Origin: Piscinibacter sp.
GTDB taxonomy: Bacteria > Pseudomonadota > Gammaproteobacteria > Burkholderiales > Burkholderiaceae_C
Assembly (NCBI RefSeq): GCF_047600445.1
Contig: NZ_JASGKT010000001.1
Location: 454,853 to 518,852, forward strand
Direction of reading: 5' to 3'
Length of the DNA: 64,000 nt
Shown here: one piece after another, positions 1 through 64,000 of the stretch
Layout of the letters: each line of letters begins with the position of its first letter
How positions within the stretch are numbered: position 1 is the first letter of the stretch
Notes under the pieces: model-generated
What the model saw: only the letters and a program-made list of their open reading frames with translations
The model's database searches: none
Told to the model about the DNA's origin: nothing
Program-made: the position numbers and the translations under genes

Positions 1-96
1 GTGCTGCACGCGGTGCGCAAGATCGCCGGCGAGCGGCAGAAGAACAGCGAGCTGAACCAGCAACTGCACGTGCTGGAACAGACCCTGAAGGGTTGA
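1..96 (+). CDS. dnaA: Chromosomal replication initiator DnaA, C-terminal end (5' part outside window)
   Basis: The frame is open from base 1 and translates [31 protein letters not shown], then TGA at 94-96. This fits the conserved ..TVLHAxRKI.. tail of DnaA domain IV. The synteny dnaA-dnaN-gyrB supports the call. Confidence 0.75.
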
Positions 97-159
97 AGCC
101 TTGAAAACCGACCGGTGTCAAGGGACAACTCTGGGGACAGCGCCGGAACAAGCGCGCGG

Positions 160-168
160 CTGTCCACA
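160..168. promoter_or_regulatory. DnaA-box-like 9-mer CTGTCCACA
   Basis: Lies in the dnaA-dnaN intergenic region. Compare the consensus TTATCCACA; the core TCCACA is conserved. Confidence 0.35.
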
Positions 169-277
169 GCCTGCGGCCGACCGGCGCAGTTGTTCAAGTT
201 CGCGCGGGCCTTCTCCGGCCCTTGCCGCACAGGGTTTGGCCGTGCGTAAAGGCTTGACGGAAAAGGCGAAAATAGCG

Positions 278-286
278 TTCTCCACA
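278..286. promoter_or_regulatory. DnaA-box-like 9-mer TTCTCCACA (8/9 to TTATCCACA)
   Basis: Lies in the dnaA-dnaN intergenic region, about 45 nt upstream of the dnaN ATG. Confidence 0.45.
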
Positions 287-330
287 GAAAACCCGGTCCT
301 CTACTAAGACGACCAATTCAAGAGGTTGAC

Positions 331-4054
<3,724 letters not shown>

Positions 4055-4073
4055 GGTGTCGTCGGGTCGCGCG

Positions 4074-4094
4074 TCCACCGTCTGTCCACCGTCT
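4074..4094. repeat. Tandem direct repeat TCCACCGTCT-g-TCCACCGTCT
   Basis: Two exact 10-mers lie directly downstream of the gyrB stop and upstream of the next ATG. The second copy reads TGTCCAC, like the DnaA-box-like site at 160-168. Confidence 0.5.
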
Positions 4095-4100
4095 CTCGCG

Positions 4101-4466
4101 ATGGCTTCCGACATCAAGACCGTGGCGTTCATCGCCGACCAGAGCGGCCTCGGCGATCGCCTTGCCCATAAGCGCATGTTCGGCGAATACGCGCTTTATC
4201 TGAACACGAAGGTCGTTGCCTTCGTTTGCGACGACAAGCTCTACCTGAAGCCCACGGATGCGGCGCGCGCCCTGCTCGGGTCGCCCACGGAGGCGCCGGC
4301 CTATCCCGGCTCCAAGAACTATTTCTTGCTCGAGGAAGAGCTCGAGAACCCGACGCTTCTTGGCAGGGCCTTCGAAGTCACGGAGGCTGCTCTTCCGCTG
4401 CCGAAGCCCAAGCCGCCAGCCCGGCAGAAGTCTGGTCAGCGGGGCAAGGCGAAAGGTGCGGTCTAA
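4101..4466 (+). CDS. TfoX N-terminal-domain protein (TfoX/Sxy family, N-domain only)
   Basis: Start taken at the internal Met (MASDIKT...). [31 protein letters not shown] matches the TfoX_N signature (MFGg.gly.dg..Fa.v.dd.LYLK.D). G+C is noticeably lower than in gyrB or nadC. Confidence 0.7.
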
Positions 4467-4490
4467 AGCACGTTAGGCGTCACAACTCCC

Positions 4491-5036
4491 ATGCCCGTAC
4501 TTCCAGAGACTCTCAATACGCACAGGTTGCGACTCAGAAAGCCGAAAGCATCGGACGCCTCACGCATCTTCGCTGCATATGGACAAGACCCCGATGTAGC
4601 GCATTACATGATCTGGCGGCCGCACACAGAAGTCAGCCAGACTCAGGAGTTTATCTGCGACTGTTTGAGATCCTGGGAAGGTGAAGACCGCCTTCCCTAC
4701 GTAATTACTCGTCAGGATCGCGATGAACCGATCGGTATGCTCGATGCTCGGTTCCAGGGGCATATGGTCGACATCGGGTACGTCTTGGCCAAACGCGAAT
4801 GGGGCCACGGCTTCATGCCCGAGGCTATCGAAGCCCTGGTCAGCCAGTTGTTTTCCCTTCCTGGCATCTATCGCGTCCAGGCAACCTGCGACGTAGACAA
4901 CAAGGCTTCTCGACGAACTCTGGAGAAATCAGGCTTCGACCGGGAGGGTAGGTTTGAGCAGTACACAATCCATCCAAACATCTCATCCATACCCAGAGCT
5001 TGCTACATGTACGCGAAGTGCCGCAGTGACGCCTAA
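4491..5036 (+). CDS. GNAT family N-acetyltransferase (RimJ/RimL-like)
   Basis: 181-aa ORF. THRLRLRKPKASDA...GYVLAKREWGHGFMPEA...VQATCDVDNKASRRTLEKSGFDREG is typical of RimJ/RimL-type GNATs. Lines I counted were about 52-53% G+C, against 62-70% in neighbouring genes. Confidence 0.85.
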   Translation: MPVLPETLNTHRLRLRKPKASDASRIFAAYGQDPDVAHYMIWRPHTEVSQTQEFICDCLRSWEGEDRLPYVITRQDRDEPIGMLDARFQGHMVDIGYVLAKREWGHGFMPEAIEALVSQLFSLPGIYRVQATCDVDNKASRRTLEKSGFDREGRFEQYTIHPNISSIPRACYMYAKCRSDA

Positions 5037-5096
5037 CCCTTCGCTGGAGCCGACAAGCGCCATGCCGATGCTTGCGGCTCGGCTCAAACGCTAGGC
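5031..5096 (+). repeat. attC (59-base-element)-like imperfect inverted repeat
   Basis: GCCTAAC-CCTTCG-CTGGAGCCGACAAGC-gccatgccgat-GCTTGCGGCTCGGCTCAAACG-CTAGGC. The arms pair with unpaired bases. The length of 66 nt lies within the attC range. Confidence 0.5.
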
Positions 5097-5122
5097 GTCT
5101 CCGAGACTTCAAGAACCCGCGC

Positions 5123-5983
5123 TCACACCATCGCCAGATCCAGCCCGATATCCGCCGCCGGCGCGCTCTGCATCAACCGGCCGACCGAGACGTAGTCCAC
5201 GCCGCTCGCCGCAATCGTGCCGATCGTGTCGAGCCGCACGCCTCCCGAAGCCTCGGTCTTCGCGCGCCCTGCGACCAGCGCCACCGCCTCGGCCAGCGTT
5301 GCCGGCGCCATGTTGTCCAGCAGCAGATGGTTCGCTCCCGCCGCCAGCGCCGGCTCGATCTGGTCCAGCCGATCCACCTCGCAGATGATCCACGCGATGC
5401 CCGCCGCCTTCGCCCGCGCCACCGCCGCGCCGACACCCCCCGCCACCGCGATGTGGTTGTCCTTGATCATCGCCGCGTCCCACAGGCCCATGCGGTAGTT
5501 CTCCGCCCCGCCCAGCCGCGTCGCGTATTTCTCCAGGCGGCGCAGGCCCGGCAGCGTCTTGCGTGTGTCGAGCAGCGTTGCGCGGCCGCCCATCGCATGC
5601 ACGTAGGCACGGGTCATGGTGGCGATGCCGCTCAGGTGCTGCACCGTGTTCAAGGCGTTGCGCTCTGCCGTGAGCAGCGCGCGGGCGGCGCCGGTGACGC
5701 GCAGCAGTTCGGCGCCGGCCGGGACCGCCTCGCCCTCGGCGGCGAGGATGTCGACCGCGCACGCCGGGTCGAGATGGCGGAAGAAGGCCGCGGCGATCGG
5801 CAGGCCGGCGACGACGATATCCTCGCGGCTTGCCATCACGCCCGCGAAGCGCGCCTCGGCGGGGATGACGCTCTCGCTGGTCACGTCGCGACCGCCGCCG
5901 GGAAAGCCCACGCCGAGATCCTCGGCCAGCGTGGCGGCGATGAAGGCCGGAAGGTCGAAGCCGGGGAGGGTGAAGGCGCTCAT
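5123..5983 (-). CDS. nadC: Nicotinate-nucleotide pyrophosphorylase (quinolinate phosphoribosyltransferase; NadC/ModD family)
   Basis: 286-aa ORF with ...ERNALNTVQHLSGIAT...LDTRKTLPGLR..EKYA...GG..NYRMGL.D...IKDNH..., characteristic of NadC. Confidence 0.85.
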   Translation of the reverse strand: MSAFTLPGFDLPAFIAATLAEDLGVGFPGGGRDVTSESVIPAEARFAGVMASREDIVVAGLPIAAAFFRHLDPACAVDILAAEGEAVPAGAELLRVTGAARALLTAERNALNTVQHLSGIATMTRAYVHAMGGRATLLDTRKTLPGLRRLEKYATRLGGAENYRMGLWDAAMIKDNHIAVAGGVGAAVARAKAAGIAWIICEVDRLDQIEPALAAGANHLLLDNMAPATLAEAVALVAGRAKTEASGGVRLDTIGTIAASGVDYVSVGRLMQSAPAADIGLDLAMV

Positions 5984-6043
5984 GGCCCGTGATTGTCCGG
6001 CAGGAGTCCAGCGATCAAACTAGCTTCCAGCTTTGGCGACCGC

Positions 6044-6463
6044 TCACCAGCTCCCGCTGTTGGCCATAGACACCCAGGGCTCGGCCGGCGGCAGCGGCGC
6101 GCCGGCCTGCAGCAGTTCGATCGAGATCGCGTCGGGCGAGCGCACGAAGGCCATGCGGCCGTCACGCGGCGGGCGGTTGATGGTCACGCCGTGGCGTTGC
6201 AGGCGCTCGCAGGCGGCGTAGATGTCGTCGACTTCGTAAGCGAGGTGGCCGAAGTTGCGCCCGCCGCCGTAGGCCTCGGGATCCCAGTTGTGCGTCAGCT
6301 CGACCTGCGCCTCGTGCTGCCCCGGCGCGGCAAGGAAGTAGAGCGTGAAGCGGCCGGCCGGCACCTCGTGCCGGCGCACCAGTTCCAGGCCGAGGGCATC
6401 GCAGTAGAAACGCAGCGAGGCTTGCGGGTCGCTCACGCGGACCATGGTGTGCAGGTACTTCAT
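6044..6463 (-). CDS. gloA: Lactoylglutathione lyase (glyoxalase I, VOC family)
   Basis: Internal start gives 139 aa. MKYLHTMVRVSDPQASLRFY...VELTHNWD...FGHLAY.VDD parallels E. coli GloA (MRLLHTMLRVGDL...IELTYNWG...YGHIAL). Confidence 0.85.
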   Translation of the reverse strand: MKYLHTMVRVSDPQASLRFYCDALGLELVRRHEVPAGRFTLYFLAAPGQHEAQVELTHNWDPEAYGGGRNFGHLAYEVDDIYAACERLQRHGVTINRPPRDGRMAFVRSPDAISIELLQAGAPLPPAEPWVSMANSGSW

Positions 6464-6498
6464 GGCGCGATTGTCGGCCGGGCGCGGCCCGCACGGGC

Positions 6499-6798
6499 TC
6501 AGCGGGGCCGGGCGGCGTCGTCGCCGGGCGGGTGATCCAGTTCGACGACGTGCATGCCGTCGCGCAGGTCCATCGACGAGGTGGCCCAACTGTCCATCGG
6601 CAGGGTCGGGCGGTCGTCGAAGTCGGCCGGCGTGGTGCTGCGCGGCGGGCCGCTGTCGTCGATCTCGACCCACTCGCCCTCGGGCTTGCTGTCGGTGATG
6701 CGCCAGACGCGCCGCCGCGCCGACGGCGCGCGCGAGGGCGACGCGGGCCAGCGGCCCAGCGTCAGCAGTCTGACGACGGCGAACGTGACGCGGTTCAC
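6499..6798 (-). CDS. Hypothetical small protein
   Basis: High GC3 in this frame. A possible GTG start follows ACGGAA. No recognisable family. The start is uncertain. Confidence 0.35.
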   Translation of the reverse strand: MNRVTFAVVRLLTLGRWPASPSRAPSARRRVWRITDSKPEGEWVEIDDSGPPRSTTPADFDDRPTLPMDSWATSSMDLRDGMHVVELDHPPGDDAARPR

Positions 6799-7043
6799 TC
6801 CGGGATTCCGTGCGGGGGTGTTGAACGAGAGCCGCAAAGATAGGCAGCCGCTCGCCGCGCGTCATCCGCCGCGAAGGGCTTTGTCCGTCAGCGTGCACGC
6901 ACCCGGCGCCAGGGGTCGCCGCCGGGCGACGGGCATGCGACGGAAATCACGGGCATGGTGCGGGTTGCGGGCGAGCGCGTCGTGCGCCCGGGGGCGCGCC
7001 GGACAATGATGGCGCTCCGTCCCGCAGGCCCACCCGACCGCCG

Positions 7044-7754
7044 ATGTCCGCCCCGGTTATCCCCACCAAGACCGCGCTCGGCCAGTTGGCGCTGCGGCGG
7101 CGCACCGGCGACATCGGCCCGCGCCACCGCACCATCCTGTTCCTGGTCGACGGGCGGCGCGCGCTGGCGCAGGTGCTGAGCCTGGCGCACCAGGCCGGGT
7201 CGGCCACCAGCCATTTCGAGGACCTGGTGCGCATGGGCTACGTCGAGCTGCCGCCCGAGCCGCCGAGCGCGGCGCCGCCGCCGGACGAAGCGCCGCTGGA
7301 GTCGCCGCGGCCGGCCGAGATCACCGAGCTGGCCGTGGAGGTCGGCGGCGAGGTGGACGAGGCACCGGAGCGGGAGCAGGAGCAGGAGCAAGAACAAGAA
7401 CAGATGACTCCGGAACCGGCGCCCTTCCTGCCGCCCGAGCCGCCACCGCCGCCGCCACCGCCACCGCCCGCCGAGGAGCCGCCGGTGCTGCAGCGGGCGC
7501 GCGCGCAGTTGCTCGACTGCCTGCGGCTCGACCCGCAGCCCAACGGCGCGCGGCTGGCCGAGAAGGTGCGCACGGCGCCGGCCAGCGCGACGCTGATCGA
7601 CGTGGTGTGGACCATGGAGCGCGGCCTGCGCCACCATCAGCGCACGCACGACGGGCTGATCGCGCTGCAACGCGCGCGCGAACTGCTCGGCCTGGGCAAT
7701 ACGCTGGTCGAGGAAGACAGCACGCCGGGCCGCCTGGACGAAGGCGACTGGTGA
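7044..7754 (+). CDS. Hypothetical protein with a low-complexity (EQ)n / poly-Pro linker
   Basis: 236-aa ORF with globular-looking N- and C-terminal parts. They are joined by EREQEQEQEQEQ and PPEPPPPPPPPPPAEEPP (nt about 7368-7470). No family recognised. Confidence 0.55.
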   Translation: MSAPVIPTKTALGQLALRRRTGDIGPRHRTILFLVDGRRALAQVLSLAHQAGSATSHFEDLVRMGYVELPPEPPSAAPPPDEAPLESPRPAEITELAVEVGGEVDEAPEREQEQEQEQEQMTPEPAPFLPPEPPPPPPPPPPAEEPPVLQRARAQLLDCLRLDPQPNGARLAEKVRTAPASATLIDVVWTMERGLRHHQRTHDGLIALQRARELLGLGNTLVEEDSTPGRLDEGDW

Positions 7755-7767
7755 GCCGGCGCCGCGC

Positions 7768-8244
7768 TCAGGAGTCCGTCGCGGGCCGGCGCCGCAGCAT
7801 GCCCCAGCCTTCCATCGTCATCACCACCTCGCGCTGCTGATTCAGAACCTGCCAGCGCTGGCGCACCAGGCCGACGTCGGGGCGGCTGCCCATGGGGCGC
7901 GCCTCCAGCACTTCCATGCGCACCGACAGCGTGTCGCCCGGGTACACCGGGCGGGTCCAGCGCAGGCTGTCGATGCCCGGCGAGCCGAGGCTGGCGGCGT
8001 CGAGCAGGTGGTCGTCGCAGATCATGCGCATGGTCATCGCGCAGGTGTGCCAGCCGCTGGCCGACAGGCGCCCGAACAGCGAGGCTTGGGCGGCCGCGTC
8101 GTCGAGGTGGAAGGGCTGCGGGTCGAACTCGGCGGCGAAGGCGAGCACGGCCTCGCGCGTCACCGGCTTGGCGCCGAACTCGCGCACGCTGCCGGCGGGG
8201 AAGTCTTCGAACCAGAAACGGATGGGGCGTGCGGTGCTGCTCAT
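7768..8244 (-). CDS. MaoC-like (R)-hydratase/dehydratase, hotdog fold
   Basis: 158 aa from the internal Met. FDPQPFHLDDAAA......GWHT.A..MR and YPGDTL are typical MaoC_dehydratas motifs. There is a 4-nt ATGA overlap with the upstream gene. Confidence 0.85.
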   Translation of the reverse strand: MSSTARPIRFWFEDFPAGSVREFGAKPVTREAVLAFAAEFDPQPFHLDDAAAQASLFGRLSASGWHTCAMTMRMICDDHLLDAASLGSPGIDSLRWTRPVYPGDTLSVRMEVLEARPMGSRPDVGLVRQRWQVLNQQREVVMTMEGWGMLRRRPATDS

Positions 8245-9191
8245 CGCCCGAGCATAGCGGCGGCGGCGAGTTCGGCCGCGGCCAGGTCTTCGAGCGCGTT
8301 GCCGACAGCCTTGAAGAGCGTGATCTCGCCGGCGTCGCGGCGGCCGGCGCGCTCGCCGCGCACCAGTTGCGCCAGCGTGCCTTGCAGCCGCTCGGCGCGG
8401 AAGCCGCCTTCGGCGACGGCGGCCAGCACGTCGCCCGACTTGGCCAGCGCCTCCTCGGTGTCGACGAAGACGCGGGCGCGTGCGAAGCACTCGGCGTCGC
8501 ACTCGCGCATGCGCGGCGTGAAACTGCCGATCAGGTCGAGGTGCGCGCCCGCGCGCAGCCAGCGCCCTTGCACCAGCGGCGCGGTGGCCAGCGTGGCGCA
8601 ACTGACGATGTCGGCCTCGGCCACCGCGGCGGCGAGCTCGTCCACGGGCTGCGCGTCCAGGCCTTGTTCGCGCCAGTCGCGTGCCAGCGCCGCGGCGCCT
8701 TCGGGGCGGTGGTTCCACACCCGCACCCGCGCGATGGGCCGCACGCAGCGCATCGCCTCGGGCAGCAGCCGCGCGACGCGGCCGGTGCCCAGCACCAGCA
8801 GCCGCGCGGCGCCTTCGCGCGCCAGAAAGGAGGCCGCCAGCGCCGCCGCCGCGGCGGTGCGGCGCGAGGTGATCTCGTTGCCGTCGAGCTGCGCCAGCGG
8901 CACGCCGGTGCGCGCGTCGAACAGCGTGTACAGCGAATGCAGCCCGGGCAGGCCGCGAGCGCTATTGGCCGGGAAGATCATCACCGTCTTCAGCCCGAAC
9001 AGGCCGCCCGGCCGCCACGCCGGCATCAGCAGCACCGTGCCGCCGGGGCCCTGCGGGTCGGCCGGATCGGTGATGGTGTGGGTGTGGCGCAGCGGCACCT
9101 CGGCGCCATGCGCGAAGGCCTCGCGCAGCGCCGGCACCAGCGCCTCGAAGGCGAGCTGCGCGGCGGTGGCGGCGGCGTCGAGCTGGAGCAT
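8241..9191 (-). CDS. Ornithine cyclodeaminase / mu-crystallin family protein
   Basis: MLQLDAAATA...LLMPAW...GLKTV.IFP.N...GLP...Y.LFDA.TG.PLA.LDG..IT..RTAA... and the Rossmann motif VLGTGRVA. The alternative start at 9239 would add 16 aa. Confidence 0.85.
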   Translation of the reverse strand: MLQLDAAATAAQLAFEALVPALREAFAHGAEVPLRHTHTITDPADPQGPGGTVLLMPAWRPGGLFGLKTVMIFPANSARGLPGLHSLYTLFDARTGVPLAQLDGNEITSRRTAAAAALAASFLAREGAARLLVLGTGRVARLLPEAMRCVRPIARVRVWNHRPEGAAALARDWREQGLDAQPVDELAAAVAEADIVSCATLATAPLVQGRWLRAGAHLDLIGSFTPRMRECDAECFARARVFVDTEEALAKSGDVLAAVAEGGFRAERLQGTLAQLVRGERAGRRDAGEITLFKAVGNALEDLAAAELAAAAMLGR

Positions 9192-9237
9192 GGCCGGCAG
9201 TATCGCCGCCCGGCCGCGCGGCGCGACAATCGTGACC

Positions 9238-9717
9238 ATGCCCCGCGTCCAGCCCTTGCCCGCCGCCCCTGCGCCCGCCCCCGCCGCGCCGCGCCGGCGC
9301 GGCGTGCCCGCCGACCCGCAGAAGTACGCGGTGGACGTGAAGCCCAGCCGCATCGACGGCCGCGGCGCCTTCGCCGCCGAGGCGGTGCCGGCGCGGCGCA
9401 AGATCGGCGAGATCCGCGGCGAGGCGATCAGCGTGCGCGAGGCGCGGCGCCGCGCCAAGGGCCAGCGGCGCATCATGATCGTCGAGCTGAGCGAAACGCG
9501 CGCGATCGACGCTTCGCATTCGGCCGACCCGCTGCGCTTCACCAACCACTCGTGCCGGCCCAACGCGGTGCTGCGCATCCGCCAGGGCCGCGTCGAGTTC
9601 TACGCGATGCGCGACATCGCGCCGGGCGAGGAGATCACCGCCAACTACGGCGAGACGCACCACGAGGGCAGGCTCGCCTGCCGCTGCGGCGCGCCGGGCT
9701 GCGTGGGGGCGATCTGA
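9238..9717 (+). CDS. SET-domain protein (putative lysine methyltransferase)
   Basis: 159 aa with the SET motifs RIDGRGAFA, RFTNHSCRPNA, GEEITANYG and a C-terminal Cys cluster CRCGAPGC (post-SET-like). Confidence 0.85.
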   Translation: MPRVQPLPAAPAPAPAAPRRRGVPADPQKYAVDVKPSRIDGRGAFAAEAVPARRKIGEIRGEAISVREARRRAKGQRRIMIVELSETRAIDASHSADPLRFTNHSCRPNAVLRIRQGRVEFYAMRDIAPGEEITANYGETHHEGRLACRCGAPGCVGAI

Positions 9718-9723
9718 AGACGC

Positions 9724-10209
9724 TCAGCGCGCCGCGCGCGGCAGCAGCGTTCCGACCGCGAGCGAGCCTTCCTGGCTGAAGCGCACCGCGCCGAAGGCGC
9801 CGCCGGCGAGCTTGCCGCGCAGCACGAAGGGCACCGAGTCGCGCGTCGTCATGCTGCCGTCGGCCAGCGCCAGCGCCTGGCGCACCGCGCCGAGCGCCGA
9901 GATGCTCATCGGCACCACCAGCACGCGCTCGCCGTAGCGCGGCACGCTGCCGCGCTGGTCGCTCACGCCGCTGGCCAGCGTCTTGCCGTTGACCTCCAGT
10001 TCGAGCGCGCTGCCGTCGAACTCCACCGGCGCGTCGTTCGGGTTCTGCACGCGCAGCTTGACGGCCAGGCGCAGCTCCAGGCCCTGGCCTTCGATCGGTT
10101 CGATGCCCACCAGTTCGACGCGCAGCGGGTCGCTGCCCGGCAGCAGGGCGCAGGCGGCGAGCAGCAGCGAGGCGAGGACGGCGGTCAGGCGTGAGGTGAG
10201 GGTTCGCAT
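9724..10209 (-). CDS. LEA type-2 (water-stress/hypersensitive-response domain) lipoprotein
   Basis: 161 aa with the lipobox LLLAAC. LRVELVGIEP...LELRLAVKLRVQNPNDAPVEFDGSALELEVNG is typical of bacterial LEA_2 proteins. Confidence 0.7.
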   Translation of the reverse strand: MRTLTSRLTAVLASLLLAACALLPGSDPLRVELVGIEPIEGQGLELRLAVKLRVQNPNDAPVEFDGSALELEVNGKTLASGVSDQRGSVPRYGERVLVVPMSISALGAVRQALALADGSMTTRDSVPFVLRGKLAGGAFGAVRFSQEGSLAVGTLLPRAAR

Positions 10210-10317
10210 GGGGCGCAGTATGCCGGCCTTCGATCGGGCCTGGGCGGGCGATTGATTCAGTTCAACACGGCCGCGCCGCTGCGGCATACGATGCGGCCGT
10301 CGACCGGAGAAGCCGCC

Positions 10318-10644
10318 ATGAAGTCGCTCAAAGCCACGCTGAACATGCCGCCCGAGCCCGGCTTCGACGAGGCCTCGCTGGCCGATGCCTCGCTGCCCGA
10401 CGACGGCAGCATCGTGCGCCATCCCGACGGCTACTACTGGATCGCCATCGACGGCCACCAGGAGTTCGGCCCCTTCGACACGGCGGCCGAGGCGCTGGCC
10501 GACATGAACGCCGGCTTCGACGACAACCCCGAGCCCGGCGAGACGCTGCAGGAAGCCGAGCAGGAGCTGGGCCTGGCCGACTGGGTCGACGCCGACACCG
10601 GCGAGCTGGCCGAGGGCACCGGCACGCGGCTCGAGGATCACTGA
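10318..10644 (+). CDS. Hypothetical acidic small protein
   Basis: GGAGAA lies 6 nt upstream of the ATG (MKSLKATL...). GC3 is high. No family recognised. The 3' end overlaps the convergent kinase gene by 7 nt. Confidence 0.6.
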   Translation: MKSLKATLNMPPEPGFDEASLADASLPDDGSIVRHPDGYYWIAIDGHQEFGPFDTAAEALADMNAGFDDNPEPGETLQEAEQELGLADWVDADTGELAEGTGTRLEDH

Positions 10645-12152
10645 GCCGCCAGCCGCGCCGCCAGCGCGGCGCAGCGGCGCGCCACGGTGGCCGGGTCGGC
10701 GTCGGTGTCCAGGCGCAGCGCGCCTTCGTCGGCGGCCGGGATCTCGACGATGCGCAACTGCAAACCCAGCACCTCCTGGTCGGCGTCCGAGGCGTCGCGG
10801 CCCTCGGCCGCGCGGCGCGCGATGCGCTCGCGCAGCACCGCCTCGGGCGCCACGCATTCGACGAGGCGGAACTCGGCGCCGTGCGCCTCGGCGAGCGCGC
10901 GCAGCGCGTCGCGTTCGTGGCGGCGCAGCGCGGCGGCGTCGACGACCACGTTCAGGCCCGCCTCCAGCAGCGTGCCCGCCAGGCGGCCCAGGCACGCGTA
11001 GGTGCGCCGCGTCATCGCGGCGGCGTAGAGCGCGCCGGCCTGCGCCGGCGTCGGCCGCGCCTCGGCGGCCAGCCCGGCCAGGCGTTTGCGTTCGACGTCG
11101 GAGCGCAGCCGCAGCGCGCCCAGCGCCTGCAGCAGTTCGAGCGCGACCGTGCTCTTGCCCGAGCCCGACAGCCCGACGGTCAGCAGCAGCAGCGGCCGCG
11201 CGCGGCGCGCCGCGGCGATCTCGCGCGCCACGCCGATGTCGCGCGCGCAGGCGGCTTCGTCGTTGCGCAGCGCCGCCACCTGGGCGCGCACCAGCGCGCG
11301 GTAGACGGCGAAGAAGGGCAACAGCGCCAGGCCCTCGTGGTCGCCGCCGCGCTCGGCGTAGGCGCTGGCGAAGCGCCAGGCGAGCGATGGCAGGCCGTGG
11401 CGCCACAGGTCCATGAAGACGAAGGCGGCGTCGGCCATCGTGTCGGCGTGGCGCAGCGCCGGGTTGAATTCGATCGCGTCGAAGGGCACCGGCCGACCAT
11501 CCAGCATCACGATGTTGGCCAGGTGCAGGTCGCCGTGGCCCTCGCGCACGCGGCCCTGGGCGCGGCGCAGCGCGAGCCGCGGCGCGATGCGCTCGAACTC
11601 GCGTTCGCTCCAGCCGTGCAGCTCGCGCAGGCCGCGTGTGTCGCCGAGCGCAGCGAAGTTAGCGCGCGCCCAGCGCAGCACGTCCTCGGGCTCGCCCCAG
11701 GCGGCCGGCGAGGCGGGCAGCGCCGCGTGGAAATCGGCCACCTCGCGCGCCAGCGCATCGACCTCGGCCGCGCCCAGCGCGCCGCGCGCGGCCAGGCGGG
11801 CCAGCAGCAGGTCGTCGTCGAAACGGCGCATGCGCAGCAGCCAGTCGATCGCGCCGGATGCATCGCCGGGCGTGCCGACGCGCGGCGCGGCGAGGCTGCC
11901 CTGCACCGGCCGCACGTCGAGGTAGAGCTCCGGCGCGGTGCGCCGGTTCAGGCGCAGCTCTTCCTCGCAGTCGCGGCGCCGCGCCGCCGGCGTCGAGAAG
12001 TCGAGGAAGGGCAGGCGCAGCGGCTTGCGCAGCTTGTAGGCGAAGTCGCCGGCCAGCAGCAGCGTCGAGATGTGCGTCTCGATCGTGCGCGTGCCGGGGC
12101 CGAGCGCCGCGCCCAGCGCGGCGGCCAGCGTGCGGTGCTCGGCCGGCGTCAC
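10638..12152 (-). CDS. Bifunctional phosphotransferase-like (APH/choline-kinase fold) / P-loop kinase (AAA_33-like) protein
   Basis: 504 aa from a GTG start. The N-terminal half has HGDLHLANIV (an APH-type catalytic loop). The C-terminal half has the Walker A motif GLSGSGKST. The GTG overlaps the RND stop codon (GTGA). Confidence 0.8.
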   Translation of the reverse strand: MTPAEHRTLAAALGAALGPGTRTIETHISTLLLAGDFAYKLRKPLRLPFLDFSTPAARRRDCEEELRLNRRTAPELYLDVRPVQGSLAAPRVGTPGDASGAIDWLLRMRRFDDDLLLARLAARGALGAAEVDALAREVADFHAALPASPAAWGEPEDVLRWARANFAALGDTRGLRELHGWSEREFERIAPRLALRRAQGRVREGHGDLHLANIVMLDGRPVPFDAIEFNPALRHADTMADAAFVFMDLWRHGLPSLAWRFASAYAERGGDHEGLALLPFFAVYRALVRAQVAALRNDEAACARDIGVAREIAAARRARPLLLLTVGLSGSGKSTVALELLQALGALRLRSDVERKRLAGLAAEARPTPAQAGALYAAAMTRRTYACLGRLAGTLLEAGLNVVVDAAALRRHERDALRALAEAHGAEFRLVECVAPEAVLRERIARRAAEGRDASDADQEVLGLQLRIVEIPAADEGALRLDTDADPATVARRCAALAARLAAQ

Positions 12153-15100
12153 GTCGGCTGCGCCGGCGCCGCGCCGGCGGCGTGGCCGCGCCGGTGCGCG
12201 TGCCGGGCGAACCACTGCACGAGGTCGTCGACGAAGGTGAACACCACCGGGATCACCAGCAGGCTCAGGAAGGTGCTGGTGATCAGCCCGCCGATCACGA
12301 CGATGGCCATCGGCGCGCGGAAGCTCGGGTCCACGCCCAGGCCGAGCGCGATCGGCATCATGCCGGCGCCCATCGCGATGGTGGTCATCACGATGGGCCG
12401 CGCGCGCTTGCGGCAGGCGTCGAGCAGCGCGTCCCAGCGGGCGAGGCCGTGCTCGCGGCGCGCCAGCACCACGTAGTCGATCAGCAGGATGGAGTTCTTG
12501 GTCGCGATGCCCATCAGCATGATCAGGCCGATCATCGAGGGCATGGACAGCGAGGACTGCGTGATGAACAGCGCCAGGAACGCGCCCGGCACCGACAGCA
12601 CCAGCGCGGCCAGGATGGTGGCCGGCTGCACGAAGTCCTTCAGCAGCAGCACCAGCACGACGTAGATGCACAGCACGCCGGTGATCATCGCCAGGCCGAA
12701 GCTCTCGAACAGCTCGCCCATCGCCTCGGCGTCGCCCACCGAGGTCTGGATCACGCCGGGCGGCAGGTTCTTCAGCGAGGGCAGCGCCAGCGCGGCCTTC
12801 TCGACCTCGCCGAGCGGCTGGCCGTTCAGCTCGATCTCGAAGTTGACGTTGCGCAGCCGGTCGTAGCGCGCGATCTCGGTCGGGCCGGAATCGATCGCCA
12901 GCGTCGCGACGTTGCCCAGCGGCACCGGCCCGCGCGCGCCGGGCACCGGCAGGCGCGACAGCAGCGCGAGGTCGGCGCGCGCGTCGTCGGCGAGCTTCAC
13001 CACCACCGGCACCTGGCGTTCGCTGAGGTTCAGCTTCGGCAGGCCCTGGTCGTAGTCGCCGTTGGTGGCGATGCGCAGCGTGTCGGCGATGGCCTGCGAG
13101 GTGACGCCCAGGTCGGCGGCGCGCGCGAAGTCGGGCCGCACGATCAGCTCGGGCCGCACCAGGCTGGCGCTCGAGGTCACCGCGCCTATGCCGGGGATGC
13201 CGCGCAGCTCGCGCTCGACCTGCGCGGCGTGCGCGCTCAGCACGCGGCCGTCCTCGCCGGCCAGCACCAGCACGTACTTCTCGCTGGAGGCGCCCAGGCC
13301 GACCTTGACGCGCGCGCCCGGCAGCACCTCGAGCGCGTCGCGCAACTGCGCCTCGATGGCCTGCTTGGACAGGCCGCGGCGCGCGTCGCGGTGCGTCATG
13401 TTGATCGTCAGCACCGCGCGGCGCACCTCGGCGAGCGTGGGCGCGAACGGGTCGGAGCCGGCCGCGCCGCCGCCGATCGCGGTGTAGACCAGCTTGACGT
13501 GCTCGTTCTTCTGCACCAGCGCGCGCGCCTGCTCGGCGGCGGCGGTGGTCTCGGCCAGCGTGCTGCCCGGCGGCAGCGTCAGCGTCACCTGGGTCTGCGA
13601 GAGGTCGTCGGGCGGGATGAAGCCGGTGGGCAGCAGCGGCACCAGCGCGAAGCTGCCGACGAAGAACGCCGCGGCGGCCAGCAGCGTCCAGAAGCGGTGC
13701 TTCAGGCACCAGCGCGCCCAGCCGAGGTAGACGTCCAGCCAGCGCGCCGGCTTCTCCACGTGCTTGGGCGAGCGCAGGATGTAGGCCGCCATCATCGGCG
13801 TCAGCATGCGCGCCACCACCAGCGAGAAGAACACCGCGATCGCCGCCGTCCAGCCGAACTGCACGAAGAAGCGGCCGGCGATGCCGCTCATGAAGGCGGT
13901 GGGCAGGAACACCGCGATCAGCGTGAAGGTGGTGGCGATCACCGCCAGGCCGATCTCGTCGGCGGCCTCCATCGCGGCCTGGTACGGCGTCTTGCCCATG
14001 CGCAGGTGGCGCATGATGTTCTCGATCTCGACGATCGCGTCGTCGACCAGGATGCCGACCACCAGCGACAGGCTCAGCAGCGTCACCGTGTTGACCGTGA
14101 AGCCCATCAGGTGCATCACGAAGAAGGTCGGGATCGCCGACAGCGGCAGCGCCACCGCCGAGACGAAGGTGGCGCGCCAGTCGCGCAGGAACAGCCACAC
14201 CACCAGCACCGCCAGCGCCGCGCCCTCGTAGAGCAGCTTCATCGAGCCGTCGTAGTTCTCCTGCACCGGATCGACGAAGTTGAAGGCCTCGGTGATGGCG
14301 ATGTCGGGGTGCTCGGCCTTGAGCTTGGCCAGCGCGGCGCGCACGCCGTCGGTGACCTCGATCTCGCCGGCGCCGCGCGAGCGCACGATCTCGAAGCCGA
14401 CCACCGGCTTGCCGTCCAGCAGCGCCGCCGAGCGCGGCTCGGCCACGGTGTCGTGCACGCGCGCCACCTGGTCGAGGCGGATGCGGCGCCCGTCGGCCAG
14501 CGCCACCTCCATGCGCGCCAGCTCCTCGGCCGACTGCACGGTGGCGATGGTGCGCACCGACTGCTCTGCGCCGCCCAGGTCGGCGCGGCCGCCCGAGGCC
14601 TCCTGCTGCACCTGGCGGAGCTGGCGCGAGATGTCGGCGGCGGTGGCGTTGAGCGCCAGCAGCCGCGCCGGGTCCAGCTCGACGCGCACCTCGCGCGCGA
14701 CGCCGCCGACGCGCGACACCGCGCCGACGCCGGGCACCGCCAGCATCGCCTTGGCGACCTGGTTGTCGACGAACCACGACAGCGCCTCGTCGTCCATCTT
14801 CTGCGAGGCCACCGTGTAGGTGAGGATGGGCGTGCCGGCGAGGTCGACCTTCTTGATCACCGGGTCGCGCAGGTCGGACGGCAGGTCGGAGCGCACGCGC
14901 GAGACGGCGTCGCGCACGTCGTCCACCGCTTCCTGCGTGGGCTTCTCGAGGCGGAACTCGGCGGTGATCGTGACGGTGCCGTCGGTCAGGCTGGTGTACA
15001 GGTGCTTGAGGCCCTGCACCGTGGCCAGCGAGTTCTCGATCTTGCGCGCCACCTCGGTTTCGAGCTGCCCCGGCGAGGCGCCGGGCAGCGCGGCGACGAT

Positions 15101-15244
15101 GTTGACCATCGGCAGGTCGATGTCGGGGAAGTTCTGCACCTTCATCGCCCGGAAGCCGACCAGCCCGGCCAGCGTGAGCATCAGGAACAGCAGGATGGAC
15201 GGCGTCGGGTTGCGGATCGACCAGGCGGAGACGTTGATGGCCAT
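12149..15244 (-). CDS. RND efflux permease (HAE-type, AcrB/MexB superfamily)
   Basis: 1031 aa, MAINVSAWSIRNPTP.... The TM4 motif GILVDDAIVEIENI and the 12-TM, two-loop architecture are recognisable throughout. Confidence 0.95.
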   Translation of the reverse strand: MAINVSAWSIRNPTPSILLFLMLTLAGLVGFRAMKVQNFPDIDLPMVNIVAALPGASPGQLETEVARKIENSLATVQGLKHLYTSLTDGTVTITAEFRLEKPTQEAVDDVRDAVSRVRSDLPSDLRDPVIKKVDLAGTPILTYTVASQKMDDEALSWFVDNQVAKAMLAVPGVGAVSRVGGVAREVRVELDPARLLALNATAADISRQLRQVQQEASGGRADLGGAEQSVRTIATVQSAEELARMEVALADGRRIRLDQVARVHDTVAEPRSAALLDGKPVVGFEIVRSRGAGEIEVTDGVRAALAKLKAEHPDIAITEAFNFVDPVQENYDGSMKLLYEGAALAVLVVWLFLRDWRATFVSAVALPLSAIPTFFVMHLMGFTVNTVTLLSLSLVVGILVDDAIVEIENIMRHLRMGKTPYQAAMEAADEIGLAVIATTFTLIAVFLPTAFMSGIAGRFFVQFGWTAAIAVFFSLVVARMLTPMMAAYILRSPKHVEKPARWLDVYLGWARWCLKHRFWTLLAAAAFFVGSFALVPLLPTGFIPPDDLSQTQVTLTLPPGSTLAETTAAAEQARALVQKNEHVKLVYTAIGGGAAGSDPFAPTLAEVRRAVLTINMTHRDARRGLSKQAIEAQLRDALEVLPGARVKVGLGASSEKYVLVLAGEDGRVLSAHAAQVERELRGIPGIGAVTSSASLVRPELIVRPDFARAADLGVTSQAIADTLRIATNGDYDQGLPKLNLSERQVPVVVKLADDARADLALLSRLPVPGARGPVPLGNVATLAIDSGPTEIARYDRLRNVNFEIELNGQPLGEVEKAALALPSLKNLPPGVIQTSVGDAEAMGELFESFGLAMITGVLCIYVVLVLLLKDFVQPATILAALVLSVPGAFLALFITQSSLSMPSMIGLIMLMGIATKNSILLIDYVVLARREHGLARWDALLDACRKRARPIVMTTIAMGAGMMPIALGLGVDPSFRAPMAIVVIGGLITSTFLSLLVIPVVFTFVDDLVQWFARHAHRRGHAAGAAPAQPT

Positions 15245-15255
15245 GCCCGCGCTCC

Positions 15256-16395
15256 TTATTTGGCCGCCGGCGCCGACGCCGCGGAAGGTGCGGCGGGCGC
15301 CGCGTCGACCACGCGCACCAGGTCGCCGTCGCCGAGGAAGCCGGCGCCGGCGGCGACCACCCGCGCGTTGCGGTCGACCCCGCCGGTGATCTCGACGCGG
15401 TCGGCCCAGCGCCGGCCGGTGCTCACCTTCACCTGCTGCACCTTCGAGTCGGGGCCGACGCGCAGCACGTAGCTGAAGCCGTCGCGCAGCAGCACCGCGC
15501 CCTGCGGCAGCGACAGGCCCTGCGCCTGGCCGATCTCGAACTCGCCGCGCGCGAACATGCCGGCGCGCGCCGCGCCGGGCTGCGGCAGGTCGACGTAGAC
15601 GATGCCGTTGCGCGTGGCCGCGTCGACGGTCGGCGCGACCATGCGCAGCCGGCCGGCGATGGCCGTGCCGCCGGCCGGCGTGACCGTCGCGGCGACACCC
15701 GGCTTGAGCTGCGCCAGGTCGGCGGCGGCCACCTCGGCGCGCCATTCGAGGCGCCCGCCGCGGATCAGGCGGAACAGCTCCTGCCCGGCCGGCAGCACCG
15801 CGCCGACGGTGGCGCTGCGCGCCGAGATCACGCCGTTGTCGGGCGCCAGCACCTGCGTCTGCGCCAGGCGCAGTTGCTGGGTCTTCGCGGCGGCGCGCTG
15901 CGCTTCCAGGCGCGCCTGCGCGGTGCGCTCGGCGGTCAGGTACTGGTTGATCTGCTGCGCCGACAGCGCGCCGGTGGCCTGCAGCTCGCGCGCGCGCTGC
16001 GCGTTGGCGCCGGCCTCGGCGAGCGTGGCCTCGGCCTCGGCGACGGCGGCGCGCGTCTGCGCCAGCTCGGCGGCGATGGTGTCGGGCGCGAAGGTGGCGA
16101 GCGCCTGGCCGCGCTTGACCACGTCGCCGACGTTGACCCGCACCTCGGCCAGGCGCAGCCCGTTCGCCTCGGTGCCTATGCTGGCCTCCTGCCACGCGGC
16201 GATGTTGCCGTTGGCGGCGATCTTCAGCGGCACGCTGGCCGGCTGCGGGCTGGTGACGGTGACGGTCAGCGCCGGCTTGGCCGGCGCCGCGGCGGCGGGC
16301 GCGTCGGCGGCGTGCACGACGACGGTGATCGCCAGGGCGGCCAGCGCGACGGCGAGCGGCGCGGCGGCGAACAGGAGTCGGTGGGAGGCGGGCAT
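15256..16395 (-). CDS. RND efflux periplasmic adaptor (membrane fusion protein)
   Basis: 379 aa with a signal peptide, a coiled-coil hairpin (AELAQTRAAVAEAEATL...RLEAQRAAAKTQQLRLAQT), and lipoyl and beta-barrel regions. Confidence 0.9.
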   Translation of the reverse strand: MPASHRLLFAAAPLAVALAALAITVVVHAADAPAAAAPAKPALTVTVTSPQPASVPLKIAANGNIAAWQEASIGTEANGLRLAEVRVNVGDVVKRGQALATFAPDTIAAELAQTRAAVAEAEATLAEAGANAQRARELQATGALSAQQINQYLTAERTAQARLEAQRAAAKTQQLRLAQTQVLAPDNGVISARSATVGAVLPAGQELFRLIRGGRLEWRAEVAAADLAQLKPGVAATVTPAGGTAIAGRLRMVAPTVDAATRNGIVYVDLPQPGAARAGMFARGEFEIGQAQGLSLPQGAVLLRDGFSYVLRVGPDSKVQQVKVSTGRRWADRVEITGGVDRNARVVAAGAGFLGDGDLVRVVDAAPAAPSAASAPAAK

Positions 16396-16417
16396 GGCGT
16401 TCTTCTCGGTGTTGGGT

Positions 16418-17857
16418 TCAGCGGCGGGGGGTGTCGGCGGCGGCGGCCAGCGCGTCGGCGCTCCAGCCCCCGCCGAGCGAGCGGTACAGCGAGATCCACG
16501 CGGCGACGCGCTCGCGCTGCAGCTCGATCAGCGCGGACTGCGCGGCCACGGCGCTGCGGCGCGCGTCTTCCAGTTCGAACAGGCTGGCCAGCCCGCCGCG
16601 GTAGCGCGCCTCGACGGCGCGCAGGCTGCGTTCGTAGCCCTCGGCGGCGTTGCGCGCGTCCTCGCCGCGCGCGGCCGTGCTGGCCAGCGCCACCAGCGCC
16701 TCCTCGACCTCGCGCACCGCGCCGCGCAGGCGGGCGGCGTAGCGCGTGGCGGCGGCGTCGTAGGCGGCCTGCGCGGCGCGCACGTTGGCGCGCCGCACGC
16801 CGCCGTCGAACAGCGGCAGGCTGACGCTGACCGGCCCGATGCTCCACAGCGTGCCGCTGGCGCTGGCGCCGCCGCTCTCGAAGCGCGACGGGCCGATGCT
16901 GCCGGCCAGCGTGACGCGCGGATAACGCTGGGCGCGCGCCTGCGCGGTGTCGGCGGCGGCGGCGGCCAGCTCGCGCTCGGCGGCGGCCACGTCGGGCCGC
17001 TGCGCCAGCGCCTGCGCCGGCACCGCGGCGACGCCGAGCTGCGCCGGCCGGGGCAGGCTGGCGCGGCGTGCGGCCAGTTGCTCGCGCAAGGACGCTTCGG
17101 GCAAGGCGGTGAGCGCCACCAGCGCCTTGACGGCCAGCTCGCAACTGGCGCGCTGCTGCGTCAGCGTGGCGTTGCCCTGGGCGGCGCTGGCGCGCGCCAG
17201 CTCGGCGCTGGCCGGCGCCTCGAAGCCGGCCTTGGCGGCCAGCTCGGTCAGCCGCGCGGTCTCGGCGCGTGAAGCGGCGTCCAGCTCGCGCTGCGCGAGC
17301 TGCGCTTCGCAGGCGCGCAAGGCCAGGTAGGCCGAGCCGGTTTCGGCGGCCACCGAAATGCGCGCGTCGTGCCACTGCGCCTGGCTGCCTTCGAGGCGCG
17401 CCTGGGCGGCGTCGCGGCTGGCGCGGTTGGCGCCGAACAGGTCGATCTCCCAGCCGGCCTGCAGGCTCGCGCCCAGCGAGGTGCCGACCGGCGTGGCGAG
17501 GTCGAGCCGGCCGCGCGTGGCGTTGGCGCCGGCGTTCAGGGTCGGACCCAGCGCTGCGCCGGCGCCGGTGCGCGCGGCGCTCGCCTGCTCGATGCGGGCG
17601 CGCGCGTCGGCCAGCGTCGGGCTGGCGGCCTGGGCGGCGTCTATCAACTGCGTCAGCAGCGGGTCGTCGAACTGTTGCCACCAGTCGCGCAGGGCAACGG
17701 CGGGGTCGGCGCCGGCCGGCAGCGCCGCCTGCCATTGCGCCGCCGGCGCGGCGGCCGTGGCCGGCGCCGGGGCGGGGTCGATGCTGGCGCAGGCGGCCAG
17801 CGCGAGCGCGGCCAGCGCCAGCGGCGCGCGGCGCGGGGAAAGCGGGTGTCGCGGCAT
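16418..17857 (-). CDS. Efflux outer-membrane factor lipoprotein (NodT/OprM family)
   Basis: 479 aa from the internal Met, with the lipobox LALAACAS. WW..F.D..L..LI, the repeated coiled-coil halves, and ...LYRSLGGGW are typical of this family. Confidence 0.9.
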   Translation of the reverse strand: MPRHPLSPRRAPLALAALALAACASIDPAPAPATAAAPAAQWQAALPAGADPAVALRDWWQQFDDPLLTQLIDAAQAASPTLADARARIEQASAARTGAGAALGPTLNAGANATRGRLDLATPVGTSLGASLQAGWEIDLFGANRASRDAAQARLEGSQAQWHDARISVAAETGSAYLALRACEAQLAQRELDAASRAETARLTELAAKAGFEAPASAELARASAAQGNATLTQQRASCELAVKALVALTALPEASLREQLAARRASLPRPAQLGVAAVPAQALAQRPDVAAAERELAAAAADTAQARAQRYPRVTLAGSIGPSRFESGGASASGTLWSIGPVSVSLPLFDGGVRRANVRAAQAAYDAAATRYAARLRGAVREVEEALVALASTAARGEDARNAAEGYERSLRAVEARYRGGLASLFELEDARRSAVAAQSALIELQRERVAAWISLYRSLGGGWSADALAAAADTPRR

Positions 17858-17877
17858 GGGCTTGTTTCTCCCTGGTG

Positions 17878-18567
17878 TCACGGCTGGCGGGCCGAGGCGC
17901 GCCGGCGCACTTCCGACGCGACCATCGCCTCGGCGTACATCACCAGCGCGTCCAGCCAGCGGTCGAGCGCGTCGGCGCCTTCGTTCAGCGCCGGGGCGAG
18001 CGCGTCGGTGACGTCGCGGGCAACGTGCAGGTGCACGCCCAGCGCCGCCACGCAGACGGCCAGGCGCTCGATGTGCTCGTCCGGCGCGGCCGCGCCGACG
18101 TGCCGGCACAGCACGCGCAGCAGCGCCTCGTGCATCGGGCGGATGCCGTGCTCGATCTCCTCGCCCCACAGCCCGTTGGGTTCGAGCATCTCGCGCATGT
18201 GCAGCTTCATGCACAAGGTGGTCAGCTCGCCCTGCTTGAGCGGCTCCAGGAAGCCCAGGTACAGGCCGCGCAGCGCTTCGCGCAGGCTCAGCGCCTCGCC
18301 GCCGAAGCGGCGGATGTCGTCCTCCGGCTTGGACTGCATCTCGAAGAACACCGCGCGGTACAGCCCGGCCTTGTCGCCGAAGTAGTACTTGATGGCCGCG
18401 AGGTTGGCGCCGGCGGCCTCGGCGATCTCGCGCGTCGAGGTGGTGGCGAAACCCTGGTGGGCGAACAGGTTGAGCGCGGCGTGCAGCAGCCGCTCGCGCG
18501 CCGCCTCGCCGTCGCCGCGGCCGGGTCGCGCCGGCCGCGGCGCGGCCGCGATATTGATATCGGTCAT
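17878..18567 (-). CDS. TetR/AcrR family transcriptional repressor
   Basis: Start taken at MTDINI. The HTH RERLLHAALNLFAHQGFATTSTREIAEAAGANLAAIKYYFGDK is canonical TetR_N. It heads the tetR-OMF-MFP-RND-kinase gene string. Confidence 0.9.
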   Translation of the reverse strand: MTDINIAAAPRPARPGRGDGEAARERLLHAALNLFAHQGFATTSTREIAEAAGANLAAIKYYFGDKAGLYRAVFFEMQSKPEDDIRRFGGEALSLREALRGLYLGFLEPLKQGELTTLCMKLHMREMLEPNGLWGEEIEHGIRPMHEALLRVLCRHVGAAAPDEHIERLAVCVAALGVHLHVARDVTDALAPALNEGADALDRWLDALVMYAEAMVASEVRRRASARQP

Positions 18568-18588
18568 GGGCGGAGATGGTACTCCGCA

Positions 18589-18604
18589 AATCAAACGTTT
18601 GATT
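18589..18604. promoter_or_regulatory. Perfect 16-bp palindrome AATCAAACGTTTGATT (candidate TetR operator)
   Basis: Lies 22 nt upstream of the tetR start, in an unusually A+T-rich intergenic region. Confidence 0.55.
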
Positions 18605-18619
18605 GAAATGGATTGGTAT

Positions 18620-18653
18620 AATGAAAATTAATCAGTGTGAGCACCGGCTCACA
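18620..18653 (-). terminator. Candidate intrinsic terminator of the 362-aa orphan gene
   Basis: On the minus strand, TGTGAGC-cggt-GCTCACA overlaps the stop codon and is followed by ACTGATTAATTTTCATT. Confidence 0.5.
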
Positions 18654-19737
18654 TCAAAGGCAGCGTCGCCTGGTGCGGCATGGCAAACGGCCGCCGCGCC
18701 ACCACCGCATGCGGCACGTAGCCGCGCGAATCGAGGTTCCAGCCCTCGGTGGCCTGGGCGGTGCCGATCTGCTCGATGCGCTGCGTCGCCAGCCCCTTGG
18801 CGGCGGCGCGCGCCAGCAGCGCTTCGCACTGCGCCGGCGTCAGCAGCCGGGCGAAGGCGCGCCAGCGCTTCATCACCAGCGGATTGCGCCAGGCGTCTTC
18901 GACCGCCCAGCGGGCGCGCTGCGGCTCGTCGCAGCGGCCGGCCTCCAGCACGCGCGGCAGCAGCGCGTGGAAGAACATCTGGAAGGCGCGCCGCGCCGGC
19001 TTGCCGGGCAGCAGCACCTCGAAGCGCGCGATGCGCTGGCTCCAGCCCGCCGTGAGCAACTGGCGGCTCACGAAGGCCTGCACCGCCTGCACCGGGTTGA
19101 ACAGGCGCAGGCGGTTCGGCGGCAGCACCAGCAGCGGCAGCGCACTCGCCTCCTCGTGCGACAGCGGCTCGACGAAGCTGCACAGCACCGCGACGCGCGC
19201 CCACTGCGCCACCGTCAGCCCGCCGCCCGCGCCGGCGCGGGCGGTTTCCAGGTCGCGCACGATGCGCAGCGCGTCGCGGAAGCCGTGCGCCGCCTTGGCG
19301 TGGTTGGCCTGGGTGGACATCATCACGAGGTTGCCGGCGGCGTAGCCGGCGTCGTTGCGCACGCGGTCGACCGAGGCGTCGCTGCCTTGCAGCGTGGCGG
19401 CCGACAGCGCGATGCGCGTCACCGGGCAGTGGCTGGCCTCGATCTGCCGCAGGTGGCTGGGCGTGACCTGCATCAGCTCGACGCTGCGCCCGCGCAGCCA
19501 GGCGTGCAGCCGCAGTTGCAGCCACTTGCGCACGTGGCGCGTCGGCATCAGCGTGCGCGTGCCGAAGGTGGCCGCGCCGGCGCGCAGGCCGTCGCGCAGG
19601 CTGGAGGCCTCGTCGGCGTACGGCGCCGGCGGCTGCACGCCGTGGTGGGCGTAGTCCCAGCCCAGCTCGAAGCCGATGCGGTCGAGCGCGGTCAGCGTGG
19701 TGGCGGGGCAGGTGTCGTGGGTGAAGGTGGTGGTCAT
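18649..19737 (-). CDS. Hypothetical 362-aa protein with a degenerate HNH-like (beta-beta-alpha-Me) motif
   Basis: Normal amino-acid composition, unlike the overlapping shadow ORFs, and its own terminator. Residues about 103-148 read HCPVTRIAL-x11-SVDRVRNDAGYAAGNLVMMSTQANHAK. The rest is unassignable. Confidence 0.65.
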   Translation of the reverse strand: MTTTFTHDTCPATTLTALDRIGFELGWDYAHHGVQPPAPYADEASSLRDGLRAGAATFGTRTLMPTRHVRKWLQLRLHAWLRGRSVELMQVTPSHLRQIEASHCPVTRIALSAATLQGSDASVDRVRNDAGYAAGNLVMMSTQANHAKAAHGFRDALRIVRDLETARAGAGGGLTVAQWARVAVLCSFVEPLSHEEASALPLLVLPPNRLRLFNPVQAVQAFVSRQLLTAGWSQRIARFEVLLPGKPARRAFQMFFHALLPRVLEAGRCDEPQRARWAVEDAWRNPLVMKRWRAFARLLTPAQCEALLARAAAKGLATQRIEQIGTAQATEGWNLDSRGYVPHAVVARRPFAMPHQATLPLM

Positions 19738-19797
19738 GGTCGGGTTCCCGGTGGGCGCCGCGGGCCGCGGCAGGCCAATGCAGTGTTACGGCCGGGT

Positions 19798-19814
19798 GGC
19801 TCAGGGGATGAGCC
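19798..19814. promoter_or_regulatory. Palindrome GGCTCA-gggga-TGAGCC in the divergent promoter region
   Basis: Perfect 6-bp arms. It shares its arms with the site at 19854-19870. Confidence 0.45.
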
Positions 19815-19853
19815 AGCGGCGCCGCGCGAAGCCGGGGTAAGCTCGCCCGGGCA

Positions 19854-19870
19854 GGCTCACGCCGTGAGCC
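19854..19870. promoter_or_regulatory. Palindrome GGCTCAC-gcc-GTGAGCC in the divergent promoter region
   Basis: Perfect 7-bp arms, 25 nt upstream of the WYL-regulator ATG. Centre-to-centre distance to the first palindrome is 56 bp. Confidence 0.45.
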
Positions 19871-19894
19871 ACCGGCAGGATCCGAGCACGACCG

Positions 19895-20893
19895 ATGGAC
19901 CGCACCGAACGCTTCTACAAGATCGAGATGCTGCTCAGGAGCCGCGGCAGCGTCGGCTTCGCCGCGCTGCGCGAGGAGCTGGCCGTCTCGCCCGCGACGC
20001 TCAAGCGCGACCTGCAATACCTGCGCGACCGGCTGTACGCGCCCATCGTCTACGACGCCTTCGACAAGGGCTACCGCTTCGACAGCGGCGCCGCCGCGCC
20101 GCGCGGCGCGCGCCACGAGCTGCCCGGCCTGTGGTTCAGCGAGCACGAGATCCACGCGCTGCTGACCATGCACCAGTTGCTCGCGGGCCTGGACGACGAC
20201 GGCGTGCTGTCGCGCCACCTGCAGCCGCTGCTGGAGCGGCTGCAAGGACTGATCGGCGCCGACGCCGCCGAGTCGCGCGAGCTGATGCGGCGCATCAAGG
20301 TGATCGGCACTGCGCGCCGGCGCGTGCCCAGCCGCTGGTTCGAACTGCTGGGCAGCGCGCTGCTGCAGCGCAAGCGCGTGCGGCTGCGCTACTTCAAGCG
20401 CAGCGACCGGCGCGAGAGCGAACGCGAGGTCTCGCCGCAGCGCCTGGTGCACTACCGCGCCACCTGGTACCTGGACGCCTGGTGCCACCGCAGCGACGCG
20501 CTGCGCCGCTTCGCGCTCGACGCGGTGCGCGAGGCCGGCGTGCTCGACGCCCGGGCGAAGAGCCTGCCGCTGCGCGAGCTGGAGGCGGCGCTGGACGCCG
20601 GCTACGGCATCTACGGCGCCAGCGGCGCGAAGCTGAAGTGGGCCACGCTGCGCTTCGTGCCCGACGCCGCGCAGTGGGTGGCCAGCGAGGAGTGGCATCC
20701 GCAGCAGAAGTCGCGCCACCTGAGCGACGGCCGCTACGAGCTGCAGGTGCCCTATGCCGACGCCACCGAGCTGTCGATGGACATCCTGCGCCACGGCGAC
20801 AGCGTGCAGGTGGTGGGTGACAAGGCGCTGGCCGCCGCGATCGCGCAGCGGCTGCGGCGCGCCGCGGCGCAGTACCGAGAACACCCCGAGTGA
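19895..20893 (+). CDS. WYL-domain transcriptional regulator (HTH-WYL-WCX architecture)
   Basis: 332 aa. N-terminal HTH: FAALREELAVSPATLKRDLQYLRD. WYL core: SPQRLVHYRATWYLDAWCHRSDALRRFALD. C-terminal WCX-like region: ...DGRYELQVPYADATELSMDILRHGDSVQVV. Confidence 0.85.
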   Translation: MDRTERFYKIEMLLRSRGSVGFAALREELAVSPATLKRDLQYLRDRLYAPIVYDAFDKGYRFDSGAAAPRGARHELPGLWFSEHEIHALLTMHQLLAGLDDDGVLSRHLQPLLERLQGLIGADAAESRELMRRIKVIGTARRRVPSRWFELLGSALLQRKRVRLRYFKRSDRRESEREVSPQRLVHYRATWYLDAWCHRSDALRRFALDAVREAGVLDARAKSLPLRELEAALDAGYGIYGASGAKLKWATLRFVPDAAQWVASEEWHPQQKSRHLSDGRYELQVPYADATELSMDILRHGDSVQVVGDKALAAAIAQRLRRAAAQYREHPE

Positions 20894-20982
20894 CCGCATG
20901 CGCCGCGCGGGCTAGCATGGTTCTTGCGGCGGCCACCAGCCGCCTCAATCCCTTGTTCACCCCTCACCGAGGAACACTCTCC

Positions 20983-21867
20983 ATGCGCAGACTCTCTCTC
21001 TCGCTCATCGCCGTCGCCTGTGCCCTGCCGTTCGCGGCCCAAGCGCAATCCACGCTCGACAAGGTCAAGGCCAGCGGCAGCATCGGCGTGGCCTACCGCG
21101 AGTCGTCGATCCCGTTCAGCTACCTCGACGACAAGGCGCAGCCCACCGGCTTCGGCTGGGAGATCTGCGGCAAGATCGTCGACGAGGTGAAGAAGGCCAC
21201 CGGCCGCGCCGACCTGAAGGTCACCACGCAGGCGGTGACCTCGGCCAACCGCATTCCGCTGCTGGCGAACGGCACCATCGACATCGAGTGCGGCTCCACC
21301 ACCAACAACAGCGAGCGCGCCAAGCAGGTGGCCTTCGCGACCAACTATTTCTACACCGGCACGCGCTTCCTGGTGAAGGCCGGCACGGCGGTCAAGACGC
21401 TGGCCGACCTGAAGGGCAAGACGGTGGTCTCGACCACGGGCACCACGAACTTCAAGATCATCCGCTCGCTCAACGACGAGCAGAAGCTCGGCATCGACCT
21501 GATCGGCGCGAAAGACCACGCCGAGGCCGCGCTGCTGGTGCAAAGCGGCCGCGCGGTGGCCTTCGCGATGGACGACATCCTGCTGTACGGCCTGAAGGCC
21601 AGCGCCGCGAACCCGGCCGAGCTGGCCGTGGTGGGCGACCCGATCCAGGTCGAGCCCTACGCGATCATGCTGCGCAAGGACGACCCGGCATTCAAGAAGC
21701 TGGTCGACGACACGCTGGCCACCATGATGAAGAGCGGCGAGTTCGAGCGGCTCTACAAGAAGTGGTTCGAGTCGCCGATCCCGCCCAAGGGCATCAACCT
21801 GCAGGCGCCGATGAGCCAGGAGCTGAAGGACAACCTCAAGGCCTTGTCGGACAAGCCGGCGACTTGA
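20983..21867 (+). CDS. Amino-acid ABC transporter substrate-binding protein (Glu/Asp GltI-like), orphan
   Basis: Start taken at MRRLSLSLIAVACALPFAAQA (signal peptide). The body is SBP_bac_3-like (GVAYRESSIPFSY..., GTIDIECGSTTNN.ER...). No permease or ATPase gene is adjacent. Confidence 0.88.
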   Translation: MRRLSLSLIAVACALPFAAQAQSTLDKVKASGSIGVAYRESSIPFSYLDDKAQPTGFGWEICGKIVDEVKKATGRADLKVTTQAVTSANRIPLLANGTIDIECGSTTNNSERAKQVAFATNYFYTGTRFLVKAGTAVKTLADLKGKTVVSTTGTTNFKIIRSLNDEQKLGIDLIGAKDHAEAALLVQSGRAVAFAMDDILLYGLKASAANPAELAVVGDPIQVEPYAIMLRKDDPAFKKLVDDTLATMMKSGEFERLYKKWFESPIPPKGINLQAPMSQELKDNLKALSDKPAT

Positions 21868-21931
21868 TCGGCGACACGAAGCCGCGCCTTCCTCACATCT
21901 GGCGATGCCGGATGTGCGCGTCTTGACGACA

Positions 21932-21971
21932 GTGCCTCCGTGCCGCATTCCTGCGGCTTCAACGGAGGCAC
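21932..21971 (+). promoter_or_regulatory. Long nested hairpin sequestering the Shine-Dalgarno sequence of the downstream lipoprotein gene
   Basis: GTGCCTCCGT-GCCGCA-ttcc-TGCGGC-ttca-ACGGAGGCAC: perfect 10-bp outer and 6-bp inner stems. GGAGG (21964-21968) lies in the 3' arm and the ATG is at 21975. Confidence 0.5.
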
Positions 21972-21974
21972 TTC

Positions 21975-24194
21975 ATGACGCGCATTCCCTTCCGACCCAT
22001 TCCGCTCGTCGCCGCGCTGGCCGGCAGCATCGCCTTGCTGGCCGCCTGTGGCGGCGGCTCGTCCGGCGGTTCGGACGAGCCGGGCCCGGCGACCACCGTC
22101 GTCGGCGTCGCCGCCAACGGCGAGCCGATCGCCGGAGCGACCGTCACGCTGGTCGATGCCGACGGCGCCTCGGTCGATCCGGCGGCGGTGACCACCGCGG
22201 CCGACGGCAGCTTCAGCATCGTCGGCCGGAACCTGCGCGCGCCGTTCTCGCTGCGAGTCTCCTTCACGCAGGACGGGGTGGCGCGCACGCTCTACTCGGT
22301 GCTGCCGACGGCCACCGCCGGCGCCGCCAACACCGCCAACATCACGCCGCTGACCGACGCCATCGCGGTGCTGGTGGCGCCCGGCGGCAACCCGGCGGCG
22401 CTGAGCGATCCGGCGCAGCTCGCCGCCGCATTCAGCGGCGCGAATGCCGATGCCTTCGCCAATGCGGTGGCTTCGCTGATGGCGGTGCTCAACAGCGACC
22501 CGACGATCGCGGCGGCGCTGGCGGCGGCCGCCGGCGCCGGCGGCACCTACAACCCGGTGACGACCACGTTCGCCGCGACCGGCGGCGGCGTCGACGCGGT
22601 ACTCGACCAGATCACCGTGAAGACCAACCCGAGCGACATGCCGGCCGGCACGGTGACGATCCAGAACAATGCGCAGGCGGCCACGAGCAACGGCGTCGCG
22701 CCGCCCGCGACGCTGACGCCCGCGACCACGCCGGCCACGGCGCCGACGCTGCCGCCGACGGCGAGCGACCTGCCGACGGCCGCCGAACTGGATGCGATCG
22801 CGGCGCGCTGGACGGCGTGTTACGCGCTGCCGGCGGCGCAGCGCGTGACGGCCACCGACGCGAACGGCTCGCCCACCGCCCTGGCCGCCGCCTGCGAGGC
22901 CGACGTGCCGGACTTCAAGGTCAACGGCTACTCCTGGATGGCGTCGCAGGGCGCCAGCCTGCTCAACCCCAATCTCGACGGCGCGAAGTTCCAGCGCCCG
23001 GCGATCCTGCTGGTGGTGCCGGCGGCGAACCTGAGCGATCCGAAAGAGATCAAGAACCCTTACTGCAACACCGCGCAGTGCGTGGCGGTCGACATGCGCG
23101 CCACGCTGCCGGCGGCCAACAACCAGGCGACGCGCCGTGCGCTGCTGCTGGCGAAGGTGGACGGCGCGTGGAAGTTCGTCGGCAACCAGCGGCCCTACGA
23201 CTACGACGTGCAGCTGCGTCTGCAGCGCTACGTCAACCGCAATGCGGCGCCCGCCAATCCGGCCGGCTATTCCTCGCGGTCGCGCTACGAGGCCGTGCTG
23301 CGCCTGATGCTCGATCCGTCCGGCCCCGGCATGAACGGCGTGCGCGCGGCGCGGGTCAGCGGCCCCGGGCTGCCGGCGGCCGGCGTGGTGCTGTCGCGTT
23401 CGTCGCGCTGCACCTCCGACCGCATGGTGATCGTCAGCAAGACCGGCGACACCTACGTGGTCGACGGCGGCGTCAACCAGCCGCGCTACTGGACCGGCAA
23501 CGCGAGCGTGGACTTCAAGGTCGGGGCCGAATTCCTCACCGGCGAAGGGCCGGGCGGCGCGTGGCCGGGGGCCAACGTGGACTACGCCGACACGCCGGAG
23601 GGAACCACCGAGGCGCTGGTGCCCTACGGCACCTACAAGTGGGAGTTCTTCTTCTTCGGCAGCGCGACGCCGGACCAGCCCGACCGGATCGCCTATCACC
23701 GCCTGATCGTCAGCGACCCCGACTTCAATCCCTACGTCGACAACGCCGCCGGCTGGTGGCCGACGCTGGCGCCGGCCAGCGTGGCCGCCTACCTCAGCCC
23801 GACGGGCAGCGGCGCCGGCGCGCTGACCGACGTGTCGCTGTCGTGGACGGCGCCCGCGCTGCTCGGCCGCGTCGACAGCGCCTACCTGTTCGGGCAGAAC
23901 AACGCGATCGTCGACGGCACCAGCTACAACAAGCGCACCATCCTCTCGCCCCGGATCGCCAAGCCGGGCGACACGACGGCCAGCGTGACGGGCGGCCGGA
24001 CGCCGTGGGCCTCGGGCATCTCGACCTCGACCTACACCGCCGGCATCGCCGCGGCGCAGAACCCGCGTTGCAGCGAGGCCGACAAATCGCTGGTGCCGCT
24101 GGCCGGCGTGGCGGGTGACTACCGCGAACTCGGGCTCACCACCACGTTGGCCAACGGGATGCAACTGGTCTCGATCGACTACTGGGCGCCCTGA
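21975..24194 (+). CDS. Large hypothetical lipoprotein (739 aa) with an N-terminal carboxypeptidase-regulatory-like beta-sandwich
   Basis: Signal peptide plus lipobox LLAACGG. VVGVAANGEPIAGATVTLVDADGASV...DGSFSI resembles CarboxypepD_reg-type domains. The remaining 600 or so aa are unassignable. Composition is normal, unlike the two overlapping shadow ORFs. Confidence 0.75.
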   Translation: MTRIPFRPIPLVAALAGSIALLAACGGGSSGGSDEPGPATTVVGVAANGEPIAGATVTLVDADGASVDPAAVTTAADGSFSIVGRNLRAPFSLRVSFTQDGVARTLYSVLPTATAGAANTANITPLTDAIAVLVAPGGNPAALSDPAQLAAAFSGANADAFANAVASLMAVLNSDPTIAAALAAAAGAGGTYNPVTTTFAATGGGVDAVLDQITVKTNPSDMPAGTVTIQNNAQAATSNGVAPPATLTPATTPATAPTLPPTASDLPTAAELDAIAARWTACYALPAAQRVTATDANGSPTALAAACEADVPDFKVNGYSWMASQGASLLNPNLDGAKFQRPAILLVVPAANLSDPKEIKNPYCNTAQCVAVDMRATLPAANNQATRRALLLAKVDGAWKFVGNQRPYDYDVQLRLQRYVNRNAAPANPAGYSSRSRYEAVLRLMLDPSGPGMNGVRAARVSGPGLPAAGVVLSRSSRCTSDRMVIVSKTGDTYVVDGGVNQPRYWTGNASVDFKVGAEFLTGEGPGGAWPGANVDYADTPEGTTEALVPYGTYKWEFFFFGSATPDQPDRIAYHRLIVSDPDFNPYVDNAAGWWPTLAPASVAAYLSPTGSGAGALTDVSLSWTAPALLGRVDSAYLFGQNNAIVDGTSYNKRTILSPRIAKPGDTTASVTGGRTPWASGISTSTYTAGIAAAQNPRCSEADKSLVPLAGVAGDYRELGLTTTLANGMQLVSIDYWAP

Positions 24195-24222
24195 GGCGCC
24201 GTGGCACGACGCGGCGAGGCGA

Positions 24223-24462
24223 TCAGATCCCCAGGATCTTCTTCGCCTCGCCCAGCGCCTTCATCGAATCGTCGTGCTTGCCGGCCTTGTGCGCCGTCTC
24301 GCCGTCGGCGCGCAACTGCTTCACCTTCGCGGCGTCGGCGTCGCCGAGCTTGGGGCTGGTGGCCAGCTTGGCGTCGATGGCCTTCATCTCGTTGGGGCAG
24401 TTGTGGGCCAGGGCGGTGCCGGCGGCCAGGGCGAGGGACAGCGCCATCAGGGCGTTCTTCAT
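24223..24462 (-). CDS. Small secreted helical protein (79 aa; predicted mature N-terminus His-Asn-Cys-Pro)
   Basis: Strong SD GAGGAG 7 nt upstream of MKNALMALSLALAAGTALA|HNCPNEM.... Last gene of the RND-2 gene string. No family recognised. Confidence 0.6.
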   Translation of the reverse strand: MKNALMALSLALAAGTALAHNCPNEMKAIDAKLATSPKLGDADAAKVKQLRADGETAHKAGKHDDSMKALGEAKKILGI

Positions 24463-24525
24463 CGTGGACTCCTCGTGAAGAAGGCGGCCAGGATGGGCCG
24501 CGCTGCGAATCTGCGCCGGGCGTTC

Positions 24526-24542
24526 CCCTGTGCGCAACAGGG
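24526..24542. promoter_or_regulatory. Palindrome CCCTGT-gcgca-ACAGGG between the repressor gene and the small secreted-protein gene
   Basis: 6-bp perfect arms with no U-tract. It shares CCCTGT with the operator-like site at 30470-30485. Confidence 0.3.
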
Positions 24543-24553
24543 TTGCTCGCCGT

Positions 24554-24844
24554 TCAGCGGATCTTGCCCAGCAGCGTCTCGACGTTGTCGAGCATCTGGC
24601 CCAGGTCGGCTTGGGCCGCGGGCTTGTCGCCGAGCCGGGCGGCCAGCTCCTGCTCCATGAAACACACCGTCATGCGCACGTAGGCGCTGTCCAGCGCCTT
24701 GCGCACCGCCGACATCTGGCCGGCGATCGCCAGGCACTCCTCGCCTTCCTCGATCATGCGCTGGATGCCGCGCAACTGGCCTTCGGCGCGCCGCAGGCGG
24801 TGCAGCAGGTCGGTGCGGGACTTCTCGTCGTTCAGGACGGGCAT
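24554..24844 (-). CDS. CsoR/RcnR/FrmR-family (DUF156) transcriptional repressor
   Basis: 96 aa from MPVLNDEKSRTDLLHRLRRAEGQLRGIQRMIEEGEEC.... The helix pattern and ...QMSAVRKAL... are diagnostic of the family. By eye, the fingerprint is Pro2, Cys37, Cys61, Phe62 (at the usual His position) and Glu66. The start is unsupported by an SD, and the alternative start adds 17 aa. Confidence 0.85.
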   Translation of the reverse strand: MPVLNDEKSRTDLLHRLRRAEGQLRGIQRMIEEGEECLAIAGQMSAVRKALDSAYVRMTVCFMEQELAARLGDKPAAQADLGQMLDNVETLLGKIR

Positions 24845-24926
24845 GGTGCAGGACGGCGCGCTGGACACGGCCGGAGTCGTCGGGCGGGCAGCCATTGTGT
24901 GCGATACCGTGCGACGCCGCCGTGGT

Positions 24927-25949
24927 TCACGCCGCGCCCGGCTGCGCGTGGATGGGCACCACCGCCGGCCCCTCGGCCACCAGCAGCGTGCCGGCGCGCA
25001 GGCCGCGCAGCGTGGCGGCGCTCAGCGCGAGGATCACCAGCGAAGCGAGCGCCAGCAGCGCCAGCGCCGGCACGCGCAGCCAGGCGCCGTCGGGCGTGGC
25101 GGCCAGGCGCAGCGACAGCACCACCAGCGCGGCGAGCGGGAAGCTCATGCCCCAGTGCGGTATGCCGAAGGGCAGCGCGGCGATGCGGCGCAGCTGCGTG
25201 CCGGCCCACAGCGCGTGGAACAGCGCCATGCCCCACAGCATCCACGGCAGCGGCGCGGGCGCGCCGTACTGCAGCGCCGCGATGCCCACCACCGCCGGCG
25301 GCGCGATGAAGATGAACAGCGAGGGCAGCAGCCGCTCGGGCGGCATGCCGGCCTGCGCGGTGCGCACGAAGTTCAGCACCAGCACCACCGGCCAGAACAG
25401 CAGCCCCAGGCCGAACTGCGCCGAGGCCCAGGCCGCGTGACCGAGCGGCACGCCGGCCAGCGGCGCGAGCACGTTGCCGACGATGGGAATGATCAGCACC
25501 GGCGTCACCGCGCTCCAGTTCGGCTTGTGGCCGGGGCCACCGGCCGGGCCGGCGGTCCATTTGGCCAGCACCCACAGCGTGATGCCGAACTGCGCCAGCG
25601 AGGCGATCCACCACAGCGTGCGTGCGCCCGGAACCTCGGGCCCGAACAGCGCCACGGCGAGCGTGGCCAGCAGCAGCCCGGAGATCGGGATGGCGGCGAA
25701 GAAGGTGTGGCGCACCGGATGCGCGAGGTCGTCGCGCAGCGCCTGCGCGTGGCGCCGGCGGCGCAGCAGCATCGCCGCGGCCAGCAGCACGAACAGCAGC
25801 GCCGCGACGGCGGCGGCCACCAGCGCGATGCCCTGCGCGGCCTCGCCCATCAGCGGCGCGGCGCGGTGCCAGGCCAGCCCCAGGCCCGACCAGCCCATCA
25901 CGATGGCGAACCAGCCGGGGAACAGGTGCGCGAGCGGTTTGTCGTTCAT
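24927..25949 (-). CDS. TDT-family anion channel/transporter (TehA / SLAC1 / Mae1 / Ssu1 family)
   Basis: 340 aa with about 10 TM segments. FPGWFAIVMGWSGLGLAW and the overall pattern are typical of TehA-like proteins. Confidence 0.85.
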   Translation of the reverse strand: MNDKPLAHLFPGWFAIVMGWSGLGLAWHRAAPLMGEAAQGIALVAAAVAALLFVLLAAAMLLRRRRHAQALRDDLAHPVRHTFFAAIPISGLLLATLAVALFGPEVPGARTLWWIASLAQFGITLWVLAKWTAGPAGGPGHKPNWSAVTPVLIIPIVGNVLAPLAGVPLGHAAWASAQFGLGLLFWPVVLVLNFVRTAQAGMPPERLLPSLFIFIAPPAVVGIAALQYGAPAPLPWMLWGMALFHALWAGTQLRRIAALPFGIPHWGMSFPLAALVVLSLRLAATPDGAWLRVPALALLALASLVILALSAATLRGLRAGTLLVAEGPAVVPIHAQPGAA

Positions 25950-25952
25950 TTT

Positions 25953-26177
25953 TCAGCGCGAGCAGGCCGAGCCCCCGTCCTTCAGGCCGAGCCTGCGCAG
26001 CAGGAAGCTCGGCGGGCAGAAGCCGGTGATGCCCGACTGGAACAGGTTCGCGCCGACGAAGGCGGTGAAGGCGAGGAACCAGCGGCTGACGAAGATCGGG
26101 CTGCCTTCGACGCCCAGCGCGAGCGAGAGCAGCACGAAGAAGCCGGCCATGATGCGCACGGCGCGTTCGACGGTCAT
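25953..26177 (-). CDS. DUF2892 (YgaP C-terminal-like) small membrane protein
   Basis: 74 aa. VERAVRIMAGFFVLLSLALG...FVGANLFQSGITGFCP is the DUF2892 signature. The ATG overlaps the RND stop codon (ATGA). Confidence 0.75.
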   Translation of the reverse strand: MTVERAVRIMAGFFVLLSLALGVEGSPIFVSRWFLAFTAFVGANLFQSGITGFCPPSFLLRRLGLKDGGSACSR

Positions 26178-29100
26178 GTGGAACTCCTGGGTTGGATGCG
26201 CCGCCGGTACAGCGCGAAATAAAGAACCGGGATGACGACCAGCGTCAACAGCGTCGAGACGAAGATGCCGAAGATCAGCGAAACCGCCAGGCCGTTGAAG
26301 ATCGGGTCGTCGAGGATGAAGAAGGCGCCGGTCATCGCGGCCAGGCCGGTCAGCGCGATCGGCTGCGCGCGCACCGCGGCCGCGGCGACCACCGCGTCCT
26401 CGAAGGGCCGGCCCCGCGCGAGCTGCAGCTCGATGAAGTCGACCAGCAGGATGGAGTTGCGCACGATGATGCCGGCCAGCGCGATCATGCCGATCATCGA
26501 GGTGGCGGTGAACTGCGCGCCGAGCAGCGCGTGGCCGGGCATCACGCCGATGAGGGTCAGCGGGATCGGCGCCATGATCACCAGCGGCGTCAGGTAGCTG
26601 CGGAACTGCGCCACCACCAGCAGGTAGATCAGCACCAGGCCGACCGCGTAGGCCGCGCCCATGTCGCGGAAGGTCTCGTAGGTGATCTGCCACTCGCCGT
26701 CCCACTTCAGCGCGACCTCGCGGTACGGGTCGCCCGGCTGGCGGATCCAGTACTCGCCGGGCCCGGCGTCGCCGAGCCGGGCGCGCACCGCGAACAGGCC
26801 GTACAGCGGCGAGTCGACCAGGCGGCGCTCGTCGCCGGCCACCGCGCGCTCGCCGACGTCGCCGAGCACGTAGACCACCGGCTGCAAGTCCTTGGTGTGC
26901 AGCGGCTTGTCGATCACGCCGCGCTCGACGCGCACGAGTTCGGACAGCGGCACCAGTGGTCCGCCCGCCGCGCGCAGCGGCAGCGCCAGCAGCGCGTCCA
27001 GCCCGAACTGCTGTTCGGCGGGCAGTTGCAGCCGCACCGGCACCGGGTACTTGCTGTGGCCGTCGTGCAGGTAGCTCGCGTCGGCGCCCGACAGCGCGGC
27101 GTGCACCGTCTGCGCGATCACGGCGACCGGGATGCCCAGCGTCTCGGCGCGCTGGCGCTCGATGCGCAGCCAGGCGCGCGGCGCGTCGGCGGCCAGCGTG
27201 CTGTCGATGCCGACGATGTGCGCGGTCTCGCCGAACGCCTTCAGCAACTGCTCGGCGGCGTGCGTGCGCATCGCCTCGTCGGGCCCGTAGACCTCGGCCA
27301 CCAGCGGCGCCAGCACCGGCGGGCCGGGCGGCACCTCCACCACCTTCAGCCGCGCGCCGTGCTCGGCGGCGATGGCGTCCAGCGCCGGGCGCAGGCGCTG
27401 CGCGATGGCATGGCTCTGCTCGTGGCGCCGCGACTTGTCGACCAGGTTGACCTGCAACTCGCCCTGCTCGGCGTCGGCGCGCAGGTAGTACTGGCGCACC
27501 AGGCCGTTGAAGGTGATCGGGCTGGCGGTGCCGGCGTAACCCTGCAGGTCGCGCACCTCGGGCTGCTGCGCGAGCTGCGCGCCCAGCCGCTGCAGCGTCG
27601 CGGCGGTCTGCTCCAGCGGCGTGCCGGCGGGCATCTCCAGCACCACCTGGAACTCGCTCTTGTTGTCGAAGGGCAGCATCTTCAGCACCACCCACTGCAC
27701 CACCGCCAGCCCGGCCGACAGCAGCAGCGCGGCGACGATGCCCGCCAGCAGCAGCCAGCGCTTGCGCGCGCTGGCCAGCAGCGGGCGCAGCACGCGCTCG
27801 AACAGGCGCTGCAAGCGTGTCGGCGCGTTCGTCGCCACGGCGTGGTCGCCGCCGCCGTGGGGCTTCATCAGGTGCAGCGCCAGCCAGGGCGTGACCGTGA
27901 AGGCGATCGCCAGCGACAGCGCCATGCCCAGGCTGGAGTTGATCGGGATCGGGCTCATGTACGGCCCCATCAGCCCGCTGACGAAGGCCATCGGCAGCAG
28001 CGCGGCGATCACCGTCAGCGTGGCGAGGATGGTCGGCCCGCCGACCTCGTCGACCGCCGCCGGGATGATGTCGGACAGCGGCCTGCCGGGCGCCAGCGCC
28101 TGGTGGCGGTGGATGTTCTCGACCACCACGATGGCGTCGTCGACCAGGATGCCGATCGAGAAGATCAGCGCGAACAGCGAGACGCGGTTCAGCGTGAAGC
28201 CCCAGGCCCAGGACGCGAACAGCGTGGCGGCGAGCGTGAGCACGACCGCCGCGCCCACGATCACCGCCTCGCGCCGGCCCAGCGCCAGGCCCACCAGCAG
28301 GATCACCGAGCCGGTGGCGAAGGCCAGCTTCTGGATCAGCTTGTTGGCCTTCTCGGCGGCCGTCTCGCCGTAGTCGCGCGTGATGCTCGCCTCCACGCCC
28401 TGCGGCAGCACCGTGTTGCGCAGCTCGGCCAGGCGCTCGCGCGCGGCGCGCGCCACGTCGACGGCGTTGCTGCCCGGCTTCTTGGTGATCGTGATCGTCA
28501 CCGCCGGCTGCGCCGCGCCGGCGGCGTCCGATGCCGCCGCGCCCGGCGTGAACCAGACGTAGCGCCGCGGCTGCCGGGCGCCGTCCTCGATGCGCGCGAC
28601 TTCCGACAGCCGCACCGGCTTGCCGCCGGACACGCCGACGATCAGCTCGCCGACCTCGGCCGCCGAGCGCAGGAACTCGCCGGTCTCGACGCCGAGCAGG
28701 CGCGGCTGCGCGGCGCCGTCGTCGAGCACCGCGCCCGAGGGCATGGCCTGGTTGGCGGCCGCCAGCGTGGTTTGCAGCCGCGCGATGTCGATGCCGCGCT
28801 CGCGCAGCCGGCCGGGGTCGAGCCAGACGTTCACCGCGCGCCCCGGGCCGCCGATCGTCGTCACCTCGCGCACGCCGGCCACGCGCTTGAGCTCGGCCTC
28901 CATCGTGTGCGCCACGCGCTCCAGTTCGGCGGCGCTGGCGCCCTCGCGCGTCCACAGCGTGACGGCCAGCACCGGCACGTCGTCGATGCCCTTGGGCTTG
29001 ACCACCGGCGGCAGCACGCCGAGGTTGGCGGGCAGCCAGTCCTGGTTGGCGTCGAGCACGTCGTACAGCCGCACCAGCGCCTCGGTGCGCGGCACGCCGA

Positions 29101-29413
29101 CCTGGAACTGCACCGTCAGCACCGCCATGCCGGGGCGCGACACCGAGAAGGTGTGGTCTATGCCGGCGATCTGGCCGAGCACCTGTTCGGCCGGGCGCGC
29201 GACGAGCGCGTGCACGTCGGCGCTCGATGCGCCCGGGAAGGCGATCAGCACGTTGGCCATCGTCACGTTGATCTGCGGCTCTTCCTCGCGCGGCGTGACC
29301 AGCACCGCGAAGGCGCCGAGCAGCAGCGCGACCAGCGCCAGCAGCGGCGTCAGCGCGTGGCGCTGGAAGGTCCGGGCGAGGCGGCCGGAGACGCCGAGGG
29401 TGGGGGCGCTCAT
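26174..29413 (-). CDS. RND efflux permease (HAE-type; TM4 motif GILVDDAIVVVENI)
   Basis: 1079 aa from MSAPTLGVSGRLARTF.... There is a 4-nt overlap with the upstream adaptor gene. The motif is not the heavy-metal DFG-DGA type. Confidence 0.93.
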   Translation of the reverse strand: MSAPTLGVSGRLARTFQRHALTPLLALVALLLGAFAVLVTPREEEPQINVTMANVLIAFPGASSADVHALVARPAEQVLGQIAGIDHTFSVSRPGMAVLTVQFQVGVPRTEALVRLYDVLDANQDWLPANLGVLPPVVKPKGIDDVPVLAVTLWTREGASAAELERVAHTMEAELKRVAGVREVTTIGGPGRAVNVWLDPGRLRERGIDIARLQTTLAAANQAMPSGAVLDDGAAQPRLLGVETGEFLRSAAEVGELIVGVSGGKPVRLSEVARIEDGARQPRRYVWFTPGAAASDAAGAAQPAVTITITKKPGSNAVDVARAARERLAELRNTVLPQGVEASITRDYGETAAEKANKLIQKLAFATGSVILLVGLALGRREAVIVGAAVVLTLAATLFASWAWGFTLNRVSLFALIFSIGILVDDAIVVVENIHRHQALAPGRPLSDIIPAAVDEVGGPTILATLTVIAALLPMAFVSGLMGPYMSPIPINSSLGMALSLAIAFTVTPWLALHLMKPHGGGDHAVATNAPTRLQRLFERVLRPLLASARKRWLLLAGIVAALLLSAGLAVVQWVVLKMLPFDNKSEFQVVLEMPAGTPLEQTAATLQRLGAQLAQQPEVRDLQGYAGTASPITFNGLVRQYYLRADAEQGELQVNLVDKSRRHEQSHAIAQRLRPALDAIAAEHGARLKVVEVPPGPPVLAPLVAEVYGPDEAMRTHAAEQLLKAFGETAHIVGIDSTLAADAPRAWLRIERQRAETLGIPVAVIAQTVHAALSGADASYLHDGHSKYPVPVRLQLPAEQQFGLDALLALPLRAAGGPLVPLSELVRVERGVIDKPLHTKDLQPVVYVLGDVGERAVAGDERRLVDSPLYGLFAVRARLGDAGPGEYWIRQPGDPYREVALKWDGEWQITYETFRDMGAAYAVGLVLIYLLVVAQFRSYLTPLVIMAPIPLTLIGVMPGHALLGAQFTATSMIGMIALAGIIVRNSILLVDFIELQLARGRPFEDAVVAAAAVRAQPIALTGLAAMTGAFFILDDPIFNGLAVSLIFGIFVSTLLTLVVIPVLYFALYRRRIQPRSST

Positions 29414-30453
29414 GGCGCGGCGCGCGCGCCGTGCAGCCCGGCGCGCAGCGGGTCGGCGGCGACGCGCTCGCCCGGGTTCAGGCCGGCCAGCACCTCGACG
29501 CGCCCGCCGGCCGCCGCGGCGACACGCACCGCGCGCAGCGCGAAGCCCTGCGGCGTGGCGACGTAGACGGCGGTCAGCTCGCCGCGCCGCAGCACGGCGC
29601 CGGCCGGCAGGCTGGGGCGCCCGGCCGCGCCCTCGGCGCGCAGTCCGGCGGCGCGCACGCGCAGCGACTGGCCGGGGCGCGCGCCGTTCGCCTCGGCCGG
29701 CAGCTCGAGGCGCCATTCGATCGTCTGCGACACCGGGTCGGCGGCGGGCAGCAGCTCGCGCGCGCCGGGTTCGAGCGCGCGACCGTCGGGCAGCAACACG
29801 CGAACCTCGCCGGCCGCCGCCAGCGCCGCGGCGCGCGAGGCCGGCACCTGCACCACGGCGCGCAGGCGGCCGGGTTCGTACAGCGTCAGCAGCGCCCGGC
29901 CGGGCAGCGCGAGGTCGCCGACTTCGACGTGCGTGGCGCTGACCACCGCGTCGTAGGGCGCGAGCACCTCGGCATGGCCTTGCGCCAGCGCGGCCTGGGC
30001 GCGCGCGGCGCGCGCCCGGTCCAACCCGGCGCGCGCCGCCTGGGCCTGCGTCTCGGCGCTGTCCACCGCGGCCTGGCTGATGAAGCCGCTCCTGTTCAGG
30101 TCGCGGCTGCGCGTCAGCGCCACCTCGGCCAGGCGCGCCTCGGCTTCGGCCTGCGTCACCGCGGCGTCGCTCTGCGCCACGCCGGCGCGGCTGTCGCGGT
30201 CGTCGGTGCGCAGCAGCGGCTGGCCGCGCCGCACGCGCTCGCCGGCGCGCACGCGCAGCGCCAGCACGTTGCCGCCGGTCTGCGCGGTCAGCGTCGCCTG
30301 GCGCACCGGCTGCAGCACGCCGTCGAACTCGGCCGTGGCGCCGCCGCCGCCGGCGGCGACCGCGATGGTCGGCACGCCGACCGGCTCGGCGGCGTGGGCG
30401 CCGGCGGCGAGCAGCGAGGCGGCGAGCAGGAGTTTCATGGCGGCACGGTTCAT
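29410..30453 (-). CDS. RND efflux periplasmic adaptor (membrane fusion protein)
   Basis: 347 aa with a signal peptide (MKLLLAASLLAAGAHA) and HlyD-like lipoyl, hairpin and barrel regions. The start may be Met1 or Met6. Confidence 0.85.
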   Translation of the reverse strand: MNRAAMKLLLAASLLAAGAHAAEPVGVPTIAVAAGGGGATAEFDGVLQPVRQATLTAQTGGNVLALRVRAGERVRRGQPLLRTDDRDSRAGVAQSDAAVTQAEAEARLAEVALTRSRDLNRSGFISQAAVDSAETQAQAARAGLDRARAARAQAALAQGHAEVLAPYDAVVSATHVEVGDLALPGRALLTLYEPGRLRAVVQVPASRAAALAAAGEVRVLLPDGRALEPGARELLPAADPVSQTIEWRLELPAEANGARPGQSLRVRAAGLRAEGAAGRPSLPAGAVLRRGELTAVYVATPQGFALRAVRVAAAAGGRVEVLAGLNPGERVAADPLRAGLHGARAAP

Positions 30454-30486
30454 ATACAGTATGGAGTATATGCCCTGTAGGGTATG
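30452..30486. promoter_or_regulatory. A+T-rich operator-like region: ATATAC-N8-GTATAT overlapping ATGCCCTGTAGGGTAT
   Basis: An island of A+T in a 70% G+C context, lying exactly between the divergent starts at 30453 (-) and 30484 (+). An interrupted G/C tract (CCC-tgta-GGG) is flanked by AT-rich inverted arms, which is the architecture of CsoR/RcnR-family operators. Confidence 0.5.
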
Positions 30487-31278
30487 TGTGGCAAGCGGGC
30501 CGGCCGGCTTCGCGCTACGCTGCGGGCCGTGCCGACGCCGCCCGAACCGACCCCGTCCTCACCGCCGCTGGCCGCCTCGGCGGCGCACCAGCGGCGCCTG
30601 CGCGAGGTGTGGCGCTCGGCCGGCTGGCCCTGCCAGGACCTGATCGAAGCCGAGCTGCTCGCCGCCGGGCTGCTGGAGCGCGTGCGCCACGGCAGCGGCC
30701 ACGAGACGCTGCGTGTCACCGACGGCGGCGTCGCCGCGCTGGCCGCCACGCTGGCGCGCAACCGCGCGCGGCGCGGCGCGCACGAGGCGCTGGTCGGGCG
30801 CGTGGCGCGCGAGATGACACGCGCCGGCCGCATCGCCTGGCGCGGGCTGTCGCTGCGCGCGCACGTCGAGGGCGCCGGGGACGGCGGGGCGGGCCGCTGG
30901 GTGATGGCGATGCCCGACGTCTTCTCGATCCGCCACACCACGGTGGAAGACTGGCTGGAGCCGGCCGCGCACGAGGTCAAGGTGACGCGCGCCGACCTGC
31001 TGTCCGACCTGCGCCAGCCCTGCAAGCGCGAGGCCTATCGCATGCTGTCCAGCCAATGCTGGTACGTGCTCAAACAAGGCATCGCCGATGCCGACGAGGT
31101 GCCGATGGAATTCGGAGTGATGTTCGCCGGCCCGGCCGGCGCGCTCGAGGTGGCGCGGCCGGCGCCGCGCCGCGCGATGCGCCTGCCGCTGGCCACCTGG
31201 ATGGCGCTGGCGCGCGCGACGGCCGAGCCGGCGCTCGACGACGAGGCGCAGGCCTGGCTGGGCGGGAGCAGCGCATGA
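30484..31278 (+). CDS. Hypothetical protein with a PD-(D/E)xK, MmcB-like C-terminal region
   Basis: ...MPDVFSI...AHEVKVTRADLLSDLRQPCKREAYRMLSSQCWYVL...EVPMEFGVMFA follows the D...E-x-K...K..Y pattern of the MmcB/DUF1052 family. The start is uncertain. The stop overlaps the next ATG (ATGA). Confidence 0.5.
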   Translation: MCGKRAGRLRATLRAVPTPPEPTPSSPPLAASAAHQRRLREVWRSAGWPCQDLIEAELLAAGLLERVRHGSGHETLRVTDGGVAALAATLARNRARRGAHEALVGRVAREMTRAGRIAWRGLSLRAHVEGAGDGGAGRWVMAMPDVFSIRHTTVEDWLEPAAHEVKVTRADLLSDLRQPCKREAYRMLSSQCWYVLKQGIADADEVPMEFGVMFAGPAGALEVARPAPRRAMRLPLATWMALARATAEPALDDEAQAWLGGSSA

Positions 31279-32216
31279 CGACGGCCGCCGCGAAGCGGGA
31301 ACGTGTCGCGCTGTGGGCCGCGCTCGTGCTGGTGCTGTGCTGGGGCAGCAACTTCAGCGTGCAGAAGGCGGTGTTCACCGCGCTGACGCCGGGCGGCTTC
31401 CTGTTCGTGCGCTACCTGATCATGCCGGTGGCCGCGGCGCTGCTGCTGCTGGCGCATTTCGGCACGCGCTGGCCGCGCCTGTCGCGGCGCGAGTTCTGGC
31501 AGCTCTTCAGGCTCGGGCTCACCGGGCACCTGCTGCACGTCGGGCTGGTGACCTACGGCATCCACTGGTCGACGGCGTTCTCCAGCTCGCTGATCCTGGC
31601 CATCGGGCCGGTGTTCACGCTGCTGATCCTGCGCTGGCACGGCAGCGAGCAGCTCACGCGCGGCCAGGTCGCCGGCGTGGCGCTGGCGGTGTGCGGCGTG
31701 CTGGTGTTCCTGTCCGACAAGCTGGTCGGCGCGCAGTGGCAGGCCAGCGGCGGCGACCTGGTGCTGCTGGTCGCGGCGGCCTTCTTCTCGCTGTACACCG
31801 TGTGGTGCAAGCCGCTGATCGAGCGCCACGGCGGCGTGGTGGTGATGGCCTACGGCACGCTGCTCGGCAGCCTGCCGGTGATCGCGCTCAGCGCCGCACA
31901 GGGCCTGCGCGTCGACTGGGGCGCGGTGCCGCCGCTGGTCTGGCTCGGCACGCTCTACGCGGTGCTGGTGGCGGCCTTCTTCGGCTGGATCGCGTGGGGC
32001 TGGATCAACGCCGTGCGCGGCGTGGCGCGCACCGCGCCGCTGATGTACCTGATGCCGCCGGTGGCCGCGCTGGTGGCCTGGCTCGCCACCGGCGAGCGCT
32101 ACACCGCCACCAAGCTGGCCGGCGCGGCGATCACGCTCGGCGGCGTGGCGCTGGCGCAGTTCGCCTCGCACGGCGCGCGCGACGAGCTGCGCGACTCGGT
32201 GCCGCCGCTGGAGTGA
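31275..32216 (+). CDS. EamA/DMT-family transporter
   Basis: 313 aa with 10 TM segments and two EamA repeats (LCWGSNFSVQK..., ...AYGTLLGSLP...). Confidence 0.85.
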   Translation: MTTAAAKRERVALWAALVLVLCWGSNFSVQKAVFTALTPGGFLFVRYLIMPVAAALLLLAHFGTRWPRLSRREFWQLFRLGLTGHLLHVGLVTYGIHWSTAFSSSLILAIGPVFTLLILRWHGSEQLTRGQVAGVALAVCGVLVFLSDKLVGAQWQASGGDLVLLVAAAFFSLYTVWCKPLIERHGGVVVMAYGTLLGSLPVIALSAAQGLRVDWGAVPPLVWLGTLYAVLVAAFFGWIAWGWINAVRGVARTAPLMYLMPPVAALVAWLATGERYTATKLAGAAITLGGVALAQFASHGARDELRDSVPPLE

Positions 32217-32239
32217 GGGCGCGGGCGCGAACGGCGCCG

Positions 32240-33811
32240 ATGCGGCACACTGTCCCGACCATGCCGACGCCGCGATTCGCCCCGCTTCTCGTCCTCGCCG
32301 CCGCGCTGGCCGCAGCCGCCTGCTCGAAGAAGGACGAGGCGCCGCCGCCGGCCGGCATCGCCTGGGTGCGGGCCGCCGGCGACGCCGAGGTGGACGCCGC
32401 CTTCGCGCGCGCCCGGGCCGAGGGCAAGCCGGTGTTCGTCTACTGGGGCGCGCAGTGGTGTCCGCCGTGCAACCAGTTGAAGGCGACGCTGTTCAACCGG
32501 CAGGACTTCATCGAGCGCTCGCGCGCCTTCGTGCCGGTCTACGTCGACGGCGACGCGCCGGGCGCGCAGAAGCTCGGCGCGCGCTTCGCGGTGCGCGGCT
32601 ACCCGACCACGGTGGTGTTCGCCCGCGACGGCCGCGAGCTGACGCGCCTGCCCGGCGAGGTCGATGCGCAGCAGTACAACGAGCTGCTGGCGCTCGCGCT
32701 GGCGGCGCAGCGCCCGGCCGGCGAGCTGCTGGCCGCTGCCCGCGCCGGCGGCAAGGACCTGAGCGACGCCGACTGGCGGCTGCTCGCCTGGTACTCGTGG
32801 GAGACCGACCAGCAGCAACTCGCCGGCCGCGACGGCCCGGCCGCGCTGCTGCGCGAGCTGGCGCGCGCCTGCCCCGACAGCTCGGCCGACGCGGCGCTGC
32901 GGCTGCGCCTGAAGGCGCTGGCCGCCGAGGGTGCCCAGGGCGGCCAGGGCGTGGTGGCCGACGCCGCCGAGCAGCGCCGCACGCTGACGGCGCTGCTGGC
33001 CGATGCCGGCCGCGCGCGCCGCCACGTCGACGTGCTGGCCGGCAGCGCCCGGGAGATCGTGGCCGCGCTGGCGGCGCCCGACGCGCCCGAGCGCGCGCCG
33101 CTGGTGGCGGCCTTCGACGCGGCGCTGGCGACGCTGCAGGCCGATGCGACGCTGTCGCGCGCCGACCGCCTCGGCGCGCTGGCGGCGCGTGTGCAATTGA
33201 CGAAGCCGGAGCGGCTGCCGGCCCTGCAGGCCGAGCTGCGCGCGCTGGCCGCGCGCTTCGACCGCGAGATCAGCGACGGCTACGAGCGCCAGGCCGTGAT
33301 CACCACCGCCGCCTGGGCGCTCGAAGAAGCCGGGCTGCTCGACGATTCCGACGCGCTGCTGAAGGCCAACCTGGCCCGCAGCCACTCGCCCTACTACCTG
33401 ATGTCCGGCCTGGCCGACAACGCGAGGAAGCGCGGCGACGCGGCCGCGGCGGTCGACTGGTCGGCGCAGGCCTTCGAGAAGAGCGAAGGCGCGGCGACGC
33501 GGCTGCAATGGGGCGCCGGCCACCTGCGCGCGCTGGTCGAGCTGGCGCCGCGGGACGCGGCGCGCATCGAGGCGCTGGCGGCGCGCCTGATCGACGAGGC
33601 GGCGGCGCAGCCCGATGCCTTCGAGGCGCGCAGCGGCCGCTCGATGCAGCGCATCGGCAAGCTGCTGCGCGACTGGGATCCGATGGGCGAACACGCCGCC
33701 GTGCTGCAACGCCTGCAGCGGCGCCTGGACGCGGTGTGCGCCAGGCTGCCCGCCGGCGGCGAGGCGCGCGGCGTCTGCGACGCGGTGCTGAAACCCGCCG
33801 CGGCGGCCTGA
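32240..33811 (+). CDS. Thioredoxin-fold lipoprotein with a long C-terminal helical domain
   Basis: Lipobox LAAAACS and a thioredoxin motif, KPVFVYWGAQWCPPCNQL...GYPTTVVF. About 380 aa of Ala/Leu-rich helical repeats follow. The start is either 32240 or 32261. Confidence 0.75.
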   Translation: MRHTVPTMPTPRFAPLLVLAAALAAAACSKKDEAPPPAGIAWVRAAGDAEVDAAFARARAEGKPVFVYWGAQWCPPCNQLKATLFNRQDFIERSRAFVPVYVDGDAPGAQKLGARFAVRGYPTTVVFARDGRELTRLPGEVDAQQYNELLALALAAQRPAGELLAAARAGGKDLSDADWRLLAWYSWETDQQQLAGRDGPAALLRELARACPDSSADAALRLRLKALAAEGAQGGQGVVADAAEQRRTLTALLADAGRARRHVDVLAGSAREIVAALAAPDAPERAPLVAAFDAALATLQADATLSRADRLGALAARVQLTKPERLPALQAELRALAARFDREISDGYERQAVITTAAWALEEAGLLDDSDALLKANLARSHSPYYLMSGLADNARKRGDAAAAVDWSAQAFEKSEGAATRLQWGAGHLRALVELAPRDAARIEALAARLIDEAAAQPDAFEARSGRSMQRIGKLLRDWDPMGEHAAVLQRLQRRLDAVCARLPAGGEARGVCDAVLKPAAAA

Positions 33812-33844
33812 TCGGGGGCCTCGGGGCCGCGGCGCCGCAGTGCC

Positions 33845-34210
33845 TCAGCGCCCGATCTCGACCGCGTAGTGCGTGCGCTTTTCGAGGTCGAGGAAGTTCA
33901 GCGTCCGGCCGTCCCACTCGAAGGGGGCGAAGAAGCCGTCGATCTGCATCGTGCCGTGCATCAGCACCACGTCGACCTGGCTGCTTTTCAGCCGCAGCCG
34001 CCAGACCAGGTCGGCGATGCGCACGTTCAGGCGCCGCGCGCCCAGCACGTCGATGCGTGCCGGCCCGCAGTCGGCCGGGGCCGCGCCGACCGCGACGCAC
34101 AGGCGGCCGGCGTAGCGGCCCGGCGCGGGCGCGTCGGCGCGCGCGGCGCCGGCGGCCAGCGCCGCCAGCGCCATCACCGCGAACCCCACGCGCCGGCCGC
34201 GCGCGCGCAT
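33845..34210 (-). CDS. Hypothetical secreted protein
   Basis: 121 aa with a signal peptide (MALAALAAGAARA). It lies 11 nt downstream of gst on the same strand. No family recognised. Confidence 0.55.
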   Translation of the reverse strand: MRARGRRVGFAVMALAALAAGAARADAPAPGRYAGRLCVAVGAAPADCGPARIDVLGARRLNVRIADLVWRLRLKSSQVDVVLMHGTMQIDGFFAPFEWDGRTLNFLDLEKRTHYAVEIGR

Positions 34211-34221
34211 CGCGTGTCAGC

Positions 34222-34830
34222 TCACTTCAGCAGGCCTTCGGCCTTCAGCGCTTCCTGCACCGCCGGCCGCGCGGCGACGCGCGCCATGAACGCGCCCAGG
34301 TTGGCCAGGCCGCCGATGTCGACGCCGACGTGCTTGCCCCAGCCGGCGACGACGAACAGGTAGCCGTCGGCGACGCTGAAGTCCTCGCCCATCAGGTAGG
34401 TCTTGCCGGCGAGCTGGCCGTCGACCCACTTGAAGCGCTCGGCGAGCTTGGCGCGGTACAGCGCGCGCGCCTCTTCCGGCATCGCCGGATTGAACAGCGG
34501 CGAGAAGCTCTTGTGCAGCTCGGTGGTGATGAAGTTCAGCCACTCCTGCAGGCGGTAGCGCGCCATCGTGCCGGCCGGCGGCGCGAGCTTCCTGGCCGGC
34601 GCCTGGTCGGCGATGTACTGCACGATCGCCGGGCCTTCGCTGAGGCGCTCGCCGTTGTCGAGTTCGAGCAGCGGCACGTAGCCCTTGGCGTTGATGGTGT
34701 AGTAGTCGGTGCCGTCCTGCAGCTTGTGCGTCTTGGTGCTGGCGAGCACCGGCTCGAAGGCGAGGCCGGCCTCGCGCAGCGCGATGTGGGGCGAGAGCGA
34801 GCAGGCGCCGGGGCTGTAGTAGAGCTTCAA
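34222..34830 (-). CDS. gstA: Glutathione S-transferase (beta class)
   Basis: MKLYYSPGACSLSPHIALREAGLAFE parallels E. coli GstA ([22 protein letters not shown]). Length is 202 aa. Confidence 0.9.
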   Translation of the reverse strand: MKLYYSPGACSLSPHIALREAGLAFEPVLASTKTHKLQDGTDYYTINAKGYVPLLELDNGERLSEGPAIVQYIADQAPARKLAPPAGTMARYRLQEWLNFITTELHKSFSPLFNPAMPEEARALYRAKLAERFKWVDGQLAGKTYLMGEDFSVADGYLFVVAGWGKHVGVDIGGLANLGAFMARVAARPAVQEALKAEGLLK

Positions 34831-34962
34831 GAGGGTCTCCGTGGGGTTGATGGGATGGCGCAGATTACATCGCCGCGCGGACTACCGGCGTGCAAGGGGA
34901 TTGCGCGCGGCGTTCGAATCGCCTGACTCGAAACGGCGCGCCCGCGCGCCTACATTGACGCC

Positions 34963-35844
34963 ATGAAGACCCTTCCTGCCCGAACCATCGCCCGCTCGCG
35001 CGGCGTCGAGCGGCTGGTGCGCGGACAAGCCACCTCCGACGGCGCCGGCGTCAGGCTCACGCGCGTGCTGGCGCAGCCGCTGCAACGCCGCCTCGACCCC
35101 TTCCTGATGCTCGACGCCTTCGGCAGCGACGCGGCGAGCGACTACATCGGCGGTTTTCCCGACCATCCGCACCGCGGCTTCGAGACCGTCACGATCATGA
35201 AGGCCGGGCGCATGCGCCACGGCGACAGCGCCGGCCACAGCGGCCTGCTGGAGCCCGGCAGCGTGCAGTGGATGACCGCCGGGCGCGGCATCGTGCACTC
35301 CGAGATGCCCGAGCAGGAACAGGGCCGCATGGCCGGCTTCCAGTTGTGGGTCAACCTCGCGGCCCGCGACAAGATGCAGCCGCCCGCCTACCGCGACGTG
35401 CCGGGCGCGCAGGTGCCGGCCTTCACGCTGGACGACGGCACGGCGGTGCGCGTGATCGCCGGCCGCACGCACGGCGTGGACGGCGCGGTCACGCGCCCGA
35501 CCACCGAGCCGCTGGTGCTGGACATCACGCTGCCGCCCGGCGCGGGCTTCGACCTGCCGCTGCCGGCCGGGCACAACGCCTTCGCTTACGTGTACGGCGG
35601 CGCGCCGGCGCGGGTCGGCGGCACGGAGGTGGGCAGCGAGACGATGGCCATCCTCGCCAACGCGCCCGACGCCGACGGCGTGCGCCTGGCCGCGCCGGAA
35701 GGCGGCGGCGCGGTGCAGATCCTGCTGGTCGCCGGGGCGCCGCTGAACGAGCCGATCGCGCAGCACGGCCCCTTCGTGATGAACACGGCGCAGGAGCTCC
35801 GGCAGGCTTTCGCCGACTACCAGCGCGGGGTGCTGGCGGCCTGA
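34963..35844 (+). CDS. Pirin family protein
   Basis: HPHRGFETVTIM...G.VQWMTAGRGIVHSEMP is the pirin bicupin signature. Confidence 0.92.
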   Translation: MKTLPARTIARSRGVERLVRGQATSDGAGVRLTRVLAQPLQRRLDPFLMLDAFGSDAASDYIGGFPDHPHRGFETVTIMKAGRMRHGDSAGHSGLLEPGSVQWMTAGRGIVHSEMPEQEQGRMAGFQLWVNLAARDKMQPPAYRDVPGAQVPAFTLDDGTAVRVIAGRTHGVDGAVTRPTTEPLVLDITLPPGAGFDLPLPAGHNAFAYVYGGAPARVGGTEVGSETMAILANAPDADGVRLAAPEGGGAVQILLVAGAPLNEPIAQHGPFVMNTAQELRQAFADYQRGVLAA

Positions 35845-35910
35845 GCGGCGCGGTCGGCTAACCTCGGGCCTTGCCGGCAGCGAGCCGGACAGCCCGAGGA
35901 CCATCGCGCC

Positions 35911-36282
35911 ATGCCCCGCAGCATCCTGGAGGAAAGCCGCATCCACCCGGCGATCCGCGACAGCGTCGCCAACCGCCACGCCGACATCGTGCACAACGTG
36001 CAGGCGGCGGCGGCCTCGAACCGCATCCTCGTCGTCGGCATGGCCGGCAACCCGCATTGCCGCAAGGCGCGCCGCGCGCTCGACCGCGCCGGCCTGGCGC
36101 ACCAGTACCTGGCGTTCGGCAGCTACTTCAGCCAGTGGCGGCGCCGCAACGCGCTGAAGATGTGGAGCGGCTGGCCGACCTTCCCGATGGTGTTCGCCAA
36201 GGGCGTGCTGATCGGCGGCGCGAGCGATCTCGAACGCCTGCTCGCCTCGGGCGAGCTGAACCGCTTCCTCGGCGAGCCGTGA
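35911..36282 (+). CDS. Glutaredoxin-like protein (monothiol-type scaffold; CGFS replaced by NPHC)
   Basis: ILVVGMAGNPHCRKA...WPTFPMVFAKGVLIGGASDL parallels the Grx4-type pattern (..KG.P..P.CGFS...W.T.PQ.F..G..IGG.D). Confidence 0.7.
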   Translation: MPRSILEESRIHPAIRDSVANRHADIVHNVQAAAASNRILVVGMAGNPHCRKARRALDRAGLAHQYLAFGSYFSQWRRRNALKMWSGWPTFPMVFAKGVLIGGASDLERLLASGELNRFLGEP

Positions 36283-37751
36283 GGGCCCGGCGTCTTGCGG
36301 CCGCGCTGGCCGTGCTGCTGGGCGCCGGCGGCGCGGCGCAGGCCGCCGAGCCCGCGCCCTGCCGCATCGACGGGCTGGCGCGCGAGGTGCTGTGCGGCTC
36401 GGTGGCGCGTCCGCTCGACCCGGCGCGGCCCGAGGGCATCGGCATCGAGGTGCACTACGTCGTCGTGCCGGCGCTGGCGCGGCGCAAGCTGCCCGACCCG
36501 GTGTTTCCGCTCGCCGGCGGCCCCGGCCAGAGCGCGATCGACCTGGCCGGCGCGATGATGGGCGTGTTCGCGCGCCTGAACAACCGCCGCGACATCGTCT
36601 TCGTCGACCAGCGCGGCACCGGCCGCTCGGCGCCGCTCGATTGCGAGGAGCCGGCCGCGCAGCCGCTGGCCGAGTCGGCCGACGTGGGCCGGCAGTTGCA
36701 GAAGCTGCGCGAGTGCCGCGAGCGCCTGCTGCAGCGCCCGCACGTGAAGGAGGCGGCCAGCCTGGGCTTCTACACGACCACGCTGGCGATGCAGGACCTC
36801 GACGCGGTGCGGCAGGCGCTGGGCGCGCGGCGCATCAACCTGGTCGGCGCGTCGTACGGCACGCGCGCCGCGCTGGAGTACCAGCGCCAGTTTCCGCAGG
36901 CGCTGCGGCGCAGCGTGCTCGACGGCGTGGCGCCGCCGGACATGGTGCTGCCGGCCAGCAGCGGCGTCGATGCGCAGGCGGCGCTCGATGCGCTGTTCGC
37001 CGCCTGCCACGCCGAGCCGGCCTGCGAGCGGCGCTGGTCGGCGCTGCGCCAGGACTGGGAGGCGCTGCTCGCCTCGCTGCCGCGCGAGGCGACCGTGGCC
37101 GACCCGCTGACCGGCGCGCCGCAGCGCTTCACGCTGACGCGCGACGTGGTGCTGGCCGTGGTGCGCGCGCCGCTGTACGTGCCGGCGCTGGCCGCCGCGC
37201 TGCCGGCGGCGATCGAGGCGGCCGCGCAGTCGCGCTTCGAGCCGCTGGTGACGCTGGGCGGCGCGCTGTCGCGGCGCGGCGCGCCGGGCATCGCCACCGG
37301 CATGCACTTCTCGGTGATCTGCGCCGAGGACATGCCGCGCCTGGCGCGCGCGAACGCGGCGCCGGCGCGCGACTTCGGCGCCGGCCTCGCGCCGCTGTAC
37401 GAGCAGGCCTGCGCCTTCTGGCCGCGCGGCGCGGTGCCCGAGGCCTTCTACACCGTCGGCCGCTCGGCCACGCCGGTGCTGCTGCTCAGCGGCGGGCTCG
37501 ACCCGGCGACGCCGCCGCGCCACGCCCGGCGCGTGGCCGAGGCGCTGGGCGCGCAGGCGCGCCACGTGATCGTGCCCAACGCCGGCCACGGCCTGCTCGG
37601 CAGCGGCTGCGTGCCCGACCTGCTGTTCCGCTTCATCGACGCGGCCGGCGACGCCGACGCGCTGGCGCTCGACGCCGCCTGCGCCACCACGATGCCGCGC
37701 CCGCCGGCCTTCCTGCCGCCGCAGGCCTTCGCCCGGGAGCCGGCGCGATGA
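36279..37751 (+). CDS. Secreted alpha/beta hydrolase (tripeptidyl-aminopeptidase / TAP-like family)
   Basis: The GTG start overlaps the grx-like stop (GTGA). Signal peptide LAAALAVLLGAGGAAQA, GGPGQS, the nucleophile elbow GASYGT, and C-terminal LLLSGGLDPATP...PNAGHG. Confidence 0.8.
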   Translation: MRARRLAAALAVLLGAGGAAQAAEPAPCRIDGLAREVLCGSVARPLDPARPEGIGIEVHYVVVPALARRKLPDPVFPLAGGPGQSAIDLAGAMMGVFARLNNRRDIVFVDQRGTGRSAPLDCEEPAAQPLAESADVGRQLQKLRECRERLLQRPHVKEAASLGFYTTTLAMQDLDAVRQALGARRINLVGASYGTRAALEYQRQFPQALRRSVLDGVAPPDMVLPASSGVDAQAALDALFAACHAEPACERRWSALRQDWEALLASLPREATVADPLTGAPQRFTLTRDVVLAVVRAPLYVPALAAALPAAIEAAAQSRFEPLVTLGGALSRRGAPGIATGMHFSVICAEDMPRLARANAAPARDFGAGLAPLYEQACAFWPRGAVPEAFYTVGRSATPVLLLSGGLDPATPPRHARRVAEALGAQARHVIVPNAGHGLLGSGCVPDLLFRFIDAAGDADALALDAACATTMPRPPAFLPPQAFAREPAR

Positions 37752-38527
37752 TCCGCGTGGCCGGCCTGAGCAAGTGTTTCGCGGCGCCGCGCGGCACGCC
37801 CTTGGGCGCGCGCGCCGCGCCGGTGCAGGCGGTGCGCGACGTGAGTTTCGTCGCCGCCGACGGCCGCATCACCGGGCTGCTCGGCCCCAACGGCGCGGGC
37901 AAGACCACGACGCTGCGCATGCTCGCCGGGCTGATCGCGCCCGACGCCGGCACGCTGGAGGTCGACGGCATCGCGGTGGCGCAGCGCCCGCGCGAGGCGC
38001 TGGCGCGCATGGGCGTGCTCAGCGACGCGCGCGGCCTCTACCCGCGCCTGACGGCGCGCGAGAACATCCTCTACTTCGCCGCGCTGCAAGGCATGGCGCG
38101 CGACGAGGCGGCCGCGCGCGCCGAGGCGCTGGCGCAGATGCTGGAGTGCACGCAGTTGCTGGGCCGCCGTACCGAGGGTTTCAGCCAGGGCGAGCGCATG
38201 AAGGTGGCGCTGGCGCGCGCGCTGGTGCACGACCCGGCGCACATCGTGCTCGACGAGCCGACCAACGGCCTGGACGTGGTCGCCACGCGCGCGCTGCGCG
38301 AGACGCTGCAATGGCTCGCCTCGCCGGCCGGCGGCGGCAAGTGCATCGTCTTCTCGACGCACATCATGCAGGAGGTCGAGCGGCTGTGCGACGAGGTGGT
38401 CGTGATCGCGCGCGGCCGCACCGTCGCGCAGGGCACGGTGCCCGAGCTGCTGGCGCGCTGCGCGACGCGCGACTTCGAGGAGGCCTTCGTGCGCCTGGCT
38501 TACGCGGACGACGAGGTGCCGGCATGA
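37748..38527 (+). CDS. ABC transporter ATP-binding protein (NatA/ABC-2 type)
   Basis: Walker A GPNGAGKTT, signature FSQGERMK, Walker B IVLDEPTNGLD. There is an ATGA overlap with the upstream gene. Confidence 0.92.
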   Translation: MIRVAGLSKCFAAPRGTPLGARAAPVQAVRDVSFVAADGRITGLLGPNGAGKTTTLRMLAGLIAPDAGTLEVDGIAVAQRPREALARMGVLSDARGLYPRLTARENILYFAALQGMARDEAAARAEALAQMLECTQLLGRRTEGFSQGERMKVALARALVHDPAHIVLDEPTNGLDVVATRALRETLQWLASPAGGGKCIVFSTHIMQEVERLCDEVVVIARGRTVAQGTVPELLARCATRDFEEAFVRLAYADDEVPA

Positions 38528-39687
38528 GCGGCGCGTGGACGGTGTTCGGGAAAGAGCTGCTCGATGCGCTGCGCGACCGCCGCACGCTGGCGGTGGTGCT
38601 GCTGTCCAGCGTGTTGATGGGGCCGCTGGTGCTGGTGGCGCTGTCGGGCCTGGTGGCCTCGTTCGAGGCGCGCGCCGAGCGGCGCGAGCTGGTGCTTTCG
38701 GGCGCCGAGCACGCGCCCACGCTCACCAACTACCTCGCGCGCCAGGGTTTCACGATCAAGCCGGCGCCGCCCGAGCACGAGGCGCAGTTGCGCCGCGCCG
38801 AGCTGGGCGACCCGGTGCTGGTGGTGCCGGACGGCTTCGAGGCGGCGCTGGCGCGCGGCGAGGCGCCGCGCCTGCGGCTGGTGAGCGACAGCGCCAACAA
38901 GCGCGCCAGCGCCGGCGTGTGGCGCGTGCAGCAACTGGTGGCGGGCTTCAACCGCGAGCGCGCCACGCTGGCGCTGGCGCTGCGCGGCGTGTCCACCGAG
39001 CTGACCGAGGCGGTGCGGCTCGACGAGCGCGACCTCGCCAACCCGCAGACGCGCGGCACGCAGCTCACCGGCATGCTGCCCTTCTTCGTGCTGATGGCGG
39101 TGCTGTACGGCGCGCTGCACGCGGCGCTGGACACCACCGCCGGCGAGCGCGAGCGCGGCTCGCTGGAGCCGCTGCTGATGAACCCTGCCGCGCCGCTGGC
39201 GCTGGTGCTGGGCAAGTGGGCGGCGGTGTCGGCGGTGGCGCTGCTGATCGCGGTGCTGTCGTGTTTCAGCTTCATCCCCGCGCAATGGCTGCTGCGCGGC
39301 GATTCGCTGGCGGCGCTGTTCCAGTTCGGCGTGCGCGAGGCGCTGTGGTTCATCGCGGTGATCGCGCCCTTCGCGGCGGCGTTGGCCGCGCTGCTGATGG
39401 CGGTGGCGATCCGCTGCAAGAGCGTCAAGGAGGCGCAGGCCAGCACCGCGCTGGTGGTGCTGGCCTGCTCGCTGCTGCCGCTGGTGGGCCTGCTCAACCC
39501 GGGCGCCGAGGAGCGCTGGCACTTCTGGGTGCCGGCGCTGGCGCAGAACACGTTGATGACGCGCGTGCTCAAGGGCGAGGCGCTCGGCACCGAGGCGCTG
39601 CTGGCCTCGCTGCTGGTGTGCGCGGCGCTGGCGCTGCTGGGCGTGGGCTTCGTCGCCGGCGTGCTGCGCCGCGCGGCGGTGCGCTGA
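38524..39687 (+). CDS. ABC-2 type permease (NatB-like)
   Basis: 387 aa. The N-terminal TM segment is followed by a large extracytoplasmic loop and a C-terminal bundle of about 5 TM segments (ERERGSLEPLLMNP motif). There is an ATGA overlap with the ATPase gene. Confidence 0.85.
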   Translation: MSGAWTVFGKELLDALRDRRTLAVVLLSSVLMGPLVLVALSGLVASFEARAERRELVLSGAEHAPTLTNYLARQGFTIKPAPPEHEAQLRRAELGDPVLVVPDGFEAALARGEAPRLRLVSDSANKRASAGVWRVQQLVAGFNRERATLALALRGVSTELTEAVRLDERDLANPQTRGTQLTGMLPFFVLMAVLYGALHAALDTTAGERERGSLEPLLMNPAAPLALVLGKWAAVSAVALLIAVLSCFSFIPAQWLLRGDSLAALFQFGVREALWFIAVIAPFAAALAALLMAVAIRCKSVKEAQASTALVVLACSLLPLVGLLNPGAEERWHFWVPALAQNTLMTRVLKGEALGTEALLASLLVCAALALLGVGFVAGVLRRAAVR

Positions 39688-39710
39688 AGCGGCGCTGGCA
39701 TCATCGCCGC

Positions 39711-40202
39711 ATGGCCGATTCCAACCCTTCCGAGATCCATTGGCGCTGCAGCGCCTTCGAGCGCCTGAGCGTCGCCGAGCTGGACGCGATCTACCGCGCG
39801 CGCCAGCAGGTCTTCGTCGTCGAACAGAACTGCCCGTACCTCGACGCCGACGGCGTCGACCCGAGTTGCTGGCACCTTGCCGCGTGGCCGGCCGCGTCGA
39901 CGGCATCACCCGGCGAGCCGCTGGCCTATGCGCGCCTGGTGGCGCCGGGCGTGAAGTACGCCGAGGCCTCGATCGGGCGCGTGATCACCAGCGCGGCCGC
40001 GCGCGGCACCGGGCTGGGCCGCGAACTGGTGCGCCGCGCGGTGGCCGAGGCCGAGGCGCTGTTCCCCGGCGGCGGCCTGCGCATCTCCGCGCAGGCGCAC
40101 CTCGCGCGCTTCTACGGCGGCTTCGGCTTCGCCAGCGTCGGCGAGGAATACCTGGAAGACAACATCCCGCACATCGAGATGCTGCGGCCGCCGGGGCGCT
40201 AA
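39711..40202 (+). CDS. GNAT acetyltransferase, ElaA-like
   Basis: L.ELDAIYRARQQVFVVEQNCPYLDADG.D...WHL and RGTGLGRELVRRA are ElaA-type motifs. Confidence 0.85.
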   Translation: MADSNPSEIHWRCSAFERLSVAELDAIYRARQQVFVVEQNCPYLDADGVDPSCWHLAAWPAASTASPGEPLAYARLVAPGVKYAEASIGRVITSAAARGTGLGRELVRRAVAEAEALFPGGGLRISAQAHLARFYGGFGFASVGEEYLEDNIPHIEMLRPPGR

Positions 40203-40390
40203 CGCTTCATCGGGCAGGTGTTGATGCCGAGCATCGTGTAGGCCGGGCACCAGCCGAGCGCTCCGGTGACCAGCGGCACGATGCCGATCCAGCCCCACAT
40301 TCCCACCGTGCCGGTGGCGGCCAGGCCGATCAGCACGAGGCCGGCGATGATGCGCAGCGCGCGGTCCAGGGTTCCTGCGTTGGTTTTCAT
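40199..40390 (-). CDS. DUF2892 (YgaP-like) small membrane protein, second copy
   Basis: 63 aa. LDRALRIIAGLVLIGLA...TGALGWCPAY is the DUF2892 signature. Confidence 0.75.
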   Translation of the reverse strand: MKTNAGTLDRALRIIAGLVLIGLAATGTVGMWGWIGIVPLVTGALGWCPAYTMLGINTCPMKR

Positions 40391-40470
40391 GGTGTCTGCT
40401 CCTGAGATCCGGCGCTCCAGGGGATACGGGCCGGGGTAGGCGCAGTGTGCGGCGCGCCGCGGCGCCGGTC

Positions 40471-40486
40471 TGTGACCGCGGTCACA
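40471..40486. promoter_or_regulatory. Perfect CRP-type palindrome TGTGA-CCGCGG-TCACA
   Basis: Exact match to TGTGA-N6-TCACA. It overlaps the stop codon of the Crp/Fnr-family gene and is centred about 88 nt upstream of the DUF2892 ATG. Confidence 0.6.
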
Positions 40487-41180
40487 CAGCCGGAAGCTCG
40501 CCCGCCTCGCCAGCAGCCAGGCGGCGCAGCGCCGCGGCGTCCTTCAGCTCGATGCGCTCGCGGCCCAGCGCCAACCAGCCGGCGCGCTCGAAGCGGCGCA
40601 GCAGCCGCGTCACCATCTCGCGCACCGTGCCCAGCTCGTCGGCCAGCGCCTGGTGGCTGGTTTGCAGCACCTCGCCGTGGCCGAGCAGCGCGGCGGCCAG
40701 GCGCCGGTCGAGGCGCTGGAAGGCCACCGCCTCGGCCAGCTCCATCAGCTCGGCGAGCCGGTCGGCGAACACGCCGAAGACGAAGCGGCGGAACGGCTCG
40801 TGCGCGCAGCAGGCGTCCAGCGCTGCCGGCGACAGCACGGCCAGCCGCGTGGGCGCGGTGGTCTGGCCGTGCGCGCTGAGCAGATGGTGGCCGAACAGGC
40901 AGGAGGCCGAGACCACGCACAGCTCGCCGGGGCCGACGCGGTACAGCTCCAGCGAGCGCCCCTGCGCCGAGCCGCGCGCGACGCGCACCTCGCCGGCCAG
41001 CAGCAACGGGAAACCCTGGCAGGGCGACTGCTCCTCGAACACCGTGGCGGCGGCGGGCACGCTCAGCCACGCCGTCTGCCGCGTCAGCACCGTGTCGTGC
41101 AGCGCGGGCGGCAGCGCGGCCAGCGCAGGGTACAGGGCATCGAGCTGCTGGATCTCGGCGGCGGACGGTGGGGTGTTCAT
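40482..41180 (-). CDS. Crp/Fnr-family transcriptional regulator (cNMP-binding domain plus HTH)
   Basis: Start taken at MNTPPSAAE. Beta-roll: FPLLLAGEVRV......ELYRVGPGELC. C-terminal HTH: TSHQALADELGTVREMVTRLLRRFERAGW. No N-terminal Fnr Cys cluster is seen. Confidence 0.85.
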   Translation of the reverse strand: MNTPPSAAEIQQLDALYPALAALPPALHDTVLTRQTAWLSVPAAATVFEEQSPCQGFPLLLAGEVRVARGSAQGRSLELYRVGPGELCVVSASCLFGHHLLSAHGQTTAPTRLAVLSPAALDACCAHEPFRRFVFGVFADRLAELMELAEAVAFQRLDRRLAAALLGHGEVLQTSHQALADELGTVREMVTRLLRRFERAGWLALGRERIELKDAAALRRLAAGEAGELPAV

Positions 41181-41324
41181 TGCGGAAGGCACGATAGCCG
41201 ATCGCTCCCTACAATCTCGACCTGCTGAAAAATCAGGCAATCAGGATGACACCCCCCAGCTCACGTCGTTCGCTGCCCCCCGAGGGGGCGCTCAGTGGCT
41301 TCGGAACGGCCGGGCGCCACTGAG

Positions 41325-43304
41325 ATGCTGTTCCCCCAGGAATTCGACGTGATCGTCGTCGGCGGCGGCCATGCCGGCACCGAGGCGGCGCTGGCGGCCG
41401 CCCGCATGGGCGCGGCCACGCTGCTGCTGACGCACAACATCGAGACCCTCGGCCAGATGAGCTGCAACCCGTCGATCGGCGGCATCGGCAAGGGGCATCT
41501 GGTCAAGGAGGTCGATGCGCTGGGCGGCGCGATGGCGCTGGCCACCGACGAGGCCGGCATCCAGTTCCGCATGCTCAACGGCTCCAAGGGCCCGGCGGTG
41601 CGGGCGACGCGCGCGCAGGCCGACCGCCTGCTCTACAAGGCCGCGATCCGCCGCCGGGTAGAGAACCAGCCGAATCTGTGGCTGTTCCAGGGCGCCTGCG
41701 ACGACCTGGTCCTGCAAGGCGACCGCGTTGCCGGCGTCGTCACGCAAGTGGGCGTCCGCTTCGTGGCGCGGGCCGTGGTGCTGACGGCCGGCACCTTTCT
41801 CGACGGACGCATCCACGTCGGCCTGCAGAACCACTCGGCCGGCCGCGCCGGCGATCCGCCGGCGATTTCGCTCTCGTCCCGGCTCAAGGAACTGAAGCTG
41901 CCGCAGGGCCGGCTCAAGACCGGCACGCCGCCGCGCCTGGACGGCCGTTCGATCGACTTCACCCGCCTGACCGAGCAGCCCGGCGACGGCATGCCGGGTT
42001 CCGATGCACCCATGCCGGTGTTCAGCTTCGTCGGCGACACGGTGATGCACCCGCGCCAGCTCCCCTGCTGGATCACCCACACCAACGAGCGCACGCACGA
42101 AATCATCCGCTCCGGCTTCGACCGCAGCCCGATGTTCACCGGCGTGATCGAAGGCGTGGGCCCACGCTACTGCCCGAGCATCGAAGACAAGATCAACCGC
42201 TTCGCCGACAAGACGAGCCACCAGATCTTCCTCGAACCCGAGGGGCTGACGACGCACGAGTTCTATCCGAACGGCATCTCGACCTCGCTGCCCTTCGACG
42301 TCCAGATCGCCGCGGTGCGCTCGATGGACGGGCTGGAGAACGCGCACATCCTGCGCCCCGGGTATGCGATCGAGTACGACTACTTCGACCCGCGCGAGCT
42401 GACAGCGAGCTTCGAGACGCGCGCGATCGGCGGGCTGTTCTTCGCCGGCCAGATCAACGGCACCACCGGCTACGAAGAGGCGGCGGCGCAAGGCCTGTTC
42501 GCCGGCCTGAACGCGGCGCTGCAAGTGCGCGGCGAGCCGGCCTGGCTGCCGCGGCGCGACCAGGCCTACCTCGGCGTGCTGGTCGACGACCTGATCACCA
42601 AGGGCGTGACCGAGCCCTACCGCATGTTCACCAGCCGCGCCGAGTTCCGGCTGCAACTGCGCGAGGACAACGCCGACCTGCGCCTGACCGATGAAGGCCG
42701 GCGCCTGGGCCTGGTGGACGATGCGCGCTGGGCGGCGTTCAGCCGCAAGCGCGACGCGCTGGCGCGCGAGAGCGAGAAGCTGAAATCGACCTGGGTGCAC
42801 CCCGGGCTGGTGACGGCGGCCGACGCCGAACGGCTGATCGGCAAGGCGCTGGAGCACGAATACAGCCTGGCTGAACTGCTGCGCCGGCCCGGCGTGGCCT
42901 TCGATCAAGTGGCGGAACTGGCCGCGATCACCAAGCCCGAAGCCGGCGTTTCACGTGAAACGCTGCGCGCCGAGCTGGGCGAGCGCCTGGCCGACGCGGT
43001 GATCGAGCAGGTGCAGATCGCCATCAAATACGCCGGCTACATCGACAAGCAGAACGAAGAGGTCGAGCGCGCCGCGGCCTACGAGAACCTGAAGCTGCCC
43101 GCCGAGCTGGACTATGCGCAGGTGACCGCCCTGTCCTTCGAGGTGCGCCAGAAGCTGGCGCGCCACAAGCCGCAGACGCTGGGCCAGGCCTCGCGCATCT
43201 CGGGCGTGACGCCGGCGGCGATCTCGCTGTTGCTGGTGCATCTGCGCAAGGGCCGCTTCAAGGGCTTCGCCGCGAACACCGAATCGGTCGACGATGCGGC
43301 CTGA
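41325..43304 (+). CDS. mnmG: tRNA uridine-5-carboxymethylaminomethyl modification enzyme MnmG (GidA)
   Basis: [29 protein letters not shown]...[23 protein letters not shown] is canonical GidA. Confidence 0.97.
42948..42961. other. parS centromere-like site GTTTCACGTGAAAC (perfect palindrome) inside mnmG
   Basis: Matches the core of the chromosomal parS consensus tGTTTCACGTGAAACa. It lies about 4.3 kb upstream of parB. Confidence 0.75.
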
Positions 43305-43974
43305 GGCCTCGGCGCTCGGCCCGGCGCTCGGCCCGGCGCTGGCCGGCGTCTGCGAATCGCTGGGCCTGGCGGTCGACGCGGCCACGCAGGCCAGGCTGCT
43401 CGCCTACCTCGCGCTGCTGCAACGCTGGAACGCCACCTACAACCTGACCGCGGTGCGCGAGCCGGCCGAGATGCTGACCCAGCACCTGGCCGATTGCCTT
43501 GCGGTGGTCGGCCCGCTGCGCCGGCAGCTCGGCAGCAGTGCGGCGTGCCGCATCCTCGACGTCGGCAGCGGCGGCGGCCTGCCCGGCGTGGTGCTGGCCG
43601 CGCTGGAGCCGGCGTGGTCGGTGACGTGCGTCGATGCCGTGGGCAAGAAGGCCGCGTTCATCCGGCAGGCGGCGGTCGAACTGGGCTTGCGCAACCTGAG
43701 CGCCGAGCATGCGCGTGTCGAGTCGCTGAAAGCCGGCGGCTTCGACCTGATCGTCTCGCGCGCTTTTGCCTCGCTGGCCGACTTCGTGACGCTCACCCGG
43801 CCGTTGCTGGCGCCCACGGGCGTCTGGGCGGCGATGAAAGGCAAGACGCCGACGGCCGAACTGGTCGAACTGGACGCCCTGCCCGCCGGGATCGACGTGT
43901 TTCACGTGGAACCGATCACCGTACCCGGCCTGGACGCCGAGCGCTGCATCGTCTGGATGCGCCAACAGGCCTAG
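43294..43974 (+). CDS. rsmG: 16S rRNA (guanine527-N7)-methyltransferase RsmG (GidB)
   Basis: [13 protein letters not shown]...HL.D.L and the SAM motif [12 protein letters not shown]. It follows mnmG with an 11-nt overlap. Confidence 0.93.
43898..43913. other. parS-like site TGTTTCACGTGGAACC (14/16 to consensus) inside rsmG
   Basis: The left half-site is perfect. The right half-site has two mismatches. Confidence 0.55.
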
Positions 43975-44073
43975 GCGCCCGGCCCCGGGCTGGTACATTC
44001 CTGAGTCGCGCCGCAGGGTATCCGCGGCGCGCCGTTCCTGGGCCCCGGCCCGCATTTCCCCCTCGCGAGTCAC

Positions 44074-44847
44074 ATGGCCCGAATCTTCTGCATCGCCAAC
44101 CAGAAAGGCGGCGTCGGCAAGACCACCACCACCGTCAATCTGGCCGCCGGGCTGGCGCGCATCGGCCAGCGCGTGCTGGTGGTCGACCTCGATCCTCAGG
44201 GCAATGCCACGATGGGCTCGGGCGTCGACAAGCGCGCGCTGGAGCTGTCGGTCTACGACGTGCTGCTCGAAAGCGCCGGCATCGCCGAAGCGCGCCGCCG
44301 CAGCGAGAAAGCCGGGTTCGACGTGCTGGGCGCCAACCGCGAGCTGGCCGGCGCCGAGGTCGAGCTGGTCGAGCTGGAGCGCCGCGACAAGCGGTTGAAA
44401 GCCGCGCTGGCCGCCGTCGATGCCGAGTACGACTTCGTGCTGATCGACTGCCCGCCTTCGCTGAGCCTGCTGACGCTCAACGGCCTGTGCGCCGCGCACG
44501 GCGTGGTGGTGCCGATGCAGTGCGAGTACTTCGCGCTCGAAGGGCTGTCGGACCTGGTCAACACCATCAAGCAGGTGCACGCCAACCTGAACCCCGACCT
44601 GCAGATCATCGGCCTGCTGCGCGTGATGTTCGATCCGCGCATCACGCTGCAGCAGCAGGTCAGCGAGCAGCTCAAGGCGCATTTCGGCGACAAGGTCTTC
44701 GACACCGTGATTCCGCGCAACGTGCGCCTGGCCGAAGCGCCCAGCTACGGGCTGCCGGGCGTGGTGTTCGACCCCTCCTCGCGCGGCGCGGTCGCTTTCG
44801 TCGAGTTCGCCAACGAGATGGTGCGGCGCATCGAGGGCATGCGCTGA
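44074..44847 (+). CDS. parA: Chromosome partitioning ATPase ParA (Soj)
   Basis: The deviant Walker A motif IANQKGGVGKTTT, and DCPPSL. Confidence 0.96.
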   Translation: MARIFCIANQKGGVGKTTTTVNLAAGLARIGQRVLVVDLDPQGNATMGSGVDKRALELSVYDVLLESAGIAEARRRSEKAGFDVLGANRELAGAEVELVELERRDKRLKAALAAVDAEYDFVLIDCPPSLSLLTLNGLCAAHGVVVPMQCEYFALEGLSDLVNTIKQVHANLNPDLQIIGLLRVMFDPRITLQQQVSEQLKAHFGDKVFDTVIPRNVRLAEAPSYGLPGVVFDPSSRGAVAFVEFANEMVRRIEGMR

Positions 44848-44866
44848 CCGCCCGGGGCCGACGCCG

Positions 44867-45662
44867 ATGCGCATGAACCCGGTCATCGCGCGCAGCTTCG
44901 ACCCCTGTCTGCTGTCGCGCGTCGAAGACGCCGGCCTGAACGCCAGCGCCCCGCCGCAGCAGCGCTGGGTCGACGGGTGGCTGCTGCGCTTCTCGCCAGG
45001 CAAGGCCAAGCGCGCGCGCTGCATCAACGCGGTGGCGCCCGGGCGCATGCCGGCGGCGCACAAGCTGGCGCTGTGCGAGCCGGTGTATGCGCAGGCCGGG
45101 CTGCCGCTGATCATGCGCATCACGCCCTTCAGCGAACCCGCCGGGCTGGACGCGACGCTCGAAGCGATGGGTCTGCAGCGCTTGGCCGACACCCGCGTGA
45201 TGGTGCTGGACGATGTGGCCAACATCGTGCCGCCCAGCCTGCCGGCGAACCTCGTCATCCAGCCGGTCGGGCTGGAGGCGTTTGCCCAGCGGGTCGGCGC
45301 GCTGCGCGGCTCGCCGCTGGCGCAGAGGCTCGCGCACGGCCAGCGGCTGGCGCAGTCGCCGGTGCCCTTTCATGCTTATGAAATGCGGCTGGACGGCGAA
45401 GTGGTCGCTTGCGGACAGTATGCGCAGGAGGCCGATCTGGTCGGGCTGTACGACATCTTCACCGCCGAATCGGCGCGCGGCCGGGGTTATGCCGAGCCGC
45501 TTGTGCGCCCGGATGCTGACCGAAGCGCACCAACACGGTGCGAAGCATGCCTACTTGCAGGTCGACAGCGACAACCACGCCGCGCGGGCCATCTACCACC
45601 GGCTCGGCTTCGCCGACGCCTACGCCTACCACTACCGGGCGCGCGACCCCGTAGCGGCCTGA
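44867..45662 (+). pseudogene. GNAT N-acetyltransferase interrupted by a +1 frameshift near 45494 (or a sequencing error)
   Basis: Frame A reads ...LYDIFTAESARGRGYA then becomes nonsense antisense to argC. Frame B (the 45213..45662 ORF) continues ...SRLCARMLTEAHQHGAKHAYLQVDSDNHAARAIYHRLGF.... The junction is ggt tat gcc G agc cgc. Joining the frames restores GNAT motifs A and B. Confidence 0.6.
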
Positions 45663-45666
45663 GCGC

Positions 45667-46608
45667 TCAGAGGCCCAGGCCCTCGTCCACGCCCAGGTGC
45701 AGGTTCATCGCCTGCACGGCGGCGCCGCTGGCGCCCTTGCCGAGATTGTCGAGGCGCGCCATCAGCAGCGCCTGGGTGTCGTTGGCGAACACGAAGATGT
45801 CGACGCGGTTGGTGTCGTTGCAGGCCTGCACGTCGAAGAAGCCCGCTTCCAGCGTGGCCGGGTCGGACAGCGGCATCACGCGCACGAAGCGCTCGCCGCC
45901 GTAGTGTTTCACGTAGGCGGCGTGCAGCGCCTCGCCGGTCGTTCCGGCCGGCAATTGCGACAGATGCAAGGGCACACTCACTGTCAAACCCTTGTAGAAG
46001 CTGGCGACGATGGGCATGAAGTTCGGTGCCTGCGCAAGCCGCGCATGTGTCGTCATCTCCGGAATGTGCTTGTGCGCCAGCGTCAGCGCATAAGGCCGCG
46101 GCGAACTCAGGCGCGCATCGCCGCCCGCTTCGTACTGCTCGATCATCTTCTTGCCGCCGCCGGAATAGCCGGTGATCGAGGTCGCGCTGATCGGCAGCGC
46201 CGCCGGCACCAGGCCGGCATCGACCAGCGGGCGCAGCAGCAGGATGAAGGCCGAGGCGTGGCAGCCCGGGTTCGCGATGCGCTTGCTCTCACGCAGCGCG
46301 GCGCGCTGCCCGGGGGCCAGTTCGGGCAGGCCGAAGGCCCAGCCCGGCGCGGTGCGGTGTGCGGTGCTGGCGTCGATCAGGCAGGTCTTGGGGTTGGTCA
46401 CCAGCGCGGCCGCCTCCTTCGCCGCCGCGTCGGGCAGGCACAGGAAGGCCACGTCGGCGGCGTTCAGCAGGCGCGCGCGCTCGGCCTGATCCTTGCGCTT
46501 GTCGGCGTGGATGCGCAGCACCTCGACGTCGTCGCGCTGGGCGAGATACTCGTGGATGCGCAGGCCGGTGGTGCCCTCCTGGCCATCGACGAACACGCGG
46601 GTCTTCAT
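45667..46608 (-). CDS. argC: N-acetyl-gamma-glutamyl-phosphate reductase (short, type-2 ArgC)
   Basis: 313 aa. [16 protein letters not shown]...ANPGCHASA (catalytic Cys)...[13 protein letters not shown]. Confidence 0.9.
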
Positions 46609-46624
46609 GTGAGGCTTCCAAACG

Positions 46625-47200
46625 ATGAGCGACAAGCATAAGGCAAACCCTGAGCTCGACGGCCTCGCGGTGCTGCTGCTGCCGGGCTGGCTGAACTCCG
46701 GCCCCGAGCATTGGCAAAGCCGCTGGGAAGCGCTGCACGGCCATCGCCGCGTCGAGCAGGCCGACTGGGAATGGCCGCGCCGCGGCGACTGGATGGCGCG
46801 GCTCGACGACGTGCTGCTGCAGACCCCGCAGCGCGCGCTGCTGGTCGCGCACAGCCTGGGCTGCCAGCTCGTGGCGAGCTGGGCCGCGCATTCGGCGCTG
46901 CACGATCGTGTCGCCGCGGCGCTGCTGGTCGCGCCGCCGGACACCGAGCGCGACGACATGCCGCCGAACCTGTTCAACTGGCGCCCCATCGTGCGCCGCG
47001 CCTTGCCCTTCCCGAGCCTGGCGGTGGTCAGCAGCGACGACCCCTACTGCGCGCCGGCGCGCGCGCAGCGCATGGCGGCCGACTGGGGCAGCGAGCGGGT
47101 CGACATCGGCGCGCGCGGCCACATCAACGGCGAGTCGGGCCTGGGCGACTGGCCCGAGGGCCTGGCCCTGCTCGGCCGCGTGGCCGGGCGCGCCGGCTGA
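46625..47200 (+). CDS. Alpha/beta serine hydrolase, YdeN/RBBP9-like
   Basis: [17 protein letters not shown], the nucleophile motif AHSLGC, and ...SDDPYC...GHIN are typical of the Ser_hydrolase (DUF1234-type) family. Confidence 0.8.
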
Positions 47201-47219
47201 TCGCGGACAATCGCGCCCC

Positions 47220-48113
47220 ATGGTCACCAAGAAACCCAAGGGCCTCGGGCTCGGGCTGGAAGCGCTGCTCGGCCCCAAGGTCGCCGACGCGCCGCGCCCG
47301 GCCGGCGACGCGCCGCCTGCCGCGCTCAAGCTCGACGTGCTGCAGCCCGGCAAGTACCAGCCGCGCACGCGCATGGACGAGGGCTCGCTGTACGAGCTGG
47401 CCGAGAGCATCAAGGCGCAGGGCGTGATGCAGCCGGTGCTGGTGCGCCCGCTCGCCGGCGGCCGCTACGAGATCATCGCCGGCGAGCGGCGCACGCGCGC
47501 GGCGCGGCTGGCCGGGCTCGACGAAGTGCCGGTGCTGGTGAAGGACGTGCCCGACGAGGCCGCCGCGGCGATGTCGCTGATCGAGAACATCCAGCGTGAA
47601 GACCTCAACCCGCTCGAAGAGGCGCAAGGCCTCAAGCGCCTGACCGACGAGTTCGGCCTGACGCACGAGCAGGCCGCGCAGGCGGTGGGCCGCTCGCGCA
47701 GCGCGGCGAGCAACCTGCTGCGCCTGCTCAACCTGAGCGAGCCGGTGCAGCAGATGCTGATGGCCGGCGACCTCGACATGGGCCATGCGCGCGCGCTGCT
47801 GCCGCTCGACGGCGCGCAGCAGATCCTTGCCGCGAACGACGTGGCGGCGCGCAAGCTCAGCGTGCGCGAGGCCGAGAAGCTCGTCGCAAGACTGCAGCAC
47901 CAGCGCCAGCAGCCGCTGCTGCGCGTGGCCAAGGAAAAGCCGCGCGACGTGACGCGCATCGAGGAAGAGCTGTCCGATGCGCTCACGGCCAGGGTCGAGA
48001 TCCGCATCAAGAAGCGCACCAAGCGCGGCGAACAGGGCGAGGTGGCGATCGCCTTCGGCTCGCTCGACGAGTTGAACGGCCTGCTCGACAGGCTCGGCCT
48101 GTCCGCGCGCTGA
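47220..48113 (+). CDS. parB: Chromosome partitioning protein ParB (Spo0J)
   Basis: [10 protein letters not shown], the ParB box QPVLVRP...[17 protein letters not shown], and the [26 protein letters not shown]. Confidence 0.96.
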
Positions 48114-48195
48114 GGCGTAGCGCGACGCGCGCTTTGCGAAACTTTGCACGCGCCGGCGTGCCCGTGCGTGCCGCGCCGATCAACCAATGTGCGCG

Positions 48196-48211
48196 AGGCA
48201 CGTTAATTGCT
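48196..48211 (+). promoter_or_regulatory. Sigma-54 (RpoN) -24/-12 promoter AGGCACG-ttaa-TTGCT
   Basis: GG-N10-GC with flanks matching TGGCACG-N4-TTGCW. It lies about 195 nt upstream of the prkA ATG in a lower-G+C intergenic region. Confidence 0.6.
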
Positions 48212-48404
48212 GAATTCGCGGCGACAAGACCCTTATGAGGAACTACGCCCGAATGCACGGTTAAATCGGCTTTACGGCAGGAACGATTTGCCGCAAGCTT
48301 GAATCGACATCGCTGGACGCGCGAGACCGATACCGGAAAGCTCTGATGGAGCCCGCCAGGACTTCATCAGAACTTCCCCAGTCCTGAATGAACAGGAGAT
48401 CGGC

Positions 48405-50327
48405 ATGGACGTGATCAGCAGCTTCGCCGCGCGTTACGAGCGCACCCGCGAAGAAGAGCTCTCGCTCGAGGACTACCTCGCCGAGTGCAAGCGCAACCCC
48501 CTGGCCTACGCCACGGCCGCCGAGCGCATGCTCAAGGCCATCGGCGAGCCCCAGACCATCGACACGCGCAACGACCCGCGCCTGTCGCGCATCTTCGCGA
48601 ACAAGATCATCAAGATCTATCCGGCCTTCGCCGAGTTCTACGGCATGGAGGACTCGATCGAGCAGGTGGTCTCGTACTTCCGCCACGCCGCGCAGGGCCT
48701 GGAGGAGAAGAAGCAGATCCTCTACCTGCTCGGGCCCGTGGGCGGCGGCAAGAGCTCGATCGCCGAGCGCCTGAAGCAACTGATGCAGGAGGTGCCCTTC
48801 TACGCGATCAAGGGCTCGCCGGTGAACGAGTCGCCGCTCGGGCTGTTCGACGCCGTGGAGGACGGGCCGATCCTGGAGAAGGAATACGGCATCCCGCGCC
48901 GCTACCTGAACCGCATCCTGTCGCCCTGGGCGGTGAAGCGCCTGGACGAGTACGGCGGCGACATCCGCAAGTTCAAGGTCGTCAAGCGCTACCCGTCGGT
49001 GCTCAAGCAGATCGGCATCGCCAAGACCGAGCCGGGCGACGAGAACAACCAGGACATCAGCTCGCTCGTCGGCAAGGTCGACATCCGCAAGCTCGAGACC
49101 TTCGCGCAGGACGACCCCGACGCCTACAGCTTCTCCGGCGGGCTGTGCCTGGCCAACCAGGGCCTGCTCGAATTCGTCGAGATGTTCAAGGCGCCGATCA
49201 AGGTGCTGCACCCGCTGCTGACCGCCACGCAGGAAGGCAACTTCAAGGGCACCGAGGGCTTCGGCGCGATCCCGTTCGACGGCGTGGTGCTCGCGCACAG
49301 CAACGAGAGCGAGTGGAAGGCGTTCCGCAACAACAAGAACAACGAGGCCTTCCTCGACCGCATCTACATCGTCAAGGTGCCGTACTGCCTGCGCGTCTCG
49401 GAAGAGATCAAGATCTACGAGAAGTTGCTGCGCGGCTCGTCGCTGGCCAACGCCACCTGCGCGCCCGGCACGCTGAAGATGATGAGCCAGTTTGCGGTGC
49501 TGACGCGGCTGAAGGAGCCGGAGAACTCGTCGCTGTTCAGCAAGATGCTGGTCTACGACGGCGAGAACCTGAAGGACACCGACCCGCGCGCCAAGAGCTT
49601 CCAGGAGTACCGCGACTACGCCGGCGTCGACGAGGGCATGAGCGGCATCTCGACGCGCTTCGCCTTCAAGATCATCTCCAAGGTGTTCAACTTCGACTCG
49701 ACCGAGGTGGCCGCCAACCCGGTGCACCTGATGTACGTGCTCGAGCAGCAGATCGAGCGCGAGCAGTTCCCGGCCGAGACCGAGCAGAAGTACCTCGCCT
49801 TCATCAAGGAGCACCTGGCCACGCGCTACGCCGAGTTCATCGGCAAGGAGATCCAGACCGCCTACCTGGAGAGCTACAGCGAGTACGGCCAGAACATCTT
49901 CGACCGCTACGTCACCTACGCCGACTACTGGATCCAGGACCACGAGTACCGCGACACCGACACCGGCGAGGTGTTCGACCGCGCCAGCCTGAACGCCGAG
50001 CTGGAGAAGATCGAGAAGCCGGCCGGCATCGCCAACCCGAAGGACTTCCGCAACGAGATCGTCAACTTCGTGCTGCGCGCGCGCGCCAACAACGCCGGCA
50101 AGAACCCGCTGTGGACCAGCTACGAGAAGCTGCGCACGGTGATCGAGAAGAAGATGTTCTCGAACACCGAGGAGCTGCTGCCGGTGATCAGCTTCAACGC
50201 CAAGGCGAGCGCCGACGAGGCCAAGAAGCACGAGGACTTCGTGACGCGCATGGTCGCCAAGGGCTACACCGCCAAGCAGGTGCGGCTGCTGTGCGAGTGG
50301 TATCTGCGGGTGAGGAAGTCGTCCTGA
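48405..50327 (+). CDS. prkA: PrkA-family serine protein kinase (YeaG)
   Basis: 640 aa. SLEDYL......P..YA.A.ERML.AIG, the P-loop LLGPVGGGKSS, and near-colinear similarity to E. coli YeaG throughout. Confidence 0.96.
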   Translation: MDVISSFAARYERTREEELSLEDYLAECKRNPLAYATAAERMLKAIGEPQTIDTRNDPRLSRIFANKIIKIYPAFAEFYGMEDSIEQVVSYFRHAAQGLEEKKQILYLLGPVGGGKSSIAERLKQLMQEVPFYAIKGSPVNESPLGLFDAVEDGPILEKEYGIPRRYLNRILSPWAVKRLDEYGGDIRKFKVVKRYPSVLKQIGIAKTEPGDENNQDISSLVGKVDIRKLETFAQDDPDAYSFSGGLCLANQGLLEFVEMFKAPIKVLHPLLTATQEGNFKGTEGFGAIPFDGVVLAHSNESEWKAFRNNKNNEAFLDRIYIVKVPYCLRVSEEIKIYEKLLRGSSLANATCAPGTLKMMSQFAVLTRLKEPENSSLFSKMLVYDGENLKDTDPRAKSFQEYRDYAGVDEGMSGISTRFAFKIISKVFNFDSTEVAANPVHLMYVLEQQIEREQFPAETEQKYLAFIKEHLATRYAEFIGKEIQTAYLESYSEYGQNIFDRYVTYADYWIQDHEYRDTDTGEVFDRASLNAELEKIEKPAGIANPKDFRNEIVNFVLRARANNAGKNPLWTSYEKLRTVIEKKMFSNTEELLPVISFNAKASADEAKKHEDFVTRMVAKGYTAKQVRLLCEWYLRVRKSS

Positions 50328-50347
50328 GGCCGCGAGCCGAGGCACCG

Positions 50348-51625
50348 ATGGCCCTGCAAAGCATCATCGATCGCCGGCTGGCGGGCAAGAACAAGTCCAT
50401 CGGCAACCGCGAGCGCTTCCTGCGCCGCCACAAGGAGCAGATCCGTGAGGCGGTCAAGCGCGCGGTCGACGGCCGCGGCATCCGCGACATCGAGAACGGC
50501 GAGGACATCCGCATTCCCAAGCGCGACATCAGCGAGCCGGTGTTCGGCCACGGCCAGGGCGGCCGGCGCGAAATGGTGCACCCGGGCAACAAGGACTTCG
50601 TGCGCGGCGACCGCATCAAGCGGCCCGAGGGCGGCGGTGGCGGTGGGGGCGGCGGCGGGCAGGCCAGCGATTCCGGCGAGGGCGAGGACGACTTCGTCTT
50701 CCACCTCAGCAAGGAAGAGTTCATGCAGGTCTTCTTCGACGACCTCGCGCTGCCCAACCTCGCGCGCACCACGCTGGCCGAAACGCCCGAGTACAAGACG
50801 CACCGCGCCGGCTTCTCCAGCGACGGCACGCCCAACAACCTGCACGTGGTGCGCTCGATGCGCGGCGCGCTGGGCCGGCGCATCGCGCTGGGCACCGAGT
50901 CGCGCCGCGAGCTGCGCGCGCTGGAAGAGCGCCTGGCCGAGATGAAGCGCCAGGGCGAGGCGCCGGCGCGCGAGATCGAGGAAGTCGAGCGGCAGATCGA
51001 GGCCCTGCGGGCGCGGCTCGACCGCATTCCCTACCTCGACCCGATCGACCTGCGCTTCCGCAGCCGCGTGCGCGTGCCGGTGCCCACCTCCAAGGCGGTG
51101 ATGTTCTGCCTGATGGACGTCTCCGGCTCGATGGACGAGGCGCGCAAGGACCTGGCCAAGCGCTTCTTCATCCTGCTGTACCTGTTCCTGACGCGCCACT
51201 ACGAGAAGATCGACATCGTCTTCATCCGCCACCACACGCAGGCGCAGGAGGTCGACGAGCACGAGTTCTTCCACGCCACCGAGACCGGCGGCACGGTGGT
51301 CTCCAGCGCGCTGGTGCTGATGGACGAGATCGCGCGCGCGCGCTACCCGACCAGCGAGTGGAACATCTACGGCGCGCAGGCCAGCGACGGCGACAACTGG
51401 CACCACGACAGCGGCCGCTGCCGCGATCTGCTGAACGACCGCATCCTGCCGCTGTGCCGCTACTTCGCCTACGTGCAGGTGGCCGAGGAAGAGCAGAACC
51501 TGTGGGACGAATACGCCGCGCTGGCCGCCGAGAGCAAGGTCTTCGCGGTGCGCAAGGCGACCGAGGCCAGCCAGATCTACCCGGTGTTCCGCGACCTGTT
51601 CAAGAAGGAAGGGCACCCCGCATGA
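50348..51625 (+). CDS. yeaH: YeaH/YhbH family protein (DUF444, vWA-like)
   Basis: 425 aa. IIDRRL.GKNKS..NR.RFL.R, a poly-Gly tract, and ...MDVSGSM.... It follows prkA. Confidence 0.93.
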   Translation: MALQSIIDRRLAGKNKSIGNRERFLRRHKEQIREAVKRAVDGRGIRDIENGEDIRIPKRDISEPVFGHGQGGRREMVHPGNKDFVRGDRIKRPEGGGGGGGGGGQASDSGEGEDDFVFHLSKEEFMQVFFDDLALPNLARTTLAETPEYKTHRAGFSSDGTPNNLHVVRSMRGALGRRIALGTESRRELRALEERLAEMKRQGEAPAREIEEVERQIEALRARLDRIPYLDPIDLRFRSRVRVPVPTSKAVMFCLMDVSGSMDEARKDLAKRFFILLYLFLTRHYEKIDIVFIRHHTQAQEVDEHEFFHATETGGTVVSSALVLMDEIARARYPTSEWNIYGAQASDGDNWHHDSGRCRDLLNDRILPLCRYFAYVQVAEEEQNLWDEYAALAAESKVFAVRKATEASQIYPVFRDLFKKEGHPA

Positions 51626-53250
51626 CGCGCAAGGCCAACTTCGTGCCCGACGGCACCGCCGACCTGTTCGAGCCCGAGCTCGCCGGCGCGCTGAAGGGCC
51701 GCGTGCGGCGCGCCGCCGACATCGTGACGCCGCCGCGCGCCGCGCGGCCGCTGGAGGCGCCGAGCGACTGGTCGTTCGAGCTGATCGAGCAGTACCACGC
51801 GGTGATCCGCGAGACCGCCGAGCGCTTCGGCCTCGACACCTACCCGAACCAGCTCGAGATCATCACCGCCGAGCAGATGATGGACGCCTATGCCTCGGTG
51901 GGCATGCCGGTGAACTACCGCCACTGGAGCTACGGCAAGGAGTTCATCGCCACCGAGAAGAACTACAAGCGCGGCCACATGGGGCTGGCCTACGAGATCG
52001 TCATCAACTCCAACCCCTGCATCAGCTACCTGATGGAGGAGAACACGATGGCGATGCAGGCGCTGGTGATCGCGCACGCCGCCTACGGCCACAACAGCTT
52101 CTTCAAGGGCAACTACCTGTTCCGCATGTGGACCGATGCGGCGTCGATCATCGACTACCTCGTCTACGCGAAGAACTACGTCGCCGACTGCGAGGAGCGC
52201 CACGGCGTCGCCGCGGTCGAGGAGCTGCTCGACAGCTGCCACGCGCTGATGAGCCACGGCGTCGACCGCTACCGCCGCCCGAGCAAGCTCAGCCTGACGC
52301 AGGAGCTGGCGCGCAGCAAGGACCGCGAGGCCTACGCGCAGCAGCAGGTCAACGACCTGTGGCGCACGCTGCCGAAGAAGGCCGAGAAGGCCGCCGACGA
52401 GAAGGAGCCGCGCCGCTTCCCCGAGGAGCCGCAGGAGAACCTGCTGTACTTCATCGAGAAGAACGCGCCGCTGCTCGAACCCTGGCAGCGCGAGGTGGTG
52501 CGCATCGTGCGCAAGGTGGCGCAGTACTTCTACCCGCAGCGCCAGACGCAGGTGATGAACGAGGGCTGGGCGACCTTCTGGCACCACAAGCTGCTCAACA
52601 CGCTGTACGACGACGGCCGCATGTCCGAGGGCATGATGATCGAGTGGCTGAAGTCGCACACCAACGTGGTGTACCAGCCGCCGGTGGGCCACCCGCACTA
52701 CAGCGGCATCAACCCCTACGCGCTCGGCTTCGCGATGTACACCGACATCAAGCGCATCTGCGAGAACCCGACCGACGAGGACCGCGCCTGGTTCCCCGCC
52801 ATCGCCGGCAGCGACTGGCTCGAGACGCTCGACCACGCGATGCGCAACTTCAAGGACGAGAGCTTCGTCGGCCAGTACCTCAGCCCCAAGCTGATGCGCG
52901 ACTTCCGGCTGTTCTCCATCGTCGACGACGAGCGCGACAGCGAGCTGGAGGTGGCGGCGATCCACGACGAGAGCGGCTACCGCGCGGTGCGCGAGGCGCT
53001 GTCGCGCCAGTACGACCTGGGCCAGCGCGAGCCCAACATCCAGGTGTGGAGCGTCAACCTGCGCGGCGACCGCTCGCTGACGCTGCGCCACACCCAGCAC
53101 GACGACCGCCCGCTGCACGACACCGCGCAGGAAGTGCTCAAGCACGTGGCGCGGCTGTGGGGCTTCGGCGTGCACCTGGACAGCGTCAACGCCCGAGGCG
53201 AGACCACCAAGCGCTGGAGCGTGCCGCCGCCGGCTCAGCAGGGCGGCTGA
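51622..53250 (+). CDS. ycgB: SpoVR family protein (YcgB)
   Basis: ATGA overlap with yeaH. The motifs NYRHWS.GK.F, GLAYE.VINSNPC.SYLME.N and VIAHA.YGHNSFFK.N are present. Confidence 0.93.
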   Translation: MTRKANFVPDGTADLFEPELAGALKGRVRRAADIVTPPRAARPLEAPSDWSFELIEQYHAVIRETAERFGLDTYPNQLEIITAEQMMDAYASVGMPVNYRHWSYGKEFIATEKNYKRGHMGLAYEIVINSNPCISYLMEENTMAMQALVIAHAAYGHNSFFKGNYLFRMWTDAASIIDYLVYAKNYVADCEERHGVAAVEELLDSCHALMSHGVDRYRRPSKLSLTQELARSKDREAYAQQQVNDLWRTLPKKAEKAADEKEPRRFPEEPQENLLYFIEKNAPLLEPWQREVVRIVRKVAQYFYPQRQTQVMNEGWATFWHHKLLNTLYDDGRMSEGMMIEWLKSHTNVVYQPPVGHPHYSGINPYALGFAMYTDIKRICENPTDEDRAWFPAIAGSDWLETLDHAMRNFKDESFVGQYLSPKLMRDFRLFSIVDDERDSELEVAAIHDESGYRAVREALSRQYDLGQREPNIQVWSVNLRGDRSLTLRHTQHDDRPLHDTAQEVLKHVARLWGFGVHLDSVNARGETTKRWSVPPPAQQGG

Positions 53251-54671
53251 GGCTCGCTCGCGTAGGGCTCGGGCAGCCGCTCGTCCTCGCGGATGCGCAG
53301 CGCCCGCCCCAGCGCCGGGAAGGCGCGCTGCGCGCAGGCCGGGCGGTCGCAGACCTTGCAGCCCGGGCCGATCGGCGTGGCGGCGGCGGCGTCCAGCGCC
53401 AGCCCGCGCGAGTAGACCAGCCGGTCGGCGTGGCGGCGGTCGCAGCCGAGCGCGACGGCGAAGGCGCGCTCGGGCGCGCCGAAGCCGCCGCCCGGGCTGC
53501 GCACGCTGCGCGCGATCCACAGGTAGGTGCGGCCGTCGGGCATCTGCGCGAGCTGCGTCAGCACGCGGTCGGGCTGCGCGAAGGCTTCGTACACGTTCCA
53601 CAGCGGGCAGGTGCCGCCGCTGCGCGAGAAGTGGAAGTCGGTGGCCGACTGGCGCTTGGAGATGTTGCCCGCGCGGTCGACGCGGATGAAGAAGAAGGGC
53701 ACGCCCGGCGCCTCGGGCCGCTGCAGCGTCGACAGGCGGTGGCAGACGGTCTCGAAGCTCACGCCGAAGCGACGCGCCAGCAGCTCGATGTCGTAGCGCA
53801 GCGCCTGCGCCGCGGCCAGGAAGGCGCCGTAGGGCAGCACCAGCGCGCCGGCGAAGTAGCTCGCCAGGCCGATGCGCGCCAGCGCGCGCGACTCGGCGCC
53901 GCGCAGCGCCGCGCCGGCCACGCGCTGCGCGATCAGCTCGCCGGCCTCCAGGAACGCGAGCTGCACGCCGAGCTGGAAGCTGCGCTGGCCGGGCGTCAGC
54001 CCGGGGTGCAGGCGCAGCACGCGGCGCGCGTCGTCGAAGCGGCGCAGCGCGCCGTCCGCGTCGCTCTCGGCGGTCTGCACCGCGATACCGTGGCGTTGCT
54101 TGAGCAGGCGTTGCAGCGGCTGCGCCAGCTCGCCGGCCAGCAGCGAAGCCGGGCGCAACTGCGCGTGCAGCGACTCGGCGAGCGCGTCGAGCTCGGCGAT
54201 GTGGTTGTGGTTGGCGTAGAAGAAGTCGCGCACCTCCTCGTGCGGCTGGCTCGGCGCGACGCCGCTGAGCGCGGCGCGGTCGCCGGCCTCGTCGGCCAGC
54301 GCTTCGAGCCGCTCGCGCGCCTCGCGCGCCTGGCGGTGCAGCTCGATCATGCGCCGCGCCACCGCCGGCATCTGCTGCGCCAGCGAGCGCAGCTCGGCGG
54401 CGGCGATCGCGGCGCCCGGGCCGGTGTCGACGGCGGCGTCCTGCAACTGCGCGACCAGGCGCGCCTCCTCGTCCTCGGAGAACCATTGCAGGTCCACGCC
54501 CAGCGCCGCCTGCAGCCGCAGCAGCACCGGCACCGACAGCGGGCGCTGGTTGTTCTCGAGCTGGTTGACGTAGCTGGGCGACAGCGCCAGCAACTGCGCG
54601 AGCGCCGCCTGCGTCAGGCCGCGCTGCTCGCGCAGCGTGCGCAGCCGCACCCCCATGAACGTCTTGCGCAT
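53235..54671 (-). CDS. XRE-family regulator with ImmA/IrrE-like and DUF2083 domains (short-chain fatty acyl-CoA regulator, ScfR/PrpR-type)
   Basis: HTH: [40 protein letters not shown]. The long C-terminal region ends in ...CK.CDR..C.QRAFP. It is divergent from the prp genes. The 3' end overlaps ycgB by 16 nt (convergent). Confidence 0.88.
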
Positions 54672-54685
54672 CCCGGCCGCCCTTG

Positions 54686-54710
54686 TTCGCAAACTTCGCA
54701 GATTTGCAGA
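54686..54710. promoter_or_regulatory. Three tandem imperfect 8-mers TTCGCAAA-c-TTCGCAGA-TTTGCAGA
   Basis: Lies in the divergent regulator/prp intergenic region. The 8-mers resemble the TTTGCAAA motif reported for ScfR-family regulators. An inverted partner, TTGCGAAC, abuts the thioesterase ATG. Confidence 0.4.
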
Positions 54711-54778
54711 ATCCGCTTCGCTTTCCTTCGCCAATTCAGGCGTTGCGCCCAGCATAACGCATCGCGAAGATTGCGAAC

Positions 54779-55189
54779 ATGCTGCGCACCACCGAACCGC
54801 CCCGCTGCGACGAGCTGACGCTGACCGAGCTGGTGCTTCCCGAACAGGCCAACCACTACGGCACGCTGTTCGGCCCCAACGCGCTGGCGCTGCTGGGCAA
54901 GGCGGCGTTTCTCGTCGCCACGCGCTACGCGCGCCAGGCCATCGTGATGGCGGCCGCCAACCGCATCGAGTTCCTGCAACCGGTGCCCGTCGGGGCGGTG
55001 CTGAAGCTCAGCGCCCGCATCGCGCGCACCGGGCGCAGCTCGCTGACGGCGCGCGTCGTCGGCTACCTCGACTCCGAGCAGGGCCCGGCCGCCGACGCGG
55101 TGCTGCGCGGCGATTTCGAGATGGTCGCCGTCGACGCCCGGGGCCGCCCGACCCCTCTTCAGACCCCACCGAACCGGAGACTTCCATGA
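54779..55189 (+). CDS. Acyl-CoA thioesterase (hotdog fold, 4HBT/YciA-like)
   Basis: [29 protein letters not shown] and ...F..PV.VG..L...A......GRSS. There is an ATGA overlap with prpC. Confidence 0.8.
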
Positions 55190-56340
55190 GCGAGACCCCC
55201 AGCACCGGCCCCAAGCCGAAAAAGTCCGTGGCCCTGTCCGGCGTGACGGCCGGCAACACCGCGCTGTGCACCGTGGGCCGCACCGGCAACGACCTGCACT
55301 ACCGCGGCTACGACATCCTGGACATCGCCGAGGTCTGCGAGTTCGAGGAGATCGCCCACCTGCTGGTGCACGGCAAGCTGCCCACGCGCGCCGAGCTGAA
55401 GGCCTACAAGGCCAGGCTCAAGGCGATGCGCGGCCTGCCCGCCGCGGTGAAGAGCGCGCTGGAGACCGTGCCCGCCGCCGCGCACCCGATGGACGTGATG
55501 CGCACCGGTGTCTCGGCGCTGGGCTGCGCGCTGCCCGAGAAGGACGACCACAACCCGCCCGGCGCGCGCGACATCGCCGACCGCCTGATGGCCTCGCTGG
55601 GTTCGATGCTGCTGTACTGGTACCACTGGAGCACGCAGGGCAAGCGCATCGAGGTCGAGACCGACGACGACTCCATCGGCGGCCACTTCCTGCACCTGCT
55701 GCACGGCGAGAGGCCGTCCGCCGAGTGGGTGCGCGCGATGCACACCTCGCTGAACCTGTACGCCGAGCACGAGTTCAACGCCAGCACCTTCACGGCGCGC
55801 GTGATCGCCGGCACCGGCAGCGACATGTATTCGGCCATCGCCGGGGCGATCGGCGCGCTGCGCGGCCCCAAGCACGGCGGCGCCAACGAGGTGGCCTTCG
55901 AGATCCAGAAGCGCTACGACCATCCCGACGAGGCCGAGGCCGACATCCGCCGCCGCGTCGAGGCCAAGGAGGTCGTCATCGGCTTCGGCCACCCGGTCTA
56001 CACGGTCAGCGACCCGCGCAACGTGGTCATCAAGGGCGTGGCCCGGCGCCTGTCGGAGACGGCCGGCTCGATGAAGATGTACGACATCGCCGAGCGGCTG
56101 GAGTCGGTGATGTGGGACGTGAAGAAGATGTTCCCGAACCTCGACTGGTTCAGCGCCGTCAGCTACCACATGATGGGCGTGCCGACGGCGATGTTCACGC
56201 CGCTGTTCGTCATCGCCCGCACCAGCGGCTGGGCGGCGCACGTGATCGAGCAGCGCATCGACAACAAGATCATCCGTCCCAGCGCCAACTACACCGGGCC
56301 CGAAGACCAGAAGTTCTTCCCCATCGCAGAGCGCGCGTGA
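55186..56340 (+). CDS. prpC: 2-methylcitrate synthase
   Basis: 384 aa. [35 protein letters not shown] and GFGHPVY are citrate-synthase family motifs, in prp context. Confidence 0.93.
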
Positions 56341-58988
56341 TGAAACCGACGAGCCAGCCTTTCCGCAAACCCCTGCCCGGCACCTCGCTGGACTACATCG
56401 ACGCGCGTGCCGCGGTCGAGGCCCTGAAACCGGGCGCCTGGAACGCTCTGCCCTACACCGCGCGCGTGCATGCCGAGAACCTGGTGCGGCGCGCCGACCC
56501 GGCGATCCTGGACGACTGCCTGCGCCAGATCATCGAGCGCCGGCGCGACCGCGACTTCCCGTGGTACCCGGTGCGCGTGGTCTGCCACGACATCCTGGGC
56601 CAGACCGCGCTCGTGGACCTGGCCGGCCTGCGCGACGCGATCGCGTCGCAGGGCGGCGATCCGGCCGCGGTGAACCCGGTGGTGCCGGTGCAGTTGATCG
56701 TCGACCATTCGCTGGCGGTGGAGTGCGGCGGCTTCGACCCCGGCGCCTTCGCGAAGAACCGCGCCATCGAGGACAGGCGGAACGAGGACCGCTTCCATTT
56801 CATCGAGTGGACGAAACAGGCCTTCAGGAACGTGGACGTGATCCCGCCCGGCAACGGCATCATGCACCAGATCAACCTGGAGAAGATGTCGCCGGTGGTG
56901 TACGTGCAGGACGATGAACGTGGACAGGTGGCCTTCCCCGACACCTGCGTCGGCACCGACAGCCACACGCCGCACGTCGATGCGCTGGGTGTCATCGCCG
57001 TTGGCGTCGGCGGGCTGGAGGCCGAGAACGTGATGCTGGGCCGTGCCTCGTGGATGCGGCTGCCCGACATCGTCGGCGTCGAGCTGACGGGCCGGCGCCA
57101 AAGCGGCATCACCGCCACCGACATCGTGCTGGCGCTGACCGAGTTCCTGCGCAAGGAAAAGGTGGTCGGCGCCTACCTGGAGTTCTTCGGCGAGGGCACG
57201 AAGGGCCTGACCATCGGCGACCGCGCGACCATCTCCAACATGTGCCCCGAGTACGGCGCGACCGCGGCGCTGTTCTACATCGACGCGCAGACGCTGGACT
57301 ACCTGCGCCTGACCGGGCGCGACGAGGCCCAGGTCAAGCTGGTCGAGACCTATGCGAAGACGGCAGGGTTCTGGGCCGATACGCTGGCCGGCGCCCAGTA
57401 CGAGCGTGTGCTGAGCTTCGACCTCTCGACCGTGGTGCGCAACATGGCCGGCCCGTCGAACCCGCACCGCCGGCTGCCGACCAGCGCGCTGGCCGAGCGC
57501 GGCATCGCCGGCAACCTGGAGCAGGCGCGCGCGCAGGAGGCGCAGGGGCTGATGCCCGACGGCGCGGTGATCATCGCCGCCATCACGAGTTGCACCAACA
57601 CCAGCAACCCGCGCAACGTCATCGCCGCCGGCCTGCTGGCGCGCAACGCCAACCGCCTGGGCCTCGCGCGCAAGCCCTGGGTCAAGACCTCGCTGGCCCC
57701 GGGCTCCAAGGCGGTGGAGCTGTACCTGAAAGAAGCCGGCCTGCTGCCCGACCTGGAGAAGCTCGGCTTCGGCATCGTCGCCTTCGCCTGCACCACCTGC
57801 AACGGCATGAGCGGCGCGCTGGACCCCAAGATCCAGCAGGAGATCGTCGAGCGCGACCTGTACGCCACCGCGGTGCTGTCGGGCAACCGCAACTTCGACG
57901 GCCGCATCCACCCGTATGCGAAGCAGGCCTTCCTGGCCAGCCCGCCGCTGGTCGTTGCCTACGCGCTCGCCGGCACCGTGCGCTTCGACATCGAGCGCGA
58001 CGTGCTCGCGGTGGTGGATGGCCGCGAGATCCGCCTGGCCGACCTGTGGCCCGGCGATGACGAGATCGACGCGCTGGTGCGCGCTGCCGTCAAGCCGGCG
58101 ATGTTCCGGCAGGTGTACGAGACTATGTTCGCGCTGCGGCCGGTCGATGGCGGCGCGGTGAGCCCGCAGTACGACTGGCGGCCGCAGTCCACCTACATCC
58201 GCCGCCCGCCGTACTGGGACCGCGAAGGCGTGGGCGCGCTGGCCGCCAGCCCGCGCACGCTGGCCGGGCTGCGCCCGCTGGCGATCCTGCCGGACAACAT
58301 CACGACCGACCACCTGTCGCCGTCCAACGCCATCCTGCCCGACAGCGCGGCCGGCGAGTACCTGGCGAAGATGGGCCTGCCGGAAGAGGACTTCAATTCC
58401 TACGCCACGCACCGCGGCGACCACCTGACCGCGATGCGCGCCACCTTCGCGAACCCGACGCTGAAGAACGAGATGGTGCGCAATACCGACGGCAGCGTGC
58501 GCGCCGGCTCGTTGGCGCGCATCGAGCCCGAGGGCCGCGTGGTGCGCATGTGGGAGGCGATCGAGACCTACCTGAACCGGCGCCAGCCGCTGATCATCGT
58601 CGCCGGCGCCGACTACGGCCAGGGCAGCTCGCGCGACTGGGCCGCCAAGGGCGTGCGCCTGGCCGGCGTGGAGGCGGTGGTGGCCGAAGGCTTCGAGCGC
58701 ATCCACCGCACCAACCTGATCGGCATGGGCGTGCTGCCGCTGGAATTCCAGCCCGGCAGCAACCGGCTGACGCTGCAGCTCGACGGCACCGAGACCTACG
58801 ACGTGCTCGGCGAGCGCACCCCGCGCGCCACGCTGACGCTGCGCGTGCAGCGCCGCAACGGCGAAAGCGTCGACGTGCCCGTCACCTGCCGGCTGGATAC
58901 GGCGGAAGAAGTGTCGATCTACGAGGCCGGCGGCGTGCTGCAGCGCTTCGCGCAGGACTTCCTGGCCGACCAGAAGAAGGCGGCCTGA
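56340..58988 (+). CDS. acnD: Fe/S-dependent 2-methylisocitrate dehydratase AcnD (aconitase family)
   Basis: 882 aa. The ATG shares one nt with the prpC stop (TGATG). Aconitase Cys ligands are in ...ITSCTNTSNP... and ...CTTCNG.... It is followed by prpF, the diagnostic partner of acnD. Confidence 0.93.
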   Translation: MKPTSQPFRKPLPGTSLDYIDARAAVEALKPGAWNALPYTARVHAENLVRRADPAILDDCLRQIIERRRDRDFPWYPVRVVCHDILGQTALVDLAGLRDAIASQGGDPAAVNPVVPVQLIVDHSLAVECGGFDPGAFAKNRAIEDRRNEDRFHFIEWTKQAFRNVDVIPPGNGIMHQINLEKMSPVVYVQDDERGQVAFPDTCVGTDSHTPHVDALGVIAVGVGGLEAENVMLGRASWMRLPDIVGVELTGRRQSGITATDIVLALTEFLRKEKVVGAYLEFFGEGTKGLTIGDRATISNMCPEYGATAALFYIDAQTLDYLRLTGRDEAQVKLVETYAKTAGFWADTLAGAQYERVLSFDLSTVVRNMAGPSNPHRRLPTSALAERGIAGNLEQARAQEAQGLMPDGAVIIAAITSCTNTSNPRNVIAAGLLARNANRLGLARKPWVKTSLAPGSKAVELYLKEAGLLPDLEKLGFGIVAFACTTCNGMSGALDPKIQQEIVERDLYATAVLSGNRNFDGRIHPYAKQAFLASPPLVVAYALAGTVRFDIERDVLAVVDGREIRLADLWPGDDEIDALVRAAVKPAMFRQVYETMFALRPVDGGAVSPQYDWRPQSTYIRRPPYWDREGVGALAASPRTLAGLRPLAILPDNITTDHLSPSNAILPDSAAGEYLAKMGLPEEDFNSYATHRGDHLTAMRATFANPTLKNEMVRNTDGSVRAGSLARIEPEGRVVRMWEAIETYLNRRQPLIIVAGADYGQGSSRDWAAKGVRLAGVEAVVAEGFERIHRTNLIGMGVLPLEFQPGSNRLTLQLDGTETYDVLGERTPRATLTLRVQRRNGESVDVPVTCRLDTAEEVSIYEAGGVLQRFAQDFLADQKKAA

Positions 58989-58992
58989 CACC

Positions 58993-60204
58993 ATGGCATC
59001 CATTCCCCGAGTTCCCCAGGTGCGCATTCCCGCCACCTACATGCGCGGCGGCACCAGCAAGGGCGTGTTCTTCCGCCTGCAAGACCTGCCCGAGCGCTGC
59101 CGGCAGCCCGGGCCGGCGCGCGACCAACTGTTCCAGCGCGTGATCGGCAGCCCCGACCCGTACGCGGCGCAGATCGACGGCATGGGCGGCGCCACCTCCA
59201 GCACCAGCAAGTGCGTGATCCTGTCGCGCAGCAGCCGGCCCGGCCACGACGTGGACTACCTCTACGGCCAGGTCGCTATCGACAAGGATTTCGTCGACTG
59301 GTCGGGCAACTGCGGCAACCTGTCGACCGCCGCCGGCGCGTTTGCGATCCACGCCGGGCTGATCGACCCGGCGCGCGTGCCGCAGGATGGAACTTGCACG
59401 GTACGCATCTGGCAGGCCAACATCGGCAAGACCATCATCGCCCATGTGCCGGTCAGTGGCGGCCAGGTGCAGGAAACCGGCGACTTCGAGCTCGACGGCG
59501 TGACCTTCCCGGCCGCCGAGATCGTGCTCGAATTCATAGCCCCTGCCGAGGAAGGCGACGACGACGGCGGCGCGATGTTCCCCACCGGCAAGCTGGTCGA
59601 CGAGCTGCAGGTGCCCGGCATCGGCACGCTGAAGGCCACGCTGATCAACGCCGGCATTCCCACCGTCTTCGTCAATGCGGCCGACATCGGCCGCACCGGC
59701 ACCGAGCTGCGCGAGGCGATCAACGGCGATGCCCAGGCGCTGGCCCGGTTCGAAGCCATCCGCGTGGCCGGCGCGCTGCGCATGGGCCTGATCAAGACCC
59801 CCGAAGAGGCGGCGACGCGCCAGCACACGCCGAAGGTTGCCTTCGTCGCGCCGCCGCGCGATCACGTGGCCGCCAGCGGCAAGACCATCGCCGCCGGTGA
59901 CGTGGACCTGCTGGTGCGCGCGCTGTCGATGGGCAAGTTGCACCACGCGATGATGGGCACGGCCTCGGTGGCCATCGCCACCGCCGCGGCGGTGCCGGGC
60001 ACGCTGGTCAACCTGGCCGCCGGCGGCGGCGAGCGTGCCGCGGTGCCGAAATCGATTGTTTTTGGCCACCCCTCCGGCACGCTGCGCGTCGGCGCCGAGG
60101 CGCGGTTGGTCGACGGCCGCTGGACCGTCGCCAAGGCCCAGATGAGCCGCAGCGCCCGCATCCTGATGGAAGGCTGGGTGCGCGTGCCCGGCGACAGTTT
60201 CTGA
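58993..60204 (+). CDS. prpF: 2-methylaconitate cis-trans isomerase PrpF
   Basis: IPATYMRGGTSKGVFF, GSPDPY..QIDGMGG..SSTSK and SGNCGN are PrpF motifs. Confidence 0.93.
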   Translation: MASIPRVPQVRIPATYMRGGTSKGVFFRLQDLPERCRQPGPARDQLFQRVIGSPDPYAAQIDGMGGATSSTSKCVILSRSSRPGHDVDYLYGQVAIDKDFVDWSGNCGNLSTAAGAFAIHAGLIDPARVPQDGTCTVRIWQANIGKTIIAHVPVSGGQVQETGDFELDGVTFPAAEIVLEFIAPAEEGDDDGGAMFPTGKLVDELQVPGIGTLKATLINAGIPTVFVNAADIGRTGTELREAINGDAQALARFEAIRVAGALRMGLIKTPEEAATRQHTPKVAFVAPPRDHVAASGKTIAAGDVDLLVRALSMGKLHHAMMGTASVAIATAAAVPGTLVNLAAGGGERAAVPKSIVFGHPSGTLRVGAEARLVDGRWTVAKAQMSRSARILMEGWVRVPGDSF

Positions 60205-60221
60205 ACACCGAACCCACGACC

Positions 60222-61082
60222 ATGTCCACACGCAAACGACTCAAGGCCCTGGCCGAAGCGCGCCGCGGCGTCATCGTGCCCGGGGCGTTCAACGCGCTGT
60301 CGGCCAAGGTCATCGCAGATCTGGGCTTCGAGGCCATCTACATCACCGGCGCCGGCGTCACCAACATGTGGTTCGGCATGCCGGACCAGGGTTTTATGGG
60401 CCTGGCCGAGATCGCCGACCACACCGCGCGCATCCGCGACGCGGTGACCGTGCCGCTGATCGTCGACGCCGACACCGGCTTCGGCAATGCGCTGAACGTG
60501 GTGCACACGGTGCGCACGCTGGAGCGTGCAGGCGCCGACTGCATCCAGCTCGAAGACCAGGTGGCGCCCAAGCGCTGCGGGCACTTCTCGGGCAAGGAAG
60601 TCATTTCCACCGAAGAGGCGGTGAGCAAGATCAAGGCGGCGGTGGACGCGCGGCGCGACCCCGACTTCCTGATCATGGCGCGCACCGACGCCGCCGCCAC
60701 GCAGGGCTTCGACGCCGCCGTGGAGCGCGCGCAGCAGTTCGCCGAGGCCGGCGCCGACATCCTGTTCGTCGAAGCGGTCACCAAGGCCGAGGAAGTGCGC
60801 GCGCTGCCGCGGCGCCTTGCCAAGCCGCAGTTGATGAACATGGTGATCGGCGGGCGCACGCCGATCTTCAACGCCGCCGAACTGGCCGGGCTGGGCTACG
60901 GCATCGTGCTGTACGCCAACGCCGCGCTGCAAGGCGCGGTGGCCGGCATGCAGAAGGCGCTGACCGTGCTGCGCGACACCCGGGAAGTGCAGGAGTCCAG
61001 CGGCCTGGTGACGCCCTTCGCCGAGCGGCAGCGCCTGGTCGGCAAGCCGGAGTGGGATGCGCTGGAGAAGCGCTATGGCTGA
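60222..61082 (+). CDS. prpB: Methylisocitrate lyase (isocitrate lyase/PEP mutase family)
   Basis: IVDADTGFG and EDQ..PKRCGH..GK are the family catalytic motifs. It is the last gene of the prp string. Substrate assignment is by context. Confidence 0.8.
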   Translation: MSTRKRLKALAEARRGVIVPGAFNALSAKVIADLGFEAIYITGAGVTNMWFGMPDQGFMGLAEIADHTARIRDAVTVPLIVDADTGFGNALNVVHTVRTLERAGADCIQLEDQVAPKRCGHFSGKEVISTEEAVSKIKAAVDARRDPDFLIMARTDAAATQGFDAAVERAQQFAEAGADILFVEAVTKAEEVRALPRRLAKPQLMNMVIGGRTPIFNAAELAGLGYGIVLYANAALQGAVAGMQKALTVLRDTREVQESSGLVTPFAERQRLVGKPEWDALEKRYG

Positions 61083-61193
61083 GCGTGGTGTCGGCGCCGC
61101 TGCGCCCGGGCCCGCGGGCGGATTCTTCTTGACGCAGGCCGGCCCCGGCAACGCATACTCTCCTTGCCCCGCAAACAAGCAAGGAGACACACC

Positions 61194-62963
61194 ATGGCAT
61201 GGCACGGCAAGCGGCGCCTCGGCGCGGTTCTATCGGTCCTGTCGCTCGGGGCGCTGACCGCCGCGCTGAGCGGCTGCGGCAGCAGCAGCGACGACGACGA
61301 CAGCCAGCCCACGTTGCGCCAGACGCGCTACGGCGCGGTGCGCGGCACCGACGATTCTGCGCAGTCGGGCACCTGGGCGTGGAAGGGCATTCCGTTCGCC
61401 AAGCCGCCGGTGGGCGCGCTGCGCTGGAAGGCGCCGGCCGATCCCGAGGCCTGGAGCGGCACGCGCGACGCGAGCAAGTTCGCCAACGCCTGCGTGCAGT
61501 ACGGCCGCATCTACGGCCCCGGCGCCAACAACACCTACGACGCCACCATCGGCACCACGCTGAACCAGGCGGTGGGCAGCGAAGACTGCCTGTACCTGAA
61601 CATCTGGCGCCCCGCCAGCAACGCCGCCGGCCTGCCGGTGATCGTGTTCATCCACGGCGGCAGCAACGTCTCGGGCTACACCGCCGATCCCGTCTACGAC
61701 GGCGCGGCGCTGGCCAAGGCGGCCGACGCGGTGGTGGTCACCGTGAACTACCGGCTCGGCATCTTCGGCTGGCTGAACCTGCCGCAGCTCAAGGAAGGCG
61801 CGAGCGCGGCCGAGGACTCGGGCAACTTCGCGACGCTGGACAACATCAAGGCGCTGCAGTTCATCAACGGCAACATCGCGGCCTTCGGCGGCAACCCGGA
61901 CAACGTCACGGTGATGGGCCAGTCGGCCGGGGCGATCAACGTCTACGCGCTGCTGACCTCGCCGCTGGTGGCCGGCGCCAACCCGAAGCTGATGCACAAG
62001 GCGGTGCCGATGAGCGGCGGCATCTCGCTGGCCAGCAACGTGCCGCCCGGCAGCATCCCGACGCTGAACCCGGCCTCCACCGCGCTGGCGCAGGGCAACG
62101 CGCTGCTCAACGCGCTGCTGATCGCCGACCGCCTCGCGACCGACGACGCCACGGCGCAGGCCTACGCCGCGACGCAGACGCCGGCGCAGATCGCCGCCTA
62201 CCTGCGCGCCAAGGATCCGGCCACGCTGCTGCTGACGCTGCTGACCAAGCTGGCGCCGCTGGGGCTGGCCGGCTCGGGGCCGATTCCCGACGGCGCGGTG
62301 CTGCCGGAGGATCCGATCGCCGCGATCAACGCCGGCAACTACCTCAAGGTGCCGGTGCTGGCGGGCAACACGCGCGACGAGGCCAAGCTGTTCCCGACCT
62401 TCCTCGCGCTGGCGCCGGCGCTGGGCGGCGTCAGCGGCCGGCTGGTCAGCGACGCGACGCTGTTCGCCACGCAGCTCGGCTACAACCCCGACGCGCCGCC
62501 GGCCGTCACGATCGAGCAGTGGATCCCCGCGCAATACCTGCCGGTGACGACGCCGGTGACGGGCTTCAACGCCAAGACCGACCTGCTGAACGCGATCTTC
62601 TTCGGCACGAGCCGCGACAACGTGATGACGGCGCTGAAGTCGCAGCAGGACAAGGTCTGGTACTACCGCTTCGACTGGGACGAGGAGCCCGCGCCCTGGA
62701 ACGACATCTACGGCGCCGCGCACGCCTTCGACCTGCCGTTCGTGTTCGGCACCTTCGGGCCGTCGCTGTTCGCGAACGTGGCCAACAGCACGGCCAACCG
62801 GCCCGGGCGGCTGGCGCTGTCGAACGCGATGATGCAAAGCGTGGCCGCCTTCGCGCGCAGCGGCGACCCGAACAACGCGGCGCTGGGCGTCGCGTGGCCG
62901 GCGTGGCCGAGCCAGTTGCTGTTCGATGCCAGCGCCACGGCGGCGAGCATCTCGGTGCAGTGA
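61194..62963 (+). CDS. Carboxylesterase/lipase type B family lipoprotein
   Basis: Start taken at MAWHGKRRLG.... Lipobox LSGCGSS, oxyanion hole FIHGGSN, nucleophile GQSAGA, and W.GIPFA.PPVG.LRW. Confidence 0.88.
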   Translation: MAWHGKRRLGAVLSVLSLGALTAALSGCGSSSDDDDSQPTLRQTRYGAVRGTDDSAQSGTWAWKGIPFAKPPVGALRWKAPADPEAWSGTRDASKFANACVQYGRIYGPGANNTYDATIGTTLNQAVGSEDCLYLNIWRPASNAAGLPVIVFIHGGSNVSGYTADPVYDGAALAKAADAVVVTVNYRLGIFGWLNLPQLKEGASAAEDSGNFATLDNIKALQFINGNIAAFGGNPDNVTVMGQSAGAINVYALLTSPLVAGANPKLMHKAVPMSGGISLASNVPPGSIPTLNPASTALAQGNALLNALLIADRLATDDATAQAYAATQTPAQIAAYLRAKDPATLLLTLLTKLAPLGLAGSGPIPDGAVLPEDPIAAINAGNYLKVPVLAGNTRDEAKLFPTFLALAPALGGVSGRLVSDATLFATQLGYNPDAPPAVTIEQWIPAQYLPVTTPVTGFNAKTDLLNAIFFGTSRDNVMTALKSQQDKVWYYRFDWDEEPAPWNDIYGAAHAFDLPFVFGTFGPSLFANVANSTANRPGRLALSNAMMQSVAAFARSGDPNNAALGVAWPAWPSQLLFDASATAASISVQ

Positions 62964-62964
62964 C

Positions 62965-64000
62965 GTGACGACGCCGGCGGCCCGCCTGCCCTCGCCGCGC
63001 TGCGCCCGCCAGGCCCTGGCCCGTCTGCAGCAGATGGCCGGGCTGGACCTGCGCGGGCCGCCGCTGGTCGAGCCGGTGATGCAGGCGCTGCACCGGCTGG
63101 TCGGCTTCGATGCGGGCGGCTACGTGCATCCGGGCAGCGACGGGGTGTTGCAGACCTACCTGGAAGACCCCGCCATCCAGGCGCGGGAGGCGGCGTACTT
63201 CGACCCGCGCATCCTGCGCAGCGAGAACGCGGTGCTGCGCTGCAGCCTGCACCACCTGGGGCACACGGTGCATCTGGGCGCGGGGCCGCTGATGCTGGCG
63301 CAGTTGCTGAAGGTGCCCTACGCCGAGCTGCTGCGCAGCGAGTTCTACGACGTGATGCTGCGCCCCTCGGGCGTGACCGACTGGGCCACGCTGGTGCTGC
63401 GCGCCGACGGCCGGCGCGTGGGCACGCTGGTCCTGTACCGCCACGCGGGCTCGGCGCCGTTCACGCGCGAGGAGCTGGACGTGCTGGCGCCGCTGCAGGC
63501 CACGCTGGCGCACGTGCTGCAGCCGGGCGATGCGGACGCGCACGACGACGGCGACGACAGCGAGCGGCTGGGCAGCGGCCTGCTCGTCGCCACCGCCGGG
63601 GGCCGGCCGCAGTGGATCTCGCCCGAGGCCGAAGCCTTGCTGCGGCAGGCCTTCGGCTGGCGCTGGCGCGGCGCCGCGGGCGCGCTGCCCGCGCCCTTGC
63701 AGGCGCTGCTGCGGCGGCTGCATGCGCCCGCGCTGCCGGGCGAGCCGCTGCCCGTGCCGCAGATGCGCCTGTGCAACGCGCAGGGCTGGTTCTCGCTGCG
63801 CGCCACGCGCATGGAGGCCGCGCGCGGCGAGCGGCAGGCCGTGGCGGTGCACATCACGCGGCGCGCGCCGCGAGGGGTGCGCCTGCTGTCGGCCTTGCAG
63901 GCGCTCGGCCTGCCGCAGCGCCAGCACGAACTGGCATGGTGGCTGGCGCGCGGCCTGCCCGAATCGCAGATCGCCGCGCGCATGGGCATCAGCGCCAACA
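62965..64000 (+). CDS. LuxR/GerE-type transcriptional regulator (3' end outside window)
   Basis: My own translation (no stop in the window, so it is absent from the ORF track): VTTPAARLP...LHRLVGFDAGGYVH...LPQRQHELAWWLARGLPESQIAARMGISAN is the start of a GerE-type HTH. GC3 is high. The start (GTG at 62965, or a later ATG) is uncertain. Confidence 0.6.
   Translation, partial: MTTPAARLPSPRCARQALARLQQMAGLDLRGPPLVEPVMQALHRLVGFDAGGYVHPGSDGVLQTYLEDPAIQAREAAYFDPRILRSENAVLRCSLHHLGHTVHLGAGPLMLAQLLKVPYAELLRSEFYDVMLRPSGVTDWATLVLRADGRRVGTLVLYRHAGSAPFTREELDVLAPLQATLAHVLQPGDADAHDDGDDSERLGSGLLVATAGGRPQWISPEAEALLRQAFGWRWRGAAGALPAPLQALLRRLHAPALPGEPLPVPQMRLCNAQGWFSLRATRMEAARGERQAVAVHITRRAPRGVRLLSALQALGLPQRQHELAWWLARGLPESQIAARMGISAN

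Follow-up and report, generated by a model that had tools for sequence, protein, structure and literature searches.

A probable stranded remnant of two integron gene cassettes directly downstream of gyrB in a Piscinibacter-like chromosome

Isolated integron cassettes (SALINs) have already been catalogued in thousands, and the route by which cassettes enter genomic sites has also been described. Genomic (attG) insertions by the integrase IntI have been demonstrated, are favoured near oriC, are expressed from resident promoters and occur at sites with a reported GWT consensus (bioRxiv 10.1101/2022.09.11.507474). An attC site is characterised by a 5'-AAC-3' cleavage triplet on the bottom strand, by an extrahelical base at position 16 and a T at position 23/24 with a 6-bp stem between them, by unpaired central spacers of 5-6 nt per arm and by a total length of 57-141 bp (PMC5027507).

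The locus described here lies in a 64-kb window, that is, the whole stretch of 64,000 nucleotides that was analysed. The closest named GyrB relatives of its host are Piscinibacter, with 93-96% identity to proteins of Piscinibacter-like Sphaerotilaceae. In our main reading, to which we give a probability of about 0.88, positions 4097-5110 of the window would be what remains of two (possibly three) integron cassettes, stranded directly 3' of gyrB in a Piscinibacter-like (Sphaerotilaceae) chromosome. The locus shares with SALINs the combination of one CDS and one detectable attC, with neither intI nor another attC nearby. In the 64-kb window no IntI homologue was found by homology search and no second attC by attC models, as the initial annotation had stated, nor was any attI or intI pseudogene found; the window thus holds neither the intI and attI of a complete integron nor the two or more recognisable attCs of a CALIN. 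The sole tblastn match to IntI1 (51172-51453, E 0.14) belongs to a PrkA-DUF444-SpoVR operon, of which it is the DUF444 gene, and was rejected as a recombinase. Unlike SALINs, the locus is a two-cassette remnant by origin, and its surviving attC reads GCT at the crossover, has a shortened variable stem and contains a mismatch in the L box. It is a SALIN by detection and a decayed two-cassette CALIN by origin.

The locus is chromosomal, near the origin and 3' of a resident transcription unit. The resident upstream gene is gyrB (1562-4054, + strand, assigned by Pfam), on the same strand as the GNAT gene. It is followed by a tfoX-like ORF (4101-4466, +; Pfam TfoX_N; 121 aa from the ATG at 4101), which we read as the first cassette-derived gene, and by an intact GNAT ORF of 181 aa (4491-5036, +; Acetyltransf_3, RimJ/RimL-like). 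By the integron convention, the GNAT gene cassette extends from the TT of G↓TTAGGC to the G of the right-hand core (4473-5090, +; 618 bp). The decayed attC (5031-5096, +; 66 bp) is separated by a 14-nt junction, GTCTCCGAGACTTC (5097-5110, +), from the nadC block, in which nadC (5123-5983, - strand; Pfam QRPTase), a non-cassette gene lying in a variable segment (4066-6045), is convergent with the GNAT gene. The GNAT region is A+T-richer than its surroundings, as first noticed from single lines of sequence: its G+C content is 55.9% in 4473-5096, compared with 66.7% in gyrB, 72.0% in nadC and 71.6% in the 64-kb window.

The GNAT ORF is bracketed by GTTAGGCGTCAC at 4472-4483 (+), made of the R' core GTTAGGC and a 5-nt extension, and by its exact reverse complement at 5026-5037 (+), made of the extension and the inverse core R'' GCCTAAC (5031-5037), inside which the GNAT stop TAA (5034-5036) is located. 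The core site and the GNAT ATG are separated by 12 nt without a Shine-Dalgarno sequence, and a third, imperfect copy of the repeat, GCTAGGCGTCTC, is found at 5090-5101. Everything that the initial annotation had reported directly from the letters (the repeat, both cores, the stop codon in the inverse core, the 12-nt gap and the right-hand GCTAGGC) is borne out. The 5' end of a cassette is a piece of its own attC, relocated there on integration, here the left arm at 4472-4483. The extended R-box pairing TTAGGCGYCAC / GTGNCGCCTAA is also present in two array copies of the cassette (L007 and L037). As dinucleotide shuffling of the 1-kb region produces a perfect inverted repeat of at least 12 nt in 25 of 500 cases (5%), the repeat was dropped as stand-alone evidence; it is significant because of its position, of the attC-model matches and of the homology to a real cassette array. 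The imperfect hairpin proposed for 5031-5096 is also recovered, the bottom strand of 5026-5102 folding at -21.4 kcal/mol (z -3.9, equalled in 0 of 200 shuffles) and the top strand at -18.3 kcal/mol. A REP element, which had been named as a possible refutation, and an intrinsic terminator were both rejected: no further copies of the element occur in the 64-kb window, and 3900-6200 contains neither a GC stem with a T-run nor a terminator-like site.

The attC was searched for with a covariance model, R1, built from 13 attCs of class 1 integrons on seven plasmids (aadA1, aadA2, psp, qacL, aac(6')-IIa, cmlA1, VIM-66, VIM-4, aac(6')-31, aac(6')-Ib4, estX, IMP-1 and arr-3). The aadA1 attC recurs at 100% identity in R100 and in some 2000 further plasmids. 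Variable centres were trimmed to 16 nt, which keeps the arms in register, and the canonical R-box/L-box structure was imposed; the alignment of centre-trimmed sequences replaced a full-length MAFFT alignment in which the L' arms were misaligned. In R1, 88.9% of the pair cells are paired, and covariation exceeds that of 500 out of 500 shuffles. With filters off, on both strands (128 kb) and at E <= 10, R1 gives a single match, which covers exactly 5031-5096 (+) over the full length of the model, with 32.5 bits and E 1.1e-5. When the two aac(6') attCs most like the window site are left out (model R2), 5031-5096 still ranks first with 21.0 bits and E 0.006, the next match having 10.5 bits; all these E-values are rough, R1 and R2 being home-made models with trimmed centres, distinct from the model of IntegronFinder. 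As controls, cassette arrays gave many matches and non-integron loci none. An Rfam scan of 4000-5600 (E <= 10) gave no match.

The anatomy of the site can be followed along the whole hairpin: R'' (5031-5037), spacer (5038-5042), L'' (5043-5052), a stem (5054-5058 / 5070-5074) closing a loop (5059-5069), L' (5075-5083), spacer (5084-5089) and R' (5090-5096). At the 3' end of the ORF, the inverse core GCCTAAC (5031-5037) fits RYYYAAC. G5046 in the L box (position 16) and A5053 (position 23, a T on the bottom strand) are unpaired, with the 6-bp stem GAGCCG/CGGCTC between them. The base at position 16 is a bottom-strand C and not the usual G, as it is in the cmlA1, VIM and estX attCs, and one L-box pair is weakened by an A-to-G change at 5081. 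The spacers are CCTTC (5 nt) and TCAAAC (6 nt), and the total length of 66 bp is within the known range. The core R' departs from GTTRRRY, which corresponds to AAC on the bottom strand: 5090-5096 reads GCTAGGC, giving AGC on the bottom strand. The site 5031-5096 is an attC by descent and architecture, decayed and not consensus-compliant; it is filed as a decayed attC because its crossover reads GCT where its array homologue has GTTAGGC. The T-to-C change at the crossover, which had been put forward as immobilising the cassette, is thus confirmed as a base change, and the decay is wider than that, as it also comprises a 60-bp deletion and the L-box mismatch.

Among attCs of class 1 integrons, those of aac(6')-Ib and aac(6')-31 (72 bp; L073 and L069) resemble the window site. 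They begin with the same 12 nt (GCCTAACCCTTC), have the ...TCAAACG-TAG end in common with it, are of similar length and carry their extrahelical bases at the same positions. They differ from it by their L box (GAGGGGG/CCCCCTC, against GAGCCG/CGGCTC in the window) and by being functional, with GTTAGAT; the genes of their cassettes are unrelated aminoglycoside acetyltransferases.

The same GNAT cassette is found in genuine arrays. The metagenomic array represented by L037, L038 and L077 is 97.0% identical to window positions 4470-5061 and contains nine attCs of 126-127 bp, which start with GCCTAACCCTTCGCTGGAG and end with GCTCAAACGTTAGGC. In L037 these attCs form two subtypes whose L boxes show compensatory changes (GAGCCG/CGGCTC and GAGGGG/CCCCTC), and the contig also carries an inverted PIN/VapB cassette, a type of cassette typical of sedentary chromosomal integrons. 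The 5' end of the GNAT cassette, TTAGGCGTCACAACTCCCATG, is identical in the window and in the array copy. When the window attC is compared with the GNAT attC of L037, the left 28 nt are identical and the right 38 nt show 6 differences, including the T-to-C change at the crossover (5091) and the A-to-G change in L' (5081). About 60 nt of the attC centre are missing from the window, the break lying between two CAAGC(A/G)CC repeats, and a profile of the array family accordingly matches the window attC at model positions 1-28 and 85-126. The GNAT unit 4473-5090 is an integron gene cassette, a promoterless ORF with G↓TTRRRY at its 5' end, its own attC at its 3' end, boundaries at 4472/4473 and 5090, and copies in arrays. 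The integron-type cassette with an attC-like element proposed by the initial annotation is therefore upheld by the exact R1 match, by the top rank with R2 and by the 97% copy in a nine-attC array.

The attC family of the window is also that of the Sphaerotilaceae chromosomal arrays (Rubrivivax sp. RP6-9, L014; R. rivuli, L011; the MAG contig L077, equal to L037), and they have in common the pattern GCCTAACCC(T/C)TCG...GCTC(A/G)AACGTTAGGC. The array attCs measure 126-132 nt, their centre being long and branched and their GTT intact, whereas the window site has 66 nt and GCT. In Sphaerotilaceae of the Rubrivivax and Piscinibacter types, the chromosome carries large arrays whose attCs form one homogeneous family, related to the attC of the clinical class 1 aac(6')-Ib cassette. 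More distantly, GNAT homologues at 65-80% identity are nearly all on short metagenome contigs, and the GNAT unit is also present in L007 and L039 at 78-79% nucleotide identity. In L007, four small co-directional ORFs are separated by attC-like sites, and the GNAT gene lies between GTTAGGCGCCACAATCCACATG on its 5' side and GCCTAAC...GTTATGC on its 3' side. L003 holds another domesticated copy of the GNAT gene with the same G-C-TAGGC change at its boundary. A blastn search of plasmids with 4440-5120 as the query gave no match.

The MAG GCA_029779845.1 contains both the closest GyrB, at 96% identity (L075), and the array contig L077, which is 100% identical to the L037 array. If the metagenomic binning is right, the array with the near-identical cassette belongs to the host's own lineage. 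Between the window and this MAG, dS is 0.14-0.18 for core genes and 0.088 for the GNAT gene, the latter resting on 10 synonymous changes only; this comparison fits both common descent and more recent exchange, and does not separate them.

The tfoX-like gene, which had been taken for a resident flank, appears to be cassette-derived as well. Its homologues, at 76-88% nucleotide identity, lie inside attC arrays of L011, L014, L016 and L018. R1 detects 11 attCs (+) around the homologue in the Rubrivivax sp. RP6-9 chromosome (L014), and others around those of R. rivuli (L011), a Caenimonas (L016) and a Burkholderiaceae MAG (L018). In these arrays the tfoX ATG comes 24-36 nt after a G↓TTAGGC core, and the tfoX stop codon is contained in a GCCTAAC inverse core in L011, L014 and L018, the core being degenerate in L016 (GCCTAGC). 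In L018 and L014 the gene ends in ...GAAAGGTGCGGCCTAAC and an attC of some 100-130 nt comes next; in L011 it ends in ...AAAGAGTGCGGCCTAAC. The window has ...GAAAGGTGCGGTCTAA-AGCAC-GTTAGGC at this place, the GTTAGGC being the beginning of GTTAGGCGTCAC. The tfoX attC has probably collapsed to about 18 nt (4461-4478, +), consisting of an R''-like GTCTAAA that holds the tfoX stop TAA (4464-4466), GCAC and the R' GTTAGGC; an internal deletion would have removed its L boxes and its variable stem. No attC model matches 4461-4478, where the core motifs alone can be recognised. DNA homology to the tfoX cassettes begins at 4097-4101 and, since the 5' boundary (TTAGGC...) of the tfoX cassette is not recognisable in the window, its cassette origin rests on the homologues and on the 18-nt remnant. 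With tfoX as a collapsed cassette, the locus becomes a two-cassette remnant. The description of the GNAT cassette as solitary thus holds in that one attC is detectable, and fails in that a second cassette, its attC collapsed, lies upstream.

In four relatives with 93-96% GyrB identity, the GNAT unit is absent from the segment after gyrB, as revealed by the comparison of the gyrB-nadC interval that had been suggested at the outset; this argues against vertical ancestry. Synteny of these relatives (L066, L067, L075 and L076) with the window ends at about 4065. L066 (95% GyrB) is syntenic with 1-4065 and 6046-6951 and has 8.7 kb of unrelated genes between the two; L067 has a ScoMcrA/NOV_C gene after gyrB, and L076 an island with E1/JAB, HTH/M78 and type I restriction genes. 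The L075 contig ends 257 nt past gyrB, in unrelated sequence with iterated motifs. As these relatives carry other genes, 4066-6045 (tfoX, GNAT and nadC) is a variable segment and its cassettes are not vertically conserved.

On the other side of the cassettes, nadC loci with unrelated surroundings match the block 5111-6005 at 95-96% identity. Homologues of nadC with 93-97% identity occur in three unrelated contexts, and the gene therefore provides no empty-site reference. The tfoX-like gene was tried as such a reference too, and relatives were found to carry it away from gyrB and nadC, in arrays. The idea that nadC is an inverted cassette sharing the attC was rejected, since the orientation and the homology of the attC tie it to the GNAT gene; no attC was detected at E <= 1 in three nadC loci (L028, L032 and L034), and none on the nadC strand in the window. 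The bases to the right of the last crossover, CTAGGCGTC, are more like a cassette start than like random target DNA: cassette starts in the array family read TTAGGC(G/C)(T/G)C..., and the alignment of the window with L077 reaches 5104, 8 nt beyond R'. The junction 5097-5110 could possibly be the first bases of a lost third cassette.

How the cassettes came to lie after gyrB can be explained in two main ways. One possibility, to which we tentatively give nearly even odds, is that they are the leftover of a longer array (CALIN), either resident or moved by non-integrase recombination, in which deletions would have eliminated the neighbouring cassettes, the greater part of the tfoX attC and the middle of the GNAT attC. 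Such an origin would account for the two neighbouring cassette-derived genes, whose order and orientation are those of an array, for the cassette-start-like bases beyond the last R' and for internal deletions in both attCs; it would leave without an obvious explanation the lack of any intI pseudogene, attI or further attC remnant in 64 kb, and the relatives without an array after gyrB.

Alternatively, IntI could have inserted a circle of one or more cassettes at an attG or secondary site after gyrB, with later decay, a route that we consider possible, at odds somewhat short of even. On its left side the GNAT cassette is joined exactly at G↓TT, and the gyrB flank is variable among relatives. 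Genomic insertion by IntI is moreover demonstrated, oriC-favoured and able to give expression from nearby promoters. The position near dnaA, at first thought unusual, is not so, as experimental cassette insertions into genomes are favoured near the origin (bioRxiv 10.1101/2022.09.11.507474). The junctions are less favourable to this route, as the outer left one, before tfoX, lacks a TTRRRY cassette start, the right one, G↓CT and then AGGCGTC, resembles a cassette rather than a target, and GCT misfits the reported GWT consensus. With such a right flank, the plain insertion of one cassette at a GWT site is not the explanation that fits best; an array fragment and recombination with a residual core site would account for both junctions equally well.

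An assembly artefact is very improbable. Reads of different organisms joined at integron repeats could yield a mosaic of gyrB, tfoX, GNAT and nadC, with composition steps at the junctions and with the best relatives of each block in different contexts, both of which are seen. Joining intact arrays would nevertheless not be expected to create the private changes of the window attC (the 60-bp deletion and 6 substitutions) nor the collapsed tfoX attC; furthermore, one and the same relative, L066, is syntenic with both flanks (1-4065 and 6046-6951), and the contig is 831 kb long. Finally, that the GNAT gene is vertically inherited and its hairpin a bidirectional terminator or REP-type repeat, with coincidental core matches, is hardly credible: the hairpin does lie between convergent genes and the perfect 12-nt repeat alone is reached in 5% of shuffles, but no T-run terminator is present, the window contains a single copy of the element, the attC model matches over its full length, a 97% identical cassette sits in a nine-attC array and the unit is absent from relatives.

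Under our main reading of a stranded cassette remnant, the cassettes would have been excised from a sedentary chromosomal integron of the host lineage. Their arrival after gyrB could have occurred either by integrase insertion of the excised circle at a non-canonical site or by the move of an array piece. They would then have been fixed by site decay, through the 60-bp deletion in the variable stem, the A-to-G change in L' and the AAC-to-AGC change in the bottom-strand cleavage triplet, the last of which would entail the loss of the micro-homology used for strand exchange. tfoX and GNAT are probably expressed by read-through transcription from dnaN-gyrB, gyrB being the likely source. Read-through is plausible because these promoterless genes are co-directional with dnaN-gyrB and because neither a promoter-like nor a terminator-like site separates gyrB from the attC; none was found in the whole of 3900-6200.

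The locus reveals no new mechanism, SALINs and genomic insertion having already been described. It does offer a clean natural case of cassettes leaving an array to become ordinary chromosomal genes, in which a near-identical array copy, the landing site and the decay steps can be read together. A more general idea, which we find unlikely, is that the 3' flank of gyrB is a recurrent capture point in this lineage, where escaped cassettes would come under read-through from dnaA-dnaN-gyrB and be locked by loss of the crossover T. If it were true, the domestication of cassettes would be selected for and repeatable, leading from the integron 'memory' to constitutive chromosomal genes.

GNATs are common cassette cargo. 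The product of the present ORF matches Pfam Acetyltransf_3 (PF13302) over the full-length domain with E 1e-26. It resembles the RimJ/RimL-type GNAT N-acetyltransferases by this full-length domain match, yet reaches no curated NCBIfam cut-off. Matches to BlmB/TlmB, RimJ/RimL and AAC(6') are all sub-threshold, the best matches being the TlmB/BlmB N-terminal domain with 39.6 bits (cut-off 625) and PDB 3fbu with E 2e-9. An exact look-up of the window GNAT returned no record, and PADLOC gave no defence-system match for the GNAT or the tfoX protein. Compared with the array copy, the gene differs at 17 of 546 nt, with 96% amino-acid identity, dS 0.088 and dN/dS 0.19, which suggests that the GNAT gene is still under purifying selection.

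The 3' flank of gyrB (about 4055-4100 in the window) is hypervariable among relatives whose GyrB proteins share 93-96% identity. Four of their gyrB loci illustrate this: the flank is occupied by an AraC-to-peroxidase block in L066 (11672-20385), by a ScoMcrA/NOV_C gene in L067 (12494 onward) and by an island of E1/JAB, HTH/M78 and type I restriction genes in L076 (12500 onward), while that of L075 (12500-12756) carries iterated TTGCGACTGGCG / TTGAGACT.GCGC motifs at the end of the locus, which look like the terminus of a mobile element. The gyrB 3' flank may be an integration hotspot. An 11-mer, GTCCACCGTCT, is also found there in perfect tandem duplication (4073-4094), within the 35-nt junction that runs from the end of gyrB-flank synteny to the start of the tfoX-like gene.

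The complete genome of Rubrivivax sp. RP6-9 has a large cassette array on its chromosome (NZ_CP187368.1, 5104837-5117124; locus L014): 12 kb contain at least 11 attC sites, each 126-129 bp long and all oriented the same way. Arrays of this type are also observed in R. rivuli (L011), in Caenimonas (L016) and in a Burkholderiaceae MAG (L018), and no intI is found within the stretches covered at these four loci.

Two further copies of the GNAT family, in loci L003 and L001 (70% and 77% nucleotide identity to the window, respectively), both have a mutated core at their 5' boundary, GCTAGGCGGCAC in the former (1800-1822) and G-TAGGCGGCAC in the latter (2470-2500). The L003 copy sits in a housekeeping context; its R'' and stop region are lost, and no attC is detected. 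The L001 copy lies among small co-directional ORFs, with no clear attC 3' of the GNAT gene. Loss of the crossover T may be recurrent in fixed cassettes. The closest homologue of the tfoX-like gene (86-88% nucleotide identity) is located outside any cassette context, in locus L013 of MAG GCA_029779845.1 (5237-5590), 2 nt 3' of a LuxR-type gene and overlapping the next ORF. It is without attC and may be another domesticated copy.

In the window, nadC, a single housekeeping gene, behaves as a discrete block. This block (5111-6005, minus strand) comprises the ORF and short flanks, 12 nt on the downstream side and 22 nt on the upstream side, and is 94.7-96% identical at the nucleotide level to nadC on soil-metagenome contigs (L028-L036), with a dS of about 0.09-0.11. 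Three separate metagenome contexts have nothing in common on either side of the block, and the flanks in the window are different again. An attC search of three of the nadC loci (L028, L032 and L034) returned nothing at E <= 1.

Elsewhere in the window, the mechanical ORF at 6044-6898 (minus strand) encodes 284 aa, with a lactoylglutathione lyase match confined to residues 145-265, and its syntenic counterpart in L066 has 139 aa. The real start of this ORF probably lies further in, and what precedes it may form a small gene of its own, which is the arrangement in L066. Finally, a ParB gene followed by a PrkA / DUF444 (YeaH) / SpoVR operon is found at 46908-53250, where prkA coincides with a local drop in G+C to 63.6% (48-50 kb).

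Follow-up and report, generated by a model that had tools for sequence, protein, structure and literature searches.

A divergent WYL regulator and a histidine-less HNH-like effector form a conserved gene pair in Burkholderiales: a candidate damage-response module

The locus

The window analysed here is a stretch of 64,000 nucleotides (64 kb) from a Piscinibacter genome, in which two genes stand head to head across a short control region (Table 1). One encodes a WYL transcription factor of 332 amino acids and the other a protein of 362 amino acids, hereafter the effector; both open reading frames are confirmed at 19895-20893 (+) and 18649-19737 (-), respectively. Their G+C content, 0.74 and 0.725 for the two genes against 0.716 for the window, is native, as the original prediction had it. 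Equally, the effector gene is separate from the neighbouring tetR-RND operon, as had been claimed: an AT-rich spacer of 54 bp (G+C 0.37), with a 16-bp palindrome of its own, lies between them.

Table 1. Genes, protein domains and predicted control elements at the locus
Feature	Position	Strand	Basis or remark
Effector ORF, 362 aa	18649..19737	(-)	ORF list
Effector N-terminal helical domain	about residues 17-81		AlphaFold2 model
Effector HNH-like (His-Me finger) beta-beta-alpha core, histidine-less	19288..19485 (about residues 85-150)	(-)	PHROG, Foldseek, motif
Effector C-terminal helical domain	about residues 153-313		
Effector ATEGW motif	residues 330-334		conserved
HTH-WYL-WCX transcription factor, 332 aa	19895..20893	(+)	ORF list, Pfam, PADLOC
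Operator A, GGTGGCTCA-GGGGA-TGAGCCAGC	19795..19817	(.)	predicted; centre at about -31 of the putative effector promoter and about -44 of the putative WYL promoter
Operator B, GCAGGCTCA-CGCCG-TGAGCCACC	19851..19873	(.)	predicted; ends 21 nt before the WYL start codon, at about +12 of the putative WYL promoter
-10-like hexamer AACACT, effector promoter	19782..19787	(-)	putative; conserved position and A2/T6
-10-like hexamer TAAGCT, WYL promoter, between the operators	19838..19843	(+)	putative; conserved block
5'-UTR stem-loop of effector mRNA, GCCGC-GGCCC-GCGGC	19757..19771	(-)	same place in related loci
Hairpin GTGAGC-ACCG-GCTCAC overlapping the effector stop codon	18637..18652	(-)	weak terminator candidate

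A conserved two-gene unit

The association of the two genes extends well beyond the window. The WYL gene is divergent from, and adjoins, the effector gene in 66 of the 71 species genomes, over a range in which effector identity falls to 45%. A reverse census from the WYL side, among metagenome loci with usable upstream DNA and a WYL identity of at least 57%, finds the effector at all loci except two (L132 and L142), and the pairing is therefore conserved in both directions. The WYL family extends beyond the pair, since a WYL clade at 53-60% identity is without the effector. In four genomes the effector gene has no adjacent WYL gene but is still preceded by the operator, the -10 hexamer and the UTR hairpin.

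The tetR and binding-protein flanks of the window are retained in the closest relatives only. Housekeeping genes make up the flanks; they vary from genus to genus and are syntenic within one. Judged by eye from translations, they include genes for an amino-acid binding protein, tetR-RND efflux, queuosine, cobalamin and aromatic catabolism. No defence genes were found near the pair in the flanks examined, and no transposase or integrase was found adjoining the chromosomal effector loci. As a two-gene unit, the pair is conserved among a group of Betaproteobacteria of fresh water and soil.

Operators, promoters and RNA hairpins

Two near-identical palindromes had been predicted in the control region, and they are indeed present, at 19798-19814 (GGCTCA-N5-TGAGCC) and 19854-19870 (GGCTCAC-N3-GTGAGCC), with their centres 56 bp apart; the operator, however, is longer than claimed, its consensus being a 23-bp palindrome, GGTGGCTCA-N5-TGAGCCACC. 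The two are the sole perfect matches in the 64 kb, the chance expectation being 0.37 even with one mismatch allowed. The operator core CTCA-N5-TGAG occurs in 64 of the 66 intergenic regions of related loci, where about 0.1 would be expected by chance (an estimate from base composition for the 66 regions). Altogether there are about 100 occurrences in intergenic regions and only 2 elsewhere in 722 kb of related loci, both before one other gene. Comparative sequence evidence of this kind identifies the palindromes as a predicted, phylogenetically conserved operator.

On the effector side, the distance from the TGAG of the operator to an nAnACT hexamer is fixed at 12 nt in all aligned loci, the -10-like variants in the operator-aligned loci being AACACT, GACACT, AATACT, GAGACT, CACACT and AACAAT. 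The hexamer is best called a putative -10 element. The effector promoter has no -35 element, the position of which is taken by the variable N5 of operator A, and a sigma-70 consensus scan of the control region found no full promoter.

Most loci of Piscinibacter, Methylibium, Rhizobacter and Ideonella have a second, WYL-proximal site at a distance of 17-41 nt to the WYL start, and a block between the two sites, GGGGTA(A/T)GCT (on the other strand gagcttacccc or gagcatacccc), is conserved in related loci. Operator B is likely an autoregulation site.

The 5'-UTR hairpin recurs at the same place, with differing stems, in Piscinibacter, Methylibium, Rhizobacter, Ideonella and Paucibacter loci, one aligned pair reading CG, UG, AU, UA or GC; its mean z-score against shuffles is only -0.7, and an Rfam search with it returned no match. 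At the other end of the gene, the terminator hairpin that had been predicted to share its GTGAGC/GCTCAC arms with the operator does exist, but the sharing carries no evident meaning. The arms are not evidence of a shared site, because the half-sites are opposite in direction to those of the operator, the T-run is poor, and the hairpin is common only to the window and its nearest relative (L003), other relatives carrying a different one.

The effector and its histidine-less core

Searches with the effector against Pfam, NCBIfam, PADLOC (PADLOC-DB 2.0) and PDB sequences gave 0 matches, so that the protein does lie outside named families. It is, on the other hand, no orphan, as it had been called: there are at least 1482 homologues, and 742 clusters at 50% identity, none of them named, and the effector is on sequence grounds a member of a large uncharacterised family that matches no named system. 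The open reading frames are full-length and intact across at least 5 genera, and motifs a long way from the core are conserved as well.

In the AlphaFold2 model (pLDDT 94.1, pTM 0.89, from an input alignment of 61 sequences) two helical domains flank the core. Neither Foldseek nor PHROG detected relatives of these domains, and a PHROG search with the N- or C-terminal domain alone matched no family, in keeping with the expectation that the remainder of the protein would be helical and novel. The residues invariant across the family (G26, A30, G50, L73, L174, R181, P201/206/207 and W283) lie mostly in the helical domains.

The motif HCPVTRIAL...SVDRVRNDAGYAAGNLVMMSTQANHAK spans residues 103-148 and comprises C104-P105, D124, R125, N128, Y132, G135-N136-L137, S141, N145 and K148, with R125 in the place of the general-base His; the HNH-like motif with D-R for D-H had thus been read correctly. 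The model places two strands, 120-125 and 137-141, ahead of a helix at 142-148 (pLDDT >95). The phrog_3322 'endonuclease' profile matches residues 76-164 at E 5e-9, phrog_3118 (HNH) and phrog_1035 (endonuclease VII) also match the core, and within the effector family PHROG endonuclease/HNH profiles reach E values down to 1e-15. Foldseek against BFVD superposes small phage HNH proteins on the core over ~100 columns with an rmsd of 1.9-3 A, giant-virus proteins being also among the matches, while the best fold match in the PDB, PacI, is weak (E 0.54, TM 0.49 on target). None of the Pfam HNH families (HNH, HNH_3, Endonuclease_7 and others) matches any of 61 effector members at E up to 1. On the model and the profile matches, the predicted fold of the core is beta-beta-alpha-Me (HNH-like), as had been proposed.

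The general-base position has no His in any of 61 representatives or 119 WYL-linked sequences, two members (L057 and L059) having a His two residues past it. The core had been described as degenerate, which is not borne out: D-R is not a local decay but the conserved state of a whole clade, including plasmid relatives and phage genes placed like those of homing endonucleases. The complete motif (D, R, N/D, Y, G, N, S, N, K, including D124, N136 and N145) is present in 93 of the 119 WYL-linked members (78%); its residues are all kept in the window protein, and they are kept from 45 to 100% identity. Y132 sits between the two core strands and never varies where the motif is complete, phage and plasmid relatives included. 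Asp124 and/or Asn145 have been lost in the other 26 of the 119 (22%; L027, L060-64, many metagenome lineages, P0165 and P0270), yet their open reading frames are still intact and WYL-linked. The function of the family as a whole may therefore not need metal-dependent catalysis, and catalysis by the effector is uncertain for the same reason.

Relatives of the core on mobile elements

The pattern S[VI]DR..N..GY..GN[LV]...S..AN.AK is invariant in an alignment of the effector with its phage and plasmid relatives. Some phage carriers of the D-R motif sit inside split DNA-polymerase and ribonucleotide-reductase genes, and plasmid copies and ICE-like regions carry D-R...Y...N...N-K relatives of the core. 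No phage or plasmid record with the effector-WYL pair was found. Relatives of this kind, together with the WYL clade that is without the effector, could suggest that a mobile gene of homing-endonuclease type was domesticated here or is decaying, leaving an effector without a host function beside a general regulator that controls only itself. That is highly improbable, given intact genes across genera with conservation far outside the core, an operator and -10 element dedicated to the effector and kept where the WYL gene has moved away, and chromosomal loci free of adjoining transposases or integrases.

T4 Srd is the sole characterised relative of the effector core. It is reported (PMC13232886, citing Qi et al. 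2015) as a binder of the N-terminal half of RNase E that stimulates host RNA decay, and not as a nuclease. The phrog_1400 (Srd) profile matches the window effector at E 0.26, its best value in the family being 1.5e-5, in 8 of 61 members and with coverage of the core only; phrog_4592 (sigma-70 decoy) matches 6 of the 61. The best BFVD Foldseek matches are T4-like 'Srd anti-sigma' proteins (~290 columns, E 3.5e-5), but these alignments have a TM of 0.22-0.27 and an rmsd of about 30 A, and therefore the core alone truly superposes.

The effector could accordingly be imagined as a non-catalytic, Srd-like modulator, with the core as a binding platform and the helical domains docking on a host machine (RNase E, or RNA polymerase/sigma), so that WYL induction would reprogramme RNA decay or transcription in DNA stress. 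Such a role would suit the fold and profile matches just given, the reported action of T4 Srd on RNase E, the older 'decoy' annotation, which supposed RNA polymerase/sigma as the target, the concentration of invariant residues in the helical domains, and the members that keep operator and regulator without their metal ligands; catalytically dead His-Me fingers that still bind, such as Smad MH1 and Enpp, are known (PMC5714182). I nevertheless regard it as unlikely, though worth keeping in mind: the motif is complete in the window protein and in most WYL-linked members over the whole range of identity, and recurs in phage genes with the placement of homing endonucleases, while the Srd alignments superpose in the core only, the terminal domains match no PHROG family and the Srd profile match of the window protein is not significant.

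The WYL regulator and the question of defence

The regulator is a canonical HTH-WYL-WCX protein, as predicted: Pfam WYL (residues 149-214, 1.1e-19, 70.6 bits, cut-off 21.8), WCX (residues 249-324, 2e-12, 47.7 bits, cut-off 23.9) and HTH_DeoR (residues 7-52, 6.9e-5, 23.0 bits, cut-off 21) are above their cut-offs, and HTH_11 (residues 7-52, 1.1e-4, 22.4 bits) is slightly below its cut-off of 25. Its nearest solved structures are PafBC (6sj9, 4e-18) and PafC (6e-11), with weaker matches to DriD fragments (E about 1e-4 to 6e-4) and BrxR (5e-3), and by sequence it is closer to PafBC/DriD than to BrxR/CapW. The residues of DriD that contact single-stranded DNA (ssDNA) include Y192, K202, R204, W206 and R178 (PMC9186387); Y192 (in W191-Y192-L193), R204, F206 and R177 of the regulator align with Y192, R204, W206 and R178, while K202 aligns with Ala. 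Regulator identity is 58-87% across genera, that of its effector partner going down to 45-50%.

The original prediction saw in the pair a possible defence module. In its strongest form this would be an anti-phage abortive-infection system of BrxR/CapW type, in which the WYL protein represses a toxic nuclease until phage ssDNA or DNA damage releases it. WYL regulators do gate BREX, CBASS and other defence operons, with CapW sensing ssDNA (PMC11662680); the regulator matches PADLOC WYL models (2e-35), the effector is nuclease-like and has relatives on phages, plasmids and ICE-like regions, and it evolves much faster than the regulator (45-50% against 58-65% identity). Even so, such a system is improbable here: the effector itself has no PADLOC match, the flanks are housekeeping genes, syntenic within a genus, with native G+C at the locus, the regulator resembles BrxR (5e-3) less than it does the activators PafBC/PafC (4e-18), and the pair is absent from the phage and plasmid records. 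An operator that replaces the -35 element fits activation, and this geometry points to the activation of a damage-response gene and not to the repression of a toxic defence gene.

A second gene with the operator

The operator, the 12-nt spacing and nAnACT recur before a second gene, c22 (PD...ExK signature), at four related loci (L021, L024, L026 and L029). A DNA-damage theme for the WYL regulon is thereby only suggested, because c22 is uncharacterised, its MmcB-like match (E 0.07) is below threshold, and the window's own copy (30484-31278) is without the operator.

A possible damage-response module

With a pairing that holds both ways, a conserved operator and an HNH-like core, the locus does appear to be the compact, regulator-gated, nuclease-like unit without a named counterpart that had been envisaged. 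It looks like a new damage-response module, neither an orphan nor a defence island. The explanation that I favour, tentatively and at somewhat less than an even chance, is a vertically inherited module of Sphaerotilaceae-type Burkholderiales (Piscinibacter, Rhizobacter, Methylibium, Ideonella and Roseateles/Paucibacter/Mitsuaria) in which a WYL activator switches on a histidine-less HNH-fold effector.

In such a module, an HTH-WYL-WCX dimer would bind the 23-bp palindrome; at operator A, which lies 12 nt ahead of nAnACT and takes the -35 place of a promoter lacking that element, a ligand-loaded WYL domain would recruit RNA polymerase and turn on the divergent effector gene. By analogy with PafBC, DriD, SiwR and CapW, the ligand would most probably be ssDNA from DNA damage or from phage or plasmid replication. 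Negative autoregulation would be served by operator B, a short way downstream of the putative WYL start site.

The effector would be built on the histidine-less His-Me finger of the phage 'endonuclease/Srd' and plasmid/ICE type, with Asp124 and Asn145 as likely metal ligands, Arg125 and Lys148 as likely phosphate contacts, and Tyr132, in the omega loop, probably serving, like the Tyr of PacI, as general base or nucleophile. It may act on DNA, nicking, cleaving or at least binding damaged or foreign DNA, in a damage-induced processing or kill function for which the nuclease BapE under DriD in Caulobacter would be a parallel. Of all this, the pairing, the conservation of operator and motif, the promoter geometry and the core fold are shown by the comparisons, whereas the ligand, activation instead of repression, the substrate and catalysis are inferences.

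A bolder version, which I hold to be speculative and rather unlikely, would place the pair in the phage 'Srd / D-R HNH' clade, as the first of its members to be cellular, fixed in a chromosome and regulated, and would couple an ssDNA alarm (the WYL protein) to a tyrosine-dependent, histidine-less nuclease with two new helical domains, either a BapE-like self-DNA nuclease or an unrecognised abortive-infection system. If that were true, studying the pair would reveal the chemistry of the widespread Srd-like genes of phages.

Comparison with known systems

One close parallel is DriD of Caulobacter crescentus, a WYL activator of the SOS-independent DNA-damage response (targets didA and bapE) with the same HTH-WYL-WCX architecture. 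DriD sites overlap the -35 position in promoters that lack this element and keep a constant spacing to the -10, a further site lies 10 nt before the start codon of DriD itself, and the nuclease gene bapE is induced about 100-fold (PMC13004042, PMC9186387). Operator A has the same placement, operator B likewise stands just before the regulator start codon, a nuclease is among the strongly induced DriD targets, and the ssDNA-contact residues align in part. The systems differ in that the sequence similarity to DriD is weak, the operator sequence is another one, and the main target here is the adjoining divergent gene, of a family unrelated to DidA.

PafBC and SiwR are activators, themselves activated by ssDNA, with binding sites directly upstream of the -10, in the -26 region (PMC11804915, PMC8635444, PMC10693628). 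PafBC/PafC of Actinobacteria are the nearest solved relatives of the regulator; PafBC, however, is a double-WYL protein, either fused or heterodimeric, and governs about 150 genes, whereas the present regulator is a single chain in Proteobacteria. In Mycobacterium smegmatis, SiwR binds a neighbouring, damage-induced operon in its -26 region (PMC10693628), and control of an adjacent operon under genotoxic stress is a likeness, but the SiwR targets are DinB/YfiT-like enzymes and not an HNH-like protein. With BrxR/CapW the regulator has in common the HTH-WYL-WCX fold, inverted-repeat operators and the control of a neighbouring effector, with ssDNA sensing in the case of CapW; those proteins are repressors of defence islands (BREX, CBASS), whereas here there is no defence context, little similarity to BrxR and a promoter that fits an activator.

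As to the effector, the phage 'endonuclease / Srd' proteins (phrog_3322, 3118, 1035, 1400 and 4592, including T4 Srd) have CP..(T/G)...S(L/V)DR.(D/N)N..GY..GN(L/V/I)...(S/T)..(A/V)N..K in common with it, and the cores superpose at 2-3 A. The phage proteins are of 100-290 aa, some of them encoded, in the manner of free-standing homing endonucleases, within split polymerase or reductase genes, whereas the 362-aa family is chromosomal and probably under WYL control, with added helical N- and C-terminal domains. Lastly, PacI (His-Me finger group 20) also lacks a general-base His, using an omega-loop Tyr, with Asp and Asn holding a single metal (PMC5714182, PMC4081073). It is a histidine-less HNH fold and the best PDB fold match to the effector, and giant-virus proteins, which dominate group 20, recur among the BFVD matches; the fold match is nevertheless not significant, a sequence-level match is lacking, and PacI has two Cys4 zinc sites where the effector family has one conserved Cys, C104.

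The conserved gene pair and its surroundings

Both genes of the pair, the one for the HNH-like protein (hereafter the effector) and the divergent WYL gene, exist as originally predicted (see the table). Their G+C content (0.74 and 0.725, against 0.716 for the window) agrees with the view that they are native to the genome, and the effector gene does stand apart from the downstream tetR-RND operon, from which it is separated by an AT-rich 54-bp spacer. This spacer carries a perfect 16-bp palindrome, near-identical copies of which (CAATCAAACGATTGATTG, CAATCAATCGTTTGATTG) precede tetR in two homologous loci (L003 and L023), and TetR probably uses it as the operator of the RND efflux operon.

The supposed association with a WYL gene is borne out by a scan of one genome per species, in which 66 of the 71 loci, down to an effector identity of 45%, have a divergent WYL gene upstream; one of the remaining five is cut by the contig end, and four genomes (L034, L057-L059) have no adjacent WYL gene. 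In a reverse census of 80 metagenome loci fetched by the WYL protein, nearly all those with usable upstream DNA and a WYL identity of at least 57% have a divergent effector. A more distant WYL clade (53-60% identity) lacks the effector and adjoins unrelated genes, and the regulator family is therefore wider than the pair. Conservation is also far stronger in the regulator than in the effector (in locus L076, for example, 61% and 36% identity). The sister WYL clade without effector (L132, L142, L147, L148, L151, L154-L157) retains the WYLDAWCH and RTERxYRI motifs, its neighbours being formate-tetrahydrofolate ligase, an MFS transporter, a UbiH-like monooxygenase and an HD-domain protein, with an integrase as well in L154.

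The tetR and binding-protein flanks are kept by the closest relatives only. When all neighbouring ORFs are clustered, no fewer than five distinct housekeeping contexts of the pair emerge, each of them syntenic inside one genus; from a reading of the translations by eye, I take the flanking genes to include those of queuosine, cobalamin, protocatechuate dioxygenase and DAHP synthase/TldD. A housekeeping context that is syntenic within the genus speaks against a defence module in the style of BrxR or CapW, as do the failure of the effector to match PADLOC and an activator-type promoter; such a module is quite unlikely. In many relatives (L001, L002, L004, L005, L007-L012 and others) a 92-93-aa DUF427 gene (Pfam NTP_transf_9, 7.8e-33) separates the WYL gene from the one that follows; it is absent from the window, where the WYL stop codon is directly adjacent to the binding-protein ORF.

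Features of the window, of related loci and of the effector protein
Feature	Position	Strand	Remark
Effector gene	18649-19737	-	362 aa
WYL gene	19895-20893	+	332 aa
Operator A	19795-19817		effector-proximal
Palindrome within operator A	19798-19814
Operator B	19851-19873		WYL-proximal
Palindrome within operator B	19854-19870
Stem-loop at the 5' end of the predicted effector mRNA	19757-19771	-
16-bp palindrome AATCAAACGTTTGATT	18589-18604		probable TetR operator
Interval without the DUF427 gene	20893-20984
c22 gene	30484-31278	+	no operator
AT-rich region with short inverted repeats	~30446-30490		at c22, instead of an operator
Operators upstream of c22 in related loci	L021 ~1963; L024 ~2579; L026 ~2625; L029 ~2608
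N-terminal helices of the effector	residues 17-81		AlphaFold2 model
Beta-beta-alpha unit of the effector	strands 120-125 and 137-141, helix 142-148		AlphaFold2 model
C-terminal helical domain of the effector	residues 153-313		AlphaFold2 model

Operators, promoters and hairpins

The two predicted palindromes are the sole perfect matches in the 64-kb window, where chance would produce 0.37 matches even if one mismatch is tolerated. Alignment of the intergenic regions reveals a 23-bp palindrome, GGTGGCTCA-N5-TGAGCCACC, with a core (CTCA-N5-TGAG) found in 64 of 66 of them; the Piscinibacter, Methylibium, Rhizobacter and Ideonella groups have two operator copies, 56-70 bp apart, and Roseateles has one. 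The sequence GCTCA-N5-TGAGC occurs 100 times in 722 kb of related loci, 98 times in the effector-WYL intergenic region.

A gap of exactly 12 nt always separates the effector-proximal operator from a -10-like hexamer, which is nAnACT or, less often, nAnAAT or nAnAGT. Since the expected -35 position falls on the variable N5, the effector promoter has no -35 element; if the hexamer is placed at -12 to -7, the centre of operator A would lie near -31. Between the two operators a GGGGTA(A/T)GCT block is conserved, likely the -10 of the WYL gene, which would put operator B, 21 nt before the WYL start codon, near +12 of the WYL promoter. In the four genomes that have no WYL gene next to the effector, the operator, the -10 and the UTR hairpin are still kept 5' of it, so that the regulator presumably acts in trans there.

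The hairpin just mentioned is a stem-loop at the extreme 5' end of the predicted effector mRNA, found at the same place in L001-L036 and L057-L059, with stems that vary by genus (GCCGC/GCGGC, CGCTGCA/TGCAGCG, GCGCCGG/CCGGCGC, GCTTGA/TCAAGC, GGTCAC/GTGACC). It has modest statistical support, and the intergenic region, hairpin included, has no match in Rfam.

The terminator hairpin (GTGAGC/GCTCAC) was considered as a third operator and rejected, its half-sites being oriented the wrong way and the hairpin not being conserved. Among viral contigs of IMG/VR, 35 (L164-L198) contain an exact copy of the 23-bp palindrome; none of them has a WYL or effector gene, in about 20 of the 35 the copy spans the end of one conserved phage gene (...WWLTD*; TGG TGG CTC ACG GAT TGA GCCACC), and it looks like an unrelated hairpin. 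A strong conserved hairpin, CCCCTGCTGACACGACG(T/C)TGTCAGCAGGG(G), lies 20-60 nt 3' of the effector stop codon in L001, L002, L005 and L007-L010; in several Piscinibacter genomes it stands where the window has the GTGAGC/GCTCAC hairpin, and it may be a REP-like element or a terminator.

A second gene family preceded by the operator

The two operator copies outside the intergenic region of the pair, and two more with one mismatch, lie directly upstream of c22, with the same 12-nt gap to an nAnnnT hexamer as in the effector. c22 is an unnamed family of 230-260 aa, all 5679 homologues of which are called 'hypothetical'; it has no match in PDB and only a subthreshold one to Pfam MmcB-like (E 0.07), and its invariant residues P129-D130...E149-x-K151 form a PD-(D/E)xK nuclease signature. 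The presence of the operator before such a gene hints that the WYL regulon may revolve around nucleic acids or repair. The copy in the window lacks the operator and has in its stead an AT-rich region full of short inverted repeats.

The effector family, its fold and its histidine-less motif

The effector had been called an orphan; it has at least 1482 homologues in a collection of 5.8 billion proteins, and clustering of a library at 50% identity leaves 742 representatives of the family, all called 'hypothetical' and none with a Pfam domain. Those with a named source come from Piscinibacter, Albitalea, Rhizobacter, Methylibium, Ideonella, Roseateles, Paucibacter and Mitsuaria. Pfam, NCBIfam, PADLOC and the PDB sequences contain no match to the 362-aa protein; scanning 61 members of the family against Pfam and NCBIfam gave nothing meaningful, and neither the family profile nor the core profile found anything among PDB sequences. 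A tblastn search of phage records with the window effector gave no match; the divergent member P0265, and only this one, reaches phage genes weakly, through the core.

A single-sequence AlphaFold model was useless (pLDDT 39), and the AlphaFold2 model used here was built on a 61-sequence alignment (pLDDT 94.1, pTM 0.89). Foldseek of the whole model against PDB returned no significant neighbour, the top one being the HNH restriction enzyme PacI (E 0.54). Among predicted viral structures, T4-like 'Srd anti-sigma' proteins score best (E 3.5e-5, though with TM 0.22-0.27). Also matched are several giant-virus proteins and many small phage HNH endonucleases, the latter over some 100 residues at rmsd 1.9-3 A. 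The core (residues 76-164) matches phrog_3322 'endonuclease' at 5e-9, as do 30 of the 61 members, the best at 1e-15; its other PHROG matches are phrog_3118 HNH, phrog_1035 endonuclease VII, phrog_1400 Srd and phrog_4592 'decoy of host sigma70'. Taken alone, neither the N- nor the C-terminal domain matches anything in PHROG, so that the description of the helical remainder as novel stands, and the full-length Foldseek likeness to Srd is without sequence backing.

The motif of the window effector is fully intact (C104-P105...S122-V-D124-R125-V-R-N128-D...G-Y132-A-A-G135-N136-L137...S141...A-N145-H-A-K148). Its D-R, with Arg125 in place of the general-base His, had been read as degenerate and is rather a conserved histidine-less variant: no effector-family member has His at this position, and the same motif recurs without change in relatives carried by Cupriavidus, Caballeronia and Simplicispira plasmids, next to phospholipase-D, DUF1173, ParB/Srx, MobI and TraY genes, and in small phage genes annotated 'endonuclease' or 'Srd'. 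Two of the latter lie between the halves of a split gene, that of DNA polymerase in phage KBNP1711 (L161) and that of ribonucleotide reductase in Rhizobium phage RHph_N3_13 (L163), a position typical of free-standing homing endonucleases. The annotations of these two read 'endonuclease' or 'postulated decoy of host sigma factor (Srd)', and it seems that the 'Srd' label in phage annotation covers probable homing endonucleases.

Distant members without WYL neighbour (L158, L159 and L160 on the Cupriavidus, Caballeronia and Simplicispira plasmids, and the metagenomic L072) keep plasmid/ICE-type company: phospholipase-D family, two DUF1173, ParB/Srx, MobI(A/C), TraY, RES-Xre toxin-antitoxin, ERCC4-HhH nuclease and IscB. 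This company suggests a mobile-element origin of the effector family; that the effector is by now a functionless remnant of a mobile element is very improbable.

As to catalysis, PacI is an active HNH enzyme without general-base His, in which, according to two reviews, a Tyr of the omega-loop takes over while Asp and Asn hold the metal (PMC5714182, PMC4081073). Y132 of the effector occupies the equivalent loop and never varies where the motif is intact. The zinc sites of PacI are absent and the fold match is weak; PacI-like Tyr chemistry is, by this analogy, a lead. D124, Y132, N136 and N145 are kept in 93 of 119 WYL-linked sequences; the other 26, which are spread over many distinct lineages (L027 and L060-L064 among them), have lost D124, N145 or both, yet are full-length and WYL-linked. 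At these positions some three quarters of the 50%-identity representatives are degenerate, and the residues invariant family-wide lie mostly in the helical domains. Given these losses and this invariance, the function common to the whole family may be binding, not cleavage, which favours a non-catalytic, Srd-like modulator, T4 Srd being described as acting by binding RNase E (PMC13232886). For the effector I regard such a role as rather unlikely, and a catalytic, DNA-directed role as possible, if doubtful.

Regulator, proposed mechanism and relation to known systems

There is growing recognition that bacteria have a second, LexA-independent way of sensing DNA damage or phage attack, in which WYL regulators respond to ssDNA. 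This route is so far known from few lineages only, namely Actinobacteria, Caulobacter, Acinetobacter/Moraxellaceae and defence islands.

The regulator is, as predicted, a canonical HTH-WYL-WCX protein (Pfam WYL 70.6 bits, WCX 47.7 bits, HTH_DeoR 23 bits; PADLOC WYL 2e-35). The closest solved structures are PafBC (4e-18) and PafC (6e-11), followed by DriD fragments (about 1e-4), CapW-like proteins and BrxR (5e-3). In the alignments, its W191-Y192-L193, R204, F206 and R177 align with Y192, R204, W206 and R178 of DriD, which are reported ssDNA contacts (PMC9186387). This correspondence points to ssDNA as the most likely ligand, as in DriD, PafBC, SiwR and CapW (PMC11804915, PMC10693628, PMC11662680).

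It is proposed that ssDNA arising from DNA damage or from invading replicons would load the WYL dimer, which would then bind operator A in lieu of a -35 element and activate the effector gene, while curbing its own synthesis through operator B; the effector, a putative histidine-less His-Me finger protein, would act on DNA. The regulatory half of this scheme is probable; the mechanism as a whole, DNA-acting effector included, is the likeliest of the readings but is put forward tentatively.

If true, the locus would be a clean minimal example of WYL damage or phage sensing in Betaproteobacteria, in which a single regulator serves one dedicated target through a sharply defined 23-bp operator, and the promoter architecture lends itself to direct testing. 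The core of the effector is common to plasmid/ICE genes, phage genes placed like homing endonucleases and T4 Srd, all without the catalytic His; whether and how the effector cuts DNA would decide if this whole clade consists of tyrosine-dependent nucleases or of binding proteins.

WYL control of adjacent stress genes is known already from DriD, SiwR, PafBC, BrxR and CapW; to judge from literature and profile libraries, novelty lies in the effector family, in its linkage to WYL, in the operator and in the lineage. The likeness to DriD extends to the promoter, for DriD sites overlap the -35 position of promoters without -35 element, at a constant distance to the -10, and autorepression is suggested by one more site, which lies 10 nt before driD (PMC13004042, PMC9186387). 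The same promoter geometry is found here, and it also matches that of SiwR and PafBC, both of which bind the -26 region (PMC10693628, PMC8635444).
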